Positions 1 through 64,000 of a DNA stretch of 64,000 nt are shown here, piece after piece. Position 1 is the stretch's first letter, and each line of letters starts with the position of its first letter. The notes beneath the pieces are model-generated. The model made no database searches. It was given only the letters and a program-made list of their open reading frames with translations, and was not told where the DNA came from. The position numbers and the translations under genes were made by a program. The DNA is from an uncultured Anaerolineales bacterium (lineage in GTDB: Bacteria > Chloroflexota > Anaerolineae > Anaerolineales > UBA11858), in NCBI GenBank assembly GCA_964457375.1, contig CAYWFK010000003.1, positions 4,652 through 68,651 on the forward strand. The letters run 5' to 3'.

Positions 1-58
1 CAAACGGAAACGGGTACTCCCCGTTACCGGGAATGTTCTTGTACGGAAGAATCAGCGG

Positions 59-1015
59 GTGGATCCGATGGATGTGATTGCTGAAGCTTCCTTAAAGCAG
101 GATCATTTGCTGTTGGATATTTCCCGGGGACTGGGTGTTGGCAAAGAGAAAGCCGAGCAGCTGATTCATTTCCAGGTCGGTGATGATATTGCCGAAGGCG
201 ATGTGGTTGCAGGCCCTATTGGACTGATGCGCCGTCTGGTACGTGCTCCGGCAACGGGGAAGGTCGTACTGGTCGGTGAAGGCCAAATCCTGCTTGAACT
301 GGAGAAGCCCATGTATGAGATTCGGGCAGGGATGAGCGGGCTGGTCACGTCGTTGATTCCCTCACGCGGCGCGGTTGTGGAAGCCGTGGGTGCTCTTGTG
401 CAGGGTGTATGGGGAAACGGGAAAATCGATTTCGGGTTGATGCAGGTGAGAGCAAAATCACCTTCTGACCGTTTGGAAGTTGAAAGCGTCGGTGTCAGCC
501 TGAGAGGCTCGGTTATCGTCGGCGGGTATTGTGATGATGTCGATGTTTTGAAAAAAGGGGAAGAGGTGCCGATACGCGGGATGATTTTGGCCAGCATGGC
601 TTCGTATCTGGTACCCCTGGCACAAGAAATGCAATATCCTGTTGTGATTCTGGATGGCTTCGGTGCATTGCCGATGAACCAGCGTGCTTTTGAAATCTTG
701 CAGGCAAATGACGGGCATGAAGTATCGCTCAACGCAGCATTGCGAGACAGAGTGAAAGGTGTCTTTCCTGAAATCGTGATTCCCTTGCCGGTCGTCGGCG
801 ATGAAAGATACCCTGAAGCCGGAATGGAATTCCGGCCGGGGCAGACAGTAAGAATTGTGAGAAAACCGGCTGCCAGGCAGATAGCTACCATTCAGACGAT
901 TTATACCGATATGAAACCGCTTGCGAGCGGCATCAAGGCTCCTGCTGCTGATGTTGTATTAGCCGACCGAAAAGTAATTCGCGTGCCTTTGGCGAACCTG
1001 GAGGTTCTCCCCTAG
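59..1015 (+). CDS. hypothetical protein, possibly 5'-truncated by the window edge
   Basis: 318-aa ORF from GTG 59 (ATG 68 is an alternative). The frame stays open back to nt 2. The segment GDDIAEGDVVAGP...ATGKVVLVGEGQILLELE resembles a barrel-sandwich/lipoyl-like hybrid motif. No catalytic motif recognised. Confidence 0.5.
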   Translation: MDPMDVIAEASLKQDHLLLDISRGLGVGKEKAEQLIHFQVGDDIAEGDVVAGPIGLMRRLVRAPATGKVVLVGEGQILLELEKPMYEIRAGMSGLVTSLIPSRGAVVEAVGALVQGVWGNGKIDFGLMQVRAKSPSDRLEVESVGVSLRGSVIVGGYCDDVDVLKKGEEVPIRGMILASMASYLVPLAQEMQYPVVILDGFGALPMNQRAFEILQANDGHEVSLNAALRDRVKGVFPEIVIPLPVVGDERYPEAGMEFRPGQTVRIVRKPAARQIATIQTIYTDMKPLASGIKAPAADVVLADRKVIRVPLANLEVLP

Positions 1016-1129
1016 GAACGAAAACCGGTTGTTCGTGTTTTTGATGGAAAGCAAAGTACGGGAACAGGAAACACCCGCCAATTCGTTGGTATCACATGCC
1101 CTCCGGAGACAAGATGAATCTCGGGAGAG

Positions 1130-1708
1130 ATGAGGAGAAACATAATGGACGATTTCAATATGGATATGGATGACATTGATTTGGAACTGGATGACGAAAT
1201 ACCACCGGAAGAGGCTGGTAATCGCACCTTTTTGCTGGTTGCAGGGATTATCGGAGGTATTTTAATTCTTTCGATGATTTGCATTGCAGGTTATGCAATG
1301 ATTTTCGTCCCGAAGGCAAAATCCCAGCGCAGTACACAGGTTGCGCAAATCAATGCCCAAAATACAGAAGTGGCTTTGGCAAGCAATATGACCGCACAAG
1401 CCCGCGCGTGGACATCTACGCCGACGATTACACCGATCCCCGCCACAGCAACACCGAGCCAGACGCCGGTTTTGGCACCTACGCATACGCCTGTTGCGCT
1501 ACAACCGACGAGTGACCCGCGAACGGCTACCGTGGCTGCGCTTTTGACGATGCAGGCAGGGGGCGTATCCACCGGCACACCTATTCCCACTGCTTTGCCG
1601 GATACAGGGTTCATGGATAATGTCGGGGCTCCCGGATTGCTGGGCATGGCGATTGCCCTGATTTTGGTTGTCCTGCTGGCACGCAGATTGCGATTGGCGA
1701 ATCGTTAG
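1130..1708 (+). CDS. LPXTG-motif cell-wall-anchor-type protein with an acidic N-terminus, one N-proximal TM helix and a Thr/Pro-rich linker
   Basis: The C-terminus reads LPDTG, then a hydrophobic stretch (APGLLGMAIALILVVLLA), then a basic tail RRLRLANR, which is the canonical sortase sorting signal. N-terminus MDDFNMDMDDIDLELDDE is followed by TM helix FLLVAGIIGGILILSMICIAGYAMIF. Confidence 0.7.
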   Translation: MRRNIMDDFNMDMDDIDLELDDEIPPEEAGNRTFLLVAGIIGGILILSMICIAGYAMIFVPKAKSQRSTQVAQINAQNTEVALASNMTAQARAWTSTPTITPIPATATPSQTPVLAPTHTPVALQPTSDPRTATVAALLTMQAGGVSTGTPIPTALPDTGFMDNVGAPGLLGMAIALILVVLLARRLRLANR

Positions 1709-1725
1709 CCAGGATTGCATGATAA

Positions 1726-1769
1726 TAAAAACGGGTGGATGAAACCGGTCCGGTATCACATCCACCCGT
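1726..1769 (-). terminator. intrinsic terminator hairpin between convergent genes; the U-run is on the minus-strand transcript
   Basis: Perfect 11-bp stem ACGGGTGGATG (1731-1741) / CATCCACCCGT (1759-1769). An A5 run on the plus strand reads as U5 after the stem on the minus strand. It lies 24 nt downstream of the mutase stop. Confidence 0.6.
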
Positions 1770-1792
1770 ATATTGCTTTGCTTGCTGTTTTT

Positions 1793-3253
1793 TCAGGTAA
1801 TGCTGGCAGCGATTTCTTCCCCATATTGCAGCAGGTTGTCAACCATTGTCTGGTCTCTTCCTTCTGCATAAACCCGCAATACCGGTTCGGTTCCTGACGG
1901 GCGGATCAATAACCAGGAATCATCCTTCATCAGATATTTTACGCCGTCGATAGAGCGCACATCCGCGACTTTTCTGCCGCCGATTTCTGTCGGTGTTCGT
2001 TCGAGTAAATATTGCACCATTTGTTGTTTTTCAACGGGATATTTCAGGCGCAGGTCTTTCCGCATATAAAAAGAAGGTCCGACGTCATCCAGCAGCTCTT
2101 TGATCAGGTCATGCAGGGAGCGCCCGGAGTTTGCCACGATTTCGACCAGCAAAAGCCCCATGAGAATACCGTCTCCTTCGGGAATATGCCCCTGAATGGA
2201 AATGCCGCCTGATTCTTCTCCGCCGATAAGTACATTTTCCTGAAGCATGTAATCGGCGATGTGGTTGAACCCGACCGGGGTTTCGTAAACGGGCAGGTTG
2301 TAGCGTTTTGCCAGGCGGTCGACCATTTTCGTGGTGGAAACCGTACGGATCACTGGCCCTTTCCATCCGCGTTTTTCTACGAGATAGCGCAGGGAGAGTG
2401 CCATGATTTTGTGCGGGTCGACGAAGTTGCCGCGCCCATCCATGGCGCCAATTCGATCGGCATCGCCGTCGGTTGCCAGTCCGAGGGCACCTTTGCCGGT
2501 GCTGATGGCGCTGGAAAGGGCACCGAGATTCTCGGCAATCGGTTCCGGGTGTACACCCCCGAAGCCGGGATTCATTTCACCGCGGATTTCCACGACTTCG
2601 CAGCCGGTACCTTGCAGGATGCTTTTGATAACCCCTCTGCCCGCACCGTGCATCGAATCCACGACGATTCGGGGCGGATTTTCGGCGATGGCATCGAAAT
2701 CGATGAGAGTACGCAAGTGGGTGTAATAGGCTGGCAGCGGATTGAAGCGCCGGATCAGTTTTGTTTTTCGGGCCTGGTCCCAATCCATCAGGTTTGGTCC
2801 GCGTCCGCGTTCTTCGTTGTCGTTCAGAAAAACCTCAACGCTATGGGATTGCGCCGGTAACGCGGACCCCCCATAGGCTGCTTTGAGTTTTACACCGTTG
2901 TAACGCGGGGCATTGTGCGAGGCAGTAATCATCAACCCGGCAATGGCGCCCATTTCCCAGACGGCGTAGGAGATTGCCGGCGTAGGTGCGTCAGCCTGCG
3001 AGAGATAGACTTCGAAGCCGTTTGCAGCGAGCACACGTGTTGCGTCTCTGGCATAACGGTCGGATAAAAAGCGTGTATCGAAGCCGACCACTACCTTTTT
3101 GGAATCGATTTTCTTCTTTGTGGGGTGGTCACGCAGCCAATCGCCGGAATTGATTGCATCTGCAATTGCCTGAGTGACAAGGCGCAGGTTATGAAACGTG
3201 AATGTGTCCGAGATAACTGCCCGCCAGCCATCCGTACCGAAATGAATAGGCAT
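1793..3253 (-). CDS. phosphoglucomutase/phosphomannomutase family protein (alpha-D-phosphohexomutase)
   Basis: 486 aa. Active-site Ser loop TASHNAPRYNG, metal loop ATDGDADRIG, sugar-binding GEESGG, and an N-terminal FGTDGWRA motif. Confidence 0.9.
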   Translation of the reverse strand: MPIHFGTDGWRAVISDTFTFHNLRLVTQAIADAINSGDWLRDHPTKKKIDSKKVVVGFDTRFLSDRYARDATRVLAANGFEVYLSQADAPTPAISYAVWEMGAIAGLMITASHNAPRYNGVKLKAAYGGSALPAQSHSVEVFLNDNEERGRGPNLMDWDQARKTKLIRRFNPLPAYYTHLRTLIDFDAIAENPPRIVVDSMHGAGRGVIKSILQGTGCEVVEIRGEMNPGFGGVHPEPIAENLGALSSAISTGKGALGLATDGDADRIGAMDGRGNFVDPHKIMALSLRYLVEKRGWKGPVIRTVSTTKMVDRLAKRYNLPVYETPVGFNHIADYMLQENVLIGGEESGGISIQGHIPEGDGILMGLLLVEIVANSGRSLHDLIKELLDDVGPSFYMRKDLRLKYPVEKQQMVQYLLERTPTEIGGRKVADVRSIDGVKYLMKDDSWLLIRPSGTEPVLRVYAEGRDQTMVDNLLQYGEEIAASIT

Positions 3254-3351
3254 ATTTCTTGCTCCTGATATTTAAACTGGTCCTGATTCTATCATCTTTT
3301 GCGATGATAAGAAAAACATATCAAACCTGAACTTCATGTTAAAATGAACCT

Positions 3352-5028
3352 ATGAACCGTAATGAAATCTATCGATATATTCGCAGGGTTTTCCTTTTTT
3401 CCGGAATGGCGGAAAGCGATGTTGCCAGGATTGCCTTGCGTTTCAAACCGGTGGCAGTGGCTGCCGGGGAGTGTATTTATCGTCAGGGCGATCCGGCATC
3501 TGCATTCTACGTGGTTGCCAAAGGCGCAGTCCGCCTGACGGCGGCAAGCGGGCATGAACGGGATAATTACGGGCTGTTAACCCCGATAGACTTTTTCGGT
3601 ATCGAAGAATTGAGCGCGAACAGTCCGAGAATGCATACGGTTTGCGCTACGAAGGAAAGTTTGCTGTTACGCATGCGGGCAGCGGATTTTGCATGGATGC
3701 TTCAGACTTACCCGCAGTTGAAAAATGACCTTACCGGGTATGTCAAAGGCATTTGGCTTGCGCACCGGAAAAACTTTTCATGGTTGAACAGGGACGAAGT
3801 GATTCGTGTGATGGCGAGGAAGCATGTCGGCTTGTTATGGTATAAACTTTCCGTTCCCGCTTTTTTTGGCGGTATCGCCTTTCTGATGGCAGTTGCCGCG
3901 ATTTTCATGAAATCCGGCTGGTTGCTTACGGTGACCATTGCCGGTGTGATTTTCACTTTGGCTTGTTTGTGGGTACTGTGGATTACCATTGATTGGGAGA
4001 ATGATTATTATATTGTTACCAACCAGCGGGTTGTATGGCTGGAGAAGGTAATCGGTTTGTATGAAAGCAGAAGGGAAGCCCCTTTGAATGCTGTGCTTTC
4101 TGTCAATGTGGCTTCGGAACAAGCGCAGCGAATGATTGGTACCGGTGATGTCGTCGTCAGGACGTATACCGGTAGTATTATGATGAAAGACGTCGATCGG
4201 CCGGAGCAATTTACCTTTGCAGTCGATGCATATTGGAAAAAAGCTCAGGAAGCTTCCCGCCATTTGGAGAAAGCCGAGATTCAAAGAACGGTGCATGAAC
4301 ATCTGCATGGAGAAGCGGCGGAAGCAGCCCCGTTCGAAGAAACTTTGTTGCGTAAACCCGTGCAGACGATGATTAAAAGAACTTTTTGGCAAAGGACATT
4401 CGGCAATTTTCTGAAAATGCGGTTCGAAGAGGGAGACAGCATTACTTACCGGAAACACTGGTATGTTTTGATTCGGAAATCATGGAAACCGCTTTTGGTT
4501 TTGGTATCGATGACGGCCTTGGTGTTCTTTTTGTATTTGCCTGTTCGCGAGACCAGATTTGCGTGGGCGGCAGGCTCGACGGCACTGGTAGTGTGGGGGT
4601 GTACTTATCTGGCTGTTCTGCTGTGGTGGTTTTATGATTATCTGGATTGGCGTAATGATATCTACGTGCTTACCGGAGACAAATTGTATGATATCGAGCG
4701 CAAACCGCTGGGCAGGGAAGAAAAGAAAGTTGCCCCGTTGGGCAGTGTGCTCAGCCTCGAGCATACCCGTGAAGGAATTCTTGGCTTGATGTTGAATTTT
4801 GGGAATGTGATTGTCAATGTCGGATCTGCCAAGTTGATTTTCTATGGCGTGCATAATCCTGCCGGTGTGCAGAATGATATTTTCGACCGGATGTATATGC
4901 TGAAAAAGATGCAGGAGGATGAGCAGGCAAAGCAAGAACGTGAACGGATGATGGAGTGGCTGGATGTTTACCATAAGGAAATTCAGGGCGAAGGGAAAGA
5001 GCAGGAAGACAAACCTGATTTTTATTGA
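3352..5028 (+). CDS. cyclic-nucleotide-binding-domain protein fused to two membrane bPH (YdbS/YdbT-like) modules
   Basis: 558 aa. N-terminal cNMP-like beta-barrel (GECIYRQGDPASAFYVVAKGAVRL...FFGIEEL). Then two units of TM hairpin plus PH-like domain (WENDYYIVTNQRVVWLEK and WRNDIYVLTGDKLYDIERK), followed by a charged C-terminal tail. Confidence 0.7.
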   Translation: MNRNEIYRYIRRVFLFSGMAESDVARIALRFKPVAVAAGECIYRQGDPASAFYVVAKGAVRLTAASGHERDNYGLLTPIDFFGIEELSANSPRMHTVCATKESLLLRMRAADFAWMLQTYPQLKNDLTGYVKGIWLAHRKNFSWLNRDEVIRVMARKHVGLLWYKLSVPAFFGGIAFLMAVAAIFMKSGWLLTVTIAGVIFTLACLWVLWITIDWENDYYIVTNQRVVWLEKVIGLYESRREAPLNAVLSVNVASEQAQRMIGTGDVVVRTYTGSIMMKDVDRPEQFTFAVDAYWKKAQEASRHLEKAEIQRTVHEHLHGEAAEAAPFEETLLRKPVQTMIKRTFWQRTFGNFLKMRFEEGDSITYRKHWYVLIRKSWKPLLVLVSMTALVFFLYLPVRETRFAWAAGSTALVVWGCTYLAVLLWWFYDYLDWRNDIYVLTGDKLYDIERKPLGREEKKVAPLGSVLSLEHTREGILGLMLNFGNVIVNVGSAKLIFYGVHNPAGVQNDIFDRMYMLKKMQEDEQAKQERERMMEWLDVYHKEIQGEGKEQEDKPDFY

Positions 5029-5054
5029 AATTGCGGGTAAAATTAAGCCGCTTG

Positions 5055-5082
5055 TTGAATAAGCGGATTCAAAATTTATCAA
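5055..5082 (+). promoter_or_regulatory. candidate sigma70-type promoter upstream of def
   Basis: TTGAAT (5055-5060), 16-nt spacer, TATCAA (5077-5082), 8-20 nt upstream of the two candidate def start codons. Sequence match only. Confidence 0.3.
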
Positions 5083-5101
5083 TGTTTGAATGTGGAGAGA
5101 A

Positions 5102-5611
5102 ATGACTGTTCGTGATGTGGTAACCGTGCCAAATCCTGTTTTGCGGAAGAAGGCCCGCAAGGTGGAATCATTTGGTGCCGACTTGCAGGTTTTGATCGAT
5201 GATATGGTGGAAACCATGCGGGTTGCTCCCGGTGTCGGGCTGGCTGCTCCGCAAGTGAATGTTTCTTTGCAGGTTGTTGTCGTTGAGTTTGGGGACGAGG
5301 AAGATGAAAATGTGCCCCCGAAATTGTATGCTGTGGTCAACCCGGAAATCATCAAACCTTCGAAGGAAATGGTGAGCGGTGTTGAAGGATGTTTGTCGAT
5401 CCCCGGGCTGGTCGGCGAAGTGGAGCGCTCTGTGGCGATTACCGTCAAAGGTTTCAACCGCCACGGGAAGCCTTTGAAAATCAAGGCGAAAGGCTGGCTG
5501 GCGCGTATTTTTCAACATGAAATTGACCATTTGAATGGTGTCTTGTTTACAGACCGGGCAGTTCAGGTATGGCAGCCTCAGAGTGATGAGCTTGATTCCT
5601 CTGCTGTTTGA
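5102..5611 (+). CDS. def: peptide deformylase
   Basis: All three PDF motifs are present: GVGLAAPQ, EGCLS and QHEIDHLNG. ATG 5102 is preceded by GGAGAG. The ORF-track start at ATG 5090 is an alternative. Confidence 0.93.
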   Translation: MTVRDVVTVPNPVLRKKARKVESFGADLQVLIDDMVETMRVAPGVGLAAPQVNVSLQVVVVEFGDEEDENVPPKLYAVVNPEIIKPSKEMVSGVEGCLSIPGLVGEVERSVAITVKGFNRHGKPLKIKAKGWLARIFQHEIDHLNGVLFTDRAVQVWQPQSDELDSSAV

Positions 5612-5685
5612 TTTCTTTCCTGTTCCGAAATGATTTTATCTGCCACGGAAGTATTTCTCCGTGGCATCCTATTGTCAGGATTTCT

Positions 5686-6891
5686 ATGCATCTCGAACAC
5701 TTGTCGTTAACCAATTTCCGCAATTTTACCCGGCTGGATATTTCCATTCCGAAAGGGGCAATTCTTTTGGTTGGCGGGAACGCTCAGGGGAAAACCAGTT
5801 TTCTGGAGGCGATTTTTTTTCTGGCAACTTTCACTTCTTTCCATGCGAGCAACGATTACCAGTTAATCAACTTTCTGGCGGCGCGCGAACCTCTGGCTGT
5901 GGGGCGGATTGTCGCCGATTACCGGCGGGGAGAACGGGAACATCATCTCGAAGTTCGCATCATCCATGAAAAAAACGGGCTGAACGGCAGCCGGCGGGTG
6001 CGCAAGGAAGTGCTGCTTGACGGGGTGAAAAAGAAACTCGGGGATGTTATCGGGCATTTCAATGCCGTTCTTTTTCTACCCAGAATGCTGAATATCATCG
6101 AAGGTGCCCCGGGGGAGCGGCGGCGGTACATCAACCTTGCACTGGCGCAGACTTCTTCGAAATATACAGCCGCTTTGAGCAGCTATGACAAGGCTGTGGT
6201 TCAAAGAAATGCTTTGTTGAAATTGCTGAATGACCGCTCAGGGGATAATGATCAGCTGGATTTCTGGGATGAAAACATCGCTTCGTTGGGATCGTTATTG
6301 ATTTTCGATAGAATCCGTGCGCTGCAAGAGTTGGAACAAATAGCCGCCATGATTCACCGGAAGCTGACACGCGGGCAGGAAATTTTGCGTATAGACTATC
6401 AACCGGCTTATGATCCCGTTCCGGCGCAGCCAGGGCAATTTGCCATGCCGCTTTCGGCTCCGGTCGATCGAATGAAGTTCAGCAGGGATGATATCGAAAA
6501 CGGGATGCTGAAAGCTTTGTCTGGCTTGCGCAGGGAAGAAATCCTGCGCGGTCAAACGACGATTGGTCCGCATCGCGATGAAATCCGCTTTTTGATCAAT
6601 GGGGTGGATCTGGGCCGTTATGGTTCCAGAGGCCAAGTGCGCACGGCGCTGCTTTCTCTGAAAATTGCCGAAGTTGCCTGGATGAAAGAAAAAACAGGGG
6701 AATGGCCGGTGTTGCTGCTCGATGAAGTGCTCGCAGAACTTGACCCCGTGCGGCGGGATGATTTGCTTTCCGTACTGGAGGAAAGCGAGCAGGCGATTAT
6801 GTCCACAACCGATTTGGCGTTGTTTCAGGAAGCATTTACGGATAAATCGACCGTTTGGACTGTTCAGCAGGGGATGATTACCCCCGTTTGA
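5686..6891 (+). CDS. recF: DNA replication/repair protein RecF
   Basis: MHLEHLSLTNFRNF...LVGGNAQGKTSFLEAI (Walker A), plus the SMC-like signature/Walker B LLLDEVLAELD. The start was moved to ATG 5686 because the ORF-track N-terminal extension is not RecF-like. Confidence 0.9.
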   Translation: MHLEHLSLTNFRNFTRLDISIPKGAILLVGGNAQGKTSFLEAIFFLATFTSFHASNDYQLINFLAAREPLAVGRIVADYRRGEREHHLEVRIIHEKNGLNGSRRVRKEVLLDGVKKKLGDVIGHFNAVLFLPRMLNIIEGAPGERRRYINLALAQTSSKYTAALSSYDKAVVQRNALLKLLNDRSGDNDQLDFWDENIASLGSLLIFDRIRALQELEQIAAMIHRKLTRGQEILRIDYQPAYDPVPAQPGQFAMPLSAPVDRMKFSRDDIENGMLKALSGLRREEILRGQTTIGPHRDEIRFLINGVDLGRYGSRGQVRTALLSLKIAEVAWMKEKTGEWPVLLLDEVLAELDPVRRDDLLSVLEESEQAIMSTTDLALFQEAFTDKSTVWTVQQGMITPV

Positions 6892-6892
6892 T

Positions 6893-7606
6893 TTACGCCA
6901 GAGGTCTTTTCTTGGGAACGCCTACGCGCCGGGGGTAACGTTCGGGGGTCGAGGCGATTTTATCGATCACAATCAGGAAACGTTCTTCGGTGATGCCGGG
7001 CAATGCCGCGGGGATTAGCTGCCGGATTTTTCCTCCGAGAAGGGTGATGGCGTTTTCTGCCGCGTGGGCTTCAGCAGGCCCGCTTTCTCCTTTCATTGCC
7101 AAGGCGTGCCCGCCCAGCTTTACAAAGGGCAGCAGGTATTCTGCCAGAACCGGCAGAATGGCAACTGCTCTGGCGATTGCCCAGTCGTACCGGGCACGAT
7201 GAGCGGGGGATTGAGCGGTTTCTTCTGCCCTTCCCTGAATAACTTCTACGCCATCCAATTGAAGAATATCAACCATATGACGGCAGAAATCGACTTTTTT
7301 CCCGACGGATTCAAGCAGCGTAAGCTTGATTTGCGGATAGATAATTTTCAGGGGAATACCGGGAAACCCGGCGCCTGTTCCCACATCGATGACGCGCCGG
7401 ACGGGGGTGCCGCGCAGCGCCAGTATTGCGGATAGAGAATCCAGAAAATGTTTCCGGCGGATTTTCTCCGGTTCTTTGATGGCGGTGAGACTGTAATGCT
7501 TGTTCCATTCGATCAATTCGTTCTCGTAAACTTGCAGCATGGCAACCTGTTGGGGGTTGAGAACGATGTTGAAAAGCGTGTGAGCATCGCTTGATATTTT
7601 CTTCAT
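6893..7606 (-). CDS. rsmG: 16S rRNA (guanine527-N7)-methyltransferase RsmG/GidB
   Basis: 237 aa. SAM-binding VIDVGTGAGFPGIPLKI and a typical GidB N-terminus (NKHYSLTAIKEPEKIRRKHFLDS). Confidence 0.88.
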   Translation of the reverse strand: MKKISSDAHTLFNIVLNPQQVAMLQVYENELIEWNKHYSLTAIKEPEKIRRKHFLDSLSAILALRGTPVRRVIDVGTGAGFPGIPLKIIYPQIKLTLLESVGKKVDFCRHMVDILQLDGVEVIQGRAEETAQSPAHRARYDWAIARAVAILPVLAEYLLPFVKLGGHALAMKGESGPAEAHAAENAITLLGGKIRQLIPAALPGITEERFLIVIDKIASTPERYPRRVGVPKKRPLA

Positions 7607-7678
7607 GGACAGACCCTAATCGACTTTCTCATGGTTCGATTATACAATGGGCATGGATTTACGCAAAGCACGGGAATA

Positions 7679-7711
7679 TAAAATACCGCCTGATGAAAGG
7701 CGGTATTTTTC
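7679..7711 (-). terminator. intrinsic terminator after the DUF4349-like gene
   Basis: 8-bp stem ATACCGCC (7683-7690) / GGCGGTAT (7699-7706) with an 8-nt loop. It is flanked by an A run upstream and T5 downstream, so either strand sees a U tract. Confidence 0.55.
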
Positions 7712-7751
7712 TTGTTCTTGTTCGGGCAATTCTGCTAAACGGTTTGCAGGA

Positions 7752-8711
7752 TTATTCGGCTTTTTTGTCGCCGCTGTTCTTTTTCCGTCTTGGCAAGCGG
7801 CGTCTGATGATGCGGTAGAACAGGTAGACGGGAATGGCAACCAGCAGGGCGATTGGCAGGACGCAAATCAGTAGCCAAATGCCCAGATCGACAAGCTTTT
7901 GCAAAGTGGCGATCAGGGTTTGTGCAGCTTTTTTGGCTGTGCCCTGAGGCTTCCAGCCGCCAATGACAACCGGTTGAATGGCTTCGTCAGCAGTGATCTG
8001 GACATCGATGGAGGACAGGGCGGCGGCTTGTTTGTAATATTTCATTTGCCCTTTGATGACTTCGATATTTTCGCGTATTTGGACAAGTTTATCGTATACA
8101 CGCAGAACATCTTCCGTCTTCACGGCGTTATCCATGATTTTGGTGAGTTGTTTTTCCGCAGCTTCGAGATTCACCAGACGGGAGTTTAGATCAGTATATT
8201 CTTTGGTGACGTCCTGCCCGCTGATGTTCTCGTGAAGCACATCGCCGGTTCCTTCCTTGATTTTGTCAATAGCTTCGGTGAGACGTTCGGCAGGCACGCG
8301 GATGGTAACCGAGGCTTGATTGACTTTCAACCCGTTGGAAAGCGTGCGTTGATACAGGTTGGAAGTAACGACAAACCCGCCCATGGCTTCTGCCATTTCA
8401 GCTACCTGTTTCATTTTTGCTGTGGGATTCTTGACGACAATCTCCAGGTCGGCGTTTTTGATGACCATTCGTTCGCTGCCGGCATCCGAGTTGATATTAT
8501 CCGAAAAACTGTTATTTGCCTGAGGTGCAGTTTCATAATCGGAGGCGACACTTTCGACAGGAACCCCGCCCTCTTCGGCGACAGACAGCGGCATTTCCAT
8601 CCCCTTCTCCTGAGATTGTTTGCTGAAAGACGGGGCTGTGGCGTTGGAAGACGAACATGCGGCGAGTACTATCGTCAGGATGATTAGGGCGATCCAGATT
8701 TTCTTCTTCAT
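7752..8711 (-). CDS. DUF4349-like lipoprotein with a coiled-coil region and C-terminal TM helices
   Basis: The start was moved to ATG 8711, giving MKKKIWIALIILTIVLAAC, a signal peptide with an LAAC lipobox. AAGGAGAG lies 4 nt upstream. The C-terminal hydrophobic segment plus RRRLPRRKK tail matches DUF4349 architecture as I recall it. Confidence 0.7.
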   Translation of the reverse strand: MKKKIWIALIILTIVLAACSSSNATAPSFSKQSQEKGMEMPLSVAEEGGVPVESVASDYETAPQANNSFSDNINSDAGSERMVIKNADLEIVVKNPTAKMKQVAEMAEAMGGFVVTSNLYQRTLSNGLKVNQASVTIRVPAERLTEAIDKIKEGTGDVLHENISGQDVTKEYTDLNSRLVNLEAAEKQLTKIMDNAVKTEDVLRVYDKLVQIRENIEVIKGQMKYYKQAAALSSIDVQITADEAIQPVVIGGWKPQGTAKKAAQTLIATLQKLVDLGIWLLICVLPIALLVAIPVYLFYRIIRRRLPRRKKNSGDKKAE

Positions 8712-8730
8712 TCTTCTCTCCTTAAAAGTA

Positions 8731-8882
8731 TGGGAAGTTGCAAAGCGTTGCGTGATGCAAACCGTTTTACTGTTAATACGTTTTTCCCTATGAATTGGTT
8801 CTAACAAGTTGTGGAAAGTTGCAAAGTTTTGCGTTCTGCAAACTGTTCTACTCTTAATACGTTTTTCTCTATGAAATGGTTC
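8731..8882. repeat. tandem direct repeat: two copies, 81-bp period, roughly 85% identical by eye, in the intergenic region
   Basis: Copy 1 is about 8731-8801 and copy 2 about 8811-8882. GTTGCAAAG begins at 8737 and again at 8818. Each copy contains TTGCA-N13-TGCAA and TTAATACGTTTTTC. Confidence 0.85.
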
Positions 8883-8919
8883 CCTGAATTGGTGTGTTTT
8901 TGAAGGTGGAAGACGGCGT

Positions 8920-9648
8920 TTACCAGCCGAATTCCAGGCGCTGGGCATGTCGTTGGGGAAGTCCGGCTTTTTCCATGCGTTTTTGCACGGAGGGAATATC
9001 GTAAGGGACGCGATGAAACTCAAAGAGCAGTTCTTCTGTATCGAGAATGGCGTAGGCGGCTCTTGGGTCGTGGTCTCTTGGCTGGCCAATCGAACCGGGG
9101 TTGAGAATGGAGCGGGGCGAGAGGGTTACTTTCGTATGGGAATTGGGCAAAATGAGGTTAGCCAGGCTTCCCTCGTCCGAGAGAAAATAGATAACCGGAA
9201 TATGGGTGTGCCCGATAAGGCAAAAAGGGTTGTCGAAGTAATCGAAGTTTTGTGTGGCAGTCCGGGTATCGAGAATGTATTCCCAAATGGGGTGGCGCGG
9301 GCTTCCATGTGTGAGGGTGAAGTTTTCGGTTTCGATGATTGCCGGCAGACTTTTTAGAAAATCCATATTTTCTTTCGAGATGGTTTTCTGCGTCCATGAA
9401 ATGGTTTGCTGTGCTTCTTCGTTGAATGCCTCGATTTCGATTTTCTTGATGGTCGCGGCATCATGGTTGCCGAGAATACAAACCAGGTTCGGAAGCTGGC
9501 GAACGCATTTGATGACCTGATTGGGGTCAGGCCCGTATCCCACCAAATCGCCAAGGCACCAGTAACCATCCATATCCCCGGCATCAGCGAGGACAGTTTC
9601 CAAAGCAGTCAGATTGGCATGGATATCTGAGAAAACCAGGATTTTCAT
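8920..9648 (-). CDS. metallophosphoesterase (calcineurin-like, YfcE/MJ0936-type)
   Basis: 242 aa. Motifs MKILVFSDIHAN, GDLVGYGPDP, LGNHD and GHTH are in the canonical order. Confidence 0.85.
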   Translation of the reverse strand: MKILVFSDIHANLTALETVLADAGDMDGYWCLGDLVGYGPDPNQVIKCVRQLPNLVCILGNHDAATIKKIEIEAFNEEAQQTISWTQKTISKENMDFLKSLPAIIETENFTLTHGSPRHPIWEYILDTRTATQNFDYFDNPFCLIGHTHIPVIYFLSDEGSLANLILPNSHTKVTLSPRSILNPGSIGQPRDHDPRAAYAILDTEELLFEFHRVPYDIPSVQKRMEKAGLPQRHAQRLEFGW

Positions 9649-10000
9649 AGACTAATCTTAACATAAAAACCGGAAATAGCATTGCGAATTTGGGAACGCA
9701 TGCTGAGTTTGCGAAAATGTTAAGACATTTGCACGTATAACCTTACGAAAGCAGGGCAGGGACGGTGTGGTATCTCCGGAAGGGGCGACACCTGCTCCGC
9801 ACCGGTTTGTTGCGGATTGTTCCGTAAGCTGCCTTTACAGTGTGAATCATCCCCATAGCATCAACCGGGAAAGTGCGTTGTGTGACAGAACAAGGGGAGA
9901 CGGGTTGCTTCTTTACATGCGTACTTCTTCGCGTTATCATGTTCGTATCGTGCTGTTCATCGCTGCTGTGGTGCTTAATCGATAAGGATTAGGTGTTTTC

Positions 10001-10918
10001 TTGACAATCAAATCATCACTCCCTTACATCATTTTACTTGGGGGATTGTACGGTACGACGATGGTGGCTTCGCGGTTCATCGTTGGTCTGGTCAGACCGG
10101 TAACCTATATCGGCTTGCGTATGCTGCTTGCAAGTTTGGGCTTTTTGCTGATTTATTCACTGCGTCTGACAGGGAAAGGGTTTCCACACGACCGCCATTT
10201 GTGGAAGCAGGCTTCTCTTTTGGCGGTTTTTGGGACGATTTTGCCCATGTTGATGATCATTACCTCACTTCAATACCAGTCCAGCGGCATTACTTCGGTT
10301 TTGGTTACGACGGGCCCGGCAGTTACCTTGTTGATGGCACACTGGTCCTTACGTGATGAGCGTCTGAATCCGGCGAAGAGCGTTGGTATCGTGTTGGCGC
10401 TGAGCGGTGCATTGCTGCTGGCATTGCGCGGCGAAAGCGGATTGCCGGATTTAACCGCCGCCAGCCCTTTGGGGTACGGGCTGGTGATGATCGGGATTGT
10501 TTCGGGCAGTGTGATGACGATTTACGCGCGAAAACGGATGGGAAATTGTGATGTTTTCGATGTTGCCGGAATCCGGGTGATCGTTTCTGCTTTGATCATG
10601 GTGCCCTGGATGCTCGTTTATATCCGGGATGATTTCTCGGCAATGACCGGAACAGGATGGTTAGTGCTGCTGTATACTGCATTGGCAGGAACTTTTTTTT
10701 CGATTATGCTTGATTTTTATAATATCAAGCATTTTGGGGCGACTGCGTCAGCGCTGGTTTCTTACGTGGTGCCGATCGTTGCCGGTATCGCGGGTGTGCT
10801 TCTGCTAAAAGAAACAGTAACAAGTGGTATGCTGGTCGGGATGGCATTGATTCTTTTGGGTGTCGGGTTGATCAATTTCATCGGGAATCGGAGCAGAACC
10901 CGAAAAGGACTTGTGTGA
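10001..10918 (+). CDS. EamA/DMT-family transporter
   Basis: 305 aa with about 10 predicted TM helices in two EamA-like halves. TTG start with AAGGA 12 nt upstream. Confidence 0.75.
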   Translation: MTIKSSLPYIILLGGLYGTTMVASRFIVGLVRPVTYIGLRMLLASLGFLLIYSLRLTGKGFPHDRHLWKQASLLAVFGTILPMLMIITSLQYQSSGITSVLVTTGPAVTLLMAHWSLRDERLNPAKSVGIVLALSGALLLALRGESGLPDLTAASPLGYGLVMIGIVSGSVMTIYARKRMGNCDVFDVAGIRVIVSALIMVPWMLVYIRDDFSAMTGTGWLVLLYTALAGTFFSIMLDFYNIKHFGATASALVSYVVPIVAGIAGVLLLKETVTSGMLVGMALILLGVGLINFIGNRSRTRKGLV

Positions 10919-10948
10919 TTCCGGAAAATAAACCGTCTCCGGGTTTGT

Positions 10949-13123
10949 ATGGTGGATAAATTGTCGACACAAAAGGGTACATGGCGGGATACAATCCGGT
11001 TTTTCCTGCGCCCGGTTTTTCTCGTGAAGCAATACAGGCGCAAGGATTTGCCGTCTGATTTGGTGGCGGGGTTGACCGTGGCGATTGTCATGCTGCCCCA
11101 GGCGATTGCTTATGCCATGGTTGCGGAATTGCCGCCTCAGATGGGGGTCTATGCTGCGGTTGCCGGGACGATTGCCGGCGGGTTGTGGGGGTCTTCTGCA
11201 CTACTTTTGACAGGCCCGACGAATACGAGTTCTCTGCTTGTCTTGGCTGTATTGCTCCCGATTGCGGGGATTGGCTCTCCCCGGTACATGCTGGCTGCCA
11301 GTTTGCTGGCTTTATTGGTTGGCATCTTTCAGCTGGTGTTAGGGATGGCGCGGCTGGGAATGCTGGTGAGTTTCGTTTCGGATTCGGTAATCGTCGGATT
11401 CACGGCGGGAGCCGGTGTGCTGATCATTGTCAACCAGGTTAAGGTTCTTTTCGGGCTGCAAATTCCTACTTCTGCAAGTGCAATAACGACAATACGAAAC
11501 GTTCTTTCGAGATTGCCTGAGACGCATTCCCTGACTTTGTTGCTGGGAATTGTCGTGATTCTTTTTGTTTCGGCAGTGATGCACTATAAACCGCAGCTGC
11601 CCGCTTCTCTTTTGGCGTTGGGCATTGTTACTGCTGTGGTTTGGGTGTTCCATCTTGGAAAGTACGGAATTGCTTTGGTTGGCAAAATCCCGATTGGGTT
11701 GCCGCCCTTGACCGGTTTTTCCGGAATTGATTTTCGGATGTTCGGAGAACTTTCTTCCGGGGTTTTGGCAGTCGGTGCTATTGGCCTTGTGCAAACGATG
11801 GCGGTAGCCAAATCGCTCAGCCTGCAATCCAGAAAGCGGTTCGACGGGAATCAGGAATTCATCGGGCAGGGATTGGCTAATATCGCCAGCGGGATGTTCA
11901 CCGGCTACCCTGTTTTCGGTTCTTTCGTCCGGTCTGCTGTGAACGTTCGTTCAGGCGGCAAGACTTCTTTTTCGGCGGTGTTCGCCGGTTTGTCGATGTT
12001 GATGCTCGCAATCTTGTTTGCTCCTGCTGTGCGCTTTGTGCCCAAGACAGGGCTGGCGGGGGTTTTGATCGTGATTGCCAGCGGGATGATCGACCGCAGC
12101 GAAATTGCCCGTATCTGGCGCGGTGCGAAAGGGGATTTGTTTATCATGGCGTTTACGTTTGGCGCCGTGCTGCTGCTCCCCTTGCAGTTCGCTGTTTTGC
12201 TGGGTATTCTGGCTTCCTTTGCGGTCTATATTCTGCGAACGAGCGCCCCGCGTATTTTCCCTGTTTTGCCGAATACATCCTTCGATCATCTGGAATTTCA
12301 GCCGGAAAAAGCCCCGTGCCCGCAGATGACGGTCTATGACTTGCATGGCGATTTGTATTTTGGGGCGACGCGGTATATCGAAGATCATATACTGGATAAT
12401 ATGAAAAATCATCCGGAACAACGCTTTTTGTTGTTGCGGATGAATCATGTGAATCAATGCGACATCAGCGGTATTCACACCTTGGAAAACATCGTTCGTC
12501 AGTACCGTTTGAATGGCGGGGATGTGATTTTAATCAATACCCAGCCTGATGTGCTTCGGATGATGAAAGGCACAGGGTTTTACCGCATGCTGGGTGAGAA
12601 GCATTTCATCTTCGATGAAAAGCAGGCGATTTCTTTTGCTTTTTATCATTTGCTTGATCCGGTGGTGTGCATTTACGAATGTGACCGGCGTGTTTTCTTC
12701 GAATGTCAGAATTTGCCGAAGCACTTGCTGCCTGCGGAAGCTGCCCGACTGCCTTATCTGTTACCGCATGGCAGCGTGCCGGAAATGACCACCGAAGCTT
12801 TATGGAAAGCGCATAAGGGCAAGAATCCCCCGATGATTATCGATGTACGTGAACCGCGGGAGTTCAAGCGCGGCCATATTCCCGGTGCTGTTTCGATCCC
12901 CCTGTTCGAACTGCTCACTGCTGATGTGCAGCTGCCCCGGGACAAGCCGGTTGTCTTTGTTTGCCGCAGCGGAAGGCGGAGTGCGAGAGCGGCATATACT
13001 TTTCTTCATGAAAAAGGGTATCCGATGGTCAGTGTGTTATCCGGCGGTTTGCAAGCCTGGGAATTCGCGGGGATGCTGATGGCGGTCGAACCTGTTTGGC
13101 AGAAGGAGGCAGGCGATGAATGA
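10949..13123 (+). CDS. SulP-family anion transporter with a STAS domain and a C-terminal rhodanese domain
   Basis: 724 aa. SulP N-terminal signature (DLVAGLTVAIVMLPQAIAYAMVAELPP), a STAS-like region (DLHGDLYFGATRYIED...) and a rhodanese module (IIDVREPREFKRGHIPGAVSIP...VFVCRSGRRSARAA, with an active-site Cys loop). Confidence 0.88.
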   Translation: MVDKLSTQKGTWRDTIRFFLRPVFLVKQYRRKDLPSDLVAGLTVAIVMLPQAIAYAMVAELPPQMGVYAAVAGTIAGGLWGSSALLLTGPTNTSSLLVLAVLLPIAGIGSPRYMLAASLLALLVGIFQLVLGMARLGMLVSFVSDSVIVGFTAGAGVLIIVNQVKVLFGLQIPTSASAITTIRNVLSRLPETHSLTLLLGIVVILFVSAVMHYKPQLPASLLALGIVTAVVWVFHLGKYGIALVGKIPIGLPPLTGFSGIDFRMFGELSSGVLAVGAIGLVQTMAVAKSLSLQSRKRFDGNQEFIGQGLANIASGMFTGYPVFGSFVRSAVNVRSGGKTSFSAVFAGLSMLMLAILFAPAVRFVPKTGLAGVLIVIASGMIDRSEIARIWRGAKGDLFIMAFTFGAVLLLPLQFAVLLGILASFAVYILRTSAPRIFPVLPNTSFDHLEFQPEKAPCPQMTVYDLHGDLYFGATRYIEDHILDNMKNHPEQRFLLLRMNHVNQCDISGIHTLENIVRQYRLNGGDVILINTQPDVLRMMKGTGFYRMLGEKHFIFDEKQAISFAFYHLLDPVVCIYECDRRVFFECQNLPKHLLPAEAARLPYLLPHGSVPEMTTEALWKAHKGKNPPMIIDVREPREFKRGHIPGAVSIPLFELLTADVQLPRDKPVVFVCRSGRRSARAAYTFLHEKGYPMVSVLSGGLQAWEFAGMLMAVEPVWQKEAGDE

Positions 13124-14081
13124 AAAAATTTCTTCGGATTTGGGCTTGGATTTGGTGCGTGTGACCGAGGCTGCGGCGCTTGCTGCCGGCCGCTGGATGG
13201 GGCTGGGAAAAACTGATGCCGCCCATCATGCTGCGGTAGATGCAATGGTCAACGCTTTTTCCACGATGTCTATCGATGGCATCATTGTGGCGGGGGAAGA
13301 ACGGAAAATGGGATTCGGGTCATCTCTGGACAGCGGAACACATGTGGGGGCGGGAAATGGTCCGGTTATGGATGTGGTCGTCGATCCGATAGACGGCTTG
13401 CAGCTGCTTGCTTCCGGGGCTGCCGATGCGTTGGCAGTTGCCGGGCTTGCGCCGCAAGGGGCAATGTGGAATCCTCATCCCGCAGTGTATATGGAAAAAA
13501 TCGTCGTCGACAAGGAAGCGGCGGATGTTCTTGTGCCGGAGTGCATGGATGCCCCGGCGGCATGGACCCTGGCATTGATTGCAAAGGCTAAGGGTAAACC
13601 TGTACGGGATTTGGTGGTGTTTGTGCTCAACCGCCCGCGGCACAAAGACCTTATCGATGAAATCCGCACCGCCGGCGCACGTGTTTTGCTTCGGCCTGAA
13701 GGCGATGTGGCCGGTGCTATGATGGTTGCACTGGATACCGTACATGTGGATGTGTTGATGGGGATAGGCGGGGTTTCCGAAGGAATCATTGCTGCCTGCG
13801 GGATCAAGGCATTGGGTGGTGCGATGCTCGGGCGGTTATCTCCTCAAAGCGAAGAGGAGAAACAAGGCGTTACCGAAGCCGGGTTGAATTGTGCGAATAT
13901 TCTGACTTGTGATGAGCTGGTGAGCGGCGATGATATTTTCTTTGCGGCAACCGGAATCACCGACGGCATCATTCTTTCCGGTACGCGTTATTTGGGGGAA
14001 CGTGCCCAAACCGAGTCTCTCGTTTTGCGCTGCAAAACGGGGACGAAGCGGGTGATTCAATCCGAACATTTGCTTCGTTAA
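13116..14081 (+). CDS. glpX: class II fructose-1,6-bisphosphatase (GlpX family)
   Basis: 321 aa. LVRVTEAAALAAGRWMGLGK..., DVVVDPIDG, and a GlpX-like C-terminal half (FFAATGITDG). Overlaps the upstream gene by 8 nt. Confidence 0.85.
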   Translation: MNEKISSDLGLDLVRVTEAAALAAGRWMGLGKTDAAHHAAVDAMVNAFSTMSIDGIIVAGEERKMGFGSSLDSGTHVGAGNGPVMDVVVDPIDGLQLLASGAADALAVAGLAPQGAMWNPHPAVYMEKIVVDKEAADVLVPECMDAPAAWTLALIAKAKGKPVRDLVVFVLNRPRHKDLIDEIRTAGARVLLRPEGDVAGAMMVALDTVHVDVLMGIGGVSEGIIAACGIKALGGAMLGRLSPQSEEEKQGVTEAGLNCANILTCDELVSGDDIFFAATGITDGIILSGTRYLGERAQTESLVLRCKTGTKRVIQSEHLLR

Positions 14082-14130
14082 TGACGGACTTCGGCACGGG
14101 GGTAAAGCGGAAGCAGCCGGTTTCCTGGAT

Positions 14131-15537
14131 TTATTCCAGGCGCAGAGAATCCAAATGAACAATGGCTGACTGGCGTCGTGCCTGGTCAGCAGCGAATGCC
14201 ATCAGGTGGCTTTCGAGTGCTTCCCGGGCACCGGTCAATGCGGAGGCGGTATTGCCGCTGCGTACGCTTTCGATGAAGGCGGCTGCCAACCGGGCGTCTC
14301 CGCCGCCGTGTCCGGAAGTGGGGTCCGAGCTTGTGTTCAGTTTTTCCCGTTTCCCGCTGAGATGATCGATGGTTTCTATCCAGGCGCCTCCCAATCCGAA
14401 ATAGGCAAGCAGCGTGCCTTTGGTGCCTTCGATTCGTGTGGCGCGCGATTCGCTGTGAGCGTGGCCGTGCATGGTCAGCGTTGCGGAGATGTCGCCGTCG
14501 AACCACATGCTGACCACCTGATGATCGACAACGTCGTTGTCGCAGTGGTAGACGCAGCGCCCGTATGGGCTGTCGTTGGCAAGGGCTTGTCTCAGACGTT
14601 CAGGGGTTGGGTTGGAAGTAACGACAGAACGCGGCCAGCCTTCGTACCGGCTGACCTGTTTCAGAGCCGGAATTAGTTTGCCGAGGGTTTCGACAACGGC
14701 AGGTGCACCTAGCTGGGCGTCGATGACTGCTTTCGGAAACCCTGATGCTCCTTCACGAATGCTGCGCCACAACGGGATTAAATCGATATAGATGAACGGT
14801 GCGTAATATTGGCAGGTTTGTGACGACGGGCATCCGTCGAGACATCTCTCCGGTGCGCCGGGCGGGGCGTTTTCAGGCCGAAAGTGGCGCAGACTTCCCA
14901 TGCTGCTCAGGTATTGGCATTGCCTGCCCAGAATCCAGACGAGCAAATCCAGGTCGTGGCAGCATTTTGCCAAAATCATGGGGGAAGATTCTTCACGATT
15001 GCGCCAGTTTCCGCGCACGAAACTATGTGCCATGTGCCACCATGAGACGTTTTCACGATGCGAAAAATTGATAACTTCCCCGATCCTGCCGGACTGCACG
15101 ATTTCTTTCATTGTGCGGAAGTGTTTCGTATAGCGGAGCACATGACAAATGTGCAGTTGTTTGCCTGTTTCTTCTGACGTGCGGACAAGTAGACGGCAAT
15201 CTTCCGGGGTGGTCGCCATTGGTTTTTCGAGCAGAACGTGGTAGCCGGCATTTAAGGCGGCAGCGGTGGGGGCGGTGTGTTGCTGGTCCTGGGTGCTGAT
15301 GACCGCCGCTTCACCGGAAATGCCGGCGGCGAGTAGTAGTTCCCAGCTCTCGAAGCTGTATTTTTCGGGGATATTGTGCTCACGGGTGAATTTTTCCCTG
15401 CGGGCGCGGTTTGGCTCTGCAACAGCCACGAACCTGATTTGCTCGGGGTGTTTCAATGCATAAGCACCGTAAACGTCAGCGCCGCGTTGGCCTGCGCCAA
15501 TAAGAATTGCGTGAATGGGTCGGCTGGTTTCGGTCAT
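14131..15537 (-). CDS. Gfo/Idh/MocA-family oxidoreductase
   Basis: The start was moved to ATG 15537 (MTETSRPIHAILIGAGQRGADVYG, a Rossmann GxGxxG). The EKP motif is present (HVLLEKPMATT). The ORF-track extension would overlap the mutS2 3' end. Confidence 0.85.
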   Translation of the reverse strand: MTETSRPIHAILIGAGQRGADVYGAYALKHPEQIRFVAVAEPNRARREKFTREHNIPEKYSFESWELLLAAGISGEAAVISTQDQQHTAPTAAALNAGYHVLLEKPMATTPEDCRLLVRTSEETGKQLHICHVLRYTKHFRTMKEIVQSGRIGEVINFSHRENVSWWHMAHSFVRGNWRNREESSPMILAKCCHDLDLLVWILGRQCQYLSSMGSLRHFRPENAPPGAPERCLDGCPSSQTCQYYAPFIYIDLIPLWRSIREGASGFPKAVIDAQLGAPAVVETLGKLIPALKQVSRYEGWPRSVVTSNPTPERLRQALANDSPYGRCVYHCDNDVVDHQVVSMWFDGDISATLTMHGHAHSESRATRIEGTKGTLLAYFGLGGAWIETIDHLSGKREKLNTSSDPTSGHGGGDARLAAAFIESVRSGNTASALTGAREALESHLMAFAADQARRQSAIVHLDSLRLE

Positions 15538-15632
15538 TTCTTTGCCTTCTTTGTTTCGGTTGACTATTCGATTAATCCCCGATGACACGTTACGGGGCGG
15601 GGGAGGGGAATTGCATGTTTTCCTGTTTTGAG

Positions 15633-18032
15633 TCAGGGGCGAATGATGGCAATCGTAACCCCGTCGCCTCCCTCGCCTGTTTTTCCTGCTTCGAACGAAC
15701 GTACATGCGGGTGGCTTTTCAGTGCGGAACGCACGACTTCGCGCAATTTGCCGCTGCCTTTGCCGTGAATGATGCGTACCCATGGCAGCCCGGTGAGAAA
15801 GGCTTTATCCAGATAGGATTCGAGGCTGTCGAGTGCTTCGTCAGCCCTTTTTCCGCGCAAGTCCAGTTCGATGCCGGGGGAGTTGTGGGCAGGCATGATG
15901 ATTTGTGCCGGCTGGTTTTCCTGATGCGGATGACCTGGCCTGTCCGCAGGCGGCTGCTTGCCTTCAAGTTCGGCGCGCCGTGTGCGGACGCGCAAATTGC
16001 CGACTTGCACTTCCGCTTCTTCTTCCGACAAAGCGGTAATGATGCCTTCGGCGTTCAGGGAGCGCAGACGCACCTTCGAGCCGACTTTCAGCGGTGCAGG
16101 AGGGGTTAGCGGTGGCAAGGGTTGATTTTCCGGAAGCACGGTTTCTTGCAGCTGTTCTTCGAGTTTGGCAACCTGTGTTTCGATGTGCCGAATGGTTTCG
16201 ACGGTTTCTGCCGGCTGGCTGATGCGGCGCAAATCGTTACGGATGCGGCGGAATGCTTTTTTGATTTCTTGTAATTCTTCCTGCGCTTCACGGCGTGCTT
16301 TTTCGAGCAGGGCGATGCGTTCTTCTTCGATACGGTTGAGCCGGTCGGTTAATTCGAGGTGGATTTTTTCGGTTTGTCTCCGGTATTCTTCGGCTTTTTG
16401 GCGGGCTTCTTGTGTCAGCTTGCGCTGCCGGTGAATTTCGGTGAGCAGTTCGTCCGCGCGGCTGTCCAGCGGGTCCAGTTCGGTACGGGCACTTTTGATG
16501 ATGTCTTTCGGTAAACCGAGACGTTCTGCAATGGCAAGTGCATTCGAGCGCCCGGGCAACCCGATGGTTAGGTGGTAGGTCGGTTTGAGCGTTTCCAGGT
16601 CGAATTCCACACAGGCGTTGACAATACCCGGTGTGGCGTGCGCGTAGGCTTTCAGTTCCGGGTGATGGGTCGTTACGATGGAGGCTATGCCGCGTTCAAG
16701 CAGATGGTCCAGCAATGCTCTTGCCAATGCGGCGCCTTCCTGGGGGTCGGTACCTGCTCCCAGCTCGTCCAGCAATACCAGAGATTTTCTGTCTGCTTGT
16801 GCAAGGATGCGGATGATATTGGTGATGTGACTGGAGAAGGTGGATAGCGATTGTTCGATAGATTGTTCATCGCCGATATCCGCGAAAACGTTCCCGAATA
16901 CACTGATTTCAGAACCCGGGCGTGTGGGGATGTGCAAACCGGATTGTGCCATCAGCACCAGCAAGCCGATGGTTTTCAGGGTGACGGTTTTTCCGCCGGT
17001 GTTCGGCCCGGTGATTACCATGGCGTATGTTTGCGAATCCAATTCGATATCGATGGGCACGACTGTTTCAGGGTTCAGGAGCGGGTGGCGTGCCTGCAAC
17101 AGCCGGATGACTACACCGGGATGCTTTTTCCCGTTTTGCGGTTTCATCGGATGCAGGACGGGTTTGTGGGCATTCAGCGCTTCTGCGTATTTTGCTTTGG
17201 CAAAGACAAGGTCGATTTCAGCCAGCAGGCCGATCATTTCTTCGAGCAGTTCGGTATGTTCGCTGATTGCCTGCACCAGTTCAGCAAGTATCCTGCGTTG
17301 TTCGTCTCTTTCTTCAAGCTGAAGTTCGCGGATACGGTTGTTCATCTCGACGATTGTGAGCGGTTCGATGAAAATCGTTGCACCGGAAGCAGATTGATCA
17401 TGGACGATGGCTTTGATTTTGCCTTTGAAGTCAGCCCGGATGGGCAGTACATAGCGCCCGTCCCGCTGGGTGATGATGTTTTCCTGCAAGTATTGGTTGA
17501 TTTTGGGATCTTTGACCATGCGTTGCAGGCGTGAAAGCAGGCGTTCGTGCCGGATGTGCTGTTCCTTGCGTATTTTTCCCAGTTTTTCCGAGGCACTGTC
17601 GAGGATTTCTCCTTTTTCGGAGATTGTACGGCTGATTCTATCGACAATACCAAGTGACGAGGGAAGCCGTTCCGCCATTTCCCACAGCAGGGGGATATTG
17701 TCTTTCCTGCGTTCGATGAGGCGCTGCAGATTTCTGGCGGCGATCAGGGTATGTTTGAGTGCCAATAGCTGGCTTGTCTCAGGAAGAATCCGGCGTTTGA
17801 TGTCGCGCAGGCATTCGCGGATATCCTGTGCTTCGCCAATGGAGGCTTCCGGATTAACAGAAAGAAAATCGAACGCCTGTGCGGTGGTGTTTTGCATGTG
17901 TTCTGCTTCCGCAAGCGATGTGGATGGCTGCAGATTCAGGGCTTTTTCTTTCGATGGGGGAAAATCACAGTAGCCGGATAGTTCTGCGAGAACTGCCGGG
18001 TAAGCCAGAGTTTGCTGTGCTTTTTTGTCCAT
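15633..18032 (-). CDS. mutS2: endonuclease MutS2 (MutS domain plus C-terminal Smr)
   Basis: Walker A GPNTGGKTVTLKT, DELGAGTDP, and a C-terminal Smr domain (LDLRGKRADEAL...IHGKGSGKLR). Start set at ATG 18032 (MDKKAQQTLAYP). Confidence 0.92.
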   Translation of the reverse strand: MDKKAQQTLAYPAVLAELSGYCDFPPSKEKALNLQPSTSLAEAEHMQNTTAQAFDFLSVNPEASIGEAQDIRECLRDIKRRILPETSQLLALKHTLIAARNLQRLIERRKDNIPLLWEMAERLPSSLGIVDRISRTISEKGEILDSASEKLGKIRKEQHIRHERLLSRLQRMVKDPKINQYLQENIITQRDGRYVLPIRADFKGKIKAIVHDQSASGATIFIEPLTIVEMNNRIRELQLEERDEQRRILAELVQAISEHTELLEEMIGLLAEIDLVFAKAKYAEALNAHKPVLHPMKPQNGKKHPGVVIRLLQARHPLLNPETVVPIDIELDSQTYAMVITGPNTGGKTVTLKTIGLLVLMAQSGLHIPTRPGSEISVFGNVFADIGDEQSIEQSLSTFSSHITNIIRILAQADRKSLVLLDELGAGTDPQEGAALARALLDHLLERGIASIVTTHHPELKAYAHATPGIVNACVEFDLETLKPTYHLTIGLPGRSNALAIAERLGLPKDIIKSARTELDPLDSRADELLTEIHRQRKLTQEARQKAEEYRRQTEKIHLELTDRLNRIEEERIALLEKARREAQEELQEIKKAFRRIRNDLRRISQPAETVETIRHIETQVAKLEEQLQETVLPENQPLPPLTPPAPLKVGSKVRLRSLNAEGIITALSEEEAEVQVGNLRVRTRRAELEGKQPPADRPGHPHQENQPAQIIMPAHNSPGIELDLRGKRADEALDSLESYLDKAFLTGLPWVRIIHGKGSGKLREVVRSALKSHPHVRSFEAGKTGEGGDGVTIAIIRP

Positions 18033-18185
18033 GATGTTTGCTCGGATAGTTTCTTTCAGCAGGTCGAGTTTACCACAAAAGAACATGCCGAAGGGATTGG
18101 CAGCCTTCGGCATGGTTATCTGATGCACCTTGGCACGGTTTCGAAGGGATTGGTTTTTAAAAACCGTGGAAAGCCTTTCGTTGCT

Positions 18186-19283
18186 TTATGGCTTGACGGA
18201 AACCAGCTTCCCGAAACTGTTGATTTGTAAATGCCATTTGGAGCCAATTTCGAAAGTGCTGAATTGGTTGTAGTCATCCGTTTCGTATGTGTAATCGCCT
18301 TTCGGTGTATCGAAGAGAACCGCATACGTTTCGTATCGTTCACCCAGCCTTTGATCTTCGTTCAGGGATGGATCAGGCCAGTAGGCGTTGAGATCATTTC
18401 CGGAGACGGAAACCGTGTCGACAGTTTGCCATTCCATAATCGAATAGCTGCAATAATCATCGTAGACATGGTATTCGCAGTCCTGAACCACTTCGCCGAC
18501 ACCGTTTCCCGAATCGACTGTGTAGGGTGTTCCGCAGACCTCGGTGGAATTGGGTACGGGTTCGCTAACGACGCTGCGTTCTTTCTGAGAGCAGGCTTCG
18601 ATTTCCGCTTCGGAAGGAATTTCATCCCGCCAATCCTCGTGCTTTGCGGGGGCATAGGCTTCGATGGCGACAGCCCGCTTCCAGGAAAGGCCGGTAACCA
18701 CACCGGAAACGGCGTTCGTTTTCATCGACATGAACATGAAAATTCCCCCGATGACACAACAAACCAGCAAGATGAGAATGAGTACAGCAGGGACGGCTTT
18801 CGAAACCGGCTTTTTGGCAGTGCCTCCGGCTGCCGGTGCGGATGACTTTTCTTCTTCGTATCCGGGTTGTTCTTTACGCAAGGATGCTCCGCACTGTGCA
18901 CAGGTCAGGGCATTGCCGGGGTTTTCTGCGCCGCAATTCGGGCACATGATTTTTTCGAGTTTCTCTTTGCGATAAGCGCCGACGACACGCCCCTTTTTGC
19001 GCTTTTGACCACCAGTCAGATCACCCCCGCATTGGGAGCATGTTTTTGCACTGGATGGGTTACGTGCACCACAGTATGGGCAATGGATATCCGGACCGGC
19101 TTCGGCTTTCTTTGCCAGCTTTTCGTCATTGGAAAGTTCCTGGCCGGGCTTCTGGATGAATTGCACGTCATCAGGCTGAGGCGCACCGCAATTCAGACAG
19201 ACTTTCTCCTCGCCGGGATTGAGGGTTTCACAATTCGGGCAGGTCCAGAACAGTTCGACATAACCTAATTTTTTCTTTGCCAT
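18186..19283 (-). CDS. triple zinc-ribbon membrane protein with a Cys-rich extracytoplasmic domain (hypothetical)
   Basis: 365 aa. Three CxxC-x10-12-CxxC ribbons (CPNCETLNPGEEKVCLNCG, CPYCGARNPSSAKTCSQCG, CPNCGAENPGNALTCAQCG), one TM helix (AVPAVLILILLVCCVIGGIFMFM) and a C-terminal domain of about 170 aa. GGAGGA RBS. Confidence 0.7.
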   Translation of the reverse strand: MAKKKLGYVELFWTCPNCETLNPGEEKVCLNCGAPQPDDVQFIQKPGQELSNDEKLAKKAEAGPDIHCPYCGARNPSSAKTCSQCGGDLTGGQKRKKGRVVGAYRKEKLEKIMCPNCGAENPGNALTCAQCGASLRKEQPGYEEEKSSAPAAGGTAKKPVSKAVPAVLILILLVCCVIGGIFMFMSMKTNAVSGVVTGLSWKRAVAIEAYAPAKHEDWRDEIPSEAEIEACSQKERSVVSEPVPNSTEVCGTPYTVDSGNGVGEVVQDCEYHVYDDYCSYSIMEWQTVDTVSVSGNDLNAYWPDPSLNEDQRLGERYETYAVLFDTPKGDYTYETDDYNQFSTFEIGSKWHLQINSFGKLVSVKP

Positions 19284-19597
19284 AGTTACGCATTCCTCCG
19301 CTGGAAAACATGGTGATGCTTAATGGGGTACCTTGATTAAAGCAGAGAATGTTAATTTTGTCGAGAAAAAACCGCTGAAATCAGATATTTTCCCGAAGAT
19401 GACAAGTGTAAAGCGAATTGCCTTTGAAAATGGCAACCCGATGGCTTTTTTTTGGGGGTTTTTTACTGGCTAGGACAAGGAAACCATGATAAAGTATCGG
19501 ACGATGGGTACTTTTTTGCGGTGCTCATTGAGTTTGATTTTTGGGAATTCATGCGGCCACCGCCGGCTGAATTGGCGAGAATTCGTTGAGGTTTTCG

Positions 19598-20671
19598 ATG
19601 ATTATCACCCGCTTACGTAACTTTGCAAAAGATGAATGGCTGCTCGCGATTGCTTTCTCCGGGCTGCTGCTTACGTCTGTTTATCTAAGGCGGATACCGG
19701 CGTATGCGGTTTCCGATCTGGAAATTTTGTATATTCTGTTTGTGCTGTTTCTTGTGACAAAAGGGCTTCAGCTTCACGGGGTGATTGCATATGTGGCTGA
19801 AAAACTTGAAGCCGGGCGGTTCGTTGCCGTGAAGATGGTTGCGATTACTTTTTTCCTGTCCATGCTTGTCACGAATGATGTTGCTCTTGTGTCGATTGTC
19901 CCGCTGACCGTTTTGCTGCATACGAAAAACAAGGAATGGCTGGTCATTCTGGAAGCGCTGGCAGCCAATGCAGGTTCGGCTTTTTCTCCGTTCGGCAATC
20001 CGCAGAACCTTTTTCTGTACTGGTTTTACGAAGTGCCGATAGCGGATTTCGTGCAGGAAATCTGGACTTTTTCAGGCCTGTTTTTCGTCCTGCTGGCCGC
20101 GGCAGCATGGTTTCTGGATAGGCGGGAAACCGTCCGGGTGCAGCGCCAGCCGGAGACCGTGAAGGGTAAAGCCTATGTGTATCTGGTTTTATTGCCGGTG
20201 TTTATTTTGTCTGTTTTGCGAATACTTCCTTTGACGGTGGGTTTGGGGGTGATTTTATTTGTTTTGCTTTTCGATCGTGCTGTTTTCGCCGTCGATTATG
20301 CGTTGCTGATTACGTTTGCGTGCTTTTTCGGGTTTACGGATAATTTGCGGATTATCCTCTCAGGAATATTATCCCATCCTCATCATGTGTTTTTGCTGTC
20401 TGCGTTCCTCAGCCAGGGCATCAGCAATGTGCCGGCTGCGCTGCTGGTGGCAGATTTTACCCGGCGCTGGCGCTCGTTGCTCTGGGGGGTGAGCGTGGGT
20501 GGTTTCGGGACTTTGGTGGCTTCTTTGGCAAACCTGATTGCCTACCGGATTTATGTGAATCATGAGAAAACGCGCAAGGGTGCTTTCCTGCTCAGGTTTC
20601 ACGCGGCAAGCATTGCTGCTTTTCTGCTTGGTGTTTCGTTGTACTTTCTGGTTTTTGTTGCCGGTGTATGA
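19598..20671 (+). CDS. ArsB/NhaD (citrate-transporter-like) family anion permease
   Basis: Polytopic membrane protein whose SPFGNPQN motif is typical of this permease superfamily. ATG 19598 has GAGG 8 nt upstream. TTG 19586 is an alternative start. Confidence 0.6.
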   Translation: MIITRLRNFAKDEWLLAIAFSGLLLTSVYLRRIPAYAVSDLEILYILFVLFLVTKGLQLHGVIAYVAEKLEAGRFVAVKMVAITFFLSMLVTNDVALVSIVPLTVLLHTKNKEWLVILEALAANAGSAFSPFGNPQNLFLYWFYEVPIADFVQEIWTFSGLFFVLLAAAAWFLDRRETVRVQRQPETVKGKAYVYLVLLPVFILSVLRILPLTVGLGVILFVLLFDRAVFAVDYALLITFACFFGFTDNLRIILSGILSHPHHVFLLSAFLSQGISNVPAALLVADFTRRWRSLLWGVSVGGFGTLVASLANLIAYRIYVNHEKTRKGAFLLRFHAASIAAFLLGVSLYFLVFVAGV

Positions 20672-20892
20672 ACGCAGATTTTTCTGATGTTTTTTCTTCG
20701 ACGTGGTGAATGGCTGCCGGCAGTGTTTTGCGGTGGCTTCCTGTGAACTGTGAACACATTTTGCTGCCCGGCTGTTGCATTATCCTGCTGGAAAACGACA
20801 AACCGCTTACGGCATAATAAGACCTGTGTCAAGCCGTCGTGCTTTTTTTGAGGGTTACACGGATTAGCCTTACACAGGTGAGATGGCGCTGC

Positions 20893-23025
20893 CTATTGAC
20901 CCAAATCGACTTTCCGTAACAGTTGTGCATTGAGTGCAACAATCACGGTGCTGAGCGACATCAGCACTGCTCCGACTGCGGGGGAGAGTAAAAAGCCCCA
21001 GGGTGCCAGAACGCCTGCCGCCAGCGGGATTGCCACGATATTGTAGCCGGTTGCCCATATCAGATTTTCTTTCATCTTTTGGTAACTGGCACGGCTCAAC
21101 GCAAAGATTTTCAAAACGTCCAGCGGGTTGTTTCTCACGAGAATGATCCCCGCAGATTCGATTGCTACATCAGTACCGCCGCCGATGGCAATCCCCACGT
21201 CGGCACGTGTTAGCGCCGGTGCGTCGTTGACCCCGTCTCCGACCATTGCTACGCGTTTGCCTTGTGCCTGAAGTTCGGCAACTATTCTGTCTTTTTGCTC
21301 CGGGAGAATTTCGGCATAAACGGTTTTGATACCCAATGTTCGGGCGACCGATTGAGCTGTGGCTTTGCTGTCCCCCGTGAGCAGGACAACATGGAACCCG
21401 TGCTGGTGAAGCTTGTCGACAGCTTCTTTGCTTTCGGGGCGGATGATGTCTGCCATGGCAATGCAGGCAATCACTTGCCGGTCTTGCAGCAGGGTAATGA
21501 CACTTTGCCCGTTCCGGTTGGCTTGCCGATTGAATTCCAGGAAGTGTTGATCGATTGTGATGTTCATCATTTCCAGCAGGCGGGGACCGCCAATCGAGAT
21601 GGTGTGCTCCCCGATTTGAGCTTTGGCTCCCCGGCCCTTGATTGCCTGAAAACTCGTTACCGAAGGCAGGGAAAGGCCACGTTCTTTTGCCGACCGCCGG
21701 ATTCCCCGGGCGATAGCGTGTTCCGAGTCGCCTTCTACGGCAGAAGCCAGCGCCAATACCCTGGATTCGTCCCAACCTTTGGCGGTCAGAATATCCACGA
21801 CACCGAATACGCCGCGGGTGAGTGTGCCGGTTTTATCGAAGATAACGGTGTCGATATGGCGGGCAGCTTCCAGTGAAAGGCGGTCGCGTACCAGGATGCC
21901 ATTACGGGCACCTTTTGCAGTTGTGATGGCAACGACCAAAGGGACTGCGAGACCAAGCGCGTGCGGGCAGGCAATGACAAGCACAGTGGCAACACGGGCG
22001 ATTACCTCGGAATTGAAACCAATTGCCGCAGACCAGATGATGCCTGTCAGCGCTGCGGTGCCAAGCGCAATGTAGAAGAGCCAGCCGGCGGCTTTGTCGG
22101 CGAGAATTTGGGTGCCGGATTTGCTCTGCTGGGCTTGTTCGACCAGCCGCATGATTCCGGCGAGCGCTGTATCGGCTCCTGTTGCCGTCACACGGATTCT
22201 CAGGCTCCCGTCGCCGTTGAGAGTTCCTGCAATGACTTTCGATTGCACGGTTTTGGGGACGGGTTTGGATTCTCCCGTGATCATTGCTTCGCTGACTTCC
22301 GATTCACCTGCCACAATAATCCCGTCTGCCGGAATGCCGGCACCGGGGCGTACCAAAACCAGGTCGCCTGTTTCGAGATCGTCCGCCGCGATTGGAATGG
22401 TGTTCCCGTCCGGTGTGATTTTCTCGGCTGTATCCGGCATGAGTTTTGCCAGTTCATCCAATGCACCGGAAGCCTGGCGGATGCTGCGCATTTCGAGCCA
22501 GTGCCCCAGCAGCATGATGTCGATGAGCGTTACCAGTTCCCAGAAAAATGTCGCACCGGTTCCAAAGAAAAAGGCAGCCAGACTGTATACAAAAGCTACG
22601 CTGATTGCCAAGGATATCAATGCCATCATGCCGGGTTTTCGGTTCCTGATTTCCGGCAGGGTCATTTTCAGAAAGGGGAAGCCGCCATAAAAGAAAATCA
22701 GCATCCCGAAGAAAGGGGAAATCAGATTACTGCCAACGAACGGCGGCAGTGTAATCCCCAGCCAGTTTTGAATGGACGGACTAAATAAAAGCACCGGCAC
22801 CGACAGGAACAGGCTGACCCAAAAACGCTTCCGGAAAACCTGCTCGTGCCCGCGGTGGTCCACGTGGGCGCTGTGTTGGTTCTTTTTGTTGTGACCATCT
22901 GCGTGAAGGTGCTGCGTTTGGGGATGCGTGTGTTTTTGGGGCTTGCCGGTTTTCGTTGCTTTCTTATGCTTATGTTCTTGATGCTCCGGGTTCATCCGGG
23001 TTGACGATTGTTCGTGGCTGTGCAT
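20893..23025 (-). CDS. copB: heavy-metal (copper) translocating P1B-type ATPase, CopB-like
   Basis: DKTGTLT phosphorylation site, CPH metal-binding motif in the TM helix ([13 protein letters not shown]), GDGVNDAP hinge and TGES actuator. The N-terminus is His-rich (HSHEQ...HQEHKHKK...[14 protein letters not shown]). Start ATG 23025 is preceded by GGAAGGA. Confidence 0.88.
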
Positions 23026-23102
23026 TTCTTGATCCTTCCGTGTGTGTTTTGCCAAATGGGGTGTTCCCAAATATGCGGGTGGAACGGTTATCGCCGGAGG
23101 CA

Positions 23103-23342
23103 TTACCGCAGATCCGTTTTCATTCTTTCGTATTCTTTTCTGCCGATTTCGCCGCGGGCAAACCGGTTGGCGATGATTTTTTCGGGGTCATGCTCATTCC
23201 TGATTGCGCTGATTTTTCGGCTGCTCTGGCCGGAAAATAACGATTTGACCAGCAAGAGTATTCCTGCGAGCATTCCGAGCCAAACGCTCAGCATGATAAT
23301 CTCCCCGATAATTCCGGTTTCAACTTCGGCGCCTGTCATCAT
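23103..23342 (-). CDS. small membrane protein with a C-terminal SHOCT domain
   Basis: 79 aa. One TM helix ([17 protein letters not shown]) and a C-terminal [21 protein letters not shown] that matches the SHOCT pattern. GGGAG RBS. Confidence 0.7.
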
Positions 23343-23642
23343 GATTGTTTCTCCCTTCGATTTTCCATTTGTTCGATGATCACTGTTGATGTCATCATCT
23401 TAGCAGGGCTTGATAAAGCCCCGGTGTAGCAGAAATAAAGAATTTGTAAAGCTTTCTGCTTTTTGGAATATCTGCGGGCAATAACCGGTTGATTTGCCGG
23501 TTGGTGTGCAAGTTCTCGTTGCCGGGGTGGTGAATTGGCCGTTTGCCTGAACGGAAGGCTGCTTTGAGGAAGATGCTTGGCAGGGATGCTGGCGTATTGC
23601 CGGATTTTTTGCTGTGACGGAATGACGGAATGCCGGGACGCG

Positions 23643-24806
23643 TCAGGGGGTATTGCGGGGGTGTGCTATCGGCAGGGTGAACGAAAAAGTGCTGCCTAAA
23701 CCGATGCCGTCGCTTTCCGCCTTGATTGTCCCGCCGTGGGCTTCGACCAGATATTTGGCAATCGTCAAGCCAATGCCGCTGCCACCGGCGACGCGTGAGC
23801 GCGATTTATCGACGCGGTAAAAACGGGTGAAAAGGTTTTGCAAATGTTCCTGTGAAATGCCGATACCGTTATCATGAACGGAGATCAAAATCCGGTTTCC
23901 CTGCGGAAATGCGGAGACGCTCACCTTTCCTCCGCCGGGTGTATATTGCAATGCGTTGCCGACAAGATTGACCAGCACCTGGTGGATGCGGTCTTTGTCA
24001 GCGAGCACCAGGGGAAGGCTTTCCGGAATTCGGGCTTCGAAGGTAACTTGTTTCTCGTGGAATTGCTGGCTGAGGTGAGCGATAACTTCCGATATCAAAG
24101 CGCTGATTTGGATGGACATTTTATTCAGGGAATAGGCACCGGCTTCTACCCGGCTCAGTTCCTGCAGGTCACGAACCAGACGCTGTAAGCGGTCGGCTTC
24201 GCGGTGGACCTGCTGGTAAGTGGTGTTGTTTGCCGGCAGAACACCGTCCATCAAGCCTTCCATGTATCCCTTGATGGTGGTCAGCGGTGTGCGCAATTCA
24301 TGGGCAACATCGCCAATCAATTGGCGGCGCATGGTCTCGGTTTGTGAAAGCTTTTCTGCCATCCGGTTGAAACTCAGGGCGAGCTGGGCAAGTTCGTCCA
24401 GTTCTCCTTTTGCCGGATTGCCGGGGATGTCGACGCGCAGGTCGTAATGCCCTTCGGTGATGTGCTGGCTGGCAATCATCATCGCCCGAACCGGCGAAAC
24501 GACTTGTCTGGTGATGAAGACACTGACAGCGAGCGCTGCCAGTGTTGCAGCAATACTGGCTATCGTTACCGCTTCGGTAACGGCTGCGCGAAAACTTTGA
24601 AACAGATTTGTGTTCAGGTCCATCCCCGGTGGAAGCCCGGTTTTCACGCCTGACATCATCGTGCTCATGAAAGCCATGTGCCTGTCGAATGCCCGCGGTA
24701 CAACCAGTTCGGCGGCAACGAACAGAACGAACATGCCGGCGGCGATGACTGCCAGGTACGAAATAAAAATTTTCCAACCGAGATGACTTTGGATAGTGCG
24801 CCACAT
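23643..24806 (-). CDS. sensor histidine kinase (TM-HAMP-HisKA-HATPase_c)
   Basis: H-box HELRTPLTTIKGY, N-box LVNLVGNALQYT, G-boxes DNGIGI and GGSGIGL. Two TM helices flank a short periplasmic loop. Confidence 0.9.
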   Translation of the reverse strand: MWRTIQSHLGWKIFISYLAVIAAGMFVLFVAAELVVPRAFDRHMAFMSTMMSGVKTGLPPGMDLNTNLFQSFRAAVTEAVTIASIAATLAALAVSVFITRQVVSPVRAMMIASQHITEGHYDLRVDIPGNPAKGELDELAQLALSFNRMAEKLSQTETMRRQLIGDVAHELRTPLTTIKGYMEGLMDGVLPANNTTYQQVHREADRLQRLVRDLQELSRVEAGAYSLNKMSIQISALISEVIAHLSQQFHEKQVTFEARIPESLPLVLADKDRIHQVLVNLVGNALQYTPGGGKVSVSAFPQGNRILISVHDNGIGISQEHLQNLFTRFYRVDKSRSRVAGGSGIGLTIAKYLVEAHGGTIKAESDGIGLGSTFSFTLPIAHPRNTP

Positions 24807-24808
24807 GG

Positions 24809-25492
24809 TTATTGCCTCTTTTCGATAAAACGGTAACCGACACCGCGGACGGTTGCGATGAATTCCTCTCCGAGTTTTTGGCGGATATGGCCGATGTGAA
24901 CGTCTACGACCCGCATTTCGCCGTAATAGTCAATTCCCCATACTTTTTCCAGTAATTGTTCGCGGCTCAAAACAAGGCCGCTGTGGCGTGCAAGCGTTTC
25001 CAGCAAATTGAATTCCATGGCAGTTAAATCGACGAGCCTGCCATCAACCCGAACCTCACGTGCACCGGGATCGATACGGATATGCGGGAAGACAAGTTCT
25101 TCCGGTCCGCGGGCGTTGCGGTGATTCCCTGCCCGCCGCAATGTGGCTTTGACCCGTGCGACAAGTTCCCGGGGGCTGAAAGGCTTGGTGACATAATCGT
25201 CCGCCCCTACCGAAAGGCCGATGATTTTATCCGTTTCTTCTGCCCGGGCGGTGAGCATGATCACGTACACATCGGATTCGCGCCGCAGACGGGTAAGCAA
25301 TTCGATCCCGTCGATGCCCGGGAGCATGATATCGAGGATGACCAAATCCGGGTGGTATGCTTGAACTGCTTTAAGCCCGGCAAGTCCGTCTGCTGCCGTA
25401 TATACCGTGAAACCTTCGGCGCGCAGATAGGCATCCACCAGATTCAGGATGCCCGGCTCATCATCGATTATGAGTATTTTGGCGTTTGGCAT
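24809..25492 (-). CDS. OmpR/PhoB-family response regulator
   Basis: Receiver domain (ILIIDDE...DLVILDIMLPGIDG...KPF) plus a winged-helix output (LTAMEFNLLETLA...TVRGVGYRF). Lies 2 nt upstream of the kinase gene. Confidence 0.92.
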   Translation of the reverse strand: MPNAKILIIDDEPGILNLVDAYLRAEGFTVYTAADGLAGLKAVQAYHPDLVILDIMLPGIDGIELLTRLRRESDVYVIMLTARAEETDKIIGLSVGADDYVTKPFSPRELVARVKATLRRAGNHRNARGPEELVFPHIRIDPGAREVRVDGRLVDLTAMEFNLLETLARHSGLVLSREQLLEKVWGIDYYGEMRVVDVHIGHIRQKLGEEFIATVRGVGYRFIEKRQ

Positions 25493-25810
25493 CCGGTTTC
25501 TCCTTTTTGGTGAACTTCCTGACGAAACAAGTCTTACAAGATAAGTATATACCAGGAACTGTTGCAGATGCGTGACGGTGTGAGTGCAACGGTTGTCATC
25601 CGGGAAGGGGTTGCTTTACGGCGGGTTAGTTTAACATCCATCGATGAAGAAACGGTAAAGGATTGGTGAAGGGATGATAAAGAAGGGATGCGGAGACGCA
25701 TTCCCTTTGCGCCGGTGGAACGCTTTTATCCCGAAATCAGCCTTTTTGGGGTATGATTAAATTGTAGCAGGTGACTGCTGTTGATTGAAACTGTATGGTA
25801 TCAAGCCTGA

Positions 25811-26698
25811 ATGGAGAGAATTATGAAACCGGATTTGACTGAACAATTGCTGGAATTGGTGCGACTGACCTCAACCAGCCTGCCGCCGGATGTCGAAAAG
25901 CGTTTGCATGAGGCTTTGAACGCAGAAGCGGAAGGTTCTGCTGCCAGAGGGGCTTTGGAAACAATCCTGAAAAATGTCGAGCTGGCACGCAAGAACTCTT
26001 CTCCGATTTGTCAGGATACAGGCACTCCGATTTTTTATGTTGACTATCCGGAAGGTTGGAGTACGATTTCACTGCGAAAACAAATTCAGGACGCAGTGAT
26101 TAAAGCAACGGAATTGACGTATCTGCGTCCGAATTCGGTGAATGCAGTTACCGGGAAAAACACAGGCAATAATACAGGCGATGAGTATTATCCTTTGATT
26201 CATTTTCGTGAAGTCGAAGGAAAGAAACTGACCGTGCGGTTGATGTTGAAAGGCGGCGGTTGTGAAAACGTCGGTGCTCAATACAAACTGCCGGATAACC
26301 GGCTGGGCGCCGGACGCGATCTCGAAGGAGTGCGCAAGGTCGTTTTGGATGCGGTTTTCCAGGCACAGGGAAAAGGGTGCGCTCCGGGGGTGCTGGGTGT
26401 TGCAATCGGCGGGGACAGGGGAACTTCGTATCTCGCGTCGAAAGAGACTCTTTTCCGGCAAATCGATGAGCCGGCAGCCGACCCTGCGATCGAGACACTT
26501 GAAAAGCAAATTACGGAAGAAGCCAATCAACTCGGAATTGGTCCGATGGGCTTCGGAGGCAAGACGACCGTACTGGGAACGAAAATCAAGGGCATGCACC
26601 GGCTGCCGGCCAGTTATTTCGTTTCGGTTTCTTACATGTGTTGGGCTTACCGCCGCAGGAAGATGGTTGTAGATGGCAACGATGTCACTTATTCCTGA
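25811..26698 (+). CDS. Fe-S-type hydro-lyase alpha subunit (class I fumarate hydratase / L(+)-tartrate dehydratase alpha type)
   Basis: 295 aa with the ICQDTGTPIF signature and a KGGGCEN region. ATG 25823 (GGAGAG upstream) is an alternative start. Confidence 0.82.
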   Translation: MERIMKPDLTEQLLELVRLTSTSLPPDVEKRLHEALNAEAEGSAARGALETILKNVELARKNSSPICQDTGTPIFYVDYPEGWSTISLRKQIQDAVIKATELTYLRPNSVNAVTGKNTGNNTGDEYYPLIHFREVEGKKLTVRLMLKGGGCENVGAQYKLPDNRLGAGRDLEGVRKVVLDAVFQAQGKGCAPGVLGVAIGGDRGTSYLASKETLFRQIDEPAADPAIETLEKQITEEANQLGIGPMGFGGKTTVLGTKIKGMHRLPASYFVSVSYMCWAYRRRKMVVDGNDVTYS

Positions 26699-26729
26699 TG
26701 TTTTGTGTTGCAGTTTTGGCGGGTAGATT

Positions 26730-29147
26730 GTGAAACTGATTATGCAAAAAATTAAGACGCACCGCCTGCTTTTGCCGGCGGTTGTGTTTCTCGGGTTGTT
26801 TTCGGTTGTGCTGACGTTTTCCCCGTCTCTTTTGGCGCGTAATGGCAGTTCCACCTTGCGCTGGGCGCATTGGATTGGTTTTGCGGTTTGGGTTGTTGGC
26901 GCTGGGTTGAGTGCGCGTGCACTTGACAAATCACTGCCGGGCAGTGACCGGTATTTGTTTGCTGTTACTGCCTTTCTTGCCGGATGGGGATTGCTGACCA
27001 TTTGGCGGCTGACACCCGTTTTCGGGGTGCGGCAGACGGTTTGGCTGGCAGTGGGGATGACCGTGCTGATTTACGGGGTGCGCTACCCGGGGCTTCTTGT
27101 TTTTCTGAAACGCTATAAGTATGTGTGGCTTACAGCCGGGTTGCTTTTGACTTTCGCTACTCTGATTTTGGGAACCAACCCGATGGGAAGCGGACCGAGG
27201 CTGTGGCTGGGTTGTTGCGGGGTTTATTTTCAACCTTCCGAACTTTTGAAACTGCTCCTGATTGTTTATCTTGCCGGGTATTTGAGCGATCATCAGGGTT
27301 TGATCGATAGAATCTCGCAGGATGTGAAGCGAACCCGCCGGATGGGTGAACGGCTGCGGTTGATTCTTCCCATCCTGATGCCAATTTCCCTGATGACGGG
27401 GATTGCTTTGCTGCTGCTCCTCTTTCAGCGGGACCTGGGGACAGCGCTGGTTTTCATCTTTATTTATACAGTGATGATTTATCTGGCGACTGGGTGGAAG
27501 TGGGTGCCGTTGGTGAGTTTTGGGGGGATGATGGCTGCCGGTGGCGTGGGGTATTTGTTCGTGGATGTCGTCCATGCCCGCATTCAGACCTGGCTCAATC
27601 CATGGCTTGACCCCAGCGGACAGTCTTACCAGATTGTGCAATCGTTGATTTCGATTGCCAACGGGGGCGTTTTCGGGCGCGGTCCGGGAATTGGCAGCCC
27701 GACGCTGGTCCCTATTGCTCATTCTGATTTTCTGTTCACTGCACTTGCCGAAGAAACCGGTTTGTTCGGGACGATTGGTTTGTTCATCCTGCTGGGTATT
27801 TTCCTCCAGCGGGGAATCCGCATCGCCCTGAATGCCCCCAATACGTTTCAGCGTTATCTGGCTGCCGGCTTGACGGTGCATATTGTTGCACAAAGCCTGT
27901 TGATCATTGGGGGAAATATGAGGCTGCTGCCGCTGACCGGTGTAACCCTGCCGTTTCTGTCTTATGGCGGGTCTTCCCTGCTGGTATCGTTTTTGTCGCT
28001 GTTGATTTTGTGCCTGATTGCCGGTGAATCTTCCGGGGCGGGGTTTCGTCATCCGGAAAAACAGCCTTATGTCATGGTGGCTTCGTTTTTGCTGATTTGT
28101 TTGAGCGCAACTGCGCTTGCGAACGGTTGGTGGGCGGTGGCACGAGGCCCGGCGCTCCTGAAGCGCACGGATAACCCCCGAAGGGCGATTTCCGACCGTT
28201 TTGTGCGCAGAGGCGCGCTTCTGGATCGGCATGACAAGCCGATCGTGGAAACGATTGGCGAACCGGGGGCGTACCGGCGCTTTTCGGATTATCCGGGCGG
28301 CGCTGTAATCGGATACAATCATCCGGTATACGGACAATCCGGATTGGAAGCGAGCCTGGATTCCTATTTGCGCGGGCTGGAAGGCGGGGATCCCTGGACG
28401 CTTTGGTGGCATCATCTGCTTTATGGGCAACCTCCCCCCGGGGTGGATGTGCGTTTGACTCTCGATGTCGGCATACAACAAGATATCGACAAAATCTTTG
28501 GCAGGCACAAAGGCGGGCTGGTGTTAATCAACGCGGAAAGCGGGGAGATTTACGCCATGGTTTCCCGCCCGGGGTATGATGCCAATCGCCTGGACGAAGA
28601 TTACGAAACATTGATTAGTAATCCCGATTCGCCTTTTGTAAACCGGATTACCCAGGGACGTTATGCTTATCAATCGCTGAAAGAACTTCTGACATTGCAA
28701 CAGGATAGTCATGGCAGGTTGCTGGGTGTTCCTGATTTCCGGATTCATAATATTCCGGTTGCCTCGCTGGTCGATGGCGTCAGCCCTCTGCAAGTGGTGC
28801 TTTCTGCGGCGATGTTGAGCAATGGCGGCGTGCTGCCCTCATTGCGGATTGCTTTGGCAATCAAAGAGCAGGAAGGCGAGTGGATTTCCCTGCCGGCGCT
28901 GAGTGTGCCGAGAGAAACATTGCTTGCGGAAAATGCGATTTTGATGAGCACGAAAATCGTGCGCACAAAGGAACACTGGTACCTTTTGGATCAGCCTGAA
29001 GATGGCAAGATTACCTGGTTTGCAGGCGGTACGCTGCCGGAGAATAAAAATATCCCGTTTGCTGTGGTTGTTGTGCTCGAAGAGGATGACCCCGATTTGG
29101 CAAAGGAAATTGGAGAGTTCGCTTTGAAAGCTGTTGTTTATCCGTAA
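26730..29147 (+). CDS. FtsW/RodA/SpoVE (SEDS) family protein fused to a class-B PBP-like domain (dimerisation plus degenerate transpeptidase)
   Basis: Residues 1-435 are SEDS (FQPSELLKL, PIAHSDFLF, SYGGSS). An extra TM helix lies at about 446-470. PBP2-like motifs follow: RGALLDRHDKPIV, GQSGLEASLD, LINAESGEIYAMVSRPGYDAN, SPLQVVLSAAMLSNGG and WFAGG. Confidence 0.85.
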   Translation: MKLIMQKIKTHRLLLPAVVFLGLFSVVLTFSPSLLARNGSSTLRWAHWIGFAVWVVGAGLSARALDKSLPGSDRYLFAVTAFLAGWGLLTIWRLTPVFGVRQTVWLAVGMTVLIYGVRYPGLLVFLKRYKYVWLTAGLLLTFATLILGTNPMGSGPRLWLGCCGVYFQPSELLKLLLIVYLAGYLSDHQGLIDRISQDVKRTRRMGERLRLILPILMPISLMTGIALLLLLFQRDLGTALVFIFIYTVMIYLATGWKWVPLVSFGGMMAAGGVGYLFVDVVHARIQTWLNPWLDPSGQSYQIVQSLISIANGGVFGRGPGIGSPTLVPIAHSDFLFTALAEETGLFGTIGLFILLGIFLQRGIRIALNAPNTFQRYLAAGLTVHIVAQSLLIIGGNMRLLPLTGVTLPFLSYGGSSLLVSFLSLLILCLIAGESSGAGFRHPEKQPYVMVASFLLICLSATALANGWWAVARGPALLKRTDNPRRAISDRFVRRGALLDRHDKPIVETIGEPGAYRRFSDYPGGAVIGYNHPVYGQSGLEASLDSYLRGLEGGDPWTLWWHHLLYGQPPPGVDVRLTLDVGIQQDIDKIFGRHKGGLVLINAESGEIYAMVSRPGYDANRLDEDYETLISNPDSPFVNRITQGRYAYQSLKELLTLQQDSHGRLLGVPDFRIHNIPVASLVDGVSPLQVVLSAAMLSNGGVLPSLRIALAIKEQEGEWISLPALSVPRETLLAENAILMSTKIVRTKEHWYLLDQPEDGKITWFAGGTLPENKNIPFAVVVVLEEDDPDLAKEIGEFALKAVVYP

Positions 29148-29195
29148 AAAAACAACGGGGTGTGAAAGTGCCCGGACGCTCCATCAGACTGAATC

Positions 29196-29230
29196 AAAAA
29201 CAACCGCTCTTTTCGGGCGGTTGTTTTTTT
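29196..29230. terminator. bidirectional intrinsic terminator between convergent genes
   Basis: A5, then stem ACAACCGC (29200-29207), a 9-nt loop, GCGGTTGT (29217-29224), then T6. Confidence 0.7.
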
Positions 29231-29266
29231 GCATGTCTGTTTCGATGGCGGGTATCAGCCTTCGGG

Positions 29267-30484
29267 TCAGCCGATGATTTTCAGAAACCGGCGTTTGCCG
29301 ACACGCAGAACACCGGGGCCGGGGAATGGCGCGTAGGGGTCTGTGATTTTTTGCCCGTCAAGGCTGACCGCATTTTGTTTGAGCATGCGTTTCGCTTCAC
29401 TGTTGCTGCTCACAAGTTTGCCGGCGACCAGCACATCGAGAATCGTTTGCCCGGGCTGCAGATTGTATTCCGGCATCTCTGTGGGAATGTTGCGTTGCTG
29501 GAATACACGAATGAAATTTTCCTCGGCTTTGTTTGCCGCTTCCGGGCTGTGATAAATCGAGACGATTTCATGGGCGAGTTTCATCTTTGCATCACGCGGA
29601 TGCAGTTTTCCATCGGCGATATCCTTCTCGATTTGGGCGATTTGCGGCGGTGTCCAGCGGCTCACCAGCCTGAAATAATCACCCATCGCTTTGTCGGGAA
29701 TGCTCATCACTTTCCCGTACATATCTTCCGGGGTAGAGAGCAAGGGGATATGGTTGCCGAGAGATTTGCTCATTTTGACATCCCCGTCGGTGCCCGGCAG
29801 AATACCCATGATGATGCCGATATTCGGTTTTTCTCCCATGAATTGCATCAGTTTTCGGGCTGCCATGACGATGTTGAAAAGTTGGTCGGTGCCGCCAACC
29901 TGCACATCGGCACGCAGGGCGTAAGCGTCATAGCCTTGCATGATTGCATAAAAAGTTTCGTGGAGGTAAATCGGGTCCCCGTTGTCCCAGCGTTTTCGGA
30001 AGTTATCCCGTGTGAGGAATTGCTGAATGGTGAAGTTCGAGGCGAGTTTGATTAACTGCTCGAAGGTTAATTTGCCGAGCCATTCGGCGTTGAACTTGAT
30101 CAGCGTTTTTTCAGGATCGAGAATTTTGTAAGCTTGTTCGGCGTAAGTGCGTGCATTTTGTTCGACCTGTTCGGGGGTTAGCTGGGGGCGAAGTTTGTCT
30201 TTGTCTGACGGATCGCCAATGAGTGATGTATAGTTCCCGACAAGAAACACGACTTCGTGGCCGAGTTCCTGAAATTGGCGCAATTTTCTCATCGGTACCG
30301 TGTGACCGAGGTGCAAATCCGATGTGCGCGGATCGAATCCGCAGTAAACCCGCAAGGGGCGCCCTTCTTTTTGGGCTTCGGTAAGCCGTTCCCGCAGCTC
30401 CTTGGCCATGGCTTGTTTCAACTGTTCATCCCCGTATTCTGTGCCTTGCATCAACAAGGCAACTTGTTCATCTATGTTCATCAT
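29267..30484 (-). CDS. tyrS: tyrosine--tRNA ligase
   Basis: HIGH-type motif DLHLGHTVP, KMSKS (VKMSKSLGN) and a C-terminal S4-like domain. Start ATG 30484 has AGGAGG 8 nt upstream. Confidence 0.93.
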   Translation of the reverse strand: MMNIDEQVALLMQGTEYGDEQLKQAMAKELRERLTEAQKEGRPLRVYCGFDPRTSDLHLGHTVPMRKLRQFQELGHEVVFLVGNYTSLIGDPSDKDKLRPQLTPEQVEQNARTYAEQAYKILDPEKTLIKFNAEWLGKLTFEQLIKLASNFTIQQFLTRDNFRKRWDNGDPIYLHETFYAIMQGYDAYALRADVQVGGTDQLFNIVMAARKLMQFMGEKPNIGIIMGILPGTDGDVKMSKSLGNHIPLLSTPEDMYGKVMSIPDKAMGDYFRLVSRWTPPQIAQIEKDIADGKLHPRDAKMKLAHEIVSIYHSPEAANKAEENFIRVFQQRNIPTEMPEYNLQPGQTILDVLVAGKLVSSNSEAKRMLKQNAVSLDGQKITDPYAPFPGPGVLRVGKRRFLKIIG

Positions 30485-30538
30485 AAGTCCAGCCTCCTGA
30501 AATGTTTGCATTGTACTACGCCCAAAGCGCTTTGTTCG

Positions 30539-30568
30539 AAAAAAAACGCCCTCGTTAAATTGAGAGCG
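30539..30568 (-). terminator. intrinsic terminator after the PH-like membrane protein gene
   Basis: On the minus strand: CGCUCUC, 8-nt loop, GAGGGCG (7 bp including one G-U pair), then U8. It lies 30 nt after the stop codon. Confidence 0.65.
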
Positions 30569-30598
30569 TAAGCAGGAACGGGGAAGGATCCACCGTCC

Positions 30599-31102
30599 CT
30601 ACGGACGGGTATAATAAACGTTTTTTTCTGATACCGACGTGTTTCGCAGCCCGCTCTTTTCAAGCAAGGTTTGCAAAATCACATCGCCGTCTTTGAAGCC
30701 TAATTGCCCTTTCAAGTCACCGTTGAGTATGACTTTGCCCAGAGTGCGGAACTCGAAATGGGCTGATTTCCCAAGTACTTGCACGCGGTTGCCCCAATGT
30801 GATTCCAGTACGTGAATTTTGTCGATTTCCTGCCACTTGAACGCAGCGTGGCGGATACCGTTGGAGAAACTGACGCCGTTGGCATCGATGACAATCGAGG
30901 TGTGCCTGTCCATCCAGTTGCCAAGGCTGATGCTGCCCGCAGCGAGGAAAAGGAGCAGCACGAAGATGGCAGCCGGGATGTGCAGGATGCCAAAGTGAAG
31001 CCGCAGCAAGAGCAGGCTGACAAACGAAATGGCAAAGAGTGCCCATGTCAGTTTTTCGCTTTTGCGTGAAAGCAGCTCGGGAAAATAGGTTTTGCTTTCC
31101 AT
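30599..31102 (-). CDS. membrane protein with a PH-like (bPH) C-terminal domain (hypothetical)
   Basis: 167 aa. Two TM helices, then IVIDANGVSFSNGIRHAAFKWQEIDKIHVLE... The beta-rich module resembles bacterial PH domains. This assignment is tentative. Confidence 0.5.
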   Translation of the reverse strand: MESKTYFPELLSRKSEKLTWALFAISFVSLLLLRLHFGILHIPAAIFVLLLFLAAGSISLGNWMDRHTSIVIDANGVSFSNGIRHAAFKWQEIDKIHVLESHWGNRVQVLGKSAHFEFRTLGKVILNGDLKGQLGFKDGDVILQTLLEKSGLRNTSVSEKNVYYTRP

Positions 31103-31161
31103 AAATATATTATACCGAAGAAGTATTGTGCCTGCGGATGGTTTTTTGGAAGGGATTCCGG

Positions 31162-32334
31162 TTAACGCAGGCTTGTGTTTTCGCCGTGCAAATAAATACG
31201 CGGCACGCGCGTGTTGATATTGGTGAGTACTTCATACGGGATGGTTCCCGCCCAGGATGCCAAATCTTCTACGGTGATCGTTTCTCCGTTCATTTCGCCA
31301 ACCAGAATGACTTCGTCGTCATTATAGGCGCTGTCCCATTCGATGTTGACTACGATTTGATCCATGGAAATCATCCCGGCAACGGGGTATTTCTTGCCGC
31401 GGATTATTACCTTTGCCTGATGCGACATGCTGCGGAAATAACCGTCGCCATAGCCGACCGGTATCGTCACTGCTCTGACCAAATGGTCGCTTTTCCAGGT
31501 AGAGCCGTACCCGACCGGGTGACCGGGTTTGATGACCTTGAAGTAAACCACCCTCGATTTCCAGCTTAGGGCGGGCTTGACGGGCACGGTTTTCTTTGCT
31601 TCCGGGCTGGGGTAAACGCCGTAAAGCAGAATGCCCGGACGAACCATATCGAAACGGGCTTCCGGGATTTGCAGAATTGCACCGGAATTCGCCATGTGCC
31701 GGTATACAGGCGGTGCGATACTGTGTTTTTCATAAAAAGAAAGGATTTCAAGAAAGCGTTCCAGCTGAAGTCGGGCATGCTGCAAATCTGTGCGGTCGGC
31801 GTTGGCAAAGTGCGAAAAAATTCCCTCGACTTCGAGATGTTTGCATTGCAAAGAGGTCTCGATGAGTTTTTCTGCGTTGTAATAATGGACGCCGATGCGT
31901 TCCATGCCGGTGTCGATTTTCAGGTGAACCTTGGCTCGCTTTCCCAGCTGTTCGGCCACTTCATCAACCTGCCATAGTTTGTCGATAGACGACGCAGTGA
32001 TGGTCAGATTGTTTTCGATGAAGTGCGGAACCTGGTTTCCCAGGATGCCGCCGAGGATGAGAATTGGCGAGGTAATTCCCTGCTCGCGCAGCAGCAAGCC
32101 TTCTTCGAGCACAGCGACGCCGAGGTAATCTGCCCCCAGTTTTTGCATGAGTTTGGCGATTTCCACTAACCCGTGGCCGTAAGCATTGGCTTTCAGGATG
32201 GGCATCATTTTTGCCGGGGCAACATGCTGCCGGATGGTGCGGAAATTATCCGCCAGTTTGTCCAGATCGACTTCGACCAGGGTAGGGCGGATGACGTTTT
32301 CTGTGGTAATTGTGGGCTGATTGATTGTTGTCAT
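31162..32334 (-). CDS. alr: alanine racemase
   Basis: 390 aa. PLP-Lys motif MPILKANAYGHG, plus a C-terminal beta-domain with the conserved YGD/GY region (VGYGDGY). Confidence 0.92.
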   Translation of the reverse strand: MTTINQPTITTENVIRPTLVEVDLDKLADNFRTIRQHVAPAKMMPILKANAYGHGLVEIAKLMQKLGADYLGVAVLEEGLLLREQGITSPILILGGILGNQVPHFIENNLTITASSIDKLWQVDEVAEQLGKRAKVHLKIDTGMERIGVHYYNAEKLIETSLQCKHLEVEGIFSHFANADRTDLQHARLQLERFLEILSFYEKHSIAPPVYRHMANSGAILQIPEARFDMVRPGILLYGVYPSPEAKKTVPVKPALSWKSRVVYFKVIKPGHPVGYGSTWKSDHLVRAVTIPVGYGDGYFRSMSHQAKVIIRGKKYPVAGMISMDQIVVNIEWDSAYNDDEVILVGEMNGETITVEDLASWAGTIPYEVLTNINTRVPRIYLHGENTSLR

Positions 32335-32502
32335 CAGTTTGTCTGCAAGGGTTGAAAAATACGGTTTCCTTTTTTGCGATTATACCCTTAAGCCGGAGGC
32401 AAACAATGAAGAAATCTTTTCGCCGGGCAGAATATATTAATCCGCATTTAATCACGGGTGGATACAATCGATTGCAGGGAACACAAGAAAGGAGGCGTTT
32501 CG

Positions 32503-32964
32503 ATGAAACGAGTGTTGATGATATCCGGTTTGTTTTTGCTTGGTTTGGCTTTTGTCTTTCTGGTAGCAGGATGCAAGGGAACCCAAACTGAAAACACGCC
32601 AACCCCTGAGCAGGGGGAGAAGCGTTTGAACAAACGCAGTGACCGCATTGCCATCGATGTTTCCCCGCAAGCCGCGTTCGATGGCTATTTTGCTGTCGAG
32701 AAAGGGGCTGTGGTTCACATCATTGCCAGGGGATTCCCGCCGAGAATTTATTTGCATGCACTTCTTCAAAGCGGGACAGCCGGGAAAACGCGCGCTGCTG
32801 CAACCAGTCAGCTGGATGAAGACGGGAAAGGTTCGCTGGTCTTTTTCTTTCCGGGCAAATGGGATGATGGTGCAGCTATCGAAAACGGGGAAGTGGAGCT
32901 GGTGATGAGTTGGGATGATCATCACGACCGGATTATCATCCCGTTGAAAGTTATTTCGGATTGA
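32503..32964 (+). CDS. small lipoprotein (hypothetical)
   Basis: Start moved to ATG 32503 with AAGGAGG upstream, giving MKRVLMISGLFLLGLAFVFLVAGC with an LVAGC lipobox. Confidence 0.65.
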   Translation: MKRVLMISGLFLLGLAFVFLVAGCKGTQTENTPTPEQGEKRLNKRSDRIAIDVSPQAAFDGYFAVEKGAVVHIIARGFPPRIYLHALLQSGTAGKTRAAATSQLDEDGKGSLVFFFPGKWDDGAAIENGEVELVMSWDDHHDRIIIPLKVISD

Positions 32965-32999
32965 GCGATACGACCTGATTTCAGCCATTCCGGTTACGA

Positions 33000-33024
33000 C
33001 CCCGTGGAAAACACGGGGTTTTTT
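33000..33024 (+). terminator. intrinsic terminator
   Basis: CCCCGTG, GAAAA loop, CACGGGG, then T6. It lies 36 nt after the lipoprotein stop. Confidence 0.75.
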
Positions 33025-33271
33025 GTTGTAATCAATCTGTTGCCGATGGAAATACCGTTTGTGAAAAACAATCGAAAAATCATGGCAAAGGGTGGAAAAG
33101 CCCAAAAACACTTTACATTTTGGTAAGGAAACCCCGTTTTTGGGTCTTCTTATCATAAATGTTAAGTGATTGTTACCAAATATTATATAGAATGTGTTGG
33201 CAGTTGGTTAATTTTTTTAAAAATATCGCCAAAAGCAATTAAAAACCTATTCAAATTTATGGGAGGTTGTA

Positions 33272-36200
33272 ATGTTTACGAACGGTATGAATCGGAAACT
33301 TAAAGGTTTTCGGCTGCGCGCAGCAGTATCGAAGCTGATGTATGCGGTGATGATACTCGGCTTGGTGCTGTCTGTTGTGCGGCCAACAACTGTCTTGGGC
33401 GGAACAGCATCCGGGCTGGACGACCTGGCTTACACCGAAGGTGACGGCTGGGTTTACCTTGATTCCAGCGTAACTGTTTCTTCCACGACCAATGACTGGT
33501 CGGATGGATATATCGATATCGAGATAACCGGGAATGGTTCTCCGGCAGACCAGCTGCGGATTCAAAGCTCCGGAAACCTGACTGTCGTTGGCGATGCAGT
33601 CTCCTGGAATGGAACGAGAATCGGTACGATCGATCCTGTGCGGAACGGTGTCAATGGGCAGCCGCTGCGGATCAACTTCAGCGCTTCGTTGAAAAACGCC
33701 GGTTTCGAGACAGGTGATTTTACAGATTGGGTTGTCAATACGAATTTCCCCGGTTTGGCTGGTGATACTCCCAACGGCATATATCAGGATGCAAGTGTTG
33801 TGACCAGCCCGGTGTCGTCGGGGAATTATGCAGCGAAATTGCATCTTACAGGAAATGTTTCTGTGGCGTATGGTACTGCACATGGGCCAACGCTCACAAG
33901 CAGTTCGTTTTATGCGAAAGCCGGAAACAACCTCTCGCTAACCTGGCGGGCTGAAGATAGCGGAGACGATTATGACGTGTATGGTTACATCAACAATGTT
34001 GCCACAGGGACGCAACAGCAATTGTTCTATGACCGCGGTGATAATACGGGCGGTTGGGTAAACCTGAATTCGACAATCGATTCGACCGTTTGCCCCAGCG
34101 GCGTTTGTGAACTGCAATTTCAATTTATTGCCGGCACCTATGATGCATCCGGTGGGAAGTATGTTGGAACGACCATGTATATCGACGGTATTCAAATCGT
34201 GACAACTGCCGCCCAGGATGACGCAGTGGATTACATTGTCGAACATATCGAATATGAGAATACTTCCGATAATCCGAAATCAACGAAACCTTATAAGCTG
34301 ACAATGAAAGATTCCGGAAGTACGGGCACTGCAACTGCAACGATCAATATTACCGGTGTCAATGATGCGCCTACGGATATTCAATTATCGAATGACAATA
34401 TTCAGGAGAATCAACCTGTCAATACAGTGATAGGTGCTTTGACGACCTCTGATCCGGATGACACGACATTTACTTATACGCTGGTCGCCGGTACAGGGGA
34501 CGATGACAATGCATCTTTCAATATTTCCGGAAACAATTTGCGTTCCAGTGAAATATTCGATTATGAAACCAAGAATACTTATACGGTGAGAATCCGTTCG
34601 ACGGATTCCCATGCGGCTTCTACTGAAAAATCCTTCACGATTCATGTTACCAACCAGAATGAAGCGGCAACAGCGTTTACCAATGGGGCACCCCCGGACG
34701 GGGATTTGGGTGTTGCCTATAACTTCACCTTTGCGGCAAACGGAGACCCGACGCCGACTTATTCAGTTTCCAGCGGGTCTTTGCCCCCGGGACTGACTTT
34801 GAATGCGACAACCGGTGTCGTTTCCGGTACCCCGACTGCGGCCGGAACATACAACTTCGAAATCACGGCAACCAACGTGGCCGGTTCTTATTCGAAGGAT
34901 TATTCGATTAAGATCAACAAGGGAAATGCCACTACGACGATCGTTACCGATTTGCCTGACCCGAGCAAGTACGGGCAGAATTATGCAGTTGCTGTTTCTG
35001 TGACATCGGCTGTTTCTATCGTGCCGACAGGTACAGTGACTGTAACCGACGGCACGCATACTTGTCAGGTAACGCTATCCGGTGGCGTTGGTTCCTGTAA
35101 TTTGCCTTCGACCTCGATCGGTGCGGTAACGATTACTGCGACTTATCCGGGAAATGCAAATTACAACGGCTCCAGCGACACGGAAGCGCATACCATCGAA
35201 AAGGCAAACACGACTACGACGATCACCAGTGATGCGCCTGACCCCAGTAAATACGGGCAAAACTATTCGGTTTCTGTCAGTGTATCTTCGGATACTACCG
35301 CAGTGCCGACCGGTACGGTGAATGTTTCGGACGGAACGAATTCCTGCACGGCGACTCTCTCCGGCGGAAGCGGCTCTTGTGATTTGCCTTCGACTTCCGT
35401 AGGTGCGGCGACGATTACAGCGACTTATGCTGCGAATACGAATTTCAATGCATCCAGCGGTACAGAGGGGCACACCGTCGAGAAAGCGAACACGACGGTA
35501 ACAATCACAGGTGATGCGCCTGATGCAAGTGTCTATGGCCAAAACTATACCGTTGCCGTGAGTGTAACTGCGGATACTACCGCAGTGCCGACGGGCACGG
35601 TGAATGTTTCGGACGGAACGAATTCCTGCACGGCGACTCTCTCCAGCGGAAGCGGCTCTTGTGTTTTGCCTTCGACTTCAGCCGGTGGAATTACAGTTAC
35701 GGCTACTTATCCGGCGAATGCGAATTTCAATGCATCCAGCGGCACAGAAGGACACACCGTCGAGAAAGCGAATACTACGACTGCGGTCAATCGCTCGGTG
35801 GTTTCGCCTGTTTACGGACAGCCGGTTTCCTTTACTGCTACGGTGAGCACTGTTTCTCCGGGTTCTTATACACCGGAGGGTATGGTGCAGTTTTATATCG
35901 ACGGGTCAGCATTCGGAAGCCCGGTTGCTTTATCCGGCGGCACGGCAACGAGCCAGTCGACAACTGCGCTGGATGTCGGAAGCCATACGTATTATGCAGA
36001 ATATCTGGGTGACAGTAATAACAATCCCAGCGATTCGATGCCCGCCACGTCTTTCGGTGTCAGCAAGAATTCGACAACCACAAGCGTGGTTTCGTCAAAG
36101 ACCCCCAGCGTGTACGGGGAAGCAATCCACTTGACAGCAACAGTCACCGAGGTTGCTCCATCGGTTGTAACCCCGGTCGGTCAGGTACAGTTTTATGTCG

Positions 36201-39200
36201 ATGGAACGGCTGCGGGTTCACCGGTTGCACTGGACGCCTCAGGAAATGCGTCTTCACCGGATTTGCATACCTTGCTTGCCGGCGGCCATTTGAAGGTCGG
36301 CACGCATACTTTCTCCGCTTCGTATCTTGGAAACAGCAATACTCTGGCAAGCGCCAGCGGGGATGAAAACCAGGTTGTCAATCCAGCTGCCACAACGTTG
36401 ACAATTGCTTCTTCCGAGAATCCGACGATTTACGGTACGACCCTGGCGATGACGATTACAGTTGCCCAGGAAAATGCCAGCCTGATGACCCCTCAGGGAA
36501 CGGTGCAAATGTATATCGATGGTGTCAAGTTCGGTTCGGTGATGACGCTGGATGCGAACGGTAAGGCATACCGCACTGTACCGTATATGAATCTTTGGCC
36601 GGGACACCACGACATCACCGGCGTTTATACGCCGGCAACACCGGCACAATTCCAGGCGAGCAATAACAATGCACACCCGCTCGACCAGGTGGTCAACAAG
36701 GCTGATCCGGTAATCACGATTTCGGCTGATGTTACCAATCCGGTTGCCAGCGAGAAGATTCAGTATAGTGTCGTGATTAGCCCTTCGATGCCAACGCAAG
36801 GTACTCCCAGCGGAACGGTACAGTTCTATCTGGACGGTAGTCCTGTTGGCAGTCCGGTGACTCTCGATAGTCAGGGACGGGCGAATTGCCCTGAACTGGT
36901 CGCCCTGGATACCGGCACGCATAATATCACGGTGCGTTACAGCGGAGACGATTACTTCAATAGTGTGCCGACTTCTTCTGCATACGTCCATCATGTTTCC
37001 AAAGCCGATACAACCACGGCAATCCAGTCCATTACCCCAACCGAATCGGTTGTCGGGCAGGCAGTTACGGTAAACATACAGGTTGACCCTGTATCACCGG
37101 CAGCCGGAACACCGACCGGAACATTCACTGTAACGAATGGCACGGATAGCTGCACGGGAACTTTGCTGGCGTCAGGCGCAGGCTCTTGTGCGCTGCATCC
37201 GACCAGCCCCGGGATACCCAACCTGACGGCGCAATATGGCGGATCGGCGAATTTCAACGCTTCCGTTTCCTCCGCTTTCAATGGTCCCAAAGTCTCGAAA
37301 GCGAATACGGTTGTGACCATCACCGGTTACGATCCGACCAGCCCGATTGCCTATCAAGCGGTAACGATTACTTTTACTGTTGATCCCGTAGCACCGGGTG
37401 CAGGTACACCGACAGGGTTGGTTACGGTCAGTGATGATCAGGGGCACACCTGTTCGGCGACTGTTTCTGCCGGATCGTGCCAGCTTACTTTCGAGAGCAT
37501 CGGGCAGGTTACCTTGACCGCCACCTATGCAGGGGATGCGAATTTCAATCCATCGACAACCGGGGCGACAACAGGACCTGTTGTGCAAAAGGCACAAACG
37601 ACAAGTGTGGTTGCTTCGGCGAAATCACCGACTGTTTATGGTGAACCGGTGGCGTTTACTGCTACCGTAACAGTCGACAGCCCGGCTTCGGGAACTCCCA
37701 CCGGACAGGTGCAGTTTTCGATCGACGGGACGAATCTCGGTTCTCCTGTAACGCTAACTAACGGGAAGGCGGTTAGCAGTCAAACCCATACACTGGCTGT
37801 CGGTACGCACCATGTCAAAGCAACGTATCTTGGAAATGATGATCTGGATGGCTCCGAATCAGCGGCTATCGATCAGGTTGTCGAAAAAGCAGATACATTG
37901 CTGACGATAACCTCTGAAATAAATCCCTCGCCTTATGGTATGCCGGTTATGGTAACCACTACGGTAACCGGTGCGGCGCCCAGTCTGCTTTCTCCCAAAT
38001 CGGGGACGGTACAGTTTTATATCGATGGTGTTGCTTATGGCAGCCCCGTACCTTTGAAAGCGGATGGTACAGCAAACAAACTGTTGCCTTACACAGCTTT
38101 GTGGGTGGGAACACATCAGATTACAGCCGTTTACAGCGGCAATGCTTCGTTCAACGGCTGCAATAATACGGCCGCACCGTTGTTGCAGGTTGTCGAAGGC
38201 GGAAACCTGACGATTAGCATCGAGGAAACGGTTGGTAATCCGGTCTTCGGGCAAAGTTTGGCGATTACTGCGACGGTTACCGGCAACGGGTCGAACAATC
38301 CGAAGCCGTCGGGAACCGTGAAGTTCTACCTTGACGGTGTCTTGCTGGGTACTCAGAAGACCCTGAATGGCAGCGGAAAAGCGCTGAGTGATGCTTTCTC
38401 GCATCTGAGCGTCGGGCTGCATGATGTCAAAGTCGAATACAGCGGGGATGATTATTACAAACCTTCGGTGCAGATATTCTCCGAGGCAATCGAAATCAGC
38501 AAGGCGGATGCAGCAATCCAATTGCTTGGATCCGTTCCGAACAGTGTTGTTGTCGGGGAACCGTTTACGGTTACTTATACGGTCACTGCTTCGTTACCCG
38601 GTGCGGGTACTCCGACCGGTCTGGTGACGGTCTCGAATGGCAGTGATACCTGTTCTGCACTTGTCAGCGTGGGTAAATGCCAGATAACCCCGTCTGCTGC
38701 TGGTGTTCAGCATCTGAATGCAACTTACAGCGGAGACGGCAACTTCAACGTTGCAACGACAACCTCCGCCATGACCGGAACAACAGTGAACAAAGCCGAT
38801 GTTAGTCTGGCAATTACCAATGTTCCGGCAGGACCAGTTTACGTCCGGCAGCCGTATTCCGTCACTGTTCATGTTGCTGCTGTCGCTCCCGGAACGCACA
38901 TCCCCGTGGGCAAGAACATTACGATCAGTAACGGAGTGGATTCCTGCATCGCCGTTGTTGCTGCGGATGGTACGGCGACCTGCCAGATTTTGCCAACCCA
39001 GGCAACCAGCGGCAGCCCGCTAAAATTGACTGCAACCTTCGCCGGTGACAGCAATTTCAACAGCGCAACTTCCGCACAGGTTAGCGGTCCGACAGTGAAC
39101 AAGGGTGATACGACAACGACTGTCGAAACCAGCAAAACCATGGTGAAAACCGGAGAATCGGTGCAGTTCACCGCTCATGTAAACACGCAGTCGCCTCCAG

Positions 39201-39886
39201 GCGGAACAGCGGACGGCAGTGTGCAGTTCACCGTCGATGGGGTAAACTTCGGCCCGCCCGTGGCGTTGAGCAGTGGTGTTGCAACCCTGAGCACCGCATC
39301 CCTGGCGACAGGCAAACATCAAATCAAAGCCAACTATCAGGGAAGCAGCAGCTATAACGCCAGCAGTTCTTCGGCGGTTGCCGTAACCGTGGTCGATGGA
39401 GACAAATTCGTCGAAGTGTCACCGGCAATCACAACCACGTTGGTCTATACTCATGTCCAGAAGGGCGCTGTGCAAACGACAACGATTACCATTCCTGCCG
39501 GTGCAGTCAGCCAGACGGTCTCACTGGTTTACAAACAAGTGAATCCTTCTTCGCTGCTGCCGCCAACCGGCTTGACCTTCGTTTCGAACTTCAATCTCAA
39601 GGTTTATGTCGACGGCGTTTATGCACCGAACTATGATTTCATCAAGCCGATTGTCGTCAGAATGACATACGACCCGAAGAATTGGCAGTCAGGTACCCTC
39701 GATGTTTCCGGTTGGAACGGGACGACCTGGAACAAGACATGGCTGGGTTCGTTCGCTAACAATGAGACAGAAGGCTGGATGGACTTTACGATTGCAGGTA
39801 TTCATGATCTTGAGTTCGCACTAAGCGGCAAGACCAGAAAGCCTGCTGACGCTTACAAAGTGTTCCTGCCGATCATCTTCCCGTAA
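33272..39886 (+). CDS. giant secreted/surface protein: N-terminal signal-anchor, jelly-roll (CBM-like) region, cadherin-like domain, He_PIG-like Ig domain, 15 tandem Ig-like (Big_3-type) repeats, and an unassigned 165-aa C-terminal domain
   Basis: 2204 aa with a GGGAGG RBS. Hydrophobic N-terminus (YAVMILGLVLSVV). NAGFETGDFTDW motif. VNDAP...FDYETKNTYTVRIRSTD is cadherin-like. GSLPPGLTLNATTGVVSGTPTAAGTYNF is He_PIG-like. Fifteen units of about 94-105 aa each start K[AG][ND]TT-like and end ATY.G[DN].N[FY]N.S. Confidence 0.9.
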   Translation: MFTNGMNRKLKGFRLRAAVSKLMYAVMILGLVLSVVRPTTVLGGTASGLDDLAYTEGDGWVYLDSSVTVSSTTNDWSDGYIDIEITGNGSPADQLRIQSSGNLTVVGDAVSWNGTRIGTIDPVRNGVNGQPLRINFSASLKNAGFETGDFTDWVVNTNFPGLAGDTPNGIYQDASVVTSPVSSGNYAAKLHLTGNVSVAYGTAHGPTLTSSSFYAKAGNNLSLTWRAEDSGDDYDVYGYINNVATGTQQQLFYDRGDNTGGWVNLNSTIDSTVCPSGVCELQFQFIAGTYDASGGKYVGTTMYIDGIQIVTTAAQDDAVDYIVEHIEYENTSDNPKSTKPYKLTMKDSGSTGTATATINITGVNDAPTDIQLSNDNIQENQPVNTVIGALTTSDPDDTTFTYTLVAGTGDDDNASFNISGNNLRSSEIFDYETKNTYTVRIRSTDSHAASTEKSFTIHVTNQNEAATAFTNGAPPDGDLGVAYNFTFAANGDPTPTYSVSSGSLPPGLTLNATTGVVSGTPTAAGTYNFEITATNVAGSYSKDYSIKINKGNATTTIVTDLPDPSKYGQNYAVAVSVTSAVSIVPTGTVTVTDGTHTCQVTLSGGVGSCNLPSTSIGAVTITATYPGNANYNGSSDTEAHTIEKANTTTTITSDAPDPSKYGQNYSVSVSVSSDTTAVPTGTVNVSDGTNSCTATLSGGSGSCDLPSTSVGAATITATYAANTNFNASSGTEGHTVEKANTTVTITGDAPDASVYGQNYTVAVSVTADTTAVPTGTVNVSDGTNSCTATLSSGSGSCVLPSTSAGGITVTATYPANANFNASSGTEGHTVEKANTTTAVNRSVVSPVYGQPVSFTATVSTVSPGSYTPEGMVQFYIDGSAFGSPVALSGGTATSQSTTALDVGSHTYYAEYLGDSNNNPSDSMPATSFGVSKNSTTTSVVSSKTPSVYGEAIHLTATVTEVAPSVVTPVGQVQFYVDGTAAGSPVALDASGNASSPDLHTLLAGGHLKVGTHTFSASYLGNSNTLASASGDENQVVNPAATTLTIASSENPTIYGTTLAMTITVAQENASLMTPQGTVQMYIDGVKFGSVMTLDANGKAYRTVPYMNLWPGHHDITGVYTPATPAQFQASNNNAHPLDQVVNKADPVITISADVTNPVASEKIQYSVVISPSMPTQGTPSGTVQFYLDGSPVGSPVTLDSQGRANCPELVALDTGTHNITVRYSGDDYFNSVPTSSAYVHHVSKADTTTAIQSITPTESVVGQAVTVNIQVDPVSPAAGTPTGTFTVTNGTDSCTGTLLASGAGSCALHPTSPGIPNLTAQYGGSANFNASVSSAFNGPKVSKANTVVTITGYDPTSPIAYQAVTITFTVDPVAPGAGTPTGLVTVSDDQGHTCSATVSAGSCQLTFESIGQVTLTATYAGDANFNPSTTGATTGPVVQKAQTTSVVASAKSPTVYGEPVAFTATVTVDSPASGTPTGQVQFSIDGTNLGSPVTLTNGKAVSSQTHTLAVGTHHVKATYLGNDDLDGSESAAIDQVVEKADTLLTITSEINPSPYGMPVMVTTTVTGAAPSLLSPKSGTVQFYIDGVAYGSPVPLKADGTANKLLPYTALWVGTHQITAVYSGNASFNGCNNTAAPLLQVVEGGNLTISIEETVGNPVFGQSLAITATVTGNGSNNPKPSGTVKFYLDGVLLGTQKTLNGSGKALSDAFSHLSVGLHDVKVEYSGDDYYKPSVQIFSEAIEISKADAAIQLLGSVPNSVVVGEPFTVTYTVTASLPGAGTPTGLVTVSNGSDTCSALVSVGKCQITPSAAGVQHLNATYSGDGNFNVATTTSAMTGTTVNKADVSLAITNVPAGPVYVRQPYSVTVHVAAVAPGTHIPVGKNITISNGVDSCIAVVAADGTATCQILPTQATSGSPLKLTATFAGDSNFNSATSAQVSGPTVNKGDTTTTVETSKTMVKTGESVQFTAHVNTQSPPGGTADGSVQFTVDGVNFGPPVALSSGVATLSTASLATGKHQIKANYQGSSSYNASSSSAVAVTVVDGDKFVEVSPAITTTLVYTHVQKGAVQTTTITIPAGAVSQTVSLVYKQVNPSSLLPPTGLTFVSNFNLKVYVDGVYAPNYDFIKPIVVRMTYDPKNWQSGTLDVSGWNGTTWNKTWLGSFANNETEGWMDFTIAGIHDLEFALSGKTRKPADAYKVFLPIIFP
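34919..35764 (+). repeat. three tandem 282-bp coding repeats (Ig-like units 1-3); units 2 and 3 are near-identical at DNA level
   Basis: Units are 34919-35200, 35201-35482 and 35483-35764. For example, 35291-35400 and 35573-35682 differ at only a few positions (GATACTACCGCAGTGCCGAC...GAATTCCTGCACGGCGACTCTCTCC). Confidence 0.9.
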
Positions 39887-39902
39887 CGGAAGTGGTCGAT
39901 GA

Positions 39903-39935
39903 CGGGGCTGCTTTTTAGGCAGCCCCGTTTTTTTT
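39903..39935 (+). terminator. intrinsic terminator of the giant gene
   Basis: CGGGGCTGC (39903-39911), 7-nt loop, GCAGCCCCG (39919-39927), then T8. Confidence 0.85.
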
Positions 39936-40061
39936 ATTCTTTCAGGCAACGGGGAAATTTCCTGACGGCGGTGGATTAATGCTAGCAATCAGGGGAAAAC
40001 GATTTGCTTTGAATGGTGTTTCTAGGTTAATGAATGAACAGCGCTTTGAGGAGTGTGGCGG

Positions 40062-40919
40062 ATGACAGCGAGAATAGCAATTATTACGGATACGGATTCC
40101 AGTATTCCCCCGGCTATGGCATGGGAACATCAGATACAGCAGGTGCCAATCGTCGTTACGTTCGGGGATGAGAGTTTCGAAACCTGGAAGGATATCGATG
40201 ATGAAAGGCTCTTCGAGAGAATAGACAGGGAAGGCGTTTTGCCGACCACGGCAGCGCCGTCTCCCGGAAAATTTGCCGCTGCCTATCAGCAGGCCATCGA
40301 AAACGGTGCGGAACAAATCGTATGCTTTACGGTCAGCAGCCGGGTCAGTGCCACGTATAACGCCGCACTTGCTGCTTGTGACCAGTTTTCGGGAGTGGAC
40401 ATCAGTGTGGTCGATACACTGAGCCTGACAATGGGACAGGGTTTCATTGTGCTCGAAGCTGCCCGTAGAAGGGACCGGGGGGCAAACAAGGATGAAATTA
40501 TTGCGGCTGCCGAGGATATTCGTTCGCGGACACATATGTTCTTTGCTTTGGCAACGTTGAAATATCTGGCAATGAGCGGAAGGGTTGGCCATTTGGCGGC
40601 GGGGATGGCGGCGCTTCTGAACATCAAGCCGATTTTGACGATCCGGGATGGAAAATTGGATATGCTCGAAAAGGTACGGACGCAGCGCAAAGCGTGGGCA
40701 CGGCTGGTGAAACTGTGCGAAGAAACACGCGGCGGTGCGGAAATCGAATCCATGGCAATGGTGCATGTCAAGGCTGCTCCGGAAGCACGTAGCCTTGAAG
40801 CCTTGATTAGGGAAAGCGTTCCCTGCCCGAGGGAATCGATTGTCGTAGACCTTAGCCCGGGCCTTTCCGTCCATAGCGGGGCAGGGATGGCAGGTATAAC
40901 TTTCGTAACAGCGAAATGA
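40062..40919 (+). CDS. DegV-family fatty-acid-binding protein
   Basis: IAIITDTDSSIP..., TAAPSPG, and SGRVG in the C-terminal half are typical DegV motifs. ATG 40062 has GAGGAG upstream. GTG 40053 is an alternative start. Confidence 0.88.
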   Translation: MTARIAIITDTDSSIPPAMAWEHQIQQVPIVVTFGDESFETWKDIDDERLFERIDREGVLPTTAAPSPGKFAAAYQQAIENGAEQIVCFTVSSRVSATYNAALAACDQFSGVDISVVDTLSLTMGQGFIVLEAARRRDRGANKDEIIAAAEDIRSRTHMFFALATLKYLAMSGRVGHLAAGMAALLNIKPILTIRDGKLDMLEKVRTQRKAWARLVKLCEETRGGAEIESMAMVHVKAAPEARSLEALIRESVPCPRESIVVDLSPGLSVHSGAGMAGITFVTAK

Positions 40920-40960
40920 CAGCTGTTTGACAGCCATTTGCCAAATGTTTTATCTGATAA

Positions 40961-40992
40961 AACAGCCTCCGGGTTTTTCACCGGAGGCTGTT
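40961..40992. terminator. hairpin terminator between convergent degV-like and ileS genes
   Basis: Perfect 12-bp stem AACAGCCTCCGG / CCGGAGGCTGTT with an 8-nt loop. There is a U4 tract on the minus-strand side and U3 on the plus side. Confidence 0.65.
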
Positions 40993-41021
40993 TACCTGGA
41001 TGGTTTGTTATTGCGTTGGTG

Positions 41022-44000
41022 TTATGCGGCGCGGCGTATACCGATTTTCAGAACCTTGCCGTCGATTTTTTGTTCTTCCTGATAGGCATCTTTGGGCGGT
41101 TCCTGTGCTTTGAGCATGGTCGTGAGCGTTTCCGCCTTGATGTAATCGCGCCATGATTCGATGACATCGATGATTTCTCCTTCGCCCTGATACCAGGTTT
41201 CGATGCGGTCTTCGATGTTGAAGTCTGCGTTCTTGCGCATGGATTGAATGCGCCTGACGATTTCACGTGCCAATCCTTCAGAACGCAATTCGGGGGTAAT
41301 GACCGAATCGATTGCTACGGTAACCAGTTTGTCCGAGACGACTGCCAAACCTTCCGCCGGCTGGGTGTTCACCAGGACTTCTTCGGGTGTCAGGGTGATT
41401 GCTTCGCCGTCCAGTTCGAGATCGATGTTTTCCCCGTTGGATACCTTGTGAGCGATTTCGGATGCATCGAGGGCGCTCAACGCTTTGCGCAGAGCGGGGA
41501 ATTTGGCACCGAATTTTGGCCCGAGGAGTTTGTTGTTGGGCAGGATTTGGTAGGAAACCAGATTTTCTGCATTATCGACGAATTCGAGTGATTTGATGTT
41601 CAGCTCGTCGGTGATGATTGCAATCAGTTCGTTGCTCAATTCCGCCTTGCCTTCCCGAACGTATGCAAAGACTTTTGCCAGCGGCTGGCGCACTTTGATT
41701 CCGGCGCTGCTGCGTGCACTCAGCCCCAGGCTGGCGATTCGCCGGGCAAGTGACATTTGCTCGACGAGGTCCGTATCGATAGCGTTCTCGTCCGCCAGCG
41801 GATATGTGGTGTGATGGATGCTCGCATAAGCCTGTGGATGAACATTGCGCACCAGGTTTTGGTACATTTCTTCGGTTACGAAAGGAATGAGCGGGGCAAG
41901 CGTTCTGCTCAGTTTTAACAGGACGTGATATAGCGTTGCGTAAGCGGTGTTCTTGTCGTCATCGTGTTCGCTCTTCCAAAACCGGCGGCGTGAACGGCGG
42001 ACGTACCAGTTGGTCAGGTCATCGATCATGCTTTCTGTTGTGATCGTCGCATTGAAAGCATCGGAGTTTTCCAGTGATTTGGTCACGCTTGCCACGACCT
42101 GGTTCAGGCGAGCAAGTATCCAGCGGTCGAGGGGATTGCTGCTTGCGGGAGTGTTCCCTTCCGGCACTTCGGGATCGAACGATGCGTTTTGAGGTTCCCA
42201 ATGATCCAGGCTGGCATATGTGGCGAAGAAGCTGTAAACATTCCATAAGGGGATGAGGAAGCGGCGTCGTGTTTCTTCTGCGCGCTGGAACCCGAAGAGC
42301 AAGTTGTTTTCCGGTTTGTGGGAACAATAGAGCCAGCGCATCACATCGACGCCCATTTTGTCTGCCGCTTCATTGAATTCGATGGCGTTCCCCCATGATT
42401 TGTGCATTTCACGGCCATCTTCTGCCATCAGGCTGGCATAACTGAAGTTTTGCAGGAAAGGCGGACTGTTGTCGATGACGGTTGCCATGGCAAGCAGGCT
42501 GTAAAACCAGTTGCGGAACTGTCCGGGGAAGGATTCGCTGATCCAGTGAGCCGGATACCATTTGCGCCAGAATTCAGGGTTTCGCCGGTATTGCAATGTG
42601 CTGAAAGGAACGATACCGGCATCCAGCCAGGGGTTGCCGACATCCGGAATGCGATTCATCGTACCCCCGCATTTTTCGCATTGAATTTTGACTGCATCGA
42701 TATATGGTCTGTGCGGGGTATGTCCGTCAAGTACGTCCAGCCCGGCGACAGCGCGTTCCTGCAATTCTGTTTCACTGCCGATGACGGTATGGTGTCCACA
42801 GTCTTCGCAGACCCAAATCGGCAGGGCAAGTCCCCAAAAGCGTTTCTTCGAGATCATCCAGTCGTGCATGTTCTTGAGCCAGTCCATTTCGCGGGAATAG
42901 CCGAATTCCGGAATCCAGCGGATTTGATCGACAACATCCATGATTTGGTAACGCAAACTGTGCTCTTTTTCTTCTTTGGTGAGTTCTTCGCGCGGCTTGT
43001 CGTAGGTTTCTCCCATGCTGATGAACCATTCATCGACCAGGCGGAAAACGAGTTCTGTCTTGCAGCGCCAGCAGGTGGGGTAGCGGTGGGTGTAAGGTTC
43101 GACATTGTAGAGAATGCCTTTTTTCTCGAGATTGGCAAAAATCTCATCGGCGACGGTCGAGACGTGCTTGCCGGTAACCCAGTCGAAACCATCGATGAAG
43201 TAGCCTTCGTCGTTGAGCGGTGCGATTAGCGGGAACCGATGCTCTTTGCCAAGCTGAAAGTCTTCAGCACCACAGCCGGGGGCGATATGCACGATGCCGG
43301 TGCCTTCGGTTTCGCCAACTTCGTCCCAAAGGATCACCTGATGGACGTCAACGGCGCTTTCATGAATATCTTTGATTAGCTGTTTGATGTGGGTGATTCC
43401 CCCGGGGCTTTGGGCGGCGGGTAATTCGTCGAAAGGTCCGTCATACGTCCAGCCTTCCATTTCCGACCCTTTGATTTCTCCGATTACTTGATAATCTCCG
43501 CGCAGCATGTGCAGGGTGCCCGTGGAAAGATAAACGATTTCATCCCCTTGTTTGACTTTGGCATAGGTGAGGTCCTTGCCAACGGCAGCGGCGACATTGC
43601 TGGTCAATGTCCAGGGTGTTGTTGTCCAGACAAGCAGGGATTCGTTTTTTCTGCCTCGCAGGGGGAAGCGCAGGGTAACACTGCGATGCGTGAGTTCTGC
43701 ATAACCATCCGTGACGATTTCGTGCTGGCTGATTCCAGTGGCGCACCGCGGGCACCATGGCATAACGTCTGCACCGTGGTAGAGCCAGCCTTTTTCCCAG
43801 GTTTTCTTGATGAAAGCCCAAATCATATAGTTGTTTTCATTGGAAAACGTGAAATAACTGCCTCCCAGTTCCGGTAAACCGAGATGACCAACGATTTGTT
43901 CGACCGTATCGGTAACGGGACCTTCAGGGCCTTCGATGGTGATGACTTGGGATGGGTCTTCCGCAAGCTTGTCTGCCAGCATGCGCAGCGTTTCCGGATC

Positions 44001-44438
44001 GTTCCAGTCCATCCAGTAGCCCAGGCGGATGGATTGACCTGTTTGGACAGCAGCGTAGCGCAGGACGCGTTCTTTGCATTTCAGAACGAATTTATCCAGG
44101 CCGTAGGATTCGATATCTTTCTTGGATTGAAAACCGAGTTGTTTTTCGACTTCCACTTCGACCCATAATCCCTGGCAGTCGAAACCGTTTTGATAGCGCA
44201 ATTCCCTGCCGCGCATCGTCCAGAAGCGGTTGAAGACGTCTTTGTAAGTTCTGCCCCAGCCGTGATGTACACCCATTGGATTGTTGGCAGTGATTGGCCC
44301 GTCGATGAAAGACCAGGGCGGTTGCCCTTTGTGAATGGCGCGTTGTTTTTCGAAGGCGTTTGTTTCTTTCCAAAACTTGAGAATTTCATGTTCTTTGGCG
44401 ATGAAATCGATTTTATTGGGTACTTGTTCGAATGGCAT
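41022..44438 (-). CDS. ileS: isoleucine--tRNA ligase (long, type-2-like)
   Basis: 1138 aa. HIGH-class motif as PMGVHHGWGR, KMSKS as EMHKSWGN, a CP1 editing region and Zn-ribbon cysteines (CPRC, CWRC, CEDCG, CEKCG). AGGAG RBS. Confidence 0.95.
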   Translation of the reverse strand: MPFEQVPNKIDFIAKEHEILKFWKETNAFEKQRAIHKGQPPWSFIDGPITANNPMGVHHGWGRTYKDVFNRFWTMRGRELRYQNGFDCQGLWVEVEVEKQLGFQSKKDIESYGLDKFVLKCKERVLRYAAVQTGQSIRLGYWMDWNDPETLRMLADKLAEDPSQVITIEGPEGPVTDTVEQIVGHLGLPELGGSYFTFSNENNYMIWAFIKKTWEKGWLYHGADVMPWCPRCATGISQHEIVTDGYAELTHRSVTLRFPLRGRKNESLLVWTTTPWTLTSNVAAAVGKDLTYAKVKQGDEIVYLSTGTLHMLRGDYQVIGEIKGSEMEGWTYDGPFDELPAAQSPGGITHIKQLIKDIHESAVDVHQVILWDEVGETEGTGIVHIAPGCGAEDFQLGKEHRFPLIAPLNDEGYFIDGFDWVTGKHVSTVADEIFANLEKKGILYNVEPYTHRYPTCWRCKTELVFRLVDEWFISMGETYDKPREELTKEEKEHSLRYQIMDVVDQIRWIPEFGYSREMDWLKNMHDWMISKKRFWGLALPIWVCEDCGHHTVIGSETELQERAVAGLDVLDGHTPHRPYIDAVKIQCEKCGGTMNRIPDVGNPWLDAGIVPFSTLQYRRNPEFWRKWYPAHWISESFPGQFRNWFYSLLAMATVIDNSPPFLQNFSYASLMAEDGREMHKSWGNAIEFNEAADKMGVDVMRWLYCSHKPENNLLFGFQRAEETRRRFLIPLWNVYSFFATYASLDHWEPQNASFDPEVPEGNTPASSNPLDRWILARLNQVVASVTKSLENSDAFNATITTESMIDDLTNWYVRRSRRRFWKSEHDDDKNTAYATLYHVLLKLSRTLAPLIPFVTEEMYQNLVRNVHPQAYASIHHTTYPLADENAIDTDLVEQMSLARRIASLGLSARSSAGIKVRQPLAKVFAYVREGKAELSNELIAIITDELNIKSLEFVDNAENLVSYQILPNNKLLGPKFGAKFPALRKALSALDASEIAHKVSNGENIDLELDGEAITLTPEEVLVNTQPAEGLAVVSDKLVTVAIDSVITPELRSEGLAREIVRRIQSMRKNADFNIEDRIETWYQGEGEIIDVIESWRDYIKAETLTTMLKAQEPPKDAYQEEQKIDGKVLKIGIRRAA

Positions 44439-44501
44439 ATTCTTGCTCCTGCGAATCTTTTGTTGCTTTTTGTTCGGGGGGCGGGAAGCCTACCCGTAAA
44501 T

Positions 44502-44700
44502 AAAAAAACCCTTGTCCCGGTCAGGGACGAGAGTTTAACATTCCCGCGGTACCACCCCGATTCCCACTCAAGAGTGGGCAGCTTTTTCAGGTACGGCCGG
44601 TGCTGTTTGATGTTGATGCCGGTTTATACCTGCGTCGGTGATAACGGGCGACGATCCCGACTCACTTAATTTGCGGATGCATTTCAGATTGTGGCTCCGG
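44502..44700 (-). promoter_or_regulatory. T-box riboswitch leader with intrinsic terminator, upstream of ileS
   Basis: On the minus-strand RNA: Stem III-like hairpin CCCACUCUUGAGUGGG, then AAUCGGGGUGGUACCGCGGG (the T-box core GGUGGUACCGCG; plus-strand 44545-44559). A terminator follows: CUCUCGUCCC, UGACC loop, GGGACAAGGG, then U7 (44502-44533). AUC triplets lie at 44617-44615 and 44611-44609. Confidence 0.8.
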
Positions 44701-44955
44701 AAGGATTTTCCGCCTATGTGCCTGATCCGGCTTACACCAATGCCCGGACTCGCTGTCAGACAACCAGGGGCGTACTCGTTTCCATCATTGCCTTTGTGTA
44801 TTTCTCTTGTCAAGCGGGATTAAACCACAAACGATGGCTTAGGTCAACCGGTGCCGGGCTTTTTGCGAGCAATCGGCGGTGCAGCGGGTCTTTGCCTGCT
44901 GATAATCCGCAAAATGTTCTTCGGCAACCGGTTGTTTCATACAAGGGCAGCATGC

Positions 44956-44964
44956 GTGGTATAA
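44956..44964 (+). promoter_or_regulatory. candidate extended -10 element (TGGTATAAT) for the dtxR-feo operon
   Basis: TGgTATAAT lies 36 nt upstream of ATG 45000. There is no good -35 hexamer. Sequence match only. Confidence 0.35.
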
Positions 44965-44999
44965 TCCTAATAATGAAATTAGGAGAGACTAAAAATAAG

Positions 45000-45686
45000 A
45001 TGATACAAACCAAGTTGTCGGATGCGGTTGAGGATTATCTCAAAACCATTTACGATCTCAGCCAGACGTATGGCAAAGCTACGACGAATAAAATCGCGGA
45101 GGTTTTGGAGGTTAAGCCCGCTTCTGTTTCCGGGATGATCAAACGGCTGGCGCATTTTTCACCGGCGCTTGTTACTTATCAGAAAAGCCGTGGTGTGATG
45201 CTGACCCCGGAAGGAAACCGAATTGCACTGGAAATCATCCGCCATCATCGTCTGGTCGAATTGTTTTTGAAAGAAACTTTGGGGCTATCCTGGGATGAAG
45301 TGGACAGGGAAGCGGACAAACTCGAGCATGTCATCTCTCCAAAGATTGCCGATCGTATTGCGCAGGTGCTTGGTGACCCGGTGACAGACCCGCATGGTGA
45401 TCCGATTCCGACACGGGATTTACGCATGCCGGAGCAGGGGTTTGTTCGTCTTGACCGGCTCAGGCCACGACTGCATGTCATTATCCGCCGGGTACGGGAT
45501 ACTCATCCGGAATTGCTGCGTTACCTGGCAGAAAAGGGGGTCGTTCTCGACAAGCGTTTTCTCCTCGCTGAATATTCGGGCCTGGACGGCAATCTTACTC
45601 TGATGCGGGAAGACAGTGAAGCGGCTGTTGTGCTGGGGCCCGGAATTACCAGCCAGATTTTCGTCGAAATTCAGGCTGCGAAATGA
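45000..45686 (+). CDS. DtxR/IdeR/MntR-family metal-dependent transcriptional regulator with a C-terminal SH3/FeoA-like domain
   Basis: Start moved to ATG 45000. LSDAVEDYLKTIYDLSQ...ATTNKIAEVLEVKPASVSGMIKRL is the wHTH. RHHRLVELFL...DPHGDPIP is the metal-site/dimerisation region. The C-terminal domain is about 70 aa. Confidence 0.88.
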   Translation: MIQTKLSDAVEDYLKTIYDLSQTYGKATTNKIAEVLEVKPASVSGMIKRLAHFSPALVTYQKSRGVMLTPEGNRIALEIIRHHRLVELFLKETLGLSWDEVDREADKLEHVISPKIADRIAQVLGDPVTDPHGDPIPTRDLRMPEQGFVRLDRLRPRLHVIIRRVRDTHPELLRYLAEKGVVLDKRFLLAEYSGLDGNLTLMREDSEAAVVLGPGITSQIFVEIQAAK

Positions 45687-45731
45687 ACGACCAACCATTA
45701 TACGAACCTATGGATAGATGGAGGAAAGACT

Positions 45732-46808
45732 ATGTCTAATCCGGGTACTGCATTGGCGATTGGAACCGTGATCATGGCTTTGCTGGCGGTTCTTTTTTTT
45801 CCGGAAAGGGGTTTGTTTTTCAGATGGCAGCGTGCCCGATTTCTGGGTGAGCGGGCCTTGATCGAAGATGCGTTGAAACATATTTATCTCTTCGAGCAGG
45901 AAGGAAACAAGGCTACCGTCGAATCTCTTTCGGGCGTGTTGAAAGTGACCCGGGAACGGGGTACAGGGATTTGTGACCGGCTGGAGAAACTTGGTTTGGT
46001 GGCCATCTCCGGCAGTCATTTTCATCTGACCGAAGACGGGCGGAAGTATGCACTCAGAATTATCCGGGCACATCGTTTGTGGGAACGGTATCTTGCGGAA
46101 GAAACGGGTTTCGAACCGGTGGAATGGCACGGACGCGCCGATTTGCGGGAACATTTGCTCACCGACGAAGATGTCGATACGTTAGCGGCTAAGCTCGGCA
46201 ACCCTTTGCATGATCCGCATGGAGACCCCATTCCTACGGCTTCGGGGGAAATTCGATCTCATGATGGCATTCCCCTGACTTCGCTGCCCGTAAACCAAAC
46301 AGCACGCATTGTTCATATGGAAGATGAACCCAAAACGGTTTATGCCCAGTTGGTGGCGGAGGGTTTGGAAATCGGGATGGATTTGCACCTGACGGAGTTT
46401 TCTCCCCAGCGGGTACGTTTTTGGGCGGGGGGTGAAGAACATTTACTTGCACCGGTTGTTGCGGCGAATATTACCGTTGTTCCGCTTGACGAAAAAAGGG
46501 CGGAAACTCAGGAGACGGGGCTGCCGTTGACCTCTCTCGGACTTGGGGAGACAGGGGAAGTTTTATCCATTTCAACCAAAATCCGGGGAGCCGAACGACG
46601 GCGACTGATGGATTTGGGAATTTTGCCCGGTACGCAGATTACCGCCGAGATGAGAAGCCCGGGCGGAGACCCGACGGCTTACCGAATCCGGGGGGCGCTG
46701 ATTGCCCTGCGTAGTGAGCAGGCGGGCAAGATTAGAATCCGGAAACTTGCCGGAAGAGGTGAAAATGCCGCAGCGCCGATTGATGCAGAGGAAGGGAGTA
46801 AAGCATGA
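45732..46808 (+). CDS. membrane-anchored DtxR-like protein fused to two FeoA/SH3-like domains
   Basis: 358 aa. N-terminal hydrophobic helix ALAIGTVIMALLAVLFF, then a DtxR-like wHTH plus RAHRLWERYL...DPHGDPIP. Two FeoA-like modules follow (LTSLPVNQTARIVHMED... and LTSLGLGETGEVLSIS...). The stop overlaps the next start in ATGA. Confidence 0.8.
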   Translation: MSNPGTALAIGTVIMALLAVLFFPERGLFFRWQRARFLGERALIEDALKHIYLFEQEGNKATVESLSGVLKVTRERGTGICDRLEKLGLVAISGSHFHLTEDGRKYALRIIRAHRLWERYLAEETGFEPVEWHGRADLREHLLTDEDVDTLAAKLGNPLHDPHGDPIPTASGEIRSHDGIPLTSLPVNQTARIVHMEDEPKTVYAQLVAEGLEIGMDLHLTEFSPQRVRFWAGGEEHLLAPVVAANITVVPLDEKRAETQETGLPLTSLGLGETGEVLSISTKIRGAERRRLMDLGILPGTQITAEMRSPGGDPTAYRIRGALIALRSEQAGKIRIRKLAGRGENAAAPIDAEEGSKA

Positions 46809-47647
46809 GTGACCAACAACAATCCGTGATGCCGCCTGCATGCGCGACTTGTGCCGTTCATCATTTGGCAAACCTGAAAAAATTGGGCGTGGATATGGAA
46901 GACTGGGATTTTGTCGTTGCTCTGGCGGGAAATCCCAATGTCGGGAAGAGCACGGTTTTCAATGCACTGACCGGGCTGCACCAGCATACGGGAAACTGGC
47001 CCGGAAAAACGGTAACACGTGCGGAGGGCGGTTACGAGTATGCGGCGTATCGATACAAGATTGTCGATTTGCCGGGAACCTATTCTTTGCTGGCTACCAG
47101 CCTGGATGAAGAAGTAGCCAGGGATTTCATCCTGTTCGGTCAGCCTGATGTTACTGTGGTCGTCGTGGATGCTTCGCGTCTGGAGAGAAACCTGAACCTC
47201 GCTTTGCAGGTGCTGGAGATTACCAGCCGAGTGGTGATTTGTTTGAATCTTGTCGATGAGGCGTCCCGCCATGGGATTGTCGTCGACGAGAGACGGCTCG
47301 CGCGGGATTTGGGTGTGCCGGTCGTTCCCACAGTAGCCCGTTTCGGGAAAGGAATCGATGAGCTGCTTGGGGCGATTCATGAAGTAGCCACGGGCAAGGT
47401 GACGGGGAAGCGATACCGTATCCGGCAGATTCCGGAACATTTGCAGGAAGCAGTGGACCAGCTGACAACCGAAATCAACCTGCTCTATCCGGGGCTGCCC
47501 AATGCCCGGTGGGTGGCGCTGCGTTTGCTGGACGGGGACGAACGCATTGCTGCTTCTATCCGGAATGGTGAGCTGGGAGACCTCAGCCGCGGTTCGGGTG
47601 AGGATAGTGAAACCGACCTGGAAGCCAGAATGGAGGCAGAGGAATGA
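46805..47647 (+). CDS. feoB: ferrous iron transporter FeoB, N-terminal soluble part (G-domain plus helical domain) as a separate ORF
   Basis: G1 [10 protein letters not shown]3 DLPG and G4 NLVD motifs. GGAAGGGAG RBS before ATG 46805. ATG 46895 ([15 protein letters not shown]) is an alternative start. Confidence 0.85.
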
Positions 47648-49083
47648 AAGACCATAGGGAAATCACACCGGAAACCTTGCTGAAAGAGGCGGAAGACTTG
47701 CGGTGGAAAATCGGCGGGGATTTTCACGAAAAGTTGATGGAAACGATTTATGCTGACGCTTCGCGGATTGCCTCACGTGCGGTAACAAGGCCGGGCGAGA
47801 AAGCACGTTTTGATTTGGACCGAGCCATCGACCGGGTGGTAACAAGCAGAATTTGGGGATTCCCGATTATGATTTTGTTGTTTACGCTGGTTTTCTGGCT
47901 GACAATCAGCGGGGCAAACTACCCTTCGGAATGGCTTTCCAGGCTGCTGTTGGATGCCGGACGCCCGTTTTTGAAAGGGCTGGCTGCGAGCGCCGGTTTC
48001 CCCTGGTGGCTGGACGGTTTGTTGATTGATGGTATGTATCTGGCGACAGCGTGGGTGGTGAGTGTGATGCTGCCGCCGATGGCAATTTTCTTTCCGTTGT
48101 TTACTTTGCTGGAAGATTTCGGATATCTGCCGCGCCTGGCTTTCAATTTCGACCACATTTTCAAAAAGGCGGGCGCCCACGGCAAGCAGGCGCTGAGCAT
48201 GATGATGGGCTTCGGATGCAATGCAGCAGGGATGATTGCTACCCGTATCATCGACAGCCCGCGCGAACGGTTGATTGCTATGATCACGAATAATTTTGCT
48301 TTGTGCAACGGCCGCTGGCCTACTCAAATTTTGATTGCTACCTTGTTCATCGGTGCATTGGTGCCGGCACATCTTGCGGGGATGATTTCCGCACTGGCTG
48401 TGGTCGGTATCGCGGTGTTGGGCGTGCTGCTCACCTTTGTGGTGAGCTGGGGGCTTTCACGAACCGTGCTGAAAGGCGAGGTTTCGACGTTCAGCCTGGA
48501 ATTGCCGCCGTACCGTCCCCCGCGTATTTTGCAAACGCTCTACACTTCCCTGATAGACCGGACGATTTATGTCTTGTGGCGGGCAATTGTTTTTGCTGCG
48601 CCGGCGGGTGCCGCGATTTGGTTGAGCGCAAATATCCGTGTAAGCGGTGTGAGTATTGCTGAGCATCTCGTTCATTTGCTTGACCCTGTGGGGTTGTTGA
48701 TTGGTTTGAACGGGGTCATCTTGCTGGCGTATGTTGTTGCCATTCCGGCAAACGAAATTGTCATTCCAACGGTGCTGATGCTGACGGTATTGGTCACCGG
48801 CGTCAATGCCGGTGGAGCCGGCAGCGGGGTAATCTTCGAAACGCAGTCGAACGCCGAAATGATGGCTTTGTTTCGTGCGGGGGGCTGGACGCTTTTGACC
48901 GCAGTCAATTTGATGCTGTTTAGCTTGATTCATAATCCTTGCAGCACAACGATTTATACGATGTACAAGGAATCCGGTAGTTTGAAGTGGACTTTGGTCG
49001 GCGCGCTGCTCCCGCTGGCAATGGGTTTCGTTGTCACCTTTTTCGTCGCCCAGATTTGGCGGCTGGTTGTCATGATGCTGTAA
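47644..49083 (+). CDS. feoB: ferrous iron transporter FeoB, membrane (Gate/nucleoside-recognition) part as a separate ORF
   Basis: 479 aa, polytopic. Resembles the FeoB region that follows the G-domain ([23 protein letters not shown]...) and the core/C-terminal Gate motifs. The start overlaps the previous stop (ATGA), with GGAGG 7 nt upstream. Confidence 0.85.
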
Positions 49084-49289
49084 TCAGCAGGAGGCAGCCC
49101 GATTATTGACTATTATGAGGAGAAGATAGCAGCGATGCGGCGGGGCTGGTACGGTGCGCGTGTTCCGGCGGGTAAATTCCCAATCGTTTTTCCGGCTTTG
49201 AGTGGTCAAGGGAGCCATTCTTCATTATAATCAATGCAAATTTGTTCAAAAAAACAGCCGCTGAAAAGCCGACTGACGAGGAGAACCTG

Positions 49290-50063
49290 ATGAAAGTATT
49301 GGGCATTGATGTAGGTGGGTCGGGGATCAAAGGTGCCCCTGTGGACGTGAAAACCGGTGCGCTGCTGGCGCCGCGCTTTCGAATTCCGACACCGATTCCT
49401 GCCAAACCAAAACCGGTTGCAAAGACCATTGCTGAAATAGCTGCACACTTTGATTGGAAAGGAAAGATAGGCTGCGGTTTTCCTGCTGCGATTCCGAAAG
49501 GGGTTGTTCTCAATGCTGCAAACATCCATCCGAAATGGATTGGGGTGGAAATTGCCGGTTTTCTCACGGAAACAATTGGACTGGAAACCAGAGTCATCAA
49601 CGATGCTGATGCTGCGGGGTTGGCGGAAATGAAATTCGGTGCCGGCCGCGGTGTCGATGGTGTTGTTTTGGTCATTACGCTGGGAACGGGATTGGGGTCT
49701 GCTTTGTTTTGTCATGGTGCGTTGCTGCCCAATACGGAATTGGGGCACGTGGAAATCAAAGGGCGGGAAGCGGAAAAATGGGCTGCTGCGGCAATCCGCA
49801 AGCAGGATAAGCTTTCCTGGCAGGCCTGGGGAAAGCGATTGAACAAGTATCTGAATTATCTGGAATCATTGTTTTTTCCCGATTTGATTATTTTGGGGGG
49901 TGGTGTCAGCCGCAGGCACGAAAAATTCTTCCCCTATTTGCACCTGCGCGCAAAGGTTCTGCCGGCACAACTATTGAACAATGCCGGAATCATTGGTGCT
50001 GCGGCAATTTGTCAGGATAATCTGGGGCATGGTTCTGTCGTATCCTCCGGGACGGGGAAGTAA
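49290..50063 (+). CDS. ppgK: polyphosphate glucokinase (ROK family)
   Basis: [19 protein letters not shown] (ATP/phosphate-1 motif), [12 protein letters not shown] and [21 protein letters not shown] before ATG 49290. Confidence 0.85.
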
Positions 50064-50070
50064 CCAAGCG

Positions 50071-51270
50071 ATGCGGGGAATGGCGTTTGCCTCCGTTTCG
50101 GTCGAAGACCGGGAAAGTGAAGAAATCCCCGAAATTCTGGCGGCACAAATTCGCAGACAATTGCAAGGAAATCATGTTGATTTGCTTGTGTTGTTCTTTA
50201 CCCCTCATTATTATCATGATATTCACCGGATTGCTGAGGGACTGCGCGATGAATTGACGCCGCAAGTGCTCATCGGTGTTTCTTCCGAAGGGGTCATCGA
50301 CAGGACGAAAGAATACGAGCTGGTCAAGTCGCTGGTTGTATTTGCAGGGGCATTCCCCGGCGCTTCTTTTTATCCGTTTCATTTGCAGCCCCCGTTTGCG
50401 GAATTCAATGGAGATGAATTTGCTGCCTGGGTGTCTGCCGCCGGTTTTCCTGATTCGCAAAAAGTCTTTTTCCTGTTTGCCGACCCTTTTTCAGCGCCGA
50501 TGGATTATGTGTTGTCGGTTTTGGATGATGCTTTCAGCGGTGTGCCTGTTGCCGGGGGAATGGCCAGCGGGGCACTGCGCCCCGGCGGGAATTACCTGCT
50601 TTTGAATGACGCGGTGTATCACGATGGTGTGGTCGGTCTGGGTATTGCGGGGGATTTCAGGGCGGATGTGATTGTTTCCGGCAGCTGCCGCCCGGTGGGA
50701 AAACCGGTGGTGGTGACGGAAATGGACGGGAACAGGATTGTCCGGGTGGAAGATGAAACGCCGCTGAATTGGGTGCAAGAAACCGTTCGCGATTTGCCCC
50801 CCCGCGAGCAAGACCTGATTCGCGAAGGGATGTTCATCGGCAGGGTTGTCGTCAACCACCATGGCCGATATGGACAGGGGGATTTTCTTATTCATGGAGT
50901 TCTGAATGTCGACTGGAAGTCAGGGACTTTTTCCGTTTCCGGGCAGGTCCGGACGGGTGACATCCTCCGGATTCATGTGCGGGATGCGCAGGCTGCGGAT
51001 GCCGATTTGACGCTGGCACTAACGCCTCAGTTGTTTCACAAAGATGCAGCCGGTGCTTTGTTGTTCGTTTCGAACGGCAGAGGAACCCGTTTGTATGATC
51101 ATCTGCATGGGGATGTGACGGTTGTCAGGCGTTCGCTGGGAAACATTCCGCTGGCAGGCACATTTTGTGCAGGCGAGATTGCCCCGATTGGCATGAAGAA
51201 CTATTTGCAAAGTCATACCATCAGCATGGTTGTCTTTCGGCCGGGGAATGAAAAAACGGGCAGCGATTAA
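50071..51270 (+). CDS. FIST-domain (FIST_N + FIST_C) signal-transduction-type protein
   Basis: 399 aa from ATG 50071. VAGGMASG, plus a C-terminal PLAGTFCAGEIAPIG motif typical of FIST_C. Confidence 0.7.
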   Translation: MRGMAFASVSVEDRESEEIPEILAAQIRRQLQGNHVDLLVLFFTPHYYHDIHRIAEGLRDELTPQVLIGVSSEGVIDRTKEYELVKSLVVFAGAFPGASFYPFHLQPPFAEFNGDEFAAWVSAAGFPDSQKVFFLFADPFSAPMDYVLSVLDDAFSGVPVAGGMASGALRPGGNYLLLNDAVYHDGVVGLGIAGDFRADVIVSGSCRPVGKPVVVTEMDGNRIVRVEDETPLNWVQETVRDLPPREQDLIREGMFIGRVVVNHHGRYGQGDFLIHGVLNVDWKSGTFSVSGQVRTGDILRIHVRDAQAADADLTLALTPQLFHKDAAGALLFVSNGRGTRLYDHLHGDVTVVRRSLGNIPLAGTFCAGEIAPIGMKNYLQSHTISMVVFRPGNEKTGSD

Positions 51271-51281
51271 TCACTGCCCGT
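51250..51281 (-). terminator. intrinsic terminator of the ferredoxin gene, overlapping the FIST gene 3' end
   Basis: Perfect 8-bp stem ACGGGCAG (51256-51263) / CTGCCCGT (51274-51281). The minus-strand transcript reads stem-loop then UUUUU. Confidence 0.6.
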
Positions 51282-51306
51282 CGGTATACCGATCAAGGAA
51301 ACGGGA

Positions 51307-51708
51307 TTACTCTTCGAGTGCGCCGTAACCGGGGCCTTCGGTGAAGAATTTGGCGTTTTCTTCGATATCGGGGGTGAGGTCGACAACTTCGCCAGCTTCC
51401 AGCTGTTTTGTGCAGTCGAGAACAACCTGTTCCCCATTGTGGTCTGTATTTTCATAATGACCGGTCAGGTCACGGCGGCAAATATATTCGCCACCTTTGG
51501 CCTCATAGGCTTCGGGTACTTCGTCTTCTGGAAAAATCGCTTCATAAGGGCATTCCGGAACGCAAGCTCCGCAGTCGATGCAGGTATCCGGGTCGATATA
51601 CATCCAGGGCCATTCTTCGATTGGTTTTCCTGGAATGATGCATTCGACGGGGCAGACTTCCATACAGCCGCCATCGCGCAAACATAAACTAGTAATCACA
51701 TGAGCCAT
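51307..51708 (-). CDS. dicluster ferredoxin (3Fe-4S/4Fe-4S pattern) with a long acidic C-terminal extension
   Basis: 133 aa. CLRDGGCMEVCP (C-x5-C-x3-CP) and CIDCGACVPECP (C-x2-C-x2-C-x3-CP). Confidence 0.85.
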   Translation of the reverse strand: MAHVITSLCLRDGGCMEVCPVECIIPGKPIEEWPWMYIDPDTCIDCGACVPECPYEAIFPEDEVPEAYEAKGGEYICRRDLTGHYENTDHNGEQVVLDCTKQLEAGEVVDLTPDIEENAKFFTEGPGYGALEE

Positions 51709-52157
51709 AGCACAATCCTCCGTATTTTTTTGCTGGAGTAAATTTAACGTATGGCCAATTTTACCTTAATTTTAAAAAGAATTTGGGTCTTCTTTTGTCA
51801 TGTTATTTGGGTATATTTTGTCCTCAATCATACGCCTGCGGTACGGTTGGGTGCTGTGTTTGCTGCTTTGCATCGGACAGCGTACCCTGTTTTGCAAACT
51901 GGCTATCGGTTTGCCTGCGTCGACAGGCAAGCAATGGCTGATGGACTTTTCTCCGGCATCGCGTGTTGTGGGGTTCGGAAAACTCGGTACGTACAAATTC
52001 CTGCCATGGTTTAAAATGGATGAAAGTTTTCTCCGGACGTACGGAACTTTTTCCGGTTTCTTGCTGCGGGCGAGACAGGTAGACAAGGTATACTGCAGCG
52101 AGCAAGTAAACTTTTGGCGATGAATGCAGGTGTGTGGCAGAAATGGAGCGGTGCGGC

Positions 52158-53111
52158 ATGACAGAATCGAAACCACAATCCGGGATTTCCCCTTATCTGG
52201 CAATTGGCTTTGCTGTTCTGGCTATTTCGACGGCATCGATTTTCATTCGCTTTGCACAGCGTGAAGCGCCTTCTCTGGTGATTGCTGCCTACCGGTTGTC
52301 GCTGGCTGTTTTGATACTTCTTCCGCTGGTGGTGAGAAAGCACCTCGATGAATTGAAAAGCCTGGGAAAGAAAGCGTTTTTGCTGGCTTTGCTCTCCGGT
52401 TTCTTTTTGGCGGTGCATTTTGCGGTTTGGATTACGTCTCTGGAATATACGACAGTGGCAAGTTCGGTTGTGCTGGTGACGACAACGCCGCTTTGGGTGG
52501 CGATGATGGCACCTCTGGCAATCGGCGAGCGCATCACCAAACCGATTCTTGTCGGGATGGTGATTACTCTTCTCGGCGGGTTGATCGTCGGGTTGGGGGA
52601 TACCTGCACGATGTATTTTTGGGGGCTGCATTGCCCGCCATTTTCCGCTTTTGTTTCAGGGCGGGCGTTCATCGGTGATGCCCTGGCTTTGACAGGTGCA
52701 CTGGCAGCAGCGGCTTATTTGATGATCGGGCGAAGTTTGCGGGGGGCGCTTTCTCTTGTGCCGTATGTGTTTTTGGTTTACGGGATGGCTGCGGTTATTC
52801 TTGTCCTCGCGGCACTGGCTTCCGGTGCTGCGATGTTCGGTTATTCCGGGCAAACGTATCTTTGGTTTTTGCTTCTCGCCGTTTTTCCTCAGCTGCTCGG
52901 ACATTCGATTTATAATTGGGCGTTGAAGTATCTTTCTGCGTCTTATGTGTCGATTACTTTGCTGGGTGAACCGAGCGGCACTATTTTACTGGCTTATATT
53001 TTCTTGCGGGAAATCCCTTCTGGCGTGAAATTGTTCGGTGCTATACTTATTTTAATGGGAATATTGCTTGCTGCGAAAAGGGATGTGGCACTTGTCGAGC
53101 CGGCAGGGTAA
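52158..53111 (+). CDS. EamA/DMT-family transporter
   Basis: About 10 TM helices in two EamA halves. ATG 52158 has GGAG 9 nt upstream. The ORF-track start at GTG 52134 is possible. Confidence 0.75.
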   Translation: MTESKPQSGISPYLAIGFAVLAISTASIFIRFAQREAPSLVIAAYRLSLAVLILLPLVVRKHLDELKSLGKKAFLLALLSGFFLAVHFAVWITSLEYTTVASSVVLVTTTPLWVAMMAPLAIGERITKPILVGMVITLLGGLIVGLGDTCTMYFWGLHCPPFSAFVSGRAFIGDALALTGALAAAAYLMIGRSLRGALSLVPYVFLVYGMAAVILVLAALASGAAMFGYSGQTYLWFLLLAVFPQLLGHSIYNWALKYLSASYVSITLLGEPSGTILLAYIFLREIPSGVKLFGAILILMGILLAAKRDVALVEPAG

Positions 53112-53179
53112 TTCCCGCTGCATTTGTTGCATTTGGTGATGACATTTCTTATCAGGAAACTATCGAAGAGTAAGAGTTT

Positions 53180-55432
53180 ATGGTTGAAGAGCGTAAACAA
53201 GGAACCTTGACGGATGTGCACCTTGCCGGGGCGGAAGATGAATCCATGTCTCCGGTGCTGCGTACATTGAAAAAGGCGTGGGGGAAGTTCGGACGGTTTG
53301 CCTGGGATGCCGGCGGTGTCTTTTTGCTGGCGCTGGCTGTGATGACCTTGCTTGCCTGGATTGCGCCGCAGTGGGCTAATGGGGTTGTGCTAACCTGGTG
53401 GATGGCGCATGTGCGCCAGTGGTTTGGCTGGGGAAGCTTTCTTGTGATTTTGGCGAGCGGAATGGCCGGCCTGGCTTTATTGCGCAAGGGTATCGACGAT
53501 ACACCGCTGATGCGTTGGCGAAAGGTGTTTGCTCTGGAAGCAGCCGCTTTTGCGTTGCTGGGTTTGCTGACTCTCGCCGGCAAGCAGCAGCTCACGCGGG
53601 CAGATGCAGGGCTTGACGGCGGGGTTGTCGGCTGGGGGTTGGTCGAAATGATGAGAATGATTTTACCCCTGTTTTGGGCGGGCGTTTTTTTTGCCATGAT
53701 CTTCCTTGGCGGCAGTATCTATGGCTTTGGCTTGGGCAAAGTGATTCGACGAGGATTGAAACGATTGATCTATGGCAAGGAGAAGGCATCGGACGGCGGC
53801 CTTATCTCGGAGCCTGCCATTAGCATTGCACCCTTTCAGGATGAAGCGGCGGAGAGAAGCAGAAAGGTGATGGCGAGGAAACAAAAAGTGCGCGTTTCTC
53901 CTAAATTCCGCAAACAATTCAAAATCGAGCCGCAGGAGGAAGAGCGGGTCATTTCTCAGGATGAACGGGATGACCGATTGCCTCCACTGGACTTACTCAC
54001 CGGCGGTAAAAGCGCATTGCCGGATGAACGTCATATCAATCAGCGTGCCGGTTTAATCGAACAGACCCTGGCAGAGTTTGGCATTCCTGCCAAGGTGATT
54101 GATTTTCAGGTAGGCCCCACGGTTACCCAGTTTGCTGTGGAACCGGGTTTTTTGGAAAAGCCGGGTACGGAAGCCGAAGAAGCAAGGCTGCGTAAGGTGC
54201 GGGTTTCACAAATATCCAGCCTGGCACGGGATTTGTCTTTGGCGCTTTCTGCTGAACGGCTGCGTGTGCAGGCACCTGTCCCCGGGCGTCCCTACGTGGG
54301 CATCGAAGTGCCAAATGAACATTCAACAGTGGTTCACCTGCGCCCCATTTTGGAAACCGAAGCTTTCTACAAACTGCAATCATCTTTGGCTATTGCTCTG
54401 GGCAGGGATGTTTCCGGCAAGCCCGTGATTGCCGATCTCTCTGCGATGCCACATATGTTGATTGCAGGGACGACGGGATCAGGTAAATCGGTTTGTATTG
54501 CCGCAATCACCACTTGCCTGGTGATGAACAATGCGCCGGAGGATTTACGCCTGGTAATGATCGATCCGAAAATGGTCGAGCTGGTGCGCTTCAACGGATT
54601 GCCCCATATTTATTGGAAGGTCGAAACGAATTTGGAACGCATTCTTGGCGTGCTGCGTTGGGTGGTCAGGGAGATGGAACGCCGGTATGAATTGCTGGAA
54701 AAATCACGCTCACGCAATATCGATACGTATAACCGAAAAATGCGCCGGCGGAAGAACGGGGAAGTGCTGCCGAGGATTGTCGTGATGATCGATGAACTGG
54801 CCGATTTGATGATGTCGGCACCGGACGAGACGGAACACAGTTTGGTACGTTTGGCACAAATGGCGCGGGCGACCGGTATTCATTTGGTGGTTGCCACCCA
54901 GCGGCCAAGCACGGATGTTGTTACCGGTTTGATCAAAGCCAATTTCCCGGCAAGGATTTCTTTTGCTGTGGCTTCGTCGATTGATTCGCGTGTGATTTTG
55001 GATACGACGGGTGCGGAAACGCTGCTGGGCAAAGGCGATATGCTGTTCTTGCCCCCTGATATTGGCAAACCGCTCCGCGTGCAAGGTGTGCTGGTCTCGG
55101 ATAAGGAAATTGAACGAGTACTTAATTACTGGCAAACTGCTTATCAAAAAGAATCTCCCGAAGCAGCCCCATGGGATAAAATGATGGAAGATGAAGCTGC
55201 CAAGGCGGAAAAAGATGATATGCTGGAAAGGGCAATCGAATTGGTTCGCCGCACCCAAAAAGCAAGTACATCCATGGTTCAACGCCGCCTGCGGATTGGT
55301 TACCCGCGTGCAGCACGCCTGATGGATGAAATGGAAGAGCTTGGCATTGTCGGGCCATCGTTGGGAGGGGGGCGCGAGCGTGTTGTCCTCGTCGGTCCGG
55401 AAGAGGACGATGACTACGAAGATGATTATTGA
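53180..55432 (+). CDS. ftsK: DNA translocase FtsK/SpoIIIE
   Basis: N-terminal TM helices, a linker, the motor domain with Walker A GTTGSGKSV and Walker B VVMIDELADL, and a C-terminal gamma wHTH (ASTSMVQRRLRIGYPRAARLMD). Confidence 0.93.
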   Translation: MVEERKQGTLTDVHLAGAEDESMSPVLRTLKKAWGKFGRFAWDAGGVFLLALAVMTLLAWIAPQWANGVVLTWWMAHVRQWFGWGSFLVILASGMAGLALLRKGIDDTPLMRWRKVFALEAAAFALLGLLTLAGKQQLTRADAGLDGGVVGWGLVEMMRMILPLFWAGVFFAMIFLGGSIYGFGLGKVIRRGLKRLIYGKEKASDGGLISEPAISIAPFQDEAAERSRKVMARKQKVRVSPKFRKQFKIEPQEEERVISQDERDDRLPPLDLLTGGKSALPDERHINQRAGLIEQTLAEFGIPAKVIDFQVGPTVTQFAVEPGFLEKPGTEAEEARLRKVRVSQISSLARDLSLALSAERLRVQAPVPGRPYVGIEVPNEHSTVVHLRPILETEAFYKLQSSLAIALGRDVSGKPVIADLSAMPHMLIAGTTGSGKSVCIAAITTCLVMNNAPEDLRLVMIDPKMVELVRFNGLPHIYWKVETNLERILGVLRWVVREMERRYELLEKSRSRNIDTYNRKMRRRKNGEVLPRIVVMIDELADLMMSAPDETEHSLVRLAQMARATGIHLVVATQRPSTDVVTGLIKANFPARISFAVASSIDSRVILDTTGAETLLGKGDMLFLPPDIGKPLRVQGVLVSDKEIERVLNYWQTAYQKESPEAAPWDKMMEDEAAKAEKDDMLERAIELVRRTQKASTSMVQRRLRIGYPRAARLMDEMEELGIVGPSLGGGRERVVLVGPEEDDDYEDDY

Positions 55433-55479
55433 GTATTGTCAGTGAATCTTTGCGGCAAGCAGGCGCAGGTTTTCTTTTC

Positions 55480-55508
55480 TTGACAGGCGGGATGGCTTGC
55501 GATAGCAT
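55480..55508 (+). promoter_or_regulatory. candidate sigma70-type promoter
   Basis: TTGACA (55480-55485), 17-nt spacer, TAGCAT (55503-55508), 63 nt upstream of GTG 55571. Confidence 0.4.
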
Positions 55509-55570
55509 ACACTGCAAAGTAACGGAATCTTGGACGGGACGGGACACTCCTTCCCGAAAGGACGACAAAA

Positions 55571-56179
55571 GTGAACAGTGCAGCAGACACAAAGCATAAA
55601 CCCACACTAACGGAACTGATGAGGGTCCGGTTCAAAAATGTACTTGACCCGATTGGCGGCTTTTTGAACCGGTTGGGAATACAGCCTAATACGATGACCT
55701 TGATGGGTCTGGTCGGGAACACGATCGGTGCGTATTTTCTGGCGATGGGGAATATTACACTTGGCGGCGTCCTCGTGCTGCTGATGGGTCCTATCGATGC
55801 CCTGGATGGGACGATGGCACGCTTGCGGGGTGAACCCAGCCGTTTCGGGGCTTTTGTCGATTCAGTGACCGATCGCTATTCGGAATTGGTGATTTTTTTC
55901 GGTTTGCTGGTTTATTTTATTCACGGGGGAAACTGGTGGCATATTGCCGTTGTTTATCTGGCTGCCGCCGGTTCGGTGCTGGTTTCCTACACGCGTGCAA
56001 GGGCTGAAAGCCTGGGGTATGATGTAAAAATCGGGTTGTTGACGAGAATGGAAAGATATTTCATTCTTGTTCCTACCCTGGTGCTGAATATTCCCTTGGT
56101 CGGTGTTTCGCTGATTGCGCTGTTTGCCAATATCACTGCGGTTCAGCGTATTCTCTATATTCGCAAGCAGTCCGGATAG
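55571..56179 (+). CDS. CDP-alcohol phosphatidyltransferase family protein
   Basis: The signature D-G-x2-A-R-x8-G-x3-D-x3-D is present as DALDGTMARLRGEPSRFGAFVDSVTDR. GTG start with AAGGA upstream. ATG 55619 is an alternative. Confidence 0.85.
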   Translation: MNSAADTKHKPTLTELMRVRFKNVLDPIGGFLNRLGIQPNTMTLMGLVGNTIGAYFLAMGNITLGGVLVLLMGPIDALDGTMARLRGEPSRFGAFVDSVTDRYSELVIFFGLLVYFIHGGNWWHIAVVYLAAAGSVLVSYTRARAESLGYDVKIGLLTRMERYFILVPTLVLNIPLVGVSLIALFANITAVQRILYIRKQSG

Positions 56180-56240
56180 TTCTGCGTTTATCCGGATAGA
56201 TTATTATCCCGAAAAATTTATCTTTCAAGAGGAGTGTATT

Positions 56241-57035
56241 ATGCCAATTGGATTTCAGGTAGGACCGTTCTTCATACGTTTCTATGGAATCATTGTAATG
56301 CTTGGGGCGGCAATGGGTGCCTTGTTGGCTGAAAGAGAAGCCAAAAGAAGAAACCTCAATACTGATATGGTATGGGACAGTTTTTTCTGGTTGTTGATTG
56401 GCGGTATTGTCGGTGCACGTTTGTGGCATATTTTCACCCCTTCGGAATCATTGGTTGCTCAGGGGATAACCACGCAATATTACCTCACACACCCGCTGGA
56501 GGCCATCGATCTCCGGAACGGGGGATTGGGTATTCCAGGCGCTGTGATTGGCGGTTTGCTCGCTTTGTATATATACACACGAATCAAAAAGCAGAGTTTC
56601 GGGGTGTGGACGGATATTACTGCTCCGGCTTTGGCTCTCGGGCAGGCAATCGGGCGCTGGGGGAATTTCATCAATCAGGAATTGTATGGACGACCGACTG
56701 ATCTTCCCTGGGGTATTTATATCAAACCGCAAAACCGCTTGTCCGGCTTTTCAGAGTACACTCGGTTTCACCCGCTTTTCCTTTATGAGTCAATCTGGAA
56801 TTTGGCCAATATGGCATTGTTGTTGTGGCTGGCAAGACGGTATGAAGATGTGCTGAAACCGGGGGATCTTTTCCTGGTGTATTTGATTGTGTATCCTCTG
56901 GGACGGTTTTTCCTGGAATTTTTAAGGCTGGATGTGCCGCATATTGGCAGTTTGGATACCAACCAGATGTTCATGGCAGTGGTTGTTGTTGCCGCTACAC
57001 TTGCTTTGTTTCTCAGGCACCGTAAAACAGCATAA
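56241..57035 (+). CDS. lgt: prolipoprotein diacylglyceryl transferase
   Basis: Start moved to ATG 56241 (GAGGAG upstream). Motifs FIRFYGIIVMLG, GGIVGARLWH and GRWGNFINQELYGRPTDLPWG. Confidence 0.92.
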   Translation: MPIGFQVGPFFIRFYGIIVMLGAAMGALLAEREAKRRNLNTDMVWDSFFWLLIGGIVGARLWHIFTPSESLVAQGITTQYYLTHPLEAIDLRNGGLGIPGAVIGGLLALYIYTRIKKQSFGVWTDITAPALALGQAIGRWGNFINQELYGRPTDLPWGIYIKPQNRLSGFSEYTRFHPLFLYESIWNLANMALLLWLARRYEDVLKPGDLFLVYLIVYPLGRFFLEFLRLDVPHIGSLDTNQMFMAVVVVAATLALFLRHRKTA

Positions 57036-57195
57036 TTGATTTTCCGTAAACGGTTTGTCGGGGTTTGCGGCACCGGCTGTTTGCCGGTAACGTCATTTCC
57101 CTGGTAGTTGTTTTTATCTGATTGTTCTGCGCTTTGCTAAACTGTTAGGAAAAGCATCAGGGATATTTCCACTGAGTCGGGTAGAATGGTCGTAT

Positions 57196-58137
57196 ATGAT
57201 TCTCACGGAGAACCTGAGTAAAAAGTTCAATGAATTTCTGGCCGTCGATCGTGTGAATTTAAGCGTCGACGCCGGAGAAGTGCTGGCGCTGCTGGGCCCG
57301 AACGGAGCCGGGAAAACGACCACAATCCGGATGTTGACCTCTGTTTTGCGCCCATCCGGCGGCAGTGCGATTGTTGCCGGCTATGATGTGCGCAAAGAGC
57401 CTGAGATGGTTCGGGCATCGGTGGGGGTCTTGACCGAACAGCATGGTTTGTATAACCGTATGCCGGCTAATGAATATCTGGACTTTTTCGGCAGTTTATA
57501 CGGTATGGACGCGGAAGACCGCACAAAACGTGTCGATGAACTGCTGGGTAAATTCGGCTTGACGGATGTCGCCGGGAAGCGTATCGGTGAGTTTTCCAAG
57601 GGCATGCGGCAAAAACTGGCACTTGCCCGTGCATTGATTCATAATCCTCCGGTGTTGCTGCTGGACGAACCTACTTCGGCAATGGACCCGGAAAGCGCCC
57701 GCCTGGTAAGGAACTCGATTGAGGCACTTCGCTCTGAGGAGAGGACGATCATCATTTGTACGCACAACCTCTCGGAAGCGGAAGAGCTTGCCGACAAAAT
57801 CGCCATCATCCGGCATGGGCGCATCATTGCCAAAGGATCCCCGCAGACTTTGAGAAGACAAATACTCGGTGCACCGGTTTTCGAGCTTCGCTTTACCGGT
57901 GTTTTGCGTGAAACGGAATTACATTTGCCTGATTCGGTACATGTGCTCAGGGTGGAAAAAGACCGAATCCGTTATCAGGCTGAAGCGCCTGCGGAAACCA
58001 ATTCGCTGGTTTTGCGAGCCTTGCTTCGGCAGGATATCAACGTTTTGAGCCTGAAAGAAGTCAACAGCACTTTGGAGCAGGTTTATATGCAAGTGATCAA
58101 CTCGGCGGGGAGAGCGGAGGCAGACCTTGTTTCATAA
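57196..58137 (+). CDS. ABC transporter ATP-binding protein (ABC-2/DrrA-like)
   Basis: Walker A GPNGAGKTT, signature FSKGMRQKL, Walker B LLLDEPTSAMD and the H-loop CTHNL. Confidence 0.92.
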   Translation: MILTENLSKKFNEFLAVDRVNLSVDAGEVLALLGPNGAGKTTTIRMLTSVLRPSGGSAIVAGYDVRKEPEMVRASVGVLTEQHGLYNRMPANEYLDFFGSLYGMDAEDRTKRVDELLGKFGLTDVAGKRIGEFSKGMRQKLALARALIHNPPVLLLDEPTSAMDPESARLVRNSIEALRSEERTIIICTHNLSEAEELADKIAIIRHGRIIAKGSPQTLRRQILGAPVFELRFTGVLRETELHLPDSVHVLRVEKDRIRYQAEAPAETNSLVLRALLRQDINVLSLKEVNSTLEQVYMQVINSAGRAEADLVS

Positions 58138-59560
58138 ACTGAAACCCGTTTTCATCATCATGAAGCGAGAAGTCCGTGACCAGTTCCGCGACTGGCGGAT
58201 TATTTTACCGATTCTTGCTCTTACGCTGCTTTTCCCCGGGCTGATGAATTTGACGGCACAAAAAGTGGTTTCGTATGTCGAAAAGTTCGATGCGCCGCTC
58301 ATCGGGAATCGTTTGATTCCTTTTCTTCTGATGATTGTCGGTTTTTTCCCGATTTCTGTCTCGCTGGTGATTGCTCTCGAAAGTTTCGTGGGGGAGAAGG
58401 AACGCCGGAGTATCGAACCGCTGTTGAGTTCGCCGTTGACCGATTGGCAACTTTACCTTGGAAAACTGCTGGCTGTATTTATCCCGCCGCTGGCTGCAAG
58501 TTTCATTGGCATCACAGTATATCTCGCCGGAGTATACCGGCAAGTCGGCTGGGTGCCGGAGAGGACGCTGCTGATTCAGGTGCTGGCGCTGGCAACCGTG
58601 CAATCGCTGGTTATGGTCTCCGGGGCTGTCGTCGTTTCCACTCAGACAACTTCCACGCGTGCCGCCAATTTGCTGGCTTCTTTCATTGTCGTGCCTATGG
58701 CGATGCTGCTTGTCGGGGAAAGTATGGTGATGTTTTGGGCACGGTATCAGGTGCTTTGGTGGGCGATTTTCGGGCAAATGGTCATTGCCGGCTTGTTGAT
58801 TCGAACGGGAATTACGCATTTCAATCGGGAAGAGTTGTTGGGACGTGAGCTGGATGTGCTCAATTTTTCCTGGGCGTGGAAGGTTTTCCGGAAGGAATTT
58901 GTCGGGGATGCCAAAAGTGTCGGAGAATGGTATCGGCAGAGTATCCGCACTTCCCTGAAAGGGCTTGCCCTCCCCGTCTTGTTGATGGTGCTGGTGCTGG
59001 CTATCGGTTTATGGGTGGGAAGTTTGCAGGTGGAATCGTTCCCGATGACAAAGAACGTGCTCGACTTTCAGCATCCCGGCAAAGTTTTCACCGAAAGCAT
59101 GAAGCAGTTGGGGATGTTCGAGTTTTATTCGATTAGCGGGGTCGGGTATGTTTGGTTTCACAATTTGCGGACCTTGTTGATTGCCACGTTTCTGGGTTTC
59201 TTCTCGTTTGGTGTCGTTGGTATCATTGTTCTCATGCTGCCTTTTATGCTGATTGGGTATTTCATGGGGCTTGTTGCCGGTATGGGCATATCTCCATGGC
59301 TGTTTTTTGCGGCGTTTGTGCTTCCGCATGGTGTTGTCGAAATCCCTGCGATTTTGCTTGCAGGCGGTGCCATCATGAAAATGGGCGCTACTTTTGCTTC
59401 TCCGGCGGATAACCATCAGACGATCGGTGAAGCATGGCTGCATTCGATTGCGGACTGGACAAAGACAATGATTGTTTGGGTGCTCCCGCTTTTTCTGATT
59501 GCTGCTTTTCTTGAAGTATACGTGACGCCCCGGGTGGTACTTTATCTGCTCGCCAGGTGA
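58127..59560 (+). CDS. ABC-2-type permease fused to a SpoIIM/DUF95-like membrane domain
   Basis: TTG 58127 has GGAGG 6 nt upstream and overlaps the ATPase gene by 11 nt. The N-terminal half resembles NatB/ABC-2 permeases (KREVRDQFRDWRI). The C-terminal half carries FHNLRTLLIATFLG...VLPHGVVEIPAILLAGG...LIAAFLEVYVTP, typical of SpoIIM/DUF95. Confidence 0.8.
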   Translation: MFHKLKPVFIIMKREVRDQFRDWRIILPILALTLLFPGLMNLTAQKVVSYVEKFDAPLIGNRLIPFLLMIVGFFPISVSLVIALESFVGEKERRSIEPLLSSPLTDWQLYLGKLLAVFIPPLAASFIGITVYLAGVYRQVGWVPERTLLIQVLALATVQSLVMVSGAVVVSTQTTSTRAANLLASFIVVPMAMLLVGESMVMFWARYQVLWWAIFGQMVIAGLLIRTGITHFNREELLGRELDVLNFSWAWKVFRKEFVGDAKSVGEWYRQSIRTSLKGLALPVLLMVLVLAIGLWVGSLQVESFPMTKNVLDFQHPGKVFTESMKQLGMFEFYSISGVGYVWFHNLRTLLIATFLGFFSFGVVGIIVLMLPFMLIGYFMGLVAGMGISPWLFFAAFVLPHGVVEIPAILLAGGAIMKMGATFASPADNHQTIGEAWLHSIADWTKTMIVWVLPLFLIAAFLEVYVTPRVVLYLLAR

Positions 59561-59629
59561 GCATCTGGCGGGGTTGTTTGAAGTGCCGGTTTCGAGGGTA
59601 TCGACAAATCTTTCGTTGGATTAGGTTTT

Positions 59630-60388
59630 ATGGCTAAATTGATAATATTAGGTTCTTCCAATGCAATTCCGGACGCAGACCATGAAAATACGCATATGGT
59701 TCTGGCGGGGAAAACGCGAACGGTGTTGATTGACAGTCCCGGCACGCCGCTTGTCAGGCTCGCACAGGCAGGGCTGGATAGTAACCAGGTAACGGATATC
59801 ATTCTGACTCACTTCCACCCGGACCATGTATCCGGTTTACCCCCGCTGCTGATGGGCATGTGGCTGATGGGGCGGAAAGCCCCGCTTTCGATTTATGGTC
59901 TTGAAATTACGCTTAATCGGGTTGAAAGGATGATGGATTTGTATGATTGGAAGAAATGGCCTGATTTCTTTGAGGTTCGTTTCAACCCGATGGCGGAAAA
60001 CGAGGAGTTGTCGCAGGTCTTGGGGAATGATGAGCTGAAAATTTATGCTTCTCCGGTTAAGCATATTATCCCGACGATTGGCTTACGCATGGAACTGCTG
60101 GATTCGGGAAAAACGGTTGCTTATTCCTGTGATACCGAGCCATGTGATGCGGTTGTGAAGTTGGCACGGGATGCTTCGATTTTGATTCATGAAGCGGCGG
60201 GCGAATTCTTCGGGCATTCTTCTGCCCGGCAGGCGGGGCAGGATGCCCGGCAAGCGCGGGTGAAGGCTCTGGTGCTGATTCATTACGATACCTCGGAGAA
60301 GAAAGCCCGCATGCTTGAAGAAGCACGCAGCGAATTCGACGGGAATATCTCGCTGGCGAACGATTTCGATGTTATTGATCTCACCTGA
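59630..60388 (+). CDS. MBL-fold metallo-hydrolase (RNase Z/ElaC-like small form)
   Basis: 252 aa with ILTHFHPDH (HxHxDH) and downstream His/Asp ligands (SCDTEP, LIHEA). Confidence 0.8.
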   Translation: MAKLIILGSSNAIPDADHENTHMVLAGKTRTVLIDSPGTPLVRLAQAGLDSNQVTDIILTHFHPDHVSGLPPLLMGMWLMGRKAPLSIYGLEITLNRVERMMDLYDWKKWPDFFEVRFNPMAENEELSQVLGNDELKIYASPVKHIIPTIGLRMELLDSGKTVAYSCDTEPCDAVVKLARDASILIHEAAGEFFGHSSARQAGQDARQARVKALVLIHYDTSEKKARMLEEARSEFDGNISLANDFDVIDLT

Positions 60389-60420
60389 TAAGCGCGGCAC
60401 AGCACGAAACGATGCATGAT

Positions 60421-60458
60421 AAAAAACGGGTTGCCATTTGTGGCAACCCGTTTTGTTT
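60421..60458. terminator. bidirectional intrinsic terminator
   Basis: A6, then stem ACGGGTTGCCA, TTTG loop, TGGCAACCCGT (11 bp perfect), then TTTTGTTT. It lies between convergent genes. Confidence 0.8.
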
Positions 60459-60489
60459 GAAAACACATAGCTTGTTCAGGGTTCGTTGA

Positions 60490-60993
60490 TTACCAGCCGT
60501 CAAGGAAAGGCGTCCATTCCTTGCTGAGTTTCGTGTATTTCCCGTACAAGTAGCGGGCGGTGGATTTTGGTTCGACAGGCAAATGAATCAGGTACATGTT
60601 TGCCTGTTCCAGTGTGCGCCCGCCTTTGCGGTGGTTGCATTCGGCACATGCCGTGACCAGATTTTCCCACGTGTGTGCACCACCCAAATGGCGGGGAATG
60701 ACATGGTCGATGGTCAGAAAGCCGCCGCGCTTGCCACAATATTGGCAGGTATAGTGATCTCTGCGGAAGATTTCGTGCTTGTTCAATTTGACTCTCGGAC
60801 GGGGGCGGTGAATCATACGCGCCAGACGGATAATCGATGGGCGGGGGTAATGACGCGAAATGGTTGCAATGGCGCCGCGCCCGTTCAACACCAGCGTGGC
60901 TTTGCCGGCAAGGATCAGACCGATGGCACGACGTGTTGTGCATACATTGATCGGTGCAAAATTCGCGTTCAAGACGAGAACAGGTTCATGCAT
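60490..60993 (-). CDS. HNH endonuclease-domain protein
   Basis: CQYCGKRGGFLTIDHVIPRHLGGAHTWENLVTACAECNHRKG is an HNH core with CxxC...CxxC zinc ligands. Start set at ATG 60993 (MHEPVLVLNANF). Confidence 0.85.
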   Translation of the reverse strand: MHEPVLVLNANFAPINVCTTRRAIGLILAGKATLVLNGRGAIATISRHYPRPSIIRLARMIHRPRPRVKLNKHEIFRRDHYTCQYCGKRGGFLTIDHVIPRHLGGAHTWENLVTACAECNHRKGGRTLEQANMYLIHLPVEPKSTARYLYGKYTKLSKEWTPFLDGW

Positions 60994-61111
60994 GTTCCAT
61001 TCCTTCTTGCACAATGTGAAATTATAGCACGTCTTGTTCCGTCATTCCAGAAGATCTGACGGGTAATCGGGTTGAATACAATTCTTTGCAGGACTTGTGT
61101 CCCGGGTCGTT

Positions 61112-62944
61112 TTACCGCTCGGTAATACCCAGTGCGGCAAGTTTTTCTTTGGTTGGGATGCCATTGTCGTCCCAGCCGCGTTCTTTGTAAAACTCCGGAA
61201 GCATTTCATCGAGTTTCACGACGTACCCTTTCGCCGGGCCTTCCGGCAGCGGCTCGTTGAGCATGCGGTGGGGCAGGGTATCGTCTTTTCTGGAAAAACC
61301 GGCACCGACCAGGAACATTCGCTCGAGATTGTAAATCCGTTCGGCAGCCTGCATCAGGGTATCCGGTGTATAGTCTGCTCCGGTGGCCAGGTTCATGACC
61401 TTGCTCAGCATCGTGGGCCAAATTGCCGCATCGGGGTCGAAGAGATACCTTACGCTCAGGAATACACATAACCCCGCAGCATCGATCAGTGCGAATGCGT
61501 CTTCGAAGCGTTTGACCAGAAAAGCTTTGTTTTTCGTGGTAAGCGGGTCGAGTTTTTGCGGGACGCCGAAGACTTCTTCGTAAGCGAGATCCCCTTCCAT
61601 GTGAGATGCGCCGATATTGGATGTGGCATAAAGCAAGCCCATTCCCTGGGTGCCGCGCGGATCATAACCGGGAAATTCCTGCTTCTTGGCAGTTACTGCG
61701 ATTTCCGGATGCCCGTATTTTTCTGCAAGGCGGTAGCTGCCCTCAGCCAATTCGTTGCCAAAGCCTGAACGGAAGGCGATTTTTTTAACGAAATTGATCA
61801 CGGCATCCCCGTCCCCGAAACGCAGCGGCTGCCCGATGGTTTCTTCCGGAATGATACCTTTTTCATACAGCTCCATGGCTGCGGCGATGGTCATCCCGGT
61901 GGATATGGTGTCCAGGCCGAGTTCGTTGCATTGGTAGTTGGCAATTGTCAGCGCAGCGAGGTTGTCGACACCGCAGGCGCTGCCGAGTGCGGAGATTGTT
62001 TCGTATTCGGGTCCTTCTCCTTCCCCTTTGTAAGGTCCTTCGTCGACAGCTGTCAGACGGCCACAGGCAATCGGGCAGCGATAGCATGGTTTGGGGCGCA
62101 CGAGATAGTTTTTGGTTAGGGTTACGCCGTCGATATGATCGACGCCTTCGAAAACCCCCGTCTGGAAATTGCGGGTGGGAAGGATGCCCAGTTCGTTGGT
62201 GATTTGAGGAACATAGGCTGTGCCATACTCTCGCAGGGATGAGCCTTTTTTCATCGCTTCGCCGACCTCTTTGGAGATGGAAACGCAGAGTTTCTTCATT
62301 CCGGCCGGGTCGAACAAAGCCGGGTCTTTTTTACCGAAGACGACAACGGCTTTCAGATTCTTGCTGCCCATGACCGCGCCGACACCGGAACGGGCGGCGG
62401 AGCGATGTTTGTCGTTCATGATGGCAGCGAAGAGCACGCGGTTTTCGCCAGCCGGACCGATGCAGGCGACTTTGGCTTTCGGGTGAGTTTCCCGGATGAG
62501 GGCGTCGGTTGTTTCGGGCACGTTTTTCCCCCACAGATGGTCGGCTGAACGCAGTTCGATGGTGTCTTCGTTGATCCATAAATATACCGGTGAGGATGCC
62601 TTCCCTTCGAAAATGAACATATCGTATCCGGTTCGTTTCATGAAGGTTGGAAAATCCCCGCCTGAGTTCGAGTTTGTCAATGCGCCGGTAAGCGGTGATT
62701 TTGTCAGTACCATGTAGCGGTTCCCGGTGGGCGCCGGTGTGGCAGTCAGGGGACCTGTGGCAAAAATCAACTTGTTTTCGGGTGCAAAGGGGGCGACTTT
62801 CGGGTCGACTTCGTCATACAGGTATTTGATTGCCCATCCGCGCCCGCCGATGTAGTCTTTTGCGATTTTCGGGTTTACTTTTTCTGTTTTGATGATACGA
62901 TTTGTGAGATCAATTCGTACGAATTTTCCATGCCAGCCAAACAT
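61112..62944 (-). CDS. aor: aldehyde:ferredoxin oxidoreductase (tungstopterin AOR family)
   Basis: 610 aa from ATG 62944 (AAGGAG upstream). AOR N-terminal domain (GKFVRIDLTN...GGRGWAIKYLY) and Fe-S/pterin ligand region (CYRCPIACGR). Confidence 0.9.
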   Translation of the reverse strand: MFGWHGKFVRIDLTNRIIKTEKVNPKIAKDYIGGRGWAIKYLYDEVDPKVAPFAPENKLIFATGPLTATPAPTGNRYMVLTKSPLTGALTNSNSGGDFPTFMKRTGYDMFIFEGKASSPVYLWINEDTIELRSADHLWGKNVPETTDALIRETHPKAKVACIGPAGENRVLFAAIMNDKHRSAARSGVGAVMGSKNLKAVVVFGKKDPALFDPAGMKKLCVSISKEVGEAMKKGSSLREYGTAYVPQITNELGILPTRNFQTGVFEGVDHIDGVTLTKNYLVRPKPCYRCPIACGRLTAVDEGPYKGEGEGPEYETISALGSACGVDNLAALTIANYQCNELGLDTISTGMTIAAAMELYEKGIIPEETIGQPLRFGDGDAVINFVKKIAFRSGFGNELAEGSYRLAEKYGHPEIAVTAKKQEFPGYDPRGTQGMGLLYATSNIGASHMEGDLAYEEVFGVPQKLDPLTTKNKAFLVKRFEDAFALIDAAGLCVFLSVRYLFDPDAAIWPTMLSKVMNLATGADYTPDTLMQAAERIYNLERMFLVGAGFSRKDDTLPHRMLNEPLPEGPAKGYVVKLDEMLPEFYKERGWDDNGIPTKEKLAALGITER

Positions 62945-62990
62945 TTGTGACTCCTTGGAGATGGATTTGGGTGTAAAACAGGATATGAAT

Positions 62991-63230
62991 TTAACCGCCT
63001 TCCATAGCCGGAAAAACGAAGACCGCGTCATTCGGTTTTAAGGGTTCGTCCAGTGGCTTCGACAAGCCGTTGACAAGGATGACACTGGATGAATCCAGCG
63101 GGATATCGAAAAGCGAGAGGAATTCTCCCAATCCGATGCCCGGGACGGTCGTAACAACGATTGAATTTCCTTCTGCTTCAGGCGGCAGGTACTGCCGGTA
63201 GGTGGCGATGAGTTTGAGATGAACCTGCAT
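62991..63230 (-). CDS. MoaD/ThiS-family ubiquitin-like sulfur-carrier protein
   Basis: 79 aa ending ...VFVFPAMEGG (C-terminal Gly-Gly). Size fits a beta-grasp fold. ATG 63239 is an alternative start. Confidence 0.75.
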   Translation of the reverse strand: MQVHLKLIATYRQYLPPEAEGNSIVVTTVPGIGLGEFLSLFDIPLDSSSVILVNGLSKPLDEPLKPNDAVFVFPAMEGG

Positions 63231-63767
63231 AAATATCATTCTAGCATAAAACCGTTGCGGAAAGCAATAGATGCGCTCCCGGTAACCCCGGGGTCTTATG
63301 CATTGCTCTTGCAGCTTCGGCAACGGGAACGGTTGGCTGTCGGCAAGCTGGGAATATTCGATTTTCTGCCGGGGGAATATGTGTATTTTGGGAGTGCCCG
63401 CGGGAGCGGGGGTATTCGCGCCCGCCTGGGGAGACATCTCCGGGGAGCCGGTAAGCTTCATTGGCATATCGATTTTCTGCGTACATCTGCCCGGGTCAGC
63501 GGTTATTTTTACCTGAGTGATGACGTGGTTGCTGAATTGCCGGTGCGAACCCGACGTTCGCTGGAGTGCATCTGGAGCCAGCGGTGTGCGCAAAACCGTT
63601 TGTTTCAGCTTGCTGCCCCGGGGTTCGGTGCGAGCGATTGTATCAATCGATGTGAATCGCACTTGTATCGTTTTTCAGAGCGTGATGTTTCTACCGATGC
63701 TATTCGCAGCATGATGGCAGATGCTGTTGGTGTCGGGAGCGCGTGTATCGTTGGTGCTTTTGTCTGA
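63219..63767 (+). CDS. DUF123 (GIY-YIG-like / Uri superfamily) domain protein
   Basis: PGSYALLLQL...GKLGIFDFLPGEYVYFGSARGSGGIRARLGRHLR...KLHWHIDFL matches the DUF123 pattern. ATG 63219 overlaps the divergent moaD-like start. An internal TTG at 63255 would remove the overlap. Confidence 0.7.
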   Translation: MNLHKYHSSIKPLRKAIDALPVTPGSYALLLQLRQRERLAVGKLGIFDFLPGEYVYFGSARGSGGIRARLGRHLRGAGKLHWHIDFLRTSARVSGYFYLSDDVVAELPVRTRRSLECIWSQRCAQNRLFQLAAPGFGASDCINRCESHLYRFSERDVSTDAIRSMMADAVGVGSACIVGAFV

Positions 63768-63824
63768 ATAGGGTAAAATGTACGGGTGTAACATTGGTGT
63801 GATGTTTTGTCAGATGGAGAATTC

Positions 63825-64000
63825 ATGAAAAATAAATTGCAGAATTACGGGTTTTTACTGGGAATTGCCGGGTTCGTCGTTGTGCTTGACCAGTGGTCGA
63901 AAGTATTCGTGCGCCAGCATTTGGCGTTGGGGGAGCGCTGGTCACCATGGGAATGGCTGGCACCTTATGCAAGGATTGTTTACTGGAAGAATACAGGGGC
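63825..64000 (+). CDS. lspA: lipoprotein signal peptidase II, 3'-truncated by the window end
   Basis: My own translation from ATG 63825 gives MKNKLQNYGFLLGIAGFVVVLDQWSKVFVRQHLALGERWSPWEWLAPYARIVYWKNTG. LDQxSK and the approaching NTGAAF motif are LspA hallmarks. Not in the ORF track because no stop codon falls inside the window. Confidence 0.75.
   Translation, partial: MKNKLQNYGFLLGIAGFVVVLDQWSKVFVRQHLALGERWSPWEWLAPYARIVYWKNTG

Follow-up and report, generated by a model that had tools for sequence, protein, structure and literature searches.

A SEDS polymerase fused to a class-B-PBP-like partner whose transpeptidase domain is truncated and motif-less in Anaerolineales-type Chloroflexota

The window, a 64,000-nt stretch of DNA from an uncultured Anaerolineales bacterium, carries a single open reading frame of 805 aa in which the glycosyltransferase (SEDS), pedestal and transpeptidase-homologous (TP) regions of a SEDS-class B PBP (bPBP) pair all lie in one polypeptide. 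The reading frame begins with GTG; an alternative ATG start at 26742, used by a JGI gene call, gives a protein of 801 aa. The original prediction of one ORF combining a SEDS domain, an extra transmembrane (TM) helix, a pedestal and a TP remnant agrees with the ORF list, the Pfam matches and an AF2 model of the whole protein (pLDDT 88.7, pTM 0.86). The features of the locus are as follows.

26730..29147, + strand: whole gene, SEDS polymerase plus pseudo-class-B PBP (805 aa, GTG start; ORF list)
26730..27017, + strand: N-terminal membrane helices, residues 1-96 (AF2 helices 10-36, 47-68 and 74-94)
27018..28028, + strand: SEDS (FtsW/RodA/SpoVE) glycosyltransferase core, residues 97-433 (PF01098)
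27720..27731, + strand: HSDF motif in extracellular loop 4, with Asp333 corresponding to the putative catalytic Asp of FtsW/RodA
28062..28163, + strand: extra TM helix, residues 445-478, comparable to the N-terminal bPBP anchor (AF2)
28164..28505, + strand: PbpA-type pedestal/dimerisation module, residues 479-592 (RTDNPRR, RGALLDR, GQSGLE; PF21922)
28506..28685, + strand: N-terminal TP-like part, residues 593-652, with two strands and the first helix (PF00905 positions 1-41)
28662..28685, + strand: degenerate motif 1, YAYQSLKE for the expected Y-P-x-G-S-x-x-K (4mnr alignment)
28686..28778, + strand: deletion scar at residues 653-683, with a brief, variable linker in place of the helical SxN subdomain (about 120 aa)
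28779..29144, + strand: C-terminal TP-like part, residues 684-805, with the SPLQ helix, three sheet strands and a terminal helix, and no KTG
28959..28991, + strand: former KTG strand, VRTKEHWYLLD for ..GKTGTA.. (MAFFT alignment with intact fusions)

The unusual architecture, taken alone, would fit a frameshift or mis-assembly that joined two genes, or a C-terminal part that is a decaying pseudogene. An artefact is excluded because the identical gene, flanked by the same genes, occurs on an independent JGI metagenome contig (protein P0121, 801 aa), and because 119 full-length homologues from many assemblies, with lengths from 742 to 893 aa, have a matching architecture. Moreover, in each of the 80 verified species-representative genomes (MAGs of Chloroflexota/Anaerolineales) the gene is present at full length with a short, motif-less TP part; in this survey, the short form extends throughout Anaerolineales-type Chloroflexota. 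Decay is contradicted by the dN/dS of the C-terminal part, which lies between 0.09 and 0.26 and thus far under 1, as an approximate figure with dS often saturated, and by the confident AF2 model of the domain. The independent contig, the homologues, the dN/dS and the 80 loci together refute both versions of this explanation, and its probability is close to nil.

The N-terminal membrane helices precede the Pfam SEDS match, which begins at residue 97 and covers profile positions 36-353 of 356 with an E-value of 4.3e-67 (PF01098, FTSW_RODA_SPOVE); in a Pfam search of 59 sequences, all 59 family members match the same profile. The full SEDS domain described in the original prediction is confirmed by this match, by the positions of its motifs (FQPSE at 167-171, HSDF at 331-334 and GGSS at 413-416) and by a RodA fold in Foldseek, where the AF2 model has target-normalised TM-scores of 0.83 to RodA 6pl5_A, 0.82 to 6bas and 0.75 to 8p1u_A/8bh1_A. 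In phmmer searches, the SEDS part matches P. aeruginosa FtsW (7.9e-29) and T. thermophilus RodA (2.1e-26), and sequence scores do not separate the FtsW and RodA subtypes. Across an alignment of 120 homologues, 153 of the 337 SEDS core columns are at least 90% conserved; S332, D333 and F334 are invariant, as are QPSE (168-171) and the S411 and G413-S416 of SYGGSS, with Y412 nearly so, and SDF is found in 79 of the 80 genome loci. The corresponding residues of E. coli FtsW are H295-T296-D297, where D297 is the putative catalytic residue, and D297, Y379 and G380 in its HTD and YG motifs are needed for function (PMC8765783); the equivalence of these residues to HSDF and YG in the window protein is one of motif similarity, not of alignment to E. 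coli FtsW.

Scores against the NCBIfam FtsW and RodA equivalog models fall below their cut-offs (235.7 versus 337.5 and 194.5 versus 336.7, respectively), which would be compatible with a protein that is non-enzymatic throughout, its SEDS part being a second pseudoenzyme that acts as a scaffold or lipid II-binding regulator. However, sub-threshold equivalog scores are expected of a divergent phylum, while the putative catalytic Asp333 and the loop residues needed in FtsW are invariant and no region of the protein is under stronger constraint than the SEDS core, making this alternative highly improbable. The SEDS part is apparently intact and a putative lipid II polymerase.

C-terminal to the SEDS core, the TM helix predicted at 446-470 appears in the AF2 model as a long helix spanning residues 445-478, as expected of a bPBP anchor. 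Its hydrophobic sequence (PYVMVASFLLICLSATALANGWWAV) has a median identity of 32%, yet the helix is always present among the 120 homologues. The pedestal/dimerisation motifs of a bPBP were also correctly anticipated (RGALLDR at 494-500 and GQSGLE at 535-540), and three results identify the module as PbpA-type. First, phmmer matches to 4mnr, 4jbf and 3un7 span residues 481-657. Second, PF21922 (PBP_dimer_2) matches residues 524-574; the match is weak in the window protein, at 20.2 bits against a cut-off of 27 bits, and 56 of 59 family members match the profile at E<=0.01. Third, the distance from the end of the TM helix to motif 1 is 179 aa, the same as in 15 intact SEDS-bPBP fusions.

The TP-like part is reduced. 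PF00905 (Transpeptidase) matches only residues 595-646, corresponding to profile positions 1-41 of 299 (24.9 bits), and matches to solved bPBPs end at about residue 650-657. The AF2 model places strands at 595-601 and 606-613 and a helix at 618-630 in the N-terminal part, which also includes the first residues of the usual SxxK-bearing helix, and a helix at 686-697, strands at 749-754, 762-768 and 777-783 and a helix at 788-803 in the C-terminal part. In Foldseek, the target TM-score to the PbpA-type bPBPs 4mnr, 3upn and 4jbf is 0.57-0.60. Between the two parts, 36 aa separate motif 1 from the SPLQ helix, as compared to 120 aa in the 15 intact fusions, in agreement with an initial estimate of about 35 aa; the deletion-scar linker has a median identity of 13% and a pLDDT of 64-80. 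The next interval, from the SPLQ helix to the KTG strand, is 65 aa as compared to 78 aa in the intact fusions. In total, the TP-like part has 213 aa instead of about 310 aa, a deletion of about 97 aa, so that it retains about two thirds of the normal length and not half as first estimated.

The catalytic motifs are likewise altered. Alignment to 4mnr pairs YAPGSTFK with YAYQSLKE (residues 645-652), placing Ser649 at the nucleophile position and the lysine at +2 instead of +3. The assertion that no SxxK remains is therefore right in that the motif is broken (SLKE) and incomplete in that a serine does align with the nucleophile; RYAYQSLKE itself occupies 28659-28685 rather than 28665-28682. The C-terminal part retains SNGG at 697-700 and WFAGG at 763-767, which aligns with the WFVG of 4mnr. 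The replacement of KTGT by VRTKEH (744-749) ahead of WFAGG holds in the MAFFT alignment with intact fusions; column counts along the former KTG strand show no conserved Lys, Thr or Gly, while W750 on this strand is invariant, as are W718, W763 and G767. A search for an intact Ser-Lys/SxN/KTG triad in the Pfam, 4mnr and intact-fusion alignments found none, and SxxK and K[ST]G are absent from all 80 genome loci.

The alignment of Ser649 with the 4mnr nucleophile and the lysine at +2, together with the purifying selection on the domain, would be the grounds for a transpeptidase or acyl-transferase that works through a non-canonical site, using Ser649 and Lys651 or residues elsewhere. In contrast, column 649 among the 120 closest homologues is D42/N22/G18/E12/T9/S8, with serine in only eight, and column 651 is mainly A, G or L; further, the canonical SxxK and KTG motifs occur in none of the 80 loci, the SxN subdomain is deleted and the Pfam profile is matched over little more than its beginning. 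Such activity is very unlikely. The SxN subdomain forms one wall of the transpeptidase active site. Because the SxxK lysine is displaced, the SxN subdomain deleted and the KTG motif gone, the TP-like domain is, as judged from its sequence, unable to form an acyl-enzyme, and beta-lactams are predicted not to target this synthase itself.

The order of these losses can be read from the wider family. Of 94 representative fusions, 79 lack SxxK and 15 keep the TP motifs; the majority (68 of 94) are motif-dead with a full-length TP domain. The intact fusions are 33-39% identical and fall within the same homologous series; two of them carry the source labels Armatimonadota and Gemmatimonadales, while most representative proteins have no source names. 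Larger relatives have a full-size, motif-dead TP domain, and therefore catalytic loss preceded truncation. A neighbour-joining tree of the SEDS and pedestal regions puts the short forms in at least two distinct clades; long branches limit this tree to coarse clade separation, and the position that it gives the window protein, among dead-long forms, is not robust. The truncation thus recurs, and the sheet core is retained every time. Median identity is 61% for the pedestal and 62% for the SEDS core, with dN/dS of 0.07 and 0.06, respectively; for the TP remnant, a median identity of 35-48% and a dN/dS of 0.09-0.14 (about 0.14 in its C-terminal part) indicate relaxed but purifying selection. All of these dN/dS values are approximate, as dS is often saturated, and the reported medians include one pair (L023/L042) with impossible values from mis-registered codons.

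Natural SEDS-bPBP fusions are known, and a survey terms them 'bifunctional class B peptidoglycan synthases', with examples from R. jostii (947 aa) and Senegalimassilia faecalis (931 aa, with a PbpA-type pedestal) (PMC12516126). The window protein shares with them the order SEDS-TM-pedestal-TP and the PbpA-type pedestal (PF21922). However, the known fusions keep SxxK, SxN and KTG, whereas the window protein has none of the three and has lost about 97 aa of its TP domain, so that bifunctionality, in the sense of two competent catalytic modules, does not extend to it. The deposited names of 4mnr and 4jbf/4n1x suggest that these structures probably represent the soluble portions of Coriobacteriia fusions; according to the entry titles, crystals of the 4jbf family bind beta-lactams. 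The text of the survey makes no mention of motif loss or of a Chloroflexota clade (PMC12516126), and a full-text literature search found no prior description of a motif-dead Chloroflexota SEDS-bPBP clade. The same search returned the general fusion survey and work on TP-dead mutants.

Two-protein systems provide the functional comparison. RodA-PBP2 (6pl5, 8tj3) and FtsW-FtsI (8bh1, 8p1u) share with the window protein the SEDS fold, the putative catalytic Asp motif and a TM anchor with pedestal; they are two separate proteins, whereas the window protein is covalent and its TP domain is non-catalytic and reduced. FtsW polymerises only with its cognate bPBP (10.1101/358663). TP-dead PBP2b and SpoVD still function if another PBP is present, presumably through SEDS activation, and TP-dead SpoVD of C. 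difficile has a direct or indirect interaction with a second bPBP (PMC12713402). Growth or division is still supported by an active-site mutant of PBP2b in B. subtilis and by SpoVD S311A in C. difficile, each together with PBP3: the bPBP is needed, its catalysis is dispensable and another PBP provides the cross-links, according to that work and to the survey (PMC12713402, PMC12516126). These are laboratory point mutants with otherwise intact domains; in contrast, the loss in the window's clade is natural and clade-fixed, and a whole subdomain has been deleted as well.

The gene neighbourhoods point to regulation and to candidate partners. In 56-60 of the 80 loci, the fusion gene is preceded, on its own strand, by genes encoding FhaA_N+FHA and TM+FHA proteins; these FHA genes are absent from the window. 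The actinobacterial cluster has the order fhaA-fhaB-pstP-rodA-pbpA-pknA-pknB (PMC6554272). The rodA-pbpA pair shares with the fusion its PbpA-type pedestal and, in these 56-60 relatives, the upstream FHA genes; in Actinobacteria, however, RodA and PbpA are separate gene products and PbpA is active (acyl-enzyme structures 3upn/3upo/3upp), whereas the window protein is fused and motif-less. The fhaA-/fhaB-like genes that precede the fusion in most relatives suggest that Ser/Thr phospho-signalling controls it and that it is orthologous to the RodA-PbpA pair. The 14 neighbour families that recur most often in the 80 loci include no PstP/PP2C phosphatase or PknB/kinase.

With respect to cross-linking, the 64-kb window holds no further PBP or SEDS genes, and tblastn finds an intact bPBP beside the fusion in only one of the 80 loci (L026, where a 758-aa protein is encoded 3.4 kb from the fusion gene). 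An apparent second case, prompted by two contigs of the same length (14,524 bp), proved coincidental. Stand-alone bPBPs with MecA_N, PBP_dimer and TP domains form more than 100 clusters, with stated sources that are almost all Chloroflexota/Anaerolineales, and all 120 of 120 keep SxxK, SCN and KTG.

The protein is probably a working SEDS glycosyltransferase whose obligatory bPBP partner was joined to it at the C-terminal end and later became a pseudoenzyme, kept to activate the polymerase in cis. The original reading of a covalent SEDS-pseudoPBP is supported in that the fusion is real, the motifs are lost clade-wide, and the SEDS and pedestal regions are conserved. An intact SEDS domain, a conserved pedestal and a dead but constrained remnant form the pattern expected of a non-enzymatic PBP role, and the occurrence of the same design throughout Anaerolineales-type Chloroflexota suggests that the PBP part would be retained as an activator or scaffold rather than as an enzyme, a role that earlier studies of SEDS-bPBP pairs and of TP-dead bPBPs imply. 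In the proposed mechanism, the SEDS core would end on the cytoplasmic side and the eleventh TM helix, the former bPBP anchor, would return the chain to the outside, where the PbpA-type pedestal would sit above the polymerase, followed by the reduced TP-like domain. The TM helix and pedestal would bind the polymerase and switch it on in cis, at a fixed 1:1 ratio, as in RodA-PBP2 and FtsW-FtsI. Cross-linking of the new glycan strands would fall to a different enzyme. The best candidate is the intact MecA_N/PBP_dimer/TP bPBP, a stand-alone protein that many Anaerolineales assemblies encode and that is assumed to exist in the window organism, with class-A PBPs or L,D-transpeptidases as alternatives. 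FHA-linked regulation would operate in most relatives, the linkage having been lost in the window's lineage.

In this mechanism, the TP remnant most likely serves as a structural cap or a surface for docking, and purifying selection retains it. A more active role, in which the remnant is re-purposed as a binding module for an intact bPBP or periplasmic partner, or as a sensor of peptidoglycan or stem peptides that gates the polymerase, and so is more than a passive cap, is consistent with its dN/dS, with its three invariant tryptophans (one on the former KTG strand), with a recurrent truncation that always spares the sheet core, with the C. difficile interaction and with the frequency of intact bPBPs in the same organism group. 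However, no conserved periplasmic-partner gene was found among the neighbours of the fusion loci, and of all folded parts of the protein the remnant is conserved least, with 35% median identity; as an alternative to the activator reading, this role is unlikely. Taken as a claim about the TP core itself, it is a speculative possibility that this core is a dedicated docking or sensing module that recruits an intact bPBP or reads the state of the wall. If true, it would be an undescribed three-part synthase design, and a demonstration from nature that the bPBP of a SEDS pair is conserved for activating the polymerase rather than for cross-linking.

Bacteria grow and divide with SEDS-bPBP pairs at the core of their machinery, which makes these pairs a major target of antibiotics, and the idea that the bPBP is essential as an activator while its cross-linking can be replaced comes mostly from in vitro studies and engineered point mutants. 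While natural SEDS-bPBP fusions are already known, the literature searched holds no account of a clade-wide version with a motif-dead, trimmed TP domain. Domain-based surveys that score such proteins as "bifunctional" would overcount transpeptidases, and the clade raises the question of which enzyme is responsible for wall cross-linking in these filamentous and widespread bacteria. Further, a protein of the window's type may offer structural and biochemical studies a minimal, self-contained construct that combines a SEDS polymerase with its activator. The clade would represent a natural case of separation of function, where the partner has been welded onto the polymerase, its pedestal is held as tightly as the polymerase itself, and its transpeptidase has, on more than one occasion, lost its activity and then been shortened.

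Positions 26730-29147 of the window (forward strand) hold one uninterrupted open reading frame of 805 codons with a GTG start, and a residue-level check found each motif quoted in the original prediction where it had been placed. The start is ambiguous within 26730-26744, where GTG 26730 gives 805 aa and ATG 26742, four codons in, gives the 801 aa of the JGI version; a clear Shine-Dalgarno sequence was not found ahead of either codon. The Pfam profile FTSW_RODA_SPOVE covers residues 97-433 (E = 4.3e-67), a complete SEDS domain, followed by a weak match to PBP_dimer_2, the PbpA-type pedestal (residues 524-574), and by a mere stub of a transpeptidase match (residues 595-646, 24.9 bits) that reaches only positions 1-41 of 299 in the profile. 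NCBIfam places the N-terminal part closest to FtsW/RodA and residues 534-649 closest to PBP2/MrdA-type proteins. Searches against solved structures pair the SEDS part with FtsW and RodA (E = 1e-28 to 1e-23) and the PBP part with PbpA-type and PBP2-type proteins; all of the PBP matches end near residue 650-657.

An AlphaFold2 model on a 120-sequence alignment (pLDDT 88.7, pTM 0.86) contains the elements listed here.

Elements of the AlphaFold2 model
Residues 445-478: long helix
After helix 445-478: pedestal
Residues 595-630: transpeptidase core, two strands and a helix
Residues 651-657: short helix
Between the 651-657 helix and the SPLQ helix: linker, lower confidence
Residues 686-697: SPLQ helix
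Residues 749-783: three C-terminal strands
After the 749-783 strands: terminal helix

The best Foldseek matches fall into two groups, with target TM-scores of 0.57-0.60 for PbpA-type bPBPs (4mnr, 3upn and the 4jbf family) and of 0.75-0.83 for RodA/FtsW.

A sequencing frameshift joining two genes, which the original prediction had raised against itself, is excluded, as is mis-assembly, since the same gene and neighbours occur on an independent contig and there are many full-length relatives. In particular, a separate JGI metagenome contains an 11.5-kb contig that encodes an identical protein (P0121) beside the genes that neighbour it in the window (a fumarate hydratase subunit, TyrS, a 167-aa ORF and alanine racemase). 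A large protein collection holds 119 further full-length proteins of the same architecture (742-893 aa, 48-61% identity), from many source assemblies labelled Chloroflexota, Anaerolineae or Anaerolineales. Further, a scan of species-representative genomes with two patterns, both within the SEDS part, gave 597 stretches encoding a relative; the best 80 of these 597, retained for locus analysis, cover nearly the whole query at 44-53% identity and come almost entirely from Chloroflexota/Anaerolineales MAGs.

Alignment with 4mnr pairs its YAPGSTFK with YAYQSLKE of the window protein, and the WFVG after its KTG strand with WFAGG at residue 763. The claim that SxxK is absent stands in that the Lys is misplaced (+2, where +3 is expected), although Ser649 does fill the nucleophile column; the SxN region is deleted and KTG is absent. 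The nucleophile column varies among the 120 closest homologues (D42/N22/G18/E12/T9/S8), in which the neighbourhood of the Lys is chiefly A/G/L. All of the best 80 genome loci encode a full-length gene of the short form without SxxK and without KTG. Because these columns vary and the 80 loci lack the motifs, Ser649 and Lys651 are a coincidence particular to this lineage and no conserved site. Activity of the transpeptidase-like domain through a non-canonical active site, for which the placement of Ser649 could be cited, is very unlikely in the face of such variation.

The window protein was aligned with 94 representatives, each 740 aa or longer, taken from an exhaustive HMMER search that covered 1.84 billion cluster representatives. 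The fusions fall into three grades: intact (15), dead full-length (68) and dead short (11, plus the window protein). The intact fusions (33-39% identity to the window protein; source names known for two, Armatimonadota and Gemmatimonadales) keep PGS[TAS][FY]K, SxN and GKTGTA; the dead full-length fusions have a transpeptidase domain of normal length without the Lys at SxxK and without KTG, with typical readings of PGSALG, GGCP and PTGA.

Segment lengths, window protein versus intact fusions
TM end to motif 1: 179 aa versus a median of 179 aa (n = 15)
Motif 1 to SPLQ helix: 36 aa versus 120 aa
SPLQ helix to KTG strand: 65 aa versus 78 aa
Remaining segments: 13 versus 16 aa and 42 versus 42 aa, about equal

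From the short segments, the SxN helical subdomain (about 84 aa) and about 13 aa more have been lost; the transpeptidase part had been put at about half its normal length, and measured against the 15 intact fusions it is about two thirds. An approximate NJ tree, using SEDS and pedestal columns only, sets 14 of the 15 intact fusions apart as a single clade and places the short forms at no fewer than two distant positions. Together with the predominance of dead full-length forms, the tree indicates that catalysis was lost first and that truncation came later, more than once. A 5.8-kb contig labelled as a Bacteroidota MAG (L057, JBLMZU010000235.1) carries a full-length gene for a short dead fusion of Anaerolineales type (47% identity) and is probably mis-binned. 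Overall, alignments and profiles show a single polypeptide in which a SEDS polymerase, apparently competent, is followed by the anchor helix and pedestal of a bPBP and by a transpeptidase-derived domain without the residues and the subdomain that acyl-enzyme chemistry needs.

Conservation across 120 homologues reaches 90% or more in 153 of the 337 SEDS-core columns, and S332-D333-F334 is invariant; the counterpart loop of E. coli FtsW contains H295-T296-D297, with D297 a putative catalytic residue (PMC8765783). E. coli FtsW function also requires Y379 and G380 (PMC8765783), and the window protein has a counterpart YG in SYGGSS (residues 411-416); both of these correspondences are by motif similarity, not alignment. 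That the whole protein is non-enzymatic, extending to the polymerase what its transpeptidase motifs have undergone, is highly improbable beside this conservation.

The pedestal (residues 471-592) is as constrained as the polymerase: compared with the window protein, homologues have a median identity of 61% here and of 62% in the SEDS core, and both regions share a mean top-residue frequency of 0.74. In the transpeptidase remnant (residues 593-805), median identity is 48% in the N-part, 35% in the C-part and 13% in the scar (residues 653-683), with G605, P614, P635, R639, Y645, G700, W718, W750, W763, G767 and E784 invariant. Nei-Gojobori dN/dS for 16 gene pairs (76-93% protein identity) gave median omega values, approximate because dS often exceeds 1 and still including a mis-registered pair with impossible values (L023/L042), of 0.06 for the SEDS core, 0.07 for the pedestal, 0.09 for the transpeptidase N-part and 0.14 for its C-part; the C-part reaches 0.18-0.20 in the least saturated pairs. 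The remnant is relaxed relative to the rest of the protein, yet clearly maintained by selection. That the gene is an artefact or a decaying pseudogene has almost no probability. Re-purposing of the remnant as a binding or sensing module, compatible with the main reading, could draw on its invariant residues but is rather unlikely.

No second PBP or SEDS gene was found within the 64-kb window; the genes flanking the fusion are metabolic or housekeeping, with alanine racemase 2 kb downstream on the opposite strand. Between TyrS and Alr, positions 30599-31102 (reverse strand) encode a 167-aa predicted membrane protein for which a Pfam match was not found; 7 of the 80 loci from relatives also have its gene beside TyrS. 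A giant 2204-aa ORF at 33272-39886 (forward strand) contains 15 Big_3_5 Ig-like repeats as well as a cadherin-like domain, and its product presumably acts at the surface or in adhesion. Three same-strand genes precede the fusion in 56-60 of the 80 loci from relatives; examples are listed with two stand-alone bPBP genes.

Features in relatives' loci
L008 7738-8577, forward: FhaA-like (FhaA_N + FHA), 280 aa, upstream of the fusion
L009 7236-7703, forward: TM + FHA (FhaB-like), 156 aa, upstream of the fusion
L008 9053-9916, forward: MTA-phosphorylase-like (PNP_UDP_1), directly upstream of the fusion
L026 15736-18012, reverse: stand-alone bPBP, 758 aa, with SVFK, SCN and KTGTAE intact
L082 18-2315: stand-alone bPBP of the same type

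A gene for a 194-aa double-zinc-ribbon protein is also present in 44 loci, and none of these four cluster genes was found in the window. The window does encode a 365-aa protein consisting mostly of zinc-ribbon modules (18186-19283, reverse strand; Zn_Ribbon_1, DZR, RanBP-type), possibly linked to the relatives' double-zinc-ribbon protein. A ferredoxin-like gene (51319-51708, reverse strand) is 72% identical to the gene directly downstream of the fusion in 32 of 80 relatives, and a membrane-protein gene (52212-53084, forward strand) is 53% identical to that in 16 of 80; since these usual downstream genes (51.3-53.1 kb) are some 22 kb away from the fusion here, the window's lineage has undergone a rearrangement of this locus. 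The relatives' upstream FHA genes resemble the actinobacterial cluster, ordered fhaA-fhaB-pstP-rodA-pbpA-pknA-pknB (PMC6554272), and this linkage, with the PbpA-type pedestal, suggests that the fusion is the counterpart of the RodA-PbpA pair.

A second PBP within 10 kb of the fusion occurs in one of the 80 loci (L026). This stand-alone type (MecA_N + PBP_dimer + Transpeptidase, about 750-765 aa) forms more than 100 clusters whose named sources are almost all Chloroflexota/Anaerolineales, and SVFK/SCN/KTG are kept in 120 of the 120 homologues listed; its gene adjoins that of the RsgA GTPase. Therefore, a stand-alone transpeptidase competent by its motifs is common in this group and is a candidate cross-linker for the window's organism.

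FtsW polymerises lipid II only with its cognate bPBP, and RodA is stimulated by substitutions in the PBP2 pedestal (10.1101/358663). Two bPBPs, PBP2b of B. subtilis and SpoVD of C. difficile, can be deprived of transpeptidase catalysis and are still required, presumably to switch on their SEDS partners, with a contribution from another PBP (PMC12713402). In the fusion, the anchor helix and pedestal would switch on the polymerase in cis, another enzyme would cross-link in trans, and the remnant may serve as a structural cap or docking surface. Taken jointly with the loss of catalysis, these proposals are likely to be correct, and the uncertainty is mostly in the inferred roles, not in the catalytic loss. 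The original view of a covalent SEDS-pseudoPBP, its PBP part an activator or scaffold instead of an enzyme, draws support from the lost transpeptidase motifs and SxN subdomain and from the constraint on the pedestal.

SEDS-bPBP fusions have already been catalogued, as 117 InterPro proteins described as putative 'bifunctional bPBPs' (PMC12516126), and the window protein forms one homologous series with them. The closest solved structures, deposited as 'peptidoglycan glycosyltransferase' or its transpeptidase domain from Coriobacteriia, are, by these names, probably soluble parts of intact fusions. The window protein lacks SxxK, SxN, KTG and a complete transpeptidase fold, the marks of an active bPBP, and is thus not 'bifunctional'. 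Full-text searches of the literature open without subscription brought up no account of a Chloroflexota clade of fusions that are motif-dead or truncated. In these fusions, the activating role of a bPBP would have become separated from its cross-linking role naturally and across a whole clade, and caution is warranted in domain-based transpeptidase counts.

Follow-up and report, generated by a model that had tools for sequence, protein, structure and literature searches.

Introduction

FeoA is a small SH3-like partner of FeoB, with a size of about 75–85 aa when it stands alone. In Gammaproteobacteria, the N-terminal domain of FeoB is also bound by FeoC, a small winged-helix protein that is not known to act via DNA. 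Metal-responsive repressors of the DtxR/IdeR/MntR type are soluble, carry one SH3 domain or none, and read TTAG-type operators with a conserved basic helix. The membrane-bound regulators ToxR, CadC and TcpP consist of a cytoplasmic DNA-binding domain, a transmembrane helix and a periplasmic sensor, in that order. A physical link between FeoA and the transporter system is a known theme, as in the natural FeoA-FeoB fusion FeoAB of Bacteroides fragilis (PMC8980893). The closest characterised relative of the protein described here is PgMntR (PG1044) of Porphyromonas gingivalis, a soluble, promoter-binding DtxR protein with twin C-terminal FeoA domains, whose gene shares an operon with that of the Mn transporter FB2 (PMC4805248).

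We analysed a 358-aa DtxR-like protein with two FeoA/SH3 modules that is encoded directly upstream of feoB in a 64-kb window (the whole stretch of DNA under study). The first-pass annotation of this DNA had known of no characterised example of such a protein, a statement that has to be corrected, since PgMntR is a characterised relative, though soluble and DNA-binding (PMC4805248). In both proteins, two FeoA domains follow the DtxR core, and both are encoded with a FeoB-type transporter. Our protein differs in a 29-residue N-terminal extension that forms the predicted anchor, in a degenerate, acidic recognition helix and wing, in an Asp/Glu at the position of C108, and in having its FeoB partner in two pieces; the FB2 of P. 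gingivalis is presumably FeoB2. With the DtxR/IdeR/MntR repressors it shares the three-domain fold, the dimerisation domain and the ligand positions. Unlike a typical, small FeoA, its FeoA domain lies inside a 358-aa anchored protein and, unlike that of FeoAB, is fused to a membrane-anchored sensor core instead of to FeoB, which is itself split. In joining a domain of DNA-binding type to one membrane helix, the protein recalls ToxR, CadC and TcpP; here, however, the helix sits at the extreme N-terminus, the sensor is predicted to be cytoplasmic, and there is no periplasmic domain. Open-access papers and preprints were searched for a DtxR/FeoA protein with a membrane anchor and for a split FeoB, and nothing relevant came up. 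The membrane-anchored form with a degenerate helix-turn-helix (HTH), paired with a split FeoB, is thus undescribed in that literature. On balance, and with slightly better than even confidence, we read the protein as a metal sensor of the DtxR family that has become an accessory subunit, held in the membrane by its anchor, and would supply the FeoA function to a two-piece FeoB importer.

Organization of the operon

For this locus and its relatives, the computations show the domain architecture, the signals of membrane topology, the degree of conservation and the gene order (synteny), and further that the DNA-contact signature is lost, the ligands are retained and the operator is enriched. The ATG-start open reading frame at 45732..46808 (+) translates into the 358-aa protein (hereafter the anchored protein, after the prediction set out below), and NCBI holds a gene product identical to it in sequence. 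A GGAGG Shine-Dalgarno sequence lies 7 nt 5' of its ATG. The coordinates bear out the described gene spacing: the soluble dtxR ends at 45686, leaving a gap of 45 nt, and the TGA stop at 46806-46808 overlaps the feoB-N ATG at 46805 in the sequence ATGA. FeoB is encoded by two genes, 46805..47647 (FeoB_N GTPase) and 47644..49083 (Gate + FeoB_C), whose junction is also an ATGA. The sequence motifs quoted earlier for the anchored protein (RAHRLWERYL, DPHGDPIP) and for its paralogue (RHHRLVELFL, DPHGDPIP) are found in the translations, and hydropathy and profile scans agree with a four-part architecture of hydrophobic helix, DtxR core and two FeoA/SH3 modules. The features are as follows.

44936..44965 (+): sigma-70-like promoter 5' of the operon, TTCATA-18-TATAAT with TG (consensus scan, 10/12 matches; pattern match only)
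44979..44992 (+): candidate DtxR/IdeR-type operator core TTAG-N6-CTAA, TTAGGAGAGACTAA (pattern match)
45000..45686 (+): soluble DtxR/MntR-family repressor, 228 aa (Pfam Fe_dep_repress, Fe_dep_repr_C, FeoA)
45732..46808 (+): predicted membrane-anchored DtxR-like protein with two FeoA/SH3 modules, 358 aa (Pfam, AF2, conservation)
45741..45800 (+): N-terminal transmembrane anchor, aa 4-23, predicted N-out/C-in (AF2, Hessa scale, flanking charge, kept in two phyla)
45801..45863 (+): kink (P24, G27) and W/R-rich juxtamembrane helix, aa 28-44 (conservation, AF2)
45864..46028 (+): winged-helix domain, aa 45-99 (weak Pfam PF01325, fold match)
46029..46241 (+): metal-binding/dimerisation domain, aa 100-170 (PF02742)
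46269..46499 (+): first SH3-like module, corresponding to DtxR domain 3, weak FeoA match (Pfam, AF2)
46515..46745 (+): second, FeoA-like module, aa 262-338 (PF04023, PDB sequence matches)
46805..47647 (+): FeoB-N, soluble G-domain subunit of split FeoB, 280 aa (PF02421 at E 1e-60)
47644..49083 (+): FeoB-C, membrane permease subunit of split FeoB, 479 aa (Pfam Gate + FeoB_C; TIGR00437 profile positions 228-594)

Distribution in two phyla

Full-length homologues of the anchored protein number in the hundreds. In Chloroflexota (Anaerolineae) they occur in at least 251 species genomes, and a second clade exists in Ignavibacteria; all 120 best homologues are 340-368 aa long and have the same Pfam pair. 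Of the 80 Chloroflexota loci, nearly all those with enough sequence to judge have the gene order anchored gene, FeoB-N, FeoB-C, and the same module of anchored protein and split FeoB is present in Ignavibacteria. The survey of architecture and neighbourhood that had been proposed thus found both conserved in Chloroflexota and Ignavibacteria. An artefactual fusion of separate dtxR and feoA genes, named beforehand as a finding that would speak against the reading, is ruled out by the full-length homologues in hundreds of independent assemblies. The anchored-protein module is widespread in Anaerolineae and Ignavibacteria, groups that are common in anoxic, iron-rich habitats.

A predicted N-terminal membrane anchor

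Whether the N-terminal helix is a transmembrane helix had been named as a point on which the interpretation could fail. The helix (aa 4-23) scores as a membrane helix, with a Kyte-Doolittle 19-mer maximum of 2.37 and a Hessa sum of -1.8 kcal/mol (family median -2.7). Its flanking charges follow the positive-inside pattern: in the window protein, no K/R precedes the helix and four follow within 15 residues, and the family mean of K+R is 0.09 before versus 3.8 after it. Hessa sums of 0 or less were obtained for 92% of the 77 genome-derived anchored members versus 0 of 26 soluble paralogues, and the N-terminal hydrophobic helix is kept in 119 of 120 Anaerolineae-type and 116 of 120 Ignavibacteria-type homologues. 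Among roughly 150 cluster representatives, about 20 have no clear transmembrane helix despite a degenerate HTH; some of these are fragments. AF2 models the anchor helix (residues 4-22) at a pLDDT of about 90-97 and places one unbroken helix at residues 28-56, in which the juxtamembrane stretch runs into DtxR helix 1. P24, G27, R31 and W32 are invariant or nearly so in the anchored family, with P24 and G27 forming a kink. Unlike an ordinary DtxR/MntR, the 358-aa protein is hence predicted from its sequence to be membrane-anchored, not soluble; in the predicted topology, only about four residues lie outside the membrane, and a periplasmic domain is absent.

Two other explanations of the helix were considered. 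A mis-called start that would leave it untranslated was rejected, given the conservation of P4, P24, G27, R31 and W32 in two phyla and the GGAGG before the ATG. A cleavable signal peptide is unlikely: a basic n-region is absent, the charged residues come after the helix, and export would carry domains of a cytoplasmic type out of the cell.

A winged helix with retained fold and altered DNA-contact surface

On aa 44-92 of the anchored protein, the Fe_dep_repress profile (PF01325) scores 14-17 bits, under its 26-bit cut-off, and in precomputed Pfam lists PF01325 is recorded for 0 of 120 and 2 of 120 homologues in two homologue sets. AF2 models a winged HTH (wHTH) with helices at 45-56, 63-70 and 74-86 and wing strands at 90-99 (pLDDT about 95), which Foldseek matches to 5zr6 and 8pvt. 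DNA binding in the manner of an ordinary DtxR, which the first-pass annotation had named, together with a non-membrane helix, as speaking against its proposal, would require a surface that differs from the one found. Soluble paralogues keep V-[TAS]-P-A-S-V-T-[GN]-M-x-[KQR]-[RK]-L and the wing Y-[RK]-x-[RQ]-G-V, whereas in the anchored family the canonical Pro, Ser/Thr and Lys/Arg helix contacts and the basic wing are replaced by species-variable, acidic residues. The net charge of the wHTH is -3.5 in the anchored family versus +1.5 in adjacent soluble paralogues, and by column entropy no part of the anchored protein varies more than the HTH. The best reading of these sequences is that of a non-DNA-binding metal sensor, and the current annotation 'Mn-dependent transcriptional regulator' is probably wrong. 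Because the fold is fully retained and helix 1 is invariant, the anchored wHTH may still bind some DNA or other nucleic acid.

Among Feo proteins, FeoC offers a conceptual parallel for a wHTH that serves in protein interaction. We draw it purely by analogy: the wHTH of the anchored protein differs in origin (DtxR domain 1), and Pfam FeoC gave no match in the anchored protein at E values up to 10, where HMMER filters may hide very weak matches.

The intact, confidently modelled wHTH fold (AF2, Foldseek) and the DNA binding of PgMntR would also suit a membrane-tethered repressor, an anchored dimer that binds the operon operator, either while membrane-bound or once released by proteolysis, and so couples transport status to transcription. 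We consider this quite unlikely. The recognition-helix and basic-wing contacts are replaced, and the helix varies while the operator is conserved; the negative charge of the wHTH and its sub-threshold PF01325 score point the same way. The anchor, moreover, joins about 20 residues ahead of helix 1 on the N-terminal side, which in DtxR structures adjoins the DNA-binding face, and a periplasmic sensor domain of the ToxR/CadC kind is absent. The distribution of the operator, given next, adds one argument in favour of such a repressor: in many loci without an adjacent soluble dtxR, the operator stands directly 5' of the anchored gene.

The soluble paralogue and its candidate operator

The soluble DtxR (45000..45686) matches Fe_dep_repress at 61.5 bits, Fe_dep_repr_C at 100.8 bits and FeoA at 35 bits. 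Its recognition helix, V-K-P-A-S-V-S-G-M-I-K-R-L, is canonical and conserved among 26 paralogues, and the protein is the probable transcriptional regulator of the operon. The operator core follows the -10 hexamer and precedes the dtxR start codon; it overlaps the dtxR Shine-Dalgarno sequence and is the single match to TTAG-N6-CTAA in the 64-kb window. Of 73 related loci, 31 have this pattern within 200 nt 5' of the gene that opens the operon, against an expectation of 0.004 per 200 nt. As a conserved element, the operator suits the soluble paralogue, whose recognition helix is likewise conserved, and does not suit the anchored protein, in which this helix varies. Where a soluble dtxR is not adjacent, however, the operator precedes the anchored gene, so that the anchored protein might, formally, autoregulate. 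At the thresholds of a repeat search, no inverted repeat was found in the promoter region. A CCTAAT-N6-ATTAGG palindrome spotted by eye was dropped, as it is not conserved in related loci.

A soluble dtxR adjoins the anchored gene in the window, in about 25 of the 80 related loci and also in Ignavibacteria, and both products carry a DtxR dimerisation domain. One could therefore imagine an anti-repressor, in which the anchored protein heterodimerises with the soluble DtxR through this domain and sequesters it at the membrane. This appears highly improbable: the adjacent paralogue is absent from most loci (about two-thirds), the two dimerisation domains are only about 35% identical, and both the obligatory FeoA modules and the link to split FeoB would go unexplained.

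A conserved metal-sensor core

Downstream of the winged helix, Fe_dep_repr_C (PF02742) matches aa 100-169 (E 3e-23, 82 bits versus a 27-bit cut-off), and the NCBIfam MntR profile covers aa 45-251. The AF2 model of the anchored protein (pLDDT 90.7) comprises the transmembrane helix, the long helix 28-56 and an MntR-like core; its nearest Foldseek neighbours are M. tuberculosis MntR (5zr6) and D. radiodurans DR2539 (8pvt), with a TM-score to target of 0.85-0.92 and an rmsd of 1.4-2.4 Å. Invariant in the anchored family are D46, H114, E118, H133, D/E137, E140, H141, D161, H163 and H195, of which D46 sits in the invariant helix 1, E45-D46-A-L-K-H50. Across two phyla, each of the ten ligand positions in the two DtxR-type sites is either invariant or conservatively substituted. 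The predicted ligands of PgMntR, D19, H85, E89, H104, C108, E111, H112, D132, H134 and H166 (PMC4805248), map one-to-one onto them at an offset of +29 (+27 for D19).

The protein had been proposed to be iron-sensing. The conservation of every ligand fits the sensor part of that proposal, but the iron part is not supported: Asp replaces Met10 and Asp/Glu replaces Cys102, a ligand set of the Mn-sensor type, and the nearest solved structures are likewise of this type. The metal of the anchored protein may be Mn2+ rather than Fe2+.

Tandem FeoA/SH3 modules and a split FeoB

The first module (about aa 188-258) is a weak FeoA match (E 2e-3 when scanned alone) with an invariant H195-x-E197-D198-E199-P200, modelled by AF2 as a beta domain at a pLDDT above 90. 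Its mean column entropy is 1.06 in the anchored family versus 1.95 in soluble paralogues; it is much more conserved in the former, and with the HTH so variable there, constraint has moved within the protein. The second module matches PF04023 at aa 265-337 (81.5 bits versus a 23-bit cut-off), contains the motif R-G-x-E-R-R-R-L-M-D-L-G-I-L-P-G, and yields PDB sequence matches to the stand-alone FeoA proteins 2k4y, 2k5f and 2k5l. Searches with tblastn and a family HMM found no stand-alone feoA in the 64-kb window or within about 7 kb in 80 related loci. The suggestion that the fusion occupies the FeoA position of the operon holds up well, as it provides the sole FeoA domain of the locus and lies directly 5' of feoB in nearly all sufficiently long loci.

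Of the 70 loci in which both FeoB halves are traceable, 69 encode them as separate genes. FeoB is unsplit in one locus (L008), and no FeoB was found near the anchored gene in another (L030); the link between the anchored gene and split FeoB is not absolute. FeoB-N bears a lineage-specific N-terminal extension with C13-x-x-C16-x-x-H19, present in 72 of 72 loci and 120 of 120 homologues, which AF2 models with low confidence (pLDDT 31-54).

Synteny, anchor and FeoA evidence would be explained equally well by a pure scaffold or assembly factor that tethers FeoB-N to the permease, with metal sites that are structural and transport that is not regulated. We judge this unlikely, since ten ligand positions conserved across two phyla exceed the usual need of fold stabilisation and an entire sensor core is unneeded for scaffolding. 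Very unlikely, in our view, is a metal acceptor or chaperone at the permease exit, whose membrane-held DtxR-type sites would take incoming Fe2+/Mn2+ and pass it on. The anchor and the interfacial helix would keep the invariant sites close to the membrane, and further invariant groups are at hand in the H-x-E-D-E-P patch of the first SH3 module and the CxxCxxH of FeoB-N; these data do not tell an acceptor role from sensing. The Mn2+ affinity of PgMntR is, however, very tight (overall Kd = 2 x 10^-11 M, PMC4805248), which argues against transfer.

Discussion

We return to the favoured reading of a DtxR-family sensor that has become an accessory subunit of FeoB. In the mechanism that we propose, a single N-out/C-in helix would anchor the protein, and the W/R-rich interfacial helix would continue into DtxR helix 1 with its ligand Asp46. 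The cytoplasmic part would comprise the DtxR dimerisation domain, both metal sites and two SH3 modules, the second of them a bona fide FeoA. Given that no further FeoA is encoded in the operon and that the G-domain is a soluble protein in its own right, we propose that the FeoA module(s) bind FeoB-N, which would hold it at the membrane beside the permease FeoB-C. Cytosolic Fe2+ or Mn2+ that fills the DtxR sites might then rearrange the domains and tune transport, most likely shutting it down. Such metal gating would amount to fast post-translational feedback; it is purely conjectural, and the sites could be structural only. Transcription would be left to the conventional soluble DtxR, binding the TTAG-N6-CTAA operator. 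Within this mechanism, we infer dimerisation, FeoB-N binding, which metal is bound, and whether and in which direction it gates transport.

A more specific version is offered tentatively, at somewhat less than even confidence. The protein may be the first DtxR-family repressor made into a transporter subunit, an anchored dimer that combines FeoA, perhaps a FeoC-like wHTH function, and an Fe2+/Mn2+ sensor. It would join the G-protein of split FeoB to the permease and stop import when its sites fill, possibly together with the CxxCxxH of FeoB-N.

The role of FeoA (and FeoC) for FeoB and the quick shut-off of Feo import at metal sufficiency are long-standing questions. Here, G-domain, permease and FeoA function lie naturally on three polypeptides, and FeoA is tied to a well-understood sensor core at the predicted membrane anchor. 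Several specific hypotheses, namely FeoA as a tether of the G-domain and allosteric metal feedback on transport, thereby become directly testable with simple constructs. If the favoured reading is true, the family would be a clear case of a transcription factor that became a non-DNA-binding regulatory subunit, with the ancestral state, a soluble twin-FeoA DtxR with a canonical HTH, still extant for comparison.

Gene arrangement and domain content

The gene of the anchored protein lies between that of a soluble DtxR and the two halves of a split feoB, in the following arrangement:

41022..44438, - strand, isoleucyl-tRNA synthetase-like gene
44520-44797, - strand, T-box leader ahead of that synthetase-like gene (Rfam RF00230, 94.2 bits)
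44936-44965, promoter-like site upstream of the TTAG-N6-CTAA core
44979-44992, TTAG-N6-CTAA core, its only occurrence in the 64-kb window
45000..45686, + strand, conventional soluble DtxR/MntR gene (228 aa; all three Pfam domains above threshold)
45732..46808, + strand, anchored DtxR-FeoA gene (ORF, 358 aa; GGAGG ahead of the start)
46805..47647, + strand, feoB-N (G-domain), its start overlapping the stop of the anchored gene (ATGA)
47644..49083, + strand, feoB-C (Gate and FeoB_C), overlapping feoB-N

The ATGA overlaps translationally couple the feo genes (46805-49083). In the anchored protein, Pfam places Fe_dep_repr_C at aa 100-169 (E 3e-23), and FeoA scores strongly at aa 265-337 (81.5 bits); a second FeoA/SH3 match (SH3-1, around aa 188-258) is weak, with E 2e-3 when the region is scanned alone. 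The DtxR winged helix, PF01325, matches aa 44-92 at 14-17 bits, under the 26-bit cut-off, and the NCBIfam MntR profile covers aa 45-251. The first-pass annotation had described a 358-aa ORF with a DtxR core and two tandem FeoA/SH3 modules, placed 45 nt behind the soluble DtxR gene and sharing ATGA with feoB-N; the scans, the gene coordinates and an NCBI gene product of identical sequence confirm the ORF as real and bear this out in full, with the winged helix scoring below threshold.

Family size and distribution

A word-indexed search with the anchored protein gave more than 7,700 hits. The best 120, mostly from Anaerolineae/Chloroflexota MAGs, are all 340-368 aa long, share the Pfam pair and 54-69% identity with the query, and carry the N-terminal hydrophobic helix in 119-120 cases; full-length homologues thus form a large family, and the protein is no artefact of fused dtxR and feoA genes. 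Database labels read 'DtxR family Mn-dependent transcriptional regulator' or 'FeoA domain-containing protein'. Representatives of 50%-identity clusters, searched exhaustively with HMMER, gave 393 clusters at E ≤ 1e-30. A strict 19-mer test finds the helix in 110 of the best 150 representatives; several others show a shorter run of hydrophobic residues, and about 20 have none. Of these 20, some are fragments and some open with a W/R-rich amphipathic segment. Three representatives without a hydrophobic TM helix (P0188, P0197 and P0220) carry such a start, e.g. MAIPSWWKRWWGFLRPG..., ahead of an ED-x-LK helix, which hints at peripheral membrane association instead of an anchor.

In a scan of GTDB, taken as one genome per species, a family-specific peptide pattern matched at least 251 species genomes. 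The best 80 loci belong almost entirely to Anaerolineales, Caldilineales, Ardenticatenaceae or Promineifilaceae, and a second clade (named Ignavibacterium/Ignavibacteria), reached via a divergent low-GC member, has the helix in 116 of 120 members. One MAG labelled Acidobacteriota encodes soluble DtxR, anchored protein and split FeoB on a 544-kb contig (L049, JBFMEW010000002.1), either through horizontal transfer or because the bin is mislabelled.

Predicted membrane topology and structure

The helix had been proposed to span the membrane, and its 19-mer GTALAIGTVIMALLAVLFF has a Hessa sum of -1.8 kcal/mol. The family median is -2.7, with 92% of members ≤ 0; among soluble paralogues the median is +11, and no sequence falls to 0 or below. 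K+R average 0.09 ahead of the helix and rise to 3.8 over the 15 residues that follow it, so the predicted topology is an N-out/C-in anchor, every domain lying in the cytoplasm. An AF2 model from a 56-sequence alignment (pLDDT 90.7) has a helix at 4-22 and, beyond a break at P24/G27 (both invariant), a single long helix at 28-56, which connects the W/R-rich juxtamembrane segment with DtxR helix 1. By Foldseek, the structures nearest to the core are those of Mn-dependent repressors, namely MntR of M. tuberculosis (5zr6, TM-score to target 0.85-0.89) and DR2539 of D. radiodurans (rmsd 1.4 Å).

Genomic context and the split FeoB

The order anchored gene, FeoB-N, FeoB-C holds in nearly all of the 80 Chloroflexota loci with a long enough contig, and a soluble DtxR paralogue adjoins the anchored gene in about 25 of the 80. 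Three Ignavibacteria loci carry the same module, one (L081) with soluble DtxR directly upstream. The cut between the FeoB halves, a G-domain protein of ~280 aa and a permease of ~475 aa, falls within the helical spacer domain; of 70 loci with both halves traced, 69 encode them as separate ORFs. The single unsplit FeoB, in an Ardenticatenaceae MAG (L008, 8019-10292) that keeps the anchored gene, is either genuine (a re-fusion or the ancestral state) or a product of faulty assembly. One locus (L030, 5489-10957) has no FeoB downstream; its anchored gene is flanked by two genes for peptide deformylase, a metal-dependent enzyme, and a gene for a ZIP-family metal transporter lies downstream of it.

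Searches with tblastn and an HMM of the family's own FeoA modules found no stand-alone feoA in the window or any locus; beyond the anchored protein's own modules, the only FeoA domain detected was the SH3 of the soluble paralogue. Therefore, on sequence grounds, we take the anchored protein to be the FeoA of these systems, in the operon position ahead of feoB-N that had been suggested for it.

FeoB-N itself begins with an extension of ~35 aa ahead of the P-loop (aa 1-41; window 46805-46930), bearing an invariant C-x-x-C-(P)-x-H followed by N-L-x-K-L-G-V-D-M-x-x-W-D (L001-L080 and L082). It occurs in 72 of 72 loci, in 120 of 120 homologues and in Ignavibacteria; we know of no canonical FeoB with this N-terminal C-x-x-C extension. 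The extension may bind metal or an Fe-S cluster, or serve for docking; AF2 confidence for it is low.

Altered DNA-reading surface and retained metal ligands

Soluble paralogues keep the recognition helix V-[TAS]-P-A-S-V-T-[GN]-M-x-[KQR]-[RK]-L and the wing Y-[RK]-x-[RQ]-G-V, whereas anchored proteins have T/L/V/R, D/N, E/D/R/Q, A, E, T/S/A etc. at those helix positions and an acidic or glycine-rich wing. The wHTH net charge is -3.5 ± 1.9 in anchored proteins and +1.5 ± 1.6 in soluble paralogues, and PF01325 is missing from the precomputed domain lists of 120 of 120 Anaerolineae-type and 118 of 120 Ignavibacteria-type homologues. Given this replaced surface, which is not that of an ordinary DtxR, a tethered repressor still acting in transcription is unlikely. 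The soluble twin-FeoA representative P0237 retains the canonical helix VKPASATGMVQRLAK, presumably the ancestral state.

We compared the 25 loci encoding both proteins, an internal control at matched phylogenetic depth. HTH and wing are the most variable parts of the anchored family (mean column entropy 1.71 and 1.98), its dimerisation/metal domain stands at 0.90, and SH3-1 is under far tighter constraint than in soluble paralogues (1.06 vs 1.95). All DtxR-type ligand positions are invariant or conservatively substituted: D46, H114, E118, H133, D/E137, E140, H141, D161, H163 and H195 (published PgMntR numbers +29, or +27 for Asp19; PMC4805248). D46 corresponds to DtxR Met10 and PgMntR Asp19, and D/E137 to Cys102. 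Mn2+ is as plausible as Fe2+, because the ligands include no Met or Cys, the nearest structures are Mn sensors, and PgMntR controls the gene for the Mn transporter FB2 (PMC4805248). Given these retained ligands, a pure scaffold is rather unlikely. A metal acceptor is a further, improbable reading.

Transcriptional control

The TTAG-N6-CTAA core, which we take to be the centre of the classical DtxR/IdeR box, lies between the promoter-like site and the ATG of soluble dtxR. In 31 of 73 loci it occurs within the 200 nt ahead of the operon's first gene (expected, 0.004 per 200 nt), usually as the extended palindrome AATTTAG-N6-CTAAAWT and sometimes in two adjacent copies. This conserved operator fits the conserved helix of the soluble paralogue but not its variable, acidic counterpart in the anchored protein; transcriptional control exists but looks separate from the latter. 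Sequestration of the soluble paralogue by the anchored protein is highly improbable. The T-box leader is divergent from the dtxR-feo operon.

Proposed mechanism and relation to known systems

The best-supported reading, which we hold to be somewhat more probable than its negation, derives the protein from a PgMntR-type twin-FeoA DtxR that acquired an N-terminal anchor, lost sequence-specific DNA binding and became a FeoA-type subunit for a FeoB with its G-domain on a soluble protein of its own. Its FeoA module(s) would bring FeoB-N to the permease, and metal occupancy of the retained DtxR sites would gate the FeoA-module/FeoB-N interaction as post-translational feedback, leaving transcription to soluble DtxR. 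Architecture, topology signals, synteny, the lack of another FeoA, ligand retention, HTH-signature loss and operator enrichment are computational results; we infer dimerisation, FeoB-N binding, gating (its existence as well as its direction) and the metal's identity.

PgMntR, the closest characterised protein, likewise combines DtxR with two FeoA domains, and its gene accompanies that of a FeoB-type transporter; it is, however, a soluble, DNA-binding protein (PMC4805248). The first-pass annotation knew of no characterised example; for the architecture, PgMntR is a characterised relative, while open-access papers and preprints yielded no description of a DtxR/FeoA protein with a membrane anchor or of a FeoB in two pieces. 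FeoA-FeoB fusions (PMC8980893) also link FeoA physically to the transporter, a recurring solution, and an analogy for a winged helix serving as FeoB-binding module comes from FeoC, which has no sequence match to the anchored protein. The putative function is so far supported by comparative evidence, and a module conserved in two phyla opens the FeoA question to experiment.
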